Part shown: piece after piece, positions 1-11,242 of the stretch
How positions within the stretch are numbered: position 1 is the first letter of the stretch
Layout of the letters: each line of letters starts with the position of its first letter
Assembly: GCA_048886185.1 (NCBI GenBank)
Contig: JBHLKY010000042.1
Location: 4,861 to 16,102, forward strand
Length of the DNA stretch: 11,242 nucleotides
Origin: Candidatus Hermodarchaeota archaeon
Lineage (GTDB): Archaea; Asgardarchaeota; Heimdallarchaeia; Hodarchaeales; Hodarchaeaceae
Direction of reading: 5' to 3'
Notes under the pieces: generated by a model
Told to the model about the DNA's origin: nothing
The model's input: the letters and a program-made list of their open reading frames with translations, nothing else
Databases searched by the model: none
Program-made: the position numbers and the translations under genes

Positions 1-137
1 TTTATAGTGAAATTTTCTTAATAGAGATCTGGTTCCTACTATAATCAATAGGTTAAATTAAGAAGAATGTTAATATTGGTCTCCAAATTCAAATATAGAA
101 TACAAAGGGACATACTTGGAATTTTATCTTTGTTTGA

Positions 138-1193
138 ATGGTGGCAATAATTGTTATGCTAAAATCAAAACAAATAATCTTAGACCTGAGTGCCTACATA
201 GATCAGTCAATAATTGAAGCAAAAATCAAAGAAGCATTAGCCCACAACATATATGATTTTATTCTCCCTCTCGAAGTAGATTCATCAAATATTATTCTTG
301 ATTCTAAATCCTTACCTATTACTTTTCTGAAAATCACTGATTTTAAAACTGTCCACCAAATTTCAGCTAATTCAGAGCCAGAATTACGCTCTTTGTTTGA
401 ATCATCAGCTAAAATTTGTTTTGATCTTTCAAAAAATGAATGGGAAGTTATTCCATTAGAAAACATAATAGCTTGGGCTACAAATACTGCCTCTAAGATC
501 TATTCTAGGGTTAACTCCCTTGGAAAACTCAATTTACATTTTGAAATCCTTGAAAAAGGTGTTGATGGTGTAATTATTGATGAAAAAGCAGTAAACTATG
601 CTGAATTAGATAAAGTCAGGCTAAAATTAACTGATACATGTTTATCGTTAACCGAAGTAAAAATTGTTGAAATCAAGTCAGTTGGTTCTGGTGATCGTTG
701 TTGTTTAGATACTGCAGTTCTTTTAGACGATACGGAAGGAATGTTAATTGGTAATTTTTCTAGTGGATTTTTTCTTATTAGAGCAGAAAACATCCTTACA
801 GATCAGATACCACCTCGGCCTTTCCGAGTTAATGCTGGAGCTGTCCACTGTTACCTTTATACACCCACTAAAACCTTCTATTTATCAGAATTAAAATCGG
901 GATCGGAAGTTTTTGTTGTCAATAACGAAGGACGTGGGCGTTGTGTACCACTTGGCCGTAATAAAATTGAACAGCGCCCAATGGTTCAAGTTACAGCTGA
1001 AACGGATGTGGATAAAGAGTCAATCAGCATCATTGTGCAGCTAGCTGAAACAATAAGATTTGGAGCTAGAACAGAACGGGGATATATAACTGTGGACCAG
1101 CTTAAGTCTGGTGATAAGGTTTTAGCATATTTTCCTTCAACTAAATCCAGGCATTTTGGAACGGAAATCAATGAGTCCATCCAAGAAATATAA
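138..1193 (+). CDS. aroB': 3-dehydroquinate synthase II (MJ1249/AroB' family; homologous to GriH-type 3,4-AHBA synthase)
   Basis: Family motifs GSGDRCCLDT (cf. GxGDRVCVDT), PFRVNAGAVHCY, YLSELKSG, GRNKIEQRP, QLAETIRF and C-terminal RHFGTEINESIQE. Alternative start ATG 156 (MLKSKQIILD, GGTGG at 140-144) is equally plausible. Confidence 0.93.
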   Translation: MVAIIVMLKSKQIILDLSAYIDQSIIEAKIKEALAHNIYDFILPLEVDSSNIILDSKSLPITFLKITDFKTVHQISANSEPELRSLFESSAKICFDLSKNEWEVIPLENIIAWATNTASKIYSRVNSLGKLNLHFEILEKGVDGVIIDEKAVNYAELDKVRLKLTDTCLSLTEVKIVEIKSVGSGDRCCLDTAVLLDDTEGMLIGNFSSGFFLIRAENILTDQIPPRPFRVNAGAVHCYLYTPTKTFYLSELKSGSEVFVVNNEGRGRCVPLGRNKIEQRPMVQVTAETDVDKESISIIVQLAETIRFGARTERGYITVDQLKSGDKVLAYFPSTKSRHFGTEINESIQEI

Positions 1194-1860
1194 CCATATT
1201 TGTGGTGTTGTTACCGCTAAGACCGTTGACGAAGCGTTAACAATCATGGGAAGATACCATTTCTTAAGATTCATCGAAATTAGAGTTGATTATTTTGATA
1301 ATCCAATAGAAGCCTTGAGAGAGCTTTCTACAGAACCCATTAACTTACCAACAAAATGTATACTTACATACCGCTATCCTGAACACCAGAATTCATGGGA
1401 TTTTGTTCAACAAATATATACAAAAATTATCGAGCTAAAACCATCAATGGTTGATTTTAATTTTACATTAATAAAATTGTATCCTGCCTTCTTAGATCTA
1501 TGCAAAAAATATGAAGTCAGACCTATTTTATCAGCTCATCTCAATGATACTCCAGAAGTAGAACAATTAAAACACCTTCACAATGATCTTAACAATCTAT
1601 CAGCCAGTAGTATTAAAAAGATAGTTACAACAGCTCATTGTCTGGAAGACAACTTTACAACTTTAACTTTCTTGAATTCCTCTTCAAAAACTGATCTAAT
1701 TTGTTTTAGCTTAAGTCTCATTGGTCGTCTATCACGTATTCTATGCACATTCTATGGTTCTCTTCTTACATATGTTACTTTATCTAACGACAGGGTGGGG
1801 CCTGGTATATTAACTTTAGAAGAATATGAAAGGGTAGTCTCGATGTTATGTCTTGATTAA
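1171..1860 (+). CDS. aroD: Type I 3-dehydroquinate dehydratase, divergent
   Basis: EIRVDYF (ExRxD), LTYR, ILSAH (catalytic His), IKKIV (Schiff-base Lys), GRLSRI, GSLLTY and PG loop. ATG 1171 is preferred over the track's TTG 1156; it overlaps the aroB' stop by 23 bp. Confidence 0.85.
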   Translation: MSPSKKYNHICGVVTAKTVDEALTIMGRYHFLRFIEIRVDYFDNPIEALRELSTEPINLPTKCILTYRYPEHQNSWDFVQQIYTKIIELKPSMVDFNFTLIKLYPAFLDLCKKYEVRPILSAHLNDTPEVEQLKHLHNDLNNLSASSIKKIVTTAHCLEDNFTTLTFLNSSSKTDLICFSLSLIGRLSRILCTFYGSLLTYVTLSNDRVGPGILTLEEYERVVSMLCLD

Positions 1861-1890
1861 CAGGAATTTGTAGAATTATATGTATCATCA

Positions 1891-1922
1891 AATCATTTGT
1901 TCATGATTGAAATGTATAAAAG
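1891..1922 (+). promoter_or_regulatory. Possible internal promoter (TATAAAAG 1915-1922) preceded by a short inverted repeat AATCAT-N6-ATGATT (1891-1908)
   Basis: TATA-like box about 40 nt upstream of the ADH synthase start in a 96-102 bp intergenic gap. Such motifs arise easily in AT-rich DNA. Confidence 0.3.
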
Positions 1923-1962
1923 AAAGTAGAAAGAAAAGGAAAGAAAATTAGAGGCATTGATA

Positions 1963-2766
1963 ATGTCATTTCGTATGCATCGTATTTGTAAAGGTGGTCG
2001 TTTTCTCATTATCCCAATGGATCATGGATTTACGATTGGTCCAGTTACGGGGCTAATTGATATTAATAAGACTGTGGAAGCTGTTTCTAGTGGTGGTGCA
2101 ACTGCTATTCTGGGCCATAAAGGTTTTCTCCAGAGTATTGATCCTGAAATAATAGAGCCAACAACAGGTATCATTCTTCATATGAGCGGTAGCACTTCTT
2201 TTGGTCCAGATCCAAATTCTAAAGTGCTTATTGCATCATTAGACGATGCTTTTCGACTTGGTGTTGATGGTATTTCAGTTCATGTTAATGTTGGTGGATC
2301 TGATTATGAACCAAAAATGCTCTCAGATCTTGGTCAAATTGCTACAGAGAGTCAACAGTACAATATTCCCCTAATGGCTATGATGTACGCTCGTGGATCA
2401 AACATTGTAAATTCTTTCGATGCTAAAGTAATAGCCCATGCTGCAAGAATTGGCGCGGAATTAGGAGTAGATATTATCAAATGTAATTACACGGGTGATT
2501 CTGAAACATTTCGCGATGTTGTAAGGGGTTGTCCAAAACCTATAGTGATTGCTGGTGGCCCAAAGATGGATAATTCTTCAGAACTCATTAATATGGTTTG
2601 TGGAGCTATGGAAGCAGGAGCAGCAGGTATATCAATAGGGAGAAATATTTTTCAACATGATGATCCTAAACTCATAACACAAACAATGGCAAAGATTATC
2701 TTTGAAAACTACAGCCTGCAAAAAGCAACAAGCTTTTATGAAAGCCACGTTAATAAAATTGTGTGA
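1963..2766 (+). CDS. aroA': 2-amino-3,7-dideoxy-D-threo-hept-6-ulosonate (ADH) synthase, DhnA-type class I aldolase (MJ0400/AroA' family; homologous to GriI)
   Basis: PMDHG, GHKG, ILHMSGST, ISVHVNVG, MMYARG, AARIGAELGVDIIK (Schiff-base Lys), IAGGPK, GRNIFQH; clustered with DHQ synthase II. Start is ATG 1963 or TTG 1957 (in-frame TAG at 1927-1929). Not EPSP synthase despite the similar symbol. Confidence 0.9.
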   Translation: MSFRMHRICKGGRFLIIPMDHGFTIGPVTGLIDINKTVEAVSSGGATAILGHKGFLQSIDPEIIEPTTGIILHMSGSTSFGPDPNSKVLIASLDDAFRLGVDGISVHVNVGGSDYEPKMLSDLGQIATESQQYNIPLMAMMYARGSNIVNSFDAKVIAHAARIGAELGVDIIKCNYTGDSETFRDVVRGCPKPIVIAGGPKMDNSSELINMVCGAMEAGAAGISIGRNIFQHDDPKLITQTMAKIIFENYSLQKATSFYESHVNKIV

Positions 2767-2778
2767 TTACTATCGGAA

Positions 2779-3702
2779 GTGAAAATCATAGTTACCTTAA
2801 AAAAACGTATATATGGTCATTTAGTCCTTGTGCGTCCTTTACAGCTTTTCTGGCTTGATATTGTCGCTGGTTTTTCAGGTGTAGTTGTATTATTACAAGG
2901 ATTTCCTGATTTCTCAGATGTAATGTTCTTTTTTGCAATTTCTCTATTGGCTGACGCAGGCGCATGTACTTTTAATGATATAGCAGATATTGAGGTTGAC
3001 AGCAAGTCCATTGAATCGCGACGTTTTCGTCCGTTAGTTGTTGGAACTGTTTCAGTCCGCTCTGCTTGGATTCAAGGATTACTCTTGTATTGCTTGAGTG
3101 CTTTCTTGGCTTTCTTTATTAATCCTACTTTCTTTCTATTAACAATTCTAATGCTAATCTGGGCATTTCAATATTCCTTTCCACCATTACGTCTCACAGG
3201 ACGTCCATATATTTCCCAAGTTTATTGGGTAGTTTTCGTTTGTCTCTGGATAGCTCTTTTAACCTCTTATTTGGAACTACCATTTATTAAAAGTTTTTTC
3301 GACATATTTCCTTATTTAATGTATATGATGTTTTATTTATGTTTAGGAGAAACTATGGCGAAAGACATTCGAGATTGGGACAATGATAAATCTGCTGGAA
3401 AAAACACTACAACTGTTGTTATAGGACCTGCACGTGCAAGTGATTGGTCATTTGGCCTTGGATTTCTAGGTTGCTTGGGTTGGTTTTGGGCTGCTATTAG
3501 CTATAAACTTCATTTCTTTGTTATTATTGCTTTTGGTGCTATTGCTATACCGACATTTTACCTATTCTATCAATATCGCTCAAAATTACAGGTTGAATAT
3601 AATAAGATAATTGGACGTCACTTTCATGTAACTTATCTTCTATCAATGGCATTAATAACAATTTTGACAACTTTCTCTATTGGTTTTCAAGTGATAATGT
3701 GA
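2779..3702 (+). CDS. UbiA-superfamily membrane prenyltransferase, acceptor unknown
   Basis: N-terminal LVRP, first Asp-rich motif FNDIADIEVD...RPL, YSFPPLRL, second motif KDIRDWDNDKSAGKNT..V.IG, about 8-9 hydrophobic segments. GTG start 12 nt after the aroA' stop. Confidence 0.9.
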   Translation: MKIIVTLKKRIYGHLVLVRPLQLFWLDIVAGFSGVVVLLQGFPDFSDVMFFFAISLLADAGACTFNDIADIEVDSKSIESRRFRPLVVGTVSVRSAWIQGLLLYCLSAFLAFFINPTFFLLTILMLIWAFQYSFPPLRLTGRPYISQVYWVVFVCLWIALLTSYLELPFIKSFFDIFPYLMYMMFYLCLGETMAKDIRDWDNDKSAGKNTTTVVIGPARASDWSFGLGFLGCLGWFWAAISYKLHFFVIIAFGAIAIPTFYLFYQYRSKLQVEYNKIIGRHFHVTYLLSMALITILTTFSIGFQVIM

Positions 3703-3753
3703 TGAATACATTTCTTAAGACATTCTTTGTCGTAATTCATGCATGGTGAAATA

Positions 3754-4650
3754 ATGGAATCCTTTCCAGTTAGGAAAAAATCAATTACTAAACAAATTCT
3801 TATCAATCTAGGTATATTAGTTAGTTCTTTAATTTGTAGTTTTCTTTTTGTTAATGTATTTCTTAATTTTCTCGCGTCGCAATGGTATTATGATTTGGAT
3901 ACACAAATTATAGGTGATGAAACTGAGTTATTGTATAATTTGGGAAAATTATTTCAGCTATTTGGTTTAATTGTCGCTATTGGTTTATCAAGCCTTATCG
4001 TAATTGCTTTTTTCAGAAACATTCGTCAAAAAAACTTCTCTAGATTCGCGCAGTTTTCCATAGCTTGGTTTTTCATAATCTTAGGGGTAATTACTGGTTT
4101 TACATTCTTTTTTCCTGAGGGGACTGGTGTTTTAGCAGATAGAGAATTCTATTGGAGAGCTGCTTTTCCTTTTGCAATAATAGGAGTCGGTTTTTCCATT
4201 CTTATGACCACTGAAGTAATAGAGAGTCAGAAAAAAGGAAAAAAACTGATTCTATGGCTAGTAATGCTAACTTTGTTATCTTTGGGAATCTTTACAACCA
4301 TTAGTTATGATAAAATCCATCCTTGGGGTCAAGATGCAAACCACCCTTGGATGCTAAGTTTGTCCCTAGGAGCTCATTATCTGGTAACATTTTGGATAAT
4401 AGGAATGTCTTTCGTATTATTAACGATCAAAATTCGTTTTTACATGGCTTGGAACGATTTAATTAATATTTCAGCATGTTGCAGTTCTTTAATAACTTTC
4501 ATAGTAGCATTTCCCCCATTTATTCCAAGAGGTGTAACTTATATTGAGTTATACAGATATTTTGCGGTGATTTTAATATTGGGGGCTATTTCAATGCTTC
4601 TATGGAGTATTAATGAAATAATTAAACAAAAATTAGATGGAAATAAGTAA
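3754..4650 (+). CDS. Hypothetical integral membrane protein (~8 TM by eye)
   Basis: Long ORF with repeated hydrophobic 20-aa stretches. GGTGA at 3745-3749 sits 4 nt before ATG 3754, favouring it over ATG 3739. Confidence 0.85.
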   Translation: MESFPVRKKSITKQILINLGILVSSLICSFLFVNVFLNFLASQWYYDLDTQIIGDETELLYNLGKLFQLFGLIVAIGLSSLIVIAFFRNIRQKNFSRFAQFSIAWFFIILGVITGFTFFFPEGTGVLADREFYWRAAFPFAIIGVGFSILMTTEVIESQKKGKKLILWLVMLTLLSLGIFTTISYDKIHPWGQDANHPWMLSLSLGAHYLVTFWIIGMSFVLLTIKIRFYMAWNDLINISACCSSLITFIVAFPPFIPRGVTYIELYRYFAVILILGAISMLLWSINEIIKQKLDGNK

Positions 4651-5488
4651 ATTGGTAGAAGAATCGGAACTGGAAGCTGTTTGCATTTACGTTCAGTGGG
4701 TAGTAAATACAATAGGGAAAATACCTGCTGGGGAACAATTTATTAGCAATACAATTTATGAAATCTTTAATGTATCAATCTACTTGTTCTTACCGATTAA
4801 TTTGCTGTTATGGACAATTTTTGTGATCCAAATACTGAATGTCAGACAAGAAAAAACAATAGTTGAAAAAATAGAAATATTACTAATACCAAGTTTGCTG
4901 GTAATTGGTACTTCAGAAGTTTGTATCCGATTTGTTCTAAGTGGTTCATTGGAATCTATCAAATTGGATTTAGACTATAAAGGCTGGATTCTTATCTTTA
5001 TTTGCTGGATTTATCTAGTAATTATTCTAGAAACATCTAAGCTGATTTTACAAGATACTTCTATCGTTATTCCAACCATCAATAAATCAGAACTTAATGT
5101 GATATTAGCTCTTGTTCTAAGCATAATTTGGATTGGCATCCGTATAGTATTTGGGATTAATCAAAGTCTGTTGTTCTTAGAGTTTGTTAACATTATAAGT
5201 TTGTTATTGATTATTTTTATAACGTTAACAAAAGAGATGACACCAAAAATTCTTTTTCACTGGTTATTCATCATCAGTGTTTTATTCATAGTTCTTATTG
5301 TCTACCCTGGGATAATGGTTGATCCTCCAAAGATGGAAACACAGACCTATATTTATTTACGTAACCAATTCATTGGTATGGGCGTAATGGGAATCATCTG
5401 GACGCTTTTGCTTAGTCTTCTTGAACGAAATGAGTATTCAAGCAATCCATCACAGACCAAAGTAGGACATGTACTCCAATATGATTAA
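4637..5488 (+). CDS. Hypothetical integral membrane protein (~7 TM by eye), probable distant paralog of the upstream gene
   Basis: 283-aa hydrophobic ORF overlapping the upstream stop by 14 bp. Shares NIRQK/NVRQEK and TYIxLxxxF...GxI..LL.S..E patterns with it. Confidence 0.85.
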   Translation: MEISKLVEESELEAVCIYVQWVVNTIGKIPAGEQFISNTIYEIFNVSIYLFLPINLLLWTIFVIQILNVRQEKTIVEKIEILLIPSLLVIGTSEVCIRFVLSGSLESIKLDLDYKGWILIFICWIYLVIILETSKLILQDTSIVIPTINKSELNVILALVLSIIWIGIRIVFGINQSLLFLEFVNIISLLLIIFITLTKEMTPKILFHWLFIISVLFIVLIVYPGIMVDPPKMETQTYIYLRNQFIGMGVMGIIWTLLLSLLERNEYSSNPSQTKVGHVLQYD

Positions 5489-5507
5489 CGAAAAAGTGTA
5501 CCAAAAA

Positions 5508-5568
5508 GTCGAACAGCCCGTTCGGAATAGCAAACACGCTGTAGGAATTTCACGGCCAAGCGTTCGAT
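5508..5568 (+). other. attC-like 61-bp imperfect palindrome (candidate integron recombination site or structured element)
   Basis: Ends GTCGAAC (5508-5514) and GTTCGAT (5562-5568) are complementary. Inner arms CCGT-[TC]-GGAAT (5518-5528) pair with ATTTC-ACGG (5547-5555). 32/60 GC by hand count. Starts 19 nt after a stop codon. Confidence 0.4.
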
Positions 5569-5606
5569 TATATAGGTATTTAAAGATGCCATTAGAAGAG
5601 TTAGTC

Positions 5607-5633
5607 ATTATTGATGGTTAATCCATTAATAAT
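5607..5633. repeat. 27-bp near-perfect inverted repeat ATTATTGATGG-TTAAT-CCATTAATAAT
   Basis: 11-bp arms matching 10/11 (one G-T) with a 5-nt spacer; read directly. Confidence 0.8.
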
Positions 5634-5657
5634 TCAATAGTCTAAATTTCTAAATTA

Positions 5658-5680
5658 AGGAAATATAAACAATCTAGATT
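5658..5680 (+). promoter_or_regulatory. Putative archaeal promoter (purine-rich BRE-like AGGAAA + TATAAA 5664-5669) followed by perfect palindrome AATCTAGATT (5671-5680)
   Basis: TATA-like box 42 nt upstream of ATG 5712; GGAGA at 5700-5704 is a possible RBS. Confidence 0.4.
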
Positions 5681-5711
5681 TGAAATCCAATAGAAAATTG
5701 GAGATGTTGAA

Positions 5712-6371
5712 ATGAAATGGTATTTTCCAATTCTGGGAGCACTACTTTTGATTTTTTTTTCTCCTTTCATTGATAAGGACTTACCAGTGGTTTTACCTGT
5801 ACAAACTGAAGGTAAAAAATTTATGATTCCAGTAGGTGCCTTGTGGTTTGATCTCACCTCTTCAGAACCAATAAAAAGGTTTGCTTTAGCAGAGTTTTAT
5901 CCAGATCAATCATTTATTGGTCGGTATGATATTAAGATCGAGGGTAATTTATATTTGGAAGACTATTCCCCTGCTTGCAGTGTTATTTGCCGAAATCTAT
6001 GGAACAGCTCAGACGTTCCACATGAGATGTCTACGAGTGATTTTTTTCATGAAACGTATACCTATAGTTACAGCCAACCAACAATACACAACTCAGATTT
6101 TTCTATACAACTAGAACTAAAAGCTGACACGGAAATATCAACCCAAAATCCAGTTAAAGGATGGTTCTTATTGAAAGTGATTCATGATGGGGTAACTGAA
6201 AAACCTGATGATTTCACCATGCCAACGCCCGTGGATACAACAACAGCTACTGACACCACAGAAACAGAAACGATAGATTCAAACTCCAAACAAGAAGTTT
6301 CTTTTACAAATAGTTTCATTTGCTTTCTTTCCTTGGGAGTGCTCTTTCTCATACAAAAAAAGTTCAAATAG
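5712..6371 (+). CDS. Hypothetical secreted/cell-surface protein, copy 1
   Basis: N-terminal hydrophobic signal, beta-strand-like core with CSVIC, Thr-rich linker (PTPVDTTTATDTTETET), C-terminal TM plus basic tail (QKKFK). Confidence 0.88.
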   Translation: MKWYFPILGALLLIFFSPFIDKDLPVVLPVQTEGKKFMIPVGALWFDLTSSEPIKRFALAEFYPDQSFIGRYDIKIEGNLYLEDYSPACSVICRNLWNSSDVPHEMSTSDFFHETYTYSYSQPTIHNSDFSIQLELKADTEISTQNPVKGWFLLKVIHDGVTEKPDDFTMPTPVDTTTATDTTETETIDSNSKQEVSFTNSFICFLSLGVLFLIQKKFK

Positions 6372-6391
6372 ACCCTTAGAGTGGCTATCAA

Positions 6392-7051
6392 ATGGAATGG
6401 CGATCCTTGTTTCTGGTAGTTTTTCTTATTACTTTTATTTTCTCTTTCACCATCAAAGACTTATCAATGGTTTTACCTGAACCAACTGAAGGTAAAATAT
6501 TTAGAGTGCCAGGAGGTGCCTTATGGTTCAATCTCACCTCTTCAGAACCAGTAAAAAGGTTTACCTTAACAGAATTTTACCCAGATCAATCATTTATTGG
6601 TCGGTATGATATTAAAATCGACAGTATGTTGTATTTAATAGATCATTCTCCTGTTTGTAGTGTTATTTGCCGAAATCTATGGAATAGCTCAGATGCTCCT
6701 CATGAGATGTCTACAAGTGAAGATTTTCATAAAACATATACCTATAGTTACAGCCAACCAACAGTGGATAATTCGGATTTTTCTATACAACTGAAATTAA
6801 GAGCTGAAACGGAAATACCAACCCAAAATCCAGTTAAAGGATGGTTCCTATTGAAAGTGATTCATGATGGGGTAACTGATAAACCTGATGATTTCACCAT
6901 GCCAACACCTGTGGATACAGCAACAACTACTAACACTACAGAAACAGAAACGATGGATTCAAACTCCAAACAAGAAGTTTCCTTTATAAACAGTTTTATT
7001 TGCTTTCTTTCTTTGGGAATGCTCTTTCTCTTGAAAAAAAAGGTCAGGTAA
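6392..7051 (+). CDS. Hypothetical secreted/cell-surface protein, copy 2
   Basis: Same length (219 aa) and architecture as copy 1; 165/219 identical by ungapped hand alignment. Confidence 0.88.
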   Translation: MEWRSLFLVVFLITFIFSFTIKDLSMVLPEPTEGKIFRVPGGALWFNLTSSEPVKRFTLTEFYPDQSFIGRYDIKIDSMLYLIDHSPVCSVICRNLWNSSDAPHEMSTSEDFHKTYTYSYSQPTVDNSDFSIQLKLRAETEIPTQNPVKGWFLLKVIHDGVTDKPDDFTMPTPVDTATTTNTTETETMDSNSKQEVSFINSFICFLSLGMLFLLKKKVR

Positions 7052-7136
7052 ACCCTTGAAGTGGCTATCATATGAACTATTGGCATTCATTAACAAGAAA
7101 ATAGAAAAAAAAAAGTCGTAATAATGAGGGTATAGC

Positions 7137-8468
7137 ATGCGAATTCCTGATCGGATAGTTAATTATATATTATGGAAGGCTTCATCTGATTATTTCACTT
7201 TGAGGAGATTGAAAAAAACAGTTAAACTAGCCCATCAAACGGAATTTTATCGGGAAAAATTATCTAAAGCTGGTGTTAGAAGCATCAGTTCCATTGAGGA
7301 TTTTATAACCAAAATTCCACTCACCCAACGAGAAGAGATTTCTCTCGAGGCCATTTCTCCTTATGATCTACTAGCTGTTGACTCGAGTAAAGAGATGGTT
7401 TTATTTGGACAGACCAGTGGAGCGACTAGTGGTCATTCTGTTCCTGTTTTTATGACCAAAAAGGAATTCAAGAAAGCTATCAAAATGGCAATGAGGTTAC
7501 CTGTTTTCAAACATATTTCTTCTCGAGATCGCGTATGCCTTCTTTTTCCGATGGTTAGAACATTTGCTGGGCAGACAGCTGCAGCTATGGTGGAACATGC
7601 AGGAGCGTTACTGGCCAGTATGGGTACGCGTACTAATATCAACCCACCAGAACAAGTGGGCAAAACCATTCTTAAACTAAAGCCAACGATATTAGGGGTA
7701 GTTGCCACTGATGCCCTTGCTCTTGCTCAAATATTCAAGGATTGGGGGATAAACCCTAAGAGTATAGGTGTTAAAAAACTAGTTATAGGTGCAGAACTCT
7801 GTTCAAAAAATCGGATGAAGAGGATGCAAGAAATCTATGGCGCAGAGATGATTTTTAATTTTGTTGGTCAAAACGAAGTAGGATTACCAGGGATTCCATG
7901 TATCAAAGGAAACACGCATTTTCCATCGATTGCGATGTTTGTTGAATTGTGGTCGATAGATGGAAAACATAAGGTTGGTTTTGGTCAACAAGCAGTTCCA
8001 GTGATCACTCCTTTGTTTAAAAAAGCCATGCCAGTGCTCCGTTATTGGACAAAGGACATTGTTATCATGGAAGAAGGGAAAAACTGTCCTTGTGGACTTC
8101 AATTACCTTTATACAACATCTTAGGGAGAGAAGGAACCGAGATACGTGCGAAAAATGACAATGCCTTGATGCCTATCGAAATAGAAGACATTCTGTACAA
8201 AACAGCTATTGATGGTGTTTGGTACCAAATCGAGATAGATGAGGATACAGTAGCTATAACTGTTGAACATCGGGTGAAGAAGGAATGGAAAATACTTGAA
8301 AGCGAAATTGCAGGTAATTTCATGGGAGTCTTTGATCAAAAGATTCAAGTAGAGTGTGTTCCTGTTGGTACATTATATGATTATACAGTAATCCGTCCTG
8401 GTAAACCCATCTCAAGGATAGTTGATCATAGAAAAACTGAATCAGTTCCCATATTGGAAGGTGCATGA
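7137..8468 (+). CDS. Phenylacetate-CoA ligase (PaaK)/F390 synthetase-like adenylate-forming enzyme, divergent
   Basis: FYREKL..AG, P-loop QTSGATSG, KPTIL, LVIGAE, VGQNEVG (cf. YGxSE), MPVLRYWTKD (cf. PxIRYRTxD), CPCG, ILGR, C-terminal GKPISRIVDHRK. GAGG RBS at 7126-7129. Confidence 0.85.
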   Translation: MRIPDRIVNYILWKASSDYFTLRRLKKTVKLAHQTEFYREKLSKAGVRSISSIEDFITKIPLTQREEISLEAISPYDLLAVDSSKEMVLFGQTSGATSGHSVPVFMTKKEFKKAIKMAMRLPVFKHISSRDRVCLLFPMVRTFAGQTAAAMVEHAGALLASMGTRTNINPPEQVGKTILKLKPTILGVVATDALALAQIFKDWGINPKSIGVKKLVIGAELCSKNRMKRMQEIYGAEMIFNFVGQNEVGLPGIPCIKGNTHFPSIAMFVELWSIDGKHKVGFGQQAVPVITPLFKKAMPVLRYWTKDIVIMEEGKNCPCGLQLPLYNILGREGTEIRAKNDNALMPIEIEDILYKTAIDGVWYQIEIDEDTVAITVEHRVKKEWKILESEIAGNFMGVFDQKIQVECVPVGTLYDYTVIRPGKPISRIVDHRKTESVPILEGA

Positions 8469-8529
8469 TCTTAAGTTTCCTACAATTTTATTTCCAAAAT
8501 ACCAAAAACAGCTATTTATGGTGAGAATA

Positions 8530-9645
8530 ATGTCAAATTCTTTTGGTCAAATATTTCGAATTACCATCTTTGGTGAGAGTTATGGAGAGTCAATAGGAGT
8601 TGTTATTGATGGTTGTCCACCTGGTATATTGATTGATCCCAAAGAAATCGAAGAGGCTCTTAAGAAGGGTGAAGCAAGATACTTACCAGGGATTACTAGT
8701 GAGCGGACGGAATCTAATGAGTTCAAGATCAAATCAGGTGTTTTTAATGGATTTAGTACTGGAGCTCCTATAACTTTAGAGATAGCTAATGAAGATCTAA
8801 GAGACAGTTCAAAATATGAAAAACGGAAGCATACTCCGCGCCCTGGTCATTCAGACTTTACTACGAGATTAAAATATGGTGGTTTCAATGATTACAGGGG
8901 AGGTGGTCGTTTTTCGGGCAGAGTGATGGTTGCGATAACGGCTGCAGGTTGTATTGCCAAGAAATTACTTTTGAATTACGCAAATGTCCGCATCTTTACA
9001 TTCACTTCACAAATTGGCAGTATTTCATTTCAAATGAACGAATTTAATGAAGGAATTTTTGATAGAGATCCCTATAATTATCTATCTAGGTGCCCCGATT
9101 ATGAGATTGACCGTATAATGGTAGAGGAAATTCTTAAGGTAAAAAATGAAGGGGATAGTATTGGCGGGATAATTTCATGCTATATTAAAGGTATTCCAAC
9201 AGGTCTTGGGGAACCACTTTTCAATAATATTGAGAGTAACCTAGCTTCAGGAATGTTTAGTATCCCAGGAGCATGTGCCATTGATTTTGGAACAGGGTTT
9301 CGATTAGCTCAAATGAAAGGATCTGAAGCCAATGACCAGTTATATTACAATTCTCGGAAAGATCGCTTCGAGACTAAAACGAATCATAGTGGAGGAATAT
9401 TAGGTGGAATATCAACTGGTATCTCTCCTATTACTTTCCATTTAGCATTTAAACCAACCCCGTCAATTTACAAACCCCAACATACAGTTAATCTAAAAAC
9501 AAAGGAAAATTTTGTAATGAAATTAGGTGGACGGTTTGATCCGTGTATTGTGCCCAGAGCAGTGATAATAGTGGAACAACTAGCTGCTCTAGTGTTTGCA
9601 GATTTGTTCTTGTTGGCTGAAGTTGCTAAACCGAAAAAATTCTAA
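8530..9645 (+). CDS. aroC: Chorismate synthase homolog with atypical active-site residues
   Basis: MSNSFG..FRITIFGES.G, IDGCPPG, PRPGHSD, DYRGGGRFSGR, GDSIGG, GLGEP, NHSGGILGGIS, FKPTPSI, GRFDPCIVPRA. Start ATG 8530 has GGTGAG at 8520-8525; the track start at 8422 is an in-frame TTG inside the upstream gene. Confidence 0.92.
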   Translation: MSNSFGQIFRITIFGESYGESIGVVIDGCPPGILIDPKEIEEALKKGEARYLPGITSERTESNEFKIKSGVFNGFSTGAPITLEIANEDLRDSSKYEKRKHTPRPGHSDFTTRLKYGGFNDYRGGGRFSGRVMVAITAAGCIAKKLLLNYANVRIFTFTSQIGSISFQMNEFNEGIFDRDPYNYLSRCPDYEIDRIMVEEILKVKNEGDSIGGIISCYIKGIPTGLGEPLFNNIESNLASGMFSIPGACAIDFGTGFRLAQMKGSEANDQLYYNSRKDRFETKTNHSGGILGGISTGISPITFHLAFKPTPSIYKPQHTVNLKTKENFVMKLGGRFDPCIVPRAVIIVEQLAALVFADLFLLAEVAKPKKF

Positions 9646-9648
9646 TTC

Positions 9649-10503
9649 TTAGAGGAGACGAATGCAGCTCACACGGGATTTTAAGATTAGTGAAGGATCT
9701 AGTCCGTCCCACGCTTTTATGATATTTGGTTCATCCTTTTTGTGACATAAAGCAACAATTGCAGGACCAGTGCCAGAAACTGATGCTGCTAGTGCTTTAT
9801 TTTTTAAAGCAATATCCATTGGAGTGGTATCATATTCAAATGATCGTGCGACAAGGAAGCCATTTTGTGTCATAGCCGTTAAGAAGTCTGTTTTGGCTTT
9901 TTTAATAATTTCTTGCATTTCTAAGGCGTTTTGTTGAAAATTAGTTATTTCCTCAAAAAAGTTAACTGTTTTTCGTGCCTTGAATTTACCAGGAATAAAA
10001 ATTAAAACAATAATTTCAAAAGGCACTGGCTGATGCAACAATACCAGGTTCTGAGTGTTATTAGTGATGCAGAAACCTCCTAACAAAGAAGCAGTTGCAT
10101 CATCCAGAGCACCTGTCACTGAAATCTTTGCTTGTATTGCAGCACTTGTACTAATGTCTAAAATTTGTTTTACAGAAAGTTGCACGTTGGCAGCATTAAC
10201 AGTCGCTAACACAGCAGCATTAATAACAGCACTAGAACTTTTTAAGCCAAAAGCAATGGGAATATTCGAACCAACGGTAACTATTCCCCCTAATGGTTTC
10301 TGTTCTCCAATGTAGGTCAAAGTTTTTTTTATAGCAATTTGAACTGCATGTGAAGGCGCTAGCAACGGCTTATTCTCTTTTAGATTAATAATTACATCAG
10401 TAAAGAGGTCTTTTAAGCCTATAGCTGCTCCTGTTCCAGTAGCCAATGCATTAATAACACTGATAGCCCCAAAGGCATGCCCGTGACCTTTAAAAATGTT
10501 AAT
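9649..10503 (-). CDS. aroK: Archaeal (GHMP-superfamily) shikimate kinase; start probably non-canonical ATT at 10503 or 10497
   Basis: GAISVINALATGTGAAIG, IPIAFGLKSSSA, SVTGALDDATASLLGG, SVSGTGPA. The conserved N-terminal motif lies upstream of the track's TTG at 10446. 284 aa from ATT 10503. Confidence 0.88.
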   Translation of the reverse strand: MNIFKGHGHAFGAISVINALATGTGAAIGLKDLFTDVIINLKENKPLLAPSHAVQIAIKKTLTYIGEQKPLGGIVTVGSNIPIAFGLKSSSAVINAAVLATVNAANVQLSVKQILDISTSAAIQAKISVTGALDDATASLLGGFCITNNTQNLVLLHQPVPFEIIVLIFIPGKFKARKTVNFFEEITNFQQNALEMQEIIKKAKTDFLTAMTQNGFLVARSFEYDTTPMDIALKNKALAASVSGTGPAIVALCHKKDEPNIIKAWDGLDPSLILKSRVSCIRLL

Positions 10504-11242
10504 TAGTGATTTCCCTCCAAATAGACCTCATAATTTCTAGATCGGTTTCTAACCTGGTCCATATTGAAAAGGCTTTTGCTGCTTGACCTAAGAACATTTT
10601 TACACCACTGACGACATTTTTGTGATATTCAGTAGCTTGTTCAACTAGCCTTGTTACCGATGGGTTATAAACCATATCGAATACAAAAGTACACTTTTTT
10701 ATCCAGCTTGTTGGAACAATAGTTGAAAAAGTTTGGCCAGCCATTCCTACTGGAGTTGCATTAACAATCAAATCAATATCTGGTATAATTTTCAGGGAAT
10801 CGGTGAGAGAAATATATTCTAATCCGAATTCCTTAGCTAATTTTTTACCCTTAGCTTCAGTACGGTTAACTAATATACCAGTTTTATTTTTTAAAGCAAC
10901 ACACAGTGCTCGGGCAGCGCCCCCAGCTCCAAAAACAGCGTAGCTACCAATCTGGTCTATGTATTCAGTCAAAGCACTACTAATTCCATCAATATCTGTA
11001 TTATACCCTTGAAGTTTCTCTCCATCAAACCATATTGTGTTAATTGCTTTTATTTCCTCTACTGATTGATCCAAGGAGTCACATAGCGGAAGAATACTCT
11101 CTTTAAAAGGAGTCGTAATATTAGCTCCCAAAAAATTTATCTCCTTAAGTCCCTCAATAGCTTTCTTGAGATCATTGGGAGCAAAGGCAAGATAACAGAA
11201 ATTAAGATTATAAAATGAGATTAAAGCGTTCATGACAGGGGG
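10499..11242 (-). CDS. aroE: Shikimate dehydrogenase (NADP), 5'-partial at the window edge
   Basis: GANITTPFKE, AINTI, GYNTD, GAGGAARA, VNRT, VNATPVGM, FDMVYNP, G.KMFLGQA..AF.IWT. The frame stays open to 11242 (CCC CCT GTC ATG), and the usual SxSP N-terminus is missing, so ATG 11233 is probably internal. Confidence 0.93.
   Translation of the reverse strand, partial: PPVMNALISFYNLNFCYLAFAPNDLKKAIEGLKEINFLGANITTPFKESILPLCDSLDQSVEEIKAINTIWFDGEKLQGYNTDIDGISSALTEYIDQIGSYAVFGAGGAARALCVALKNKTGILVNRTEAKGKKLAKEFGLEYISLTDSLKIIPDIDLIVNATPVGMAGQTFSTIVPTSWIKKCTFVFDMVYNPSVTRLVEQATEYHKNVVSGVKMFLGQAAKAFSIWTRLETDLEIMRSIWREITN
10513..10518 (-). promoter_or_regulatory. Shine-Dalgarno-like GGAGGG upstream of the aroK N-terminus, inside the aroE 3' end
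   Basis: Minus strand reads TTT GGAGGG AAATCACTA ATT AAC ATT TTT AAA GGT. Confidence 0.55.

Follow-up and report, generated by a model that had tools for sequence, protein, structure and literature searches.

Gene content of the operon

The window analysed here is a stretch of 11,242 nucleotides from an Asgard archaeal MAG of the Hodarchaeales (G000, 4.84 Mb, 96% complete), and its end coincides with the end of contig C42. Profile searches of the window revealed an operon encoding six of the seven shikimate-pathway enzymes together with a membrane prenyltransferase and an aryl-acid ligase. Its genes are the following:

156..1193, + strand: aroB' (3-dehydroquinate synthase II; PF01959, 279.9 bits; gene call from sibling MAGs)
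1171..1860, + strand: aroD (type I 3-dehydroquinate dehydratase; PF01487, 96.9 bits)
1963..2766, + strand: aroA' (ADH synthase, DhnA-type aldolase; TIGR01949, 304.1 bits, cut-off 299.45; NF005556, 327 bits, cut-off 241)
2779..3702, + strand: UbiA-superfamily membrane prenyltransferase (PF01040, 105.6 bits, cut-off 34.2)
3754..4650, + strand: polytopic membrane protein of unknown family (hydrophobic translation)
4652..5488, + strand: second polytopic membrane protein of unknown family (no family match; present in G012)
5712..6371, + strand: surface protein, paralogue a (signal peptide, Thr-rich linker and C-terminal anchor in the translation)
6392..7051, + strand: surface protein, paralogue b of 5712..6371 (from the translation)
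7137..8468, + strand: PaaK-like adenylate-forming ligase (NCBIfam BagE/FevW and PaaK models, below cut-off)
8530..9645, + strand: chorismate-synthase paralogue, CS* (TIGR00033, 370.1 bits, cut-off 212.2; PF01264, 375 bits)
9649..10503, − strand: aroK (archaeal GHMP-type shikimate kinase; TIGR01920, 160.4 bits, cut-off 126.85)
10499..11242, − strand: aroE (shikimate dehydrogenase, truncated at its N-terminus where the contig ends; TIGR00507, 201.9 bits, cut-off 200.2)

All genes from aroB' to aroC, including the four membrane or surface ORFs, are thus on one strand, with aroK and aroE on the opposite one. The 3′ end of aroB' overlaps the start of aroD, ubiA begins 12 nt after aroA', and the gene of the ligase (443 aa) ends 61 nt before that of the chorismate synthase. 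The full-length AroE, found on the sibling contig L052, has 276 aa. NCBIfam equivalog cut-offs are reached by aroA', aroE, aroK and aroC. The route to chorismate is incomplete: six of its seven steps were detected, and a search of the whole genome did not reveal step 6, EPSP synthase.

Comparison of G000 with its congener G012 gave dN/dS values of 0.15–0.42 for all 12 genes, the lowest in the cluster being those of aroK and aroC (0.15 each); UbiA, 82% identical to the G012 copy, also has a value of 0.15. All twelve genes are under purifying selection and are therefore in use.

An earlier note, made from the sequence alone, had named the shikimate-pathway, UbiA-family and PaaK-like genes, all of which are present and correctly placed. 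Its finding omitted the four ORFs between ubiA and the ligase gene, i.e., the two polytopic membrane proteins, for which no Pfam or NCBIfam match was obtained, and the two paralogous surface proteins, the first of which (paralogue a) also had no family match. In G012, these four middle ORFs are inverted, with a TnpB gene. The first membrane protein is kept within the inverted block (dN/dS 0.21, against 0.42 for the second one), and the surface-protein pair is present in two copies there as well.

A discrete ligase family and an unassigned prenyltransferase

The ligase meets the requirements for membership of the ANL/PaaK-like superfamily, since T93, S94, G95 and T97 of the P-loop (TSGxT) and G422-K423 are invariant among 26 members. 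Its best NCBIfam matches are BagE/FevW (E-value 3e-27) and PaaK (about 1e-21 to 1e-20), all far under the cut-offs, and its nearest PDB entries are PaaK (9s3l/4r1l), AjiA1 (6wuq) and NatL2 (6siw), with PaaK matches down to an E-value of 3e-27. An assignment as phenylacetate-CoA ligase PaaK (TIGR02155) was rejected, with 73.8 bits against an equivalog cut-off of 646. The ligase instead belongs to a discrete family of about 62 members sharing 42–83% identity, after which values drop straight to 26% or less; annotated PaaK proteins are at most 26% identical to this family.

The UbiA protein exceeds the PF01040 cut-off and carries both Asp-rich motifs, NDIADIEVD and DIRDWDND, in its translation, which establishes its superfamily membership. 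It reaches no NCBIfam equivalog cut-off: it was rejected both as 4-hydroxybenzoate polyprenyltransferase (TIGR01474, 40.7 bits, cut-off 275.45) and as DGGGP synthase (PRK12883, 59.6 bits, cut-off 353). The prenyl acceptor cannot be assigned from sequence.

Conservation of the module in two phyla

The ligase family is restricted to 17 GTDB species genomes, 3 from Hodarchaeota and 14 from Thermoplasmatota, and in these it adjoins UbiA and shikimate genes wherever the contig is long enough. A ligase with 59% identity is also encoded on two further Promethearchaeota/Hodarchaeota contigs, whose available flanks contain no aro gene. In Thermoplasmatota, the operon has the order membrane protein-aroC-ligase-ubiA-aroA'-aroB'-aroD-aroE-aroK, in which aroC, ligase and ubiA directly follow one another, overlapping or separated by only a few bases, and ubiA again adjoins aroA'; aspartate kinase and asd genes lie alongside. 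The aroA'-ubiA and ligase-aroC adjacencies are preserved in Hodarchaeota genomes and on a JGI contig (57%/63% identical). The association of UbiA and the ligase with these aro genes is thus conserved in both phyla. The core most widely common to all versions consists of ligase, ubiA, aroA' and aroB'. The shikimate kinase is GHMP-type in some versions and SKI-type in others, which suggests that shikimate 3-phosphate (S3P) is a required intermediate.

Within the genus, only G000, G003 and G012 among 21 congeners possess the cluster including its chorismate synthase. In a fourth congener, G015, the ligase and aroA' are accompanied by an incomplete aroD, and aroC is missing; most congeners lack the entire pathway. 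Because so few congeners carry these genes, the cluster is best regarded as an accessory trait. In one sibling MAG, aroC is broken into two ORFs. The canonical operons of Heimdallarchaeia are only 28–48% identical and differently arranged.

EPSP synthase and chorismate consumers are not found

The step that links shikimate kinase to chorismate synthase is considered to require EPSP synthase, which is also the target of glyphosate. A PF00275 search of the G000 assembly gave zero matches, and the same search was positive in 14 of 14 control genomes. It detected no EPSP synthase in 21 congeners of G000 either, and tblastn of G000 with the EPSP synthases of three relatives returned nothing better than an E-value of about 1. 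In sibling MAGs, the 2–3 kb beyond aroE contain only small hypothetical genes and no EPSP synthase. More widely, PF00275 is missing from 15 of the 17 genomes with the ligase family, namely G000, G003, G012 and, of the 14 carriers in Thermoplasmatota, 12 genomes. All genomes are MAGs; those assembled as a single-record ‘chromosome’ are not demonstrably closed, and one is only 70% complete.

The two exceptions, G041 and G352, each encode two chorismate synthases, a canonical copy adjoining EPSP synthase and a cluster-type copy beside the ligase. Likewise, EPSP synthase is located directly upstream of aroC in 4 of 4 Heimdallarchaeia genomes with a canonical aroC. Inside the module itself, on the Logan contig L049, a genuine EPSP synthase (TIGR01356, 386 bits) was identified next to the ligase, ubiA, the surface-protein pair, a NapH-like Fe-S protein and aroA'. 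Some module versions may therefore proceed via EPSP or chorismate, and EPSP-synthase independence is not universal.

Known consumers of chorismate are similarly missing from the assembled genomes. The TrpE/MenF family (PF00425) was detected in one of 18 genomes and not in G000, and prephenate dehydratase and MqnA/MqnD (PF02621) in none of the 18. Among five genomes, none had a chorismate mutase (CM_2), and none had a prephenate dehydrogenase or IGPS over cut-off. From the PF00425 and PF02621 searches, neither the classical nor the futalosine route to menaquinone was found in G000. As no known route leading from chorismate to Phe, Tyr, Trp or menaquinone was detected, the cluster does not appear to serve aromatic amino acid synthesis.

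These results bear on several statements of the earlier note. Its report that EPSP synthase is lacking among the aro genes held, and extends to the genome and the 21 congeners; its caveat that the gene could be situated immediately beyond the window is dealt with by the sibling contigs past aroE, the genome-wide profile search and tblastn, none of which located it. The genome search that it proposed for chorismate mutase, trp, men and mqn genes has been run, and the known Phe, Tyr, Trp and menaquinone routes were not found. The neighbourhood of ubiA, PaaK-like gene and aroC, whose conservation in relatives it proposed to check, is shared by two phyla and is not an unrelated insertion. The combination that it considered refuting, an intact EPSP synthase and relatives with the same aro genes minus the ubiA/ligase block, was not encountered.

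An altered chorismate synthase

CS* meets the whole-protein cut-off for chorismate synthase but fails the test of invariant substrate-site residues when compared with 144 canonical sequences. In the protein of the window, GESH is changed to GESY, the Arg of the RRxPG loop to Gly, RxExD to RxExN and GRHD to GRFD. Whereas 99% of the canonical sequences have Arg at the loop position, Hodarchaeota-type CS* has Gly there and Thermoplasmatota-type CS* has Asp; at the Asp position of RxExD, 98% conserved canonically, both types have Asn. CS* retains the His of RPGH and the Arg residues matching R129 and R354, which are reported to bind phosphate in the chorismate synthase of P. brasiliensis, where R46 is reported to bind an EPSP carboxylate (PMC11633415). 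We take the lost loop Arg to be equivalent to R46 (in our own numbering); this residue thus probably binds a substrate carboxylate in canonical enzymes. The variable loop of CS* contains another Arg 1–3 residues from the lost position, which could stand in for it. A further expectation for a chorismate synthase, that its host can make the substrate EPSP, also fails, PF00275 being missing from the genomes listed above.

Proposed pathway and alternative explanations

We favour, by a modest margin, the view that the operon encodes a dedicated, EPSP-synthase-independent shikimate branch leading to a prenylated, adenylate-activated product and not to Phe, Tyr or Trp. The chemistry is inferred, and there is no substrate, product or RNA evidence. 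The archaeal shikimate route would be used only up to S3P (ASA + DKFP to ADH, DHQ, DHS, shikimate and S3P, by aroA', aroB', aroD, aroE and aroK), and CS*, the PaaK-like ligase and UbiA would complete the pathway without EPSP synthase, in an order that is not known. CS* would eliminate phosphate from S3P itself or from O-prenylated S3P; elimination from S3P would give 3,4-dihydroxycyclohexa-1,5-diene-1-carboxylate, which could aromatise to 3- or 4-hydroxybenzoate. UbiA would attach the prenyl group and the ligase would activate the ring carboxylate. The predicted product is a derivative of a cyclohexadiene or hydroxybenzoate, prenylated and activated at its carboxyl group, e.g., a membrane lipid or a quinone-like carrier.

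A bolder reading, which we consider less likely than not, is that CS* has been adapted so that it removes phosphate from S3P or from O-prenyl-S3P made by UbiA. The prenylated, ligase-activated product would then be an archaeal membrane compound not known before, shared by some Hodarchaeales and some Thermoplasmatota, and might serve as an electron carrier. The earlier note had inferred a diversion of shikimate intermediates away from Phe, Tyr and Trp towards an activated, prenylated hydroxy- or amino-benzoate; the diversion is supported in outline, and the nature of the product and its quinone-like role remain unproven.

Non-orthologous displacement is one alternative: the ligase, UbiA or an unrecognised enzyme would perform enolpyruvyl transfer, so that EPSP and chorismate are made and used by unrecognised consumers. 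In its favour, the ligase sits directly upstream of aroC, in the slot of EPSP synthase in canonical Heimdallarchaeia operons, its length is close to the 421–440 aa of EPSP synthases, and aroK and aroC are kept under selection. We nevertheless consider it unlikely. Adenylate-forming and UbiA chemistries make no obvious enol ether from PEP. Moreover, G041, G352 and L049 have EPSP synthase besides the ligase and ubiA, no known chorismate consumer was found in the searches above, and CS* lacks the conserved Arg that is the probable binder of a substrate carboxylate.

It is also improbable that ordinary chorismate is used, EPSP synthase being unassembled or highly divergent, and that a chorismate-derived acid such as 4-hydroxybenzoate is prenylated and activated, as at the UbiC/UbiA-like start of a quinone. 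The genuine EPSP synthase within the L049 module and those elsewhere in the genomes of G041 and G352 support this possibility, and 4-hydroxybenzoate prenylation is the textbook reaction of the UbiA superfamily. Against it, it is unlikely that the gene was merely missed by accident in all 15 genomes without PF00275, which include G000 and three independent Hodarchaeota MAGs, the search succeeded in every control, and G041 and G352 pair their EPSP synthase with a separate canonical aroC.

According to a third alternative, only the early steps matter: the cluster would feed DHQ, DHS or shikimate to a cofactor precursor, with aroK and aroC carried along and ubiA and the ligase engaged in unrelated lipid chemistry. 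The most widely shared core (ligase, ubiA, aroA' and aroB') fits this scenario, and archaeal p-aminobenzoate derives from DHQ. We doubt it, as aroC, ligase and ubiA are contiguous within a few bases in Thermoplasmatota, aroK and aroC show the lowest dN/dS of the cluster, and genomes with a canonical aroC retain a separate cluster-type aroC.

Finally, the idea that the block from ubiA to the ligase is an unrelated insertion in a decaying aromatic amino acid operon already devoid of EPSP synthase could draw on the lineage-specific middle ORFs, inverted with a TnpB gene in G012, on the split aroC of one sibling MAG, on the fragments in G015 and on the congeners without the pathway, but it is very unlikely and largely refuted by 14 Thermoplasmatota genomes and more metagenome contigs in which ubiA and ligase are linked with these same aro genes, by the dN/dS values of all genes and by the low identity and other arrangement of the canonical Heimdallarchaeia operons.

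Implications

We found no published description of this operon in the literature searched. The maintenance under selection of both enzymes flanking the missing step, without EPSP synthase or known chorismate users, points to either a new reaction of a chorismate-synthase paralogue or a new alkylation of S3P. If the bolder reading is true, this would be an EPSP-synthase-independent, and therefore glyphosate-insensitive, shikimate branch. Annotation pipelines would wrongly credit these archaea, the Hodarchaeales being close relatives of eukaryotes, with partial aromatic amino acid synthesis. Heimdallarchaeia have been predicted to reduce menaquinone (bioRxiv 10.1101/2024.07.04.601786); since neither known menaquinone route was found in G000, an unrecognised prenylated shikimate derivative is a candidate carrier, an idea limited by the rarity of the cluster within the genus, where few species have it.

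Comparison with known systems

The cluster resembles the archaeal AroA'/AroB' shikimate pathway (Methanocaldococcus type, with a GHMP kinase) in having homologues of aroA', aroB', aroD, aroE, aroK and aroC. It differs from it in that no EPSP synthase, chorismate mutase, prephenate or Trp enzymes were found in its genome, in the embedded ligase and prenyltransferase, and in a chorismate synthase with replacements at conserved substrate-site positions.

A DhnA-type aldolase, a DHQS-II homologue and a PaaK-like ligase are likewise clustered in the 3,4-AHBA/benzoxazole systems (GriI/GriH, BagB/BagC; ligases BagE, NatL2 and AjiA1). However, aroA' scores 304 bits with the ADH-synthase model against 212 with BagB, and aroB' 256 with DHQS-II against 148 with BagC. 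Identification of the window as a 3,4-AHBA (BagB/BagC/BagE) cluster was rejected, the NCBIfam exception models being unmet (212 vs 500, 148 vs 750 and 95.5 vs 800 bits, respectively). As aroD, aroE, aroK and aroC are also present, DHQ is expected rather than 3,4-AHBA.

With the UbiC/UbiA (ubiquinone) and MqnA/MqnP (futalosine) systems, which lead from chorismate through an aromatic acid to UbiA-family prenylation, the cluster shares a UbiA-superfamily enzyme, its Asp-rich motifs intact, beside the chorismate-synthase step and the same logic, prenylation of a shikimate-derived ring acid. In contrast to them, the genome of the cluster has no detected MqnA/D or chorismate-supplying EPSP synthase, its UbiA is far under the cut-offs of 4-HB transferase, MenA and DGGGPS, and the PaaK-like ligase is an addition.

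Lastly, the chorismatases FkbO, Hyg5 and XanB2 and the route from shikimate to cyclohexanecarboxyl-CoA yield 3,4-dihydroxycyclohexadiene carboxylate, 3-HBA or 4-HBA as starter acids, which are activated by adenylation. These routes parallel the diene intermediate and the adenylating activation proposed here, but they start at chorismate or shikimate with unrelated enzymes, whereas the elimination that we propose would be carried out by CS* on a substrate without an enolpyruvyl group.

Organization of the cluster

The window (G000:C42:4861-16102, where G000 is the Hodarchaeales genome and C42 the contig) stops where contig C42 stops; this contig occurs in sediment samples. An earlier note, made from the sequence alone, had described a shikimate cluster lacking an EPSP synthase gene and containing ubiA and PaaK-like genes. 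The genes that it named are all present, and the full content is as follows:

Plus strand, in order: aroB' (PF01959), aroD (PF01487) and aroA' (ADH synthase, TIGR01949 barely over the cut-off)
Plus strand, after aroA': UbiA-superfamily protein (ubiA)
Plus strand, after ubiA: two polytopic membrane ORFs, then two paralogous 219-aa ORFs
7137-8468, plus strand: PaaK-like ligase, 443 aa
8530-9645, plus strand: chorismate synthase (aroC)
Minus strand: GHMP-type shikimate kinase (aroK, TIGR01920) and aroE (TIGR00507)

The genes are closely packed, with overlaps between aroB' and aroD and between aroK and aroE, and gaps of 12 nt between aroA' and ubiA and of 61 nt between the ligase gene and aroC. 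Each 219-aa ORF encodes a signal peptide and a C-terminal anchor as well as a linker rich in Thr. Between G000 and its congener G012, dN/dS ranges from 0.15 to 0.42 across all twelve genes and is 0.15 for aroC, aroK, ubiA and the ligase gene. Protein Atlas look-ups for the surface ORF and the UbiA protein returned nothing specific. In one near-identical sibling MAG (L052:11288-12580), the gene call splits aroC into ORFs of 80 aa and 316 aa, owing to either a frameshift or an assembly error; the gene is whole in four other sibling contigs.

EPSP synthase is not detected in the genome

A search with PF00275, a profile that takes in MurA as well as AroA, gave no match in G000 (4.84 Mb, 96% complete) and was positive in 14/14 control genomes. 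None of the 21 congeners has an EPSP synthase. Among the 17 ligase-bearing genomes, only two, the Thermoplasmatota G041 and G352, match PF00275; each encodes two chorismate synthases, the canonical one adjoining EPSP synthase and the cluster copy adjoining the ligase. Every genome examined is a MAG.

Several ways in which an EPSP synthase could nevertheless serve the cluster were considered. Counter-evidence comes from the Logan contig L049, in which a genuine EPSP synthase lies beside the ligase, ubiA, the surface protein pair, the Fe-S protein and aroA', so that some versions of the module may run via EPSP. A divergent enzyme in G000 is not supported by tblastn, three Heimdallarchaeia queries giving a best hit of only E ~1. 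The caveat of the earlier note, that the gene might lie just upstream of aroE, failed: beyond aroE, the longer sibling-MAG contigs L052 and L056 carry only small hypothetical genes. In Thermoplasmatota, aroC is preceded by a gene of ~300 aa that was considered as a miniature EPSP synthase; it encodes instead a low-complexity N-terminus followed by a membrane domain, and has no homologue in G000. Finally, the two 219-aa ORFs are not split halves of the enzyme, being paralogous secreted, anchored proteins.

The cluster-type chorismate synthase is altered at conserved positions

The cluster-type chorismate synthases (hereafter CS*), including the one encoded by the window aroC, were aligned with four canonical archaeal copies and with 140 representatives taken from the 150 closest clusters (from 1.84 billion proteins). 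Four positions conserved at ≥90% in canonical enzymes are changed in both cluster types, which independently confirms a separate earlier observation of substitutions in this protein.

Substitutions in CS* (position: canonical; Hodarchaeota type; Thermoplasmatota type)
RRxPG-loop Arg: Arg, 99%; Gly; Asp
RxExD Asp: Asp, 98%; Asn; Asn
SxRxT Thr: Thr, 94%; Met; Trp
GRHD His: His, 91%; Phe; Phe

In addition, the GESH His (99% conserved) is Tyr in G000 and its congener G003. Only 2 of the 140 representatives combine the Asn with a missing loop Arg, and each of them lies inside one of the two cluster-type clades. These clades are apart in the FastTree phylogeny; a single clade is not rejected by the AU test (p = 0.516). 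In the P. brasiliensis enzyme, the EPSP carboxylates are reported to be bound by R46, R103 and R362, and the phosphate by R129 and R354 (PMC11633415). The lost loop Arg is what we take to be R46 (the residue numbering is ours, and which EPSP carboxylate is concerned is not established), and the counterparts of R103, R362, R129 and R354 are kept in CS*. It should be stressed that the loop varies in length and that another Arg sits 1-3 residues from the lost one.

Among solved structures, the window protein comes closest to 7rca (263 bits) and the yeast-type 1r52 (260 bits), the other PDB entries scoring 128-211 bits. A chorismate-synthase homologue sharing this signature (loop Arg to Asp, RxExN, GRFD) was found at L058:3065-4111, on a contig of 5.4 kb, where it is flanked by a 7TM histidine kinase and a FecR-like gene and has neither ligase nor ubiA nearby.

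The ubiA/ligase block belongs to a module

The ligase forms a discrete family of ~62 cluster representatives sharing 42-83% identity, the next sequences being at 26% or less. It is present in 17 GTDB species genomes (3 Hodarchaeota and 14 Thermoplasmatota) and is rare, since only 3 carriers were recovered when 301 Thermoplasmata genomes were searched across the class. The Thermoplasmatota operon reads membrane protein-aroC-ligase-ubiA-aroA'-aroB'-aroD-aroE-aroK, usually with an aspartate kinase, a NapH-like Fe-S membrane protein and two large paralogous surface proteins. On a JGI contig, a ligase (57% identical) lies directly upstream of a chorismate synthase (63% identical). Linkage across genomes thus shows that the block is not an insertion, and the refuting case named in the earlier note, an unrelated insertion, was not borne out. 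The linkage of ligase and aro genes is strong but not absolute, because on two Asgard contigs the ligase has no aro genes next to it.

Within the genus, the cluster with its chorismate synthase is restricted to G000, G003 and G012. The G012 copy has its four middle ORFs in the opposite orientation to the window and has acquired a TnpB gene; despite these changes, the aroA'-ubiA and ligase-aroC adjacencies are kept. The TnpB-family RNA-guided endonuclease gene lies inside the block at L006:9000-10163, minus strand (NF040570, 159 bits). A fourth congener, G015, carries the ligase and aroA' together with part of aroD, and no aroC. Of ubiA there is only a 17-aa trace (CP070760.1, 1133000-1153000; L007/L022). 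As this 'chromosome', a single record, reaches a completeness of just 70%, decay cannot be distinguished from artefacts of joining.

The NapH-like protein (Fer4_5) and the surface pair, found at L019:2696-7827 with equivalents in L025-L037 and L049, are constant members of these Thermoplasmatota versions. The two surface proteins, one of ~620 aa and the other of 711-890 aa, align with an hhalign probability of 100%, belong to no Pfam family and contain Asp/Asn-rich repeats resembling calcium-binding motifs. When compared by hhalign with T303, T619 and T711, the partners in Thermoplasmatota, the Hodarchaeota middle genes are not recognizable homologues (probabilities <1%).

Chorismate consumers are missing from carriers

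Known chorismate consumers are almost entirely missing from the genomes carrying the ligase.

Chorismate consumers in carriers
TrpE/PabB/MenF (PF00425): 1/18
Prephenate dehydratase: 0/18
MqnA/MqnD: 0/18
Chorismate mutase CM_2: 0/5
Prephenate dehydrogenase over cut-off: 0/5
IGPS over cut-off: 0/5

Judged by these families, the cluster therefore does not supply Phe, Tyr, Trp or menaquinone. A preprint predicts menaquinone reduction by Heimdallarchaeia (bioRxiv 10.1101/2024.07.04.601786); neither of the known menaquinone routes was found in G000. The presence of UbiD in 5/5 genomes carries little weight, because enzymes of this family also act in the archaeal mevalonate pathway.

Proposed chemistry

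The module would produce shikimate 3-phosphate (S3P), and some of its versions even carry an SKI-type kinase instead. In the chorismate synthase reaction, the 3-phosphate and a C6 hydrogen are eliminated without chemical participation of the enolpyruvyl group, so a paralogue could act without it. CS* may act directly on S3P, yielding 3,4-dihydroxycyclohexa-1,5-diene-1-carboxylate, which would readily aromatise to 3- or 4-hydroxybenzoate. Alternatively, its substrate may be S3P alkylated at a hydroxyl by the UbiA enzyme, replacing enolpyruvylation. Both Asp-rich motifs are present in the UbiA protein, which scores weakly, and about equally, against DGGGP-synthase-like and 4-HB-transferase-like models, so that C- and O-prenylation cannot be told apart from scores. 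Judging from gene counts, the prenyltransferase repertoire is unusually large, with ~15 UbiA-superfamily genes in G000 (e.g., C1:21449-22207, C1:366-1124 and C11:40236-40946) and 16-18 in the Thermoplasmatota carriers G042 and G092.

Among proteins of known structure, those closest to the ligase include PaaK as well as NatL2 and AjiA1, which form esters or amides of aryl acids, a kinship suggesting that the ligase activates the ring carboxylate. Four of its cysteines (C222, C255, C317 and C319) are invariant in an alignment of 26 family members; this conservation suggests a metal site, one that to our knowledge has not been described for PaaK enzymes.

Comparison with known shikimate operons

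The EPSP synthase-bearing Heimdallarchaeia (G023, G026, G030 and G034) all have a different, canonical operon, ordered aroA'-aroB'-aroD/E-aroK-EPSPS-aroC in the three fetched (G034, G026 and G023), as far as their contigs reach. Its genes share just 28-48% identity with those of the window. No description of the window operon turned up in the full-text literature searched. We interpret the cluster as a pathway for a shikimate-derived prenylated metabolite, the product being inferred, which is set apart by doing without EPSP synthase.

Follow-up and report, generated by a model that had tools for sequence, protein, structure and literature searches.

A divergent chorismate synthase homologue conserved in a shikimate-type gene cluster of archaea apparently lacking EPSP synthase

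Chorismate synthase (CS; AroC, EC 4.2.3.5) is treated as a single-function family, and genomes that carry it are annotated as having a complete shikimate pathway. The DNA analysed here, an 11,242-nt stretch from a Candidatus Hermodarchaeota archaeon (the window), carries a divergent homologue of this enzyme, called CS* in the following, which is conserved in genomes apparently without the means to make the textbook CS substrate or to use its product. The question raised by this locus is what reaction such a protein catalyses.

The CS* gene and its product

CS* is encoded on the forward strand at 8530..9645 (371 aa; ATG at 8530, stop at 9645) and is the sole CS homologue of the window's genome (G000). 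It matches the family models PF01264 (375.6 bits, cut-off 27), TIGR00033 (370.6 bits, cut-off 212.2) and NF003793 (365.3 bits, cut-off 321). A longer alternative, an open reading frame beginning with TTG at 8422, runs over the end of the preceding ligase gene; since homologues begin at MSNSFG, 8530 is the likely start. The AF2 model of CS* (pLDDT 92.3, pTM 0.92) was matched by Foldseek to the solved CS structures 7RCA, 1UM0, 2O12 and 1QXO, the last of these a CS in complex with EPSP, with TM scores of 0.84-0.86, and the beta-alpha-beta sandwich fold of the family is predicted by this model to be intact. Ten phosphate-site and catalytic residues (S17, R59, E61, R104, H107, S129, R131, R335, D337 and R343) are retained, each of them conserved in 132-139 of 139 representatives of the family, as are the motifs RPGH, KPTPSI, GRFD and GGILGGIS.

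Substitutions of two ages

Conservation was evaluated in 139 diverse CS representatives, one per cluster at 50% identity, and in a second set of the 114 nearest canonical archaeal CS; the nearest relatives are named as Asgard (Promethearchaeota, Helarchaeota) and Bathyarchaeia. Of the 129 columns with a conservation of 90% or more, just 23 are altered in CS*. The codons singled out by the first-pass annotation (TAT at 8581-8583, AAT at 8716-8718 and TGT at 9274-9276), together with its peptides LKKGEARYLPG and SGRVM, were all verified, and the canonical residues replaced are indeed strongly conserved, H18, R47, D63, T133 and K249 each being found in 114/114 of the nearest canonical archaeal sequences. 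The same annotation had counted GRxD among the retained motifs; R335 and D337 are kept, but the change of the intervening residue (GRFD vs GRHD) had been overlooked.

The substitutions fall into two age classes. Four are fixed across a small archaeal clade of 60-100% identity: codon 47 (GGT, 8668..8670) encodes Gly in 7/7 clade members instead of an Arg present in 138/139 representatives; codon 63 (AAT, 8716..8718) encodes the Asn of RTESN in place of the Asp of RxExD (137/139); codon 133 (8926..8928) encodes the Met of SGRVM in place of the Thr of SxRxT (132/139); and codon 336 (9535..9537) encodes the Phe of GRFD, where most CS have His (128/139). Phe336 occurs in some ordinary CS too: 6 of the nearest 114 canonical archaeal sequences have it. 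The expectation that orthologues share the substitutions therefore holds for R47G, D63N and T133M, and fails for two changes confined to the lineage of G000 and a second species, G003. At codon 18 (TAT, 8581..8583), Tyr in GESYG replaces the His of GESHG (138/139), a residue (H17 in N. crassa) thought to protonate the leaving phosphate; Y18 occurs only in G000, G003 and near relatives, and His is kept in the third species with the clade (G012), in P0003-P0006 and in the metagenomic relative L011. At codon 249 (TGT, 9274..9276), Cys in IPGACAIDFG replaces Lys (122/139); residue 249 is C, R or K inside the archaeal clade, with CGT (Arg) in a mangrove relative. By their sequence distribution, H18Y and K249C are recent changes laid on an enzyme already changed, and stand outside the clade signature.

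Assembly error, or changes private to one genome, had been raised as an explanation for such residues, and is rejected for Y18 and C249 because both occur in two species and in several independent assemblies: G003-type proteins from NCBI, JGI and ENA carry the same alleles. Within the same study, a contig of a different sample spans the whole CS* gene with a single difference, away from codons 18 and 249, and a contig from a separate study retains the T at 9274.

The clade-wide change of position 47 lies in a loop that reads R/K-R-R/K-P-G in canonical sequences and K-G-E (LKKGEARYLPG) in CS*, so that both the invariant Arg47 and a neighbouring positive charge are gone. Some positive charge is left, since K45 and K46 are still present in the clade and R50 is in 3/4 sequences. 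Gly47 aligns with fungal R46. In a docking study, fungal R46, R103 and R362 are described as binding the two carboxylates of EPSP, and R129 and R354 the phosphate. The earlier proposal that CS* has lost the Arg binding the enolpyruvyl carboxylate is supported to the extent that R46 is one of the three arginines listed for the two carboxylates together.

The surrounding shikimate-type cluster

CS* is embedded in a cluster of shikimate-type genes. On the forward strand these begin with genes for an archaeal 3-dehydroquinate synthase II (AroB', 138..1193; PF01959, 279.9 bits), a type I 3-dehydroquinate dehydratase (1156..1860; PF01487, 96.9 bits) and an archaeal ADH synthase (AroA', 1957..2766; TIGR01949, 304.1 bits with a cut-off of 299.45; NF005556, 327 bits). 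A UbiA-family prenyltransferase gene follows (2779..3702, forward; PF01040, 105.6 bits), which is specific to the cluster: the protein is 83% identical to its counterpart in G012 and only 25-28% identical to the other UbiA copies of G000. It reaches the cut-off of no NCBIfam model, DGGGP-synthase-like models being nearest. Further along the same strand are two overlapping genes for multi-pass membrane proteins (3739..5488), 70% and 66% identical to genes of the G012 cluster and without Pfam match at E<0.1, and a tandem paralogous pair (5712..7051), whose products are each hydrophobic at both ends, in an N-terminal segment and in a C-terminal tail that finishes with basic residues, and which are both present in the G012 cluster (56-61% identity). 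Pfam searches at E<=1 assigned no family to these four membrane or secreted proteins.

Immediately before CS*, a PaaK/F390-synthetase-like adenylate-forming ligase is encoded (7137..8468, forward). It is a conserved partner of CS*, adjoining it in G003, G012 and L011. Its top NCBIfam match, BagE/FevW, reaches 95.5 bits, far under the cut-off; no paralogue was found in G000 at E<=1e-5, and protein atlas look-ups of the UbiA protein and the ligase returned broad families only. Downstream of CS*, on the reverse strand, lie genes for an archaeal GHMP-type shikimate kinase (9649..10446; TIGR01920, 160.4 bits, cut-off 126.85), which makes shikimate-3-phosphate and has a dN/dS of 0.15-0.16, and for a shikimate dehydrogenase (10499..11242; PF08501, PF01488, PF18317), whose frame is still open where the window, and with it the 16102-bp contig, ends. 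The whole 11 kb is conserved in G012. G003 shares the segment from ligase through CS* and shikimate kinase to shikimate dehydrogenase, and L011 shares the ligase and CS* side by side. A polyferredoxin gene was not found in the window, and elsewhere in G000 weak ferredoxin-domain matches only were detected.

Search for EPSP synthase and chorismate users

The absence of EPSP synthase, assumed in the first-pass annotation, is supported by profile searches: PF00275 was not found in G000, G003 or G012, the three genomes with the archaeal clade, at assembly completeness of 96%, 83% and 83%, respectively, and the aroA model TIGR01356 was not found in G000 and G012. The same EPSP synthase search was positive in 14/14 control genomes and in three relatives. 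Prephenate dehydratase (PDT) and TrpA were likewise not found in G000, G003 and G012. In G000, searches with PF00425, PF01817, PF00800, PF00290, PF04345 and PF02621 were all negative, and anthranilate synthase/chorismate-binding enzymes, chorismate mutase (CM_2), chorismate lyase (UbiC) and MqnA were not found. In the relatives G023, G026 and G034, a normal CS gene directly follows aroA, and PDT and TrpA are present as well in two of them (G026 and G034).

A bacterial group with changes at the same columns

A large, monophyletic group of bacterial CS variants (e.g. P0291, P0292, P0287, P0313, P0285 and P0309), labelled simply as chorismate synthase in the sources, has D, S, N or A for R47, N for D63, C for T133 and F for H336. 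These four columns are the only ones at least 85% conserved in the canonical set and replaced in most members of both the archaeal and the bacterial group; R47 and D63 are invariant in 61/61 canonical sequences of the tree set. At column 249, the archaeal clade is changed too, and the bacterial variant group shows relaxed conservation. In the tree, the archaeal clade groups with canonical archaeal CS (support 97). A single origin of both variants was rejected, the joined tree being 62.7 log-likelihood units worse (AU p=0.006, in a test designed after the tree was seen and with the archaeal clade on a long branch of 0.67). The changes of the bacterial group at the four columns thus apparently arose independently of those in the archaeal clade.

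The two groups also have a partner in common. In 6/6 contexts from the main bacterial branches, the variant CS is followed by genes for a NapH-like polyferredoxin membrane protein, to which it is translationally coupled, and a PaaK-like ligase homologous to that of the window (27% identity over ~410 aa, E=6e-35; reciprocal best hits between G000 and G041). A DAHP-synthase-family gene lies directly upstream in 2/6 of these contexts. In contrast, the archaeal cluster has no polyferredoxin gene between CS and ligase, whereas the bacterial group lacks the UbiA gene of the archaeal cluster; position 47 is Asp in the bacterial variant and Gly in the archaeal clade, and position 133 Cys and Met, respectively.

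G041 and G402 carry the bacterial variant as a second copy in addition to a normal CS, an arrangement that points to a separate role. One sub-branch, however, has a zinc-finger gene in place of the ligase and may represent the only CS of its genome. In G401, the only CS found is such a variant, of the type preceded by the zinc-finger gene. The same genome carries a weak CM_2 match and an MqnA/MqnD-family gene, and its aroA, located in an aroA-cmk context, is genuine (330 bits with TIGR01356). This sub-branch at least may still convert EPSP to chorismate, and because of G401, with its variant CS, genuine aroA and MqnA/MqnD-family gene, the variant signature alone is no proof of a substrate switch.

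Alternative explanations

Decay of CS* under relaxed selection, the alternative offered in the first-pass annotation, would here have followed the loss of the aromatic amino acid pathway and would be compatible with the missing downstream pathway, with the absence of CS altogether from most species of the genus, with the reduction of the cluster to a remnant in G015 and with a 1-nt frameshift in the CS* of L011. However, the dN/dS of CS* is 0.167 between G000 and G003, 0.146-0.151 in comparisons with G012 and 0.08 in that with L011, as low as or below that of ten other cluster genes; its reading frame is uninterrupted in no fewer than 15 sequences, which come from several studies, the core substitutions stay fixed over 40% sequence divergence, and the structural model is confident throughout. 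CS* is under purifying selection (0.15-0.17) and not decaying; decay is largely refuted by these ratios and extremely improbable.

That CS* might still be a true chorismate synthase is suggested by its passing curated aroC equivalog cut-offs, by the retained catalytic and phosphate-site residues, by the occurrence of Phe336 in some ordinary CS, and by G401, where a variant of similar signature is the only CS next to a genuine aroA and an MqnA/MqnD-family gene. EPSP would then come from an unrecognised or unassembled enzyme, and the substitutions would be tolerated variation of a subfamily, the residues going, for example, with a different supply of reduced FMN. We consider this unlikely, given that aroA, PDT and TrpA are missing in three independent assemblies of three species, that four further chorismate users are missing in G000 while class relatives with a normal CS have these genes, that none of the 61 canonical tree sequences departs from R47 or D63, and that the bacterial variant can coexist with a normal CS. 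Flavin reductase activity has been described for some CS, which, like the translational coupling of the bacterial variants to the NapH-like polyferredoxin, would also be consistent with CS* being an FMN-binding redox or flavin-reductase subunit serving the ligase or a membrane electron chain, without phosphate elimination from a shikimate-type substrate. Such a role is decidedly unlikely in view of the phosphate-binding arginines and serines and the catalytic Asp, all of which are kept, of the DAHP-synthase-family gene with which two bacterial modules start, and of the lack of a polyferredoxin gene in the archaeal cluster. Moreover, the shikimate kinase of the cluster is under equally strong purifying selection, which makes sense only if shikimate-3-phosphate is consumed.

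Proposed function

Since an altered CS is maintained by purifying selection in an archaeon apparently without EPSP synthase or chorismate users, the CS family probably has a second, undescribed reaction. We give roughly even chances to the more specific proposal, drawn from sequence and gene context, that CS* catalyses the FMN-dependent elimination of phosphate from shikimate-3-phosphate or from a derivative without the enolpyruvyl carboxylate; this substrate is suggested because the cluster supplies it and no EPSP synthase was found. We infer substrate, product and order of steps as follows. AroA', AroB', AroD and AroE together with the archaeal shikimate kinase would supply shikimate-3-phosphate, from which CS* would remove phosphate by a CS-type 1,4-elimination dependent on reduced FMN. 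Most of the conserved FMN-site motifs are kept (K249 is replaced), and S17, R59, H107, S129, R131, R335 and D337 would bind and expel the 3-phosphate. This would yield a dihydroxycyclohexadiene carboxylate, put forward in the first-pass annotation as the 3,4-dihydroxy compound, or, once aromatised, a hydroxybenzoate. The PaaK-like ligase may activate the ring carboxylate before or after the elimination, and the UbiA enzyme of the cluster would attach a prenyl chain, so that the end product would be a membrane-bound specialised compound, not aromatic amino acids.

Another order of events is conceivable, if very unlikely. The nearest, although weak, relatives of the cluster UbiA enzyme are the DGGGP synthases, which act by alkylating a hydroxyl on a small phosphate ester. 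The UbiA enzyme could by analogy replace EPSP synthase and form a prenyl ether, in place of the enolpyruvyl ether, on a hydroxyl of shikimate-3-phosphate. From this lipid-anchored counterpart of EPSP, CS* would eliminate phosphate, and the ligase would go on to activate the resulting prenylated chorismate analogue or prenyl-ether benzoate. This would explain both the loss of the carboxylate-binding Arg and the hydrophobic residues at positions 133 and 336.

Relation to known systems

With AroC, CS* shares the fold, length and family scores, the RPGH histidine and the GGxxGG and KPTPS FMN-site motifs. It likewise has the arginines that bind phosphate (R59, R131, R335), the serines at positions 17 and 129, and the GRxD catalytic Asp. 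Unlike AroC, it is without the invariant Arg (fungal R46), the Asp of RxExD and the Thr of SxRxT, and in this species also without the His of GESHG and the Lys of AxKG; it occurs without EPSP synthase or a chorismate consumer and is linked to a ligase and a prenyltransferase. No published account of CS paralogues or CS-like enzymes was found in the literature searched.

Partial precedents exist for the proposed chemistry. A cyclohexanecarboxyl-CoA pathway from shikimate, reportedly described by Skyrud et al. in 2020, is said to involve a shikimoyl-CoA synthetase and an FAD-dependent dehydratase. By analogy, it would resemble the proposed route in pairing a carboxylate ligase with a flavin enzyme that performs a 1,4-elimination on a shikimate skeleton devoid of an enolpyruvyl group; its enzymes, however, are non-homologous, and its dehydratase, of the acyl-CoA-dehydrogenase type, removes water and not phosphate. 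Chorismatases and chorismate lyases (FkbO/Hyg5, XanB2, UbiC) lead from chorismate to dihydroxycyclohexadiene carboxylates or to 3- or 4-hydroxybenzoate. These are the kinds of product proposed for CS*, likewise feeding prenyltransferases or ligases, but the enzymes start from chorismate and are unrelated to CS* in sequence.

Implications

If the variants act on shikimate-3-phosphate or a derivative of it, this would represent a second reaction for an unusual flavoenzyme, a new point at which the shikimate pathway branches before chorismate, and the source of an unknown prenylated product in sediment archaea; under the prenyl-ether alternative, the product would belong to a new class of archaeal membrane compound. 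Columns 47 and 63 offer a simple test for such variants, as Arg47 is lost in both variant groups and Asn63 is found in almost all members. In metabolic reconstructions of genomes of this kind, the presence of aroC should not be equated with the production of chorismate.

Gene cluster organization

The whole window is one gene cluster. Genes for DHQ synthase II, type I dehydroquinase and ADH synthase are followed by those for a UbiA-family prenyltransferase, two membrane proteins without family assignment, two tandem paralogues (5712-6371 and 6392-7051) with hydrophobic N- and C-terminal segments, a PaaK-like ligase and a divergent chorismate synthase (CS); archaeal shikimate kinase and shikimate dehydrogenase genes close the cluster on the opposite strand. 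This gene set reaches shikimate-3-phosphate and includes no EPSP synthase gene. All cluster genes are also carried by the related genome G012, at 56-85% identity and with the middle block inverted. The ligase-CS-kinase-dehydrogenase portion is present on a short contig of the sister species G003, and in a metagenomic relative with a 60% identical CS (locus L011) the ligase lies directly upstream of its CS.

The inverted block (5320-10244 in locus L010 of G012, versus 3739-7051 in the window) comprises the two membrane proteins and both tandem paralogues; the shikimate, UbiA, ligase and CS genes on either side are oriented alike in both genomes. The paralogues, of 219 aa each and assigned to no family, begin with a hydrophobic segment, continue through a linker rich in Thr and Asp, and finish in a hydrophobic tail with a basic end; by sequence they look like secreted, C-terminally anchored proteins. 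The same-genus genome G015 has retained only two pieces (locus L022, 9495-11763), which look like a cluster remnant: a DHQ synthase II gene with 88% identity inside a 636-aa frame, and a dehydroquinase gene that is truncated.

A full-length chorismate synthase homologue under purifying selection

The divergent CS gene (forward strand, ATG at 8530 to 9645, 371 aa) encodes the only CS homologue of the genome (4.84 Mb, 96% complete). The longest reading frame starts at TTG 8422 and so reaches back into the ligase gene's 3′ end; judging from homologues, ATG 8530 is the probable start, leaving a 61-nt spacer behind the ligase stop at 8468. The protein's match to Pfam Chorismate_synt spans its full length (375.6 bits), and its scores exceed the cut-offs of two NCBIfam aroC equivalog models. 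Its AlphaFold model (51 input sequences) is confident (pLDDT 92.3) and superimposes on solved CS structures, including the FMN-EPSP complex 1QXO, with TM scores of 0.84-0.86. The phosphate-site and catalytic residues S17, R59, E61, R104, H107, S129, R131, R335, D337 and R343 are retained. All motifs quoted in the first-pass annotation were found, and its three named codons are exact.

That annotation had considered relaxed selection or decay as an explanation for the unusual residues. Pairwise dN/dS values of the CS gene speak against this, at 0.167 between the window's genome and G003, 0.146-0.151 relative to G012, and 0.08 relative to the 60% identical homologue. Across ten cluster genes compared with G012, dN/dS spans 0.146 to 0.42 and is lowest for the CS gene. 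These values reject decay.

Conservation and age of the substitutions

Conservation was judged by aligning the protein to two sets: its 114 nearest canonical archaeal CS, and 139 sequences that each represent one 50%-identity cluster in a library of 1.84 billion proteins. The substituted positions are indeed normally conserved, ranking among the most conserved columns of the family: His18 and Arg47 each occur in 138/139 representatives, Asp63 in 137/139, Thr133 in 132/139 and Lys249 in 122/139. The archaeal clade of divergent CS is very small, with about 17 known sequences, and lies entirely inside one 50%-identity cluster of this library.

Whether orthologues share the substitutions depends on the position. 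R47G and D63N do extend to all clade members, as do T133M and H336F, including the 60% identical relative. H18Y and K249C are confined to the window's genome, G003 (92% identical) and their near relatives; remaining members have His at 18 and Arg or Lys at 249. One sequence combines Cys249 with His18, so that Cys arose before Tyr. Recurrence of the Tyr18/Cys249 alleles in NCBI, JGI and ENA assemblies and in contigs from other samples rules out assembly error as their source. In L011, a 1-nt frameshift in a C run (around 1860-1885), just past the GESHG region, places the N-terminus, with its His intact, in a separate frame; the reason may be a sequencing error or a defective copy. The 90% cluster of the clade protein P0003 also contains a 44-aa fragment labelled as alkyldihydroxyacetonephosphate synthase of the bird Balearica regulorum, probably a contaminant contig or a mislabelled source-database fragment.

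Absence of EPSP synthase and of chorismate-using enzymes

The claimed absence of EPSP synthase (aroA) extends beyond the cluster: Pfam PF00275 was not found anywhere in the window's genome, G003 or G012 (14/14 control genomes were positive), nor the NCBIfam aroA model in the window's genome or G012. In three class or order relatives, a normal CS directly follows aroA. Chorismate-binding enzyme, CM_2 chorismate mutase, prephenate dehydratase (PDT), TrpA, chorismate lyase and MqnA were all not found in the window's genome; PDT and TrpA were also not found in G003 and G012, and are present in relatives G026 and G034. A CS is encoded in 212 of 400 genomes from the phylum, the divergent type occurring only in the species of the window's genome, G003 and G012 (next best match, 50% identical); most species of the genus lack CS entirely.

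A second, bacterial lineage of variant chorismate synthases

Among the 139 representatives, P0262 (Wallbacteria MAG) shows a similar pattern. A search with it retrieved a large bacterial group; among its 120 best hits, about 45 have Arg47 replaced (mostly by Asp), D63N, T133C and H336F. In a 96-sequence tree these bacterial variants are monophyletic (support 99), and the archaeal clade, likewise monophyletic (support 100, stem branch 0.67), is placed with canonical archaeal CS. Joining the two costs 62.7 log-likelihood units (AU p=0.006, in a test framed after the tree was viewed and involving a long branch), and independent origins appear likely. Of the columns conserved to 85% or more across the canonical sequences, only 47, 63, 133 and 336 are replaced in the majority of bacterial variants as well as of archaeal clade members. 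At column 249 the archaeal clade likewise departs from the canonical residue, and the bacterial variants show relaxed conservation.

The bacterial genomes G041 and G402 carry the variant alongside a higher-scoring normal CS, which in G041 is located in an aroA-CS-CM/PDT operon. In 6/6 main-branch contexts, the variant CS gene is followed by genes for a NapH-like polyferredoxin membrane protein and a 370-430-aa protein, sometimes fused, and in two of these six a DAHP-synthase-family gene lies directly upstream. The 370-430-aa protein is homologous to the window ligase (27% identity over about 410 residues, E=6e-35): that of G041 has the window ligase as sole match in the window's genome, and is itself by far the best match of the window ligase in G041. 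For both, the best NCBIfam match is the hydroxybenzoate-activating BagE/FevW model, below threshold. Pairing of a variant CS with this ligase type thus recurs in two lineages. In the bacterial contigs L014 (9126-13531) and L027 (5139-9566), the module consists of DAHP-synthase-family, variant CS, polyferredoxin and ligase genes that overlap or abut, an arrangement suggestive of a dedicated shikimate-pathway branch.

A further bacterial sub-branch lacks the ligase, and its variant CS genes always follow a small gene for a treble-clef zinc-finger protein (zf_Tbcl, 94-133 aa; L015/L016, 9692-11026; L012, 2673-4111; L028, 4124-5585). In G401, the only searchable genome of this sub-branch, the variant is the sole CS found. 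G401 also carries a genuine aroA, which scores 330 bits and is paired with cmk, as well as an MqnA/MqnD-family gene and a weak match to CM_2; PDT and chorismate-binding enzyme were not found. Two peptidase-U32-family genes lie on either side of aroA-cmk (L032, 3614-6193 and 9311-10603). Provided that the G401 assembly is complete, this sub-branch probably still makes chorismate, and the four-column signature alone is therefore no proof of a changed substrate.

Substrate interpretation

No description of such CS variants was found in the literature collection searched. The original observation is confirmed and extended here. In fungal CS, the two carboxylates of EPSP are reportedly held by R46, R103 and R362 and the phosphate by R129 and R354. 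Only R46, which aligns with Gly47, is lost from the window protein. Where the canonical loop reads [R/K]-R-[R/K], the archaeal clade has K-G-E and the bacterial variants have [R/K]-D-[V/I], a drop in charge that would fit a substrate with one anionic group fewer. The equivalent of His18, H17, is believed to protonate the leaving phosphate; Tyr replaces it in two species with purifying selection unchanged, which suggests that the enzyme tolerates or compensates for the change and has not lost its function.

R46 may contact either EPSP carboxylate, so two reaction orders are possible. Elimination on shikimate-3-phosphate would precede activation of the product by the ligase, or ligation would come first, with elimination on the thioester or adenylate. 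The cyclohexanecarboxyl-CoA pathway features a shikimoyl-CoA synthetase and an FAD-dependent dehydratase, a pair whose logic resembles the latter order, although these enzymes are unrelated to the ligase and CS described here. For the archaeal clade, the reading with the best support is the one proposed in the first-pass annotation, a CS that would have become independent of the enolpyruvyl group; it draws mainly on gene content and conserved context, and we would put its chances at about even.
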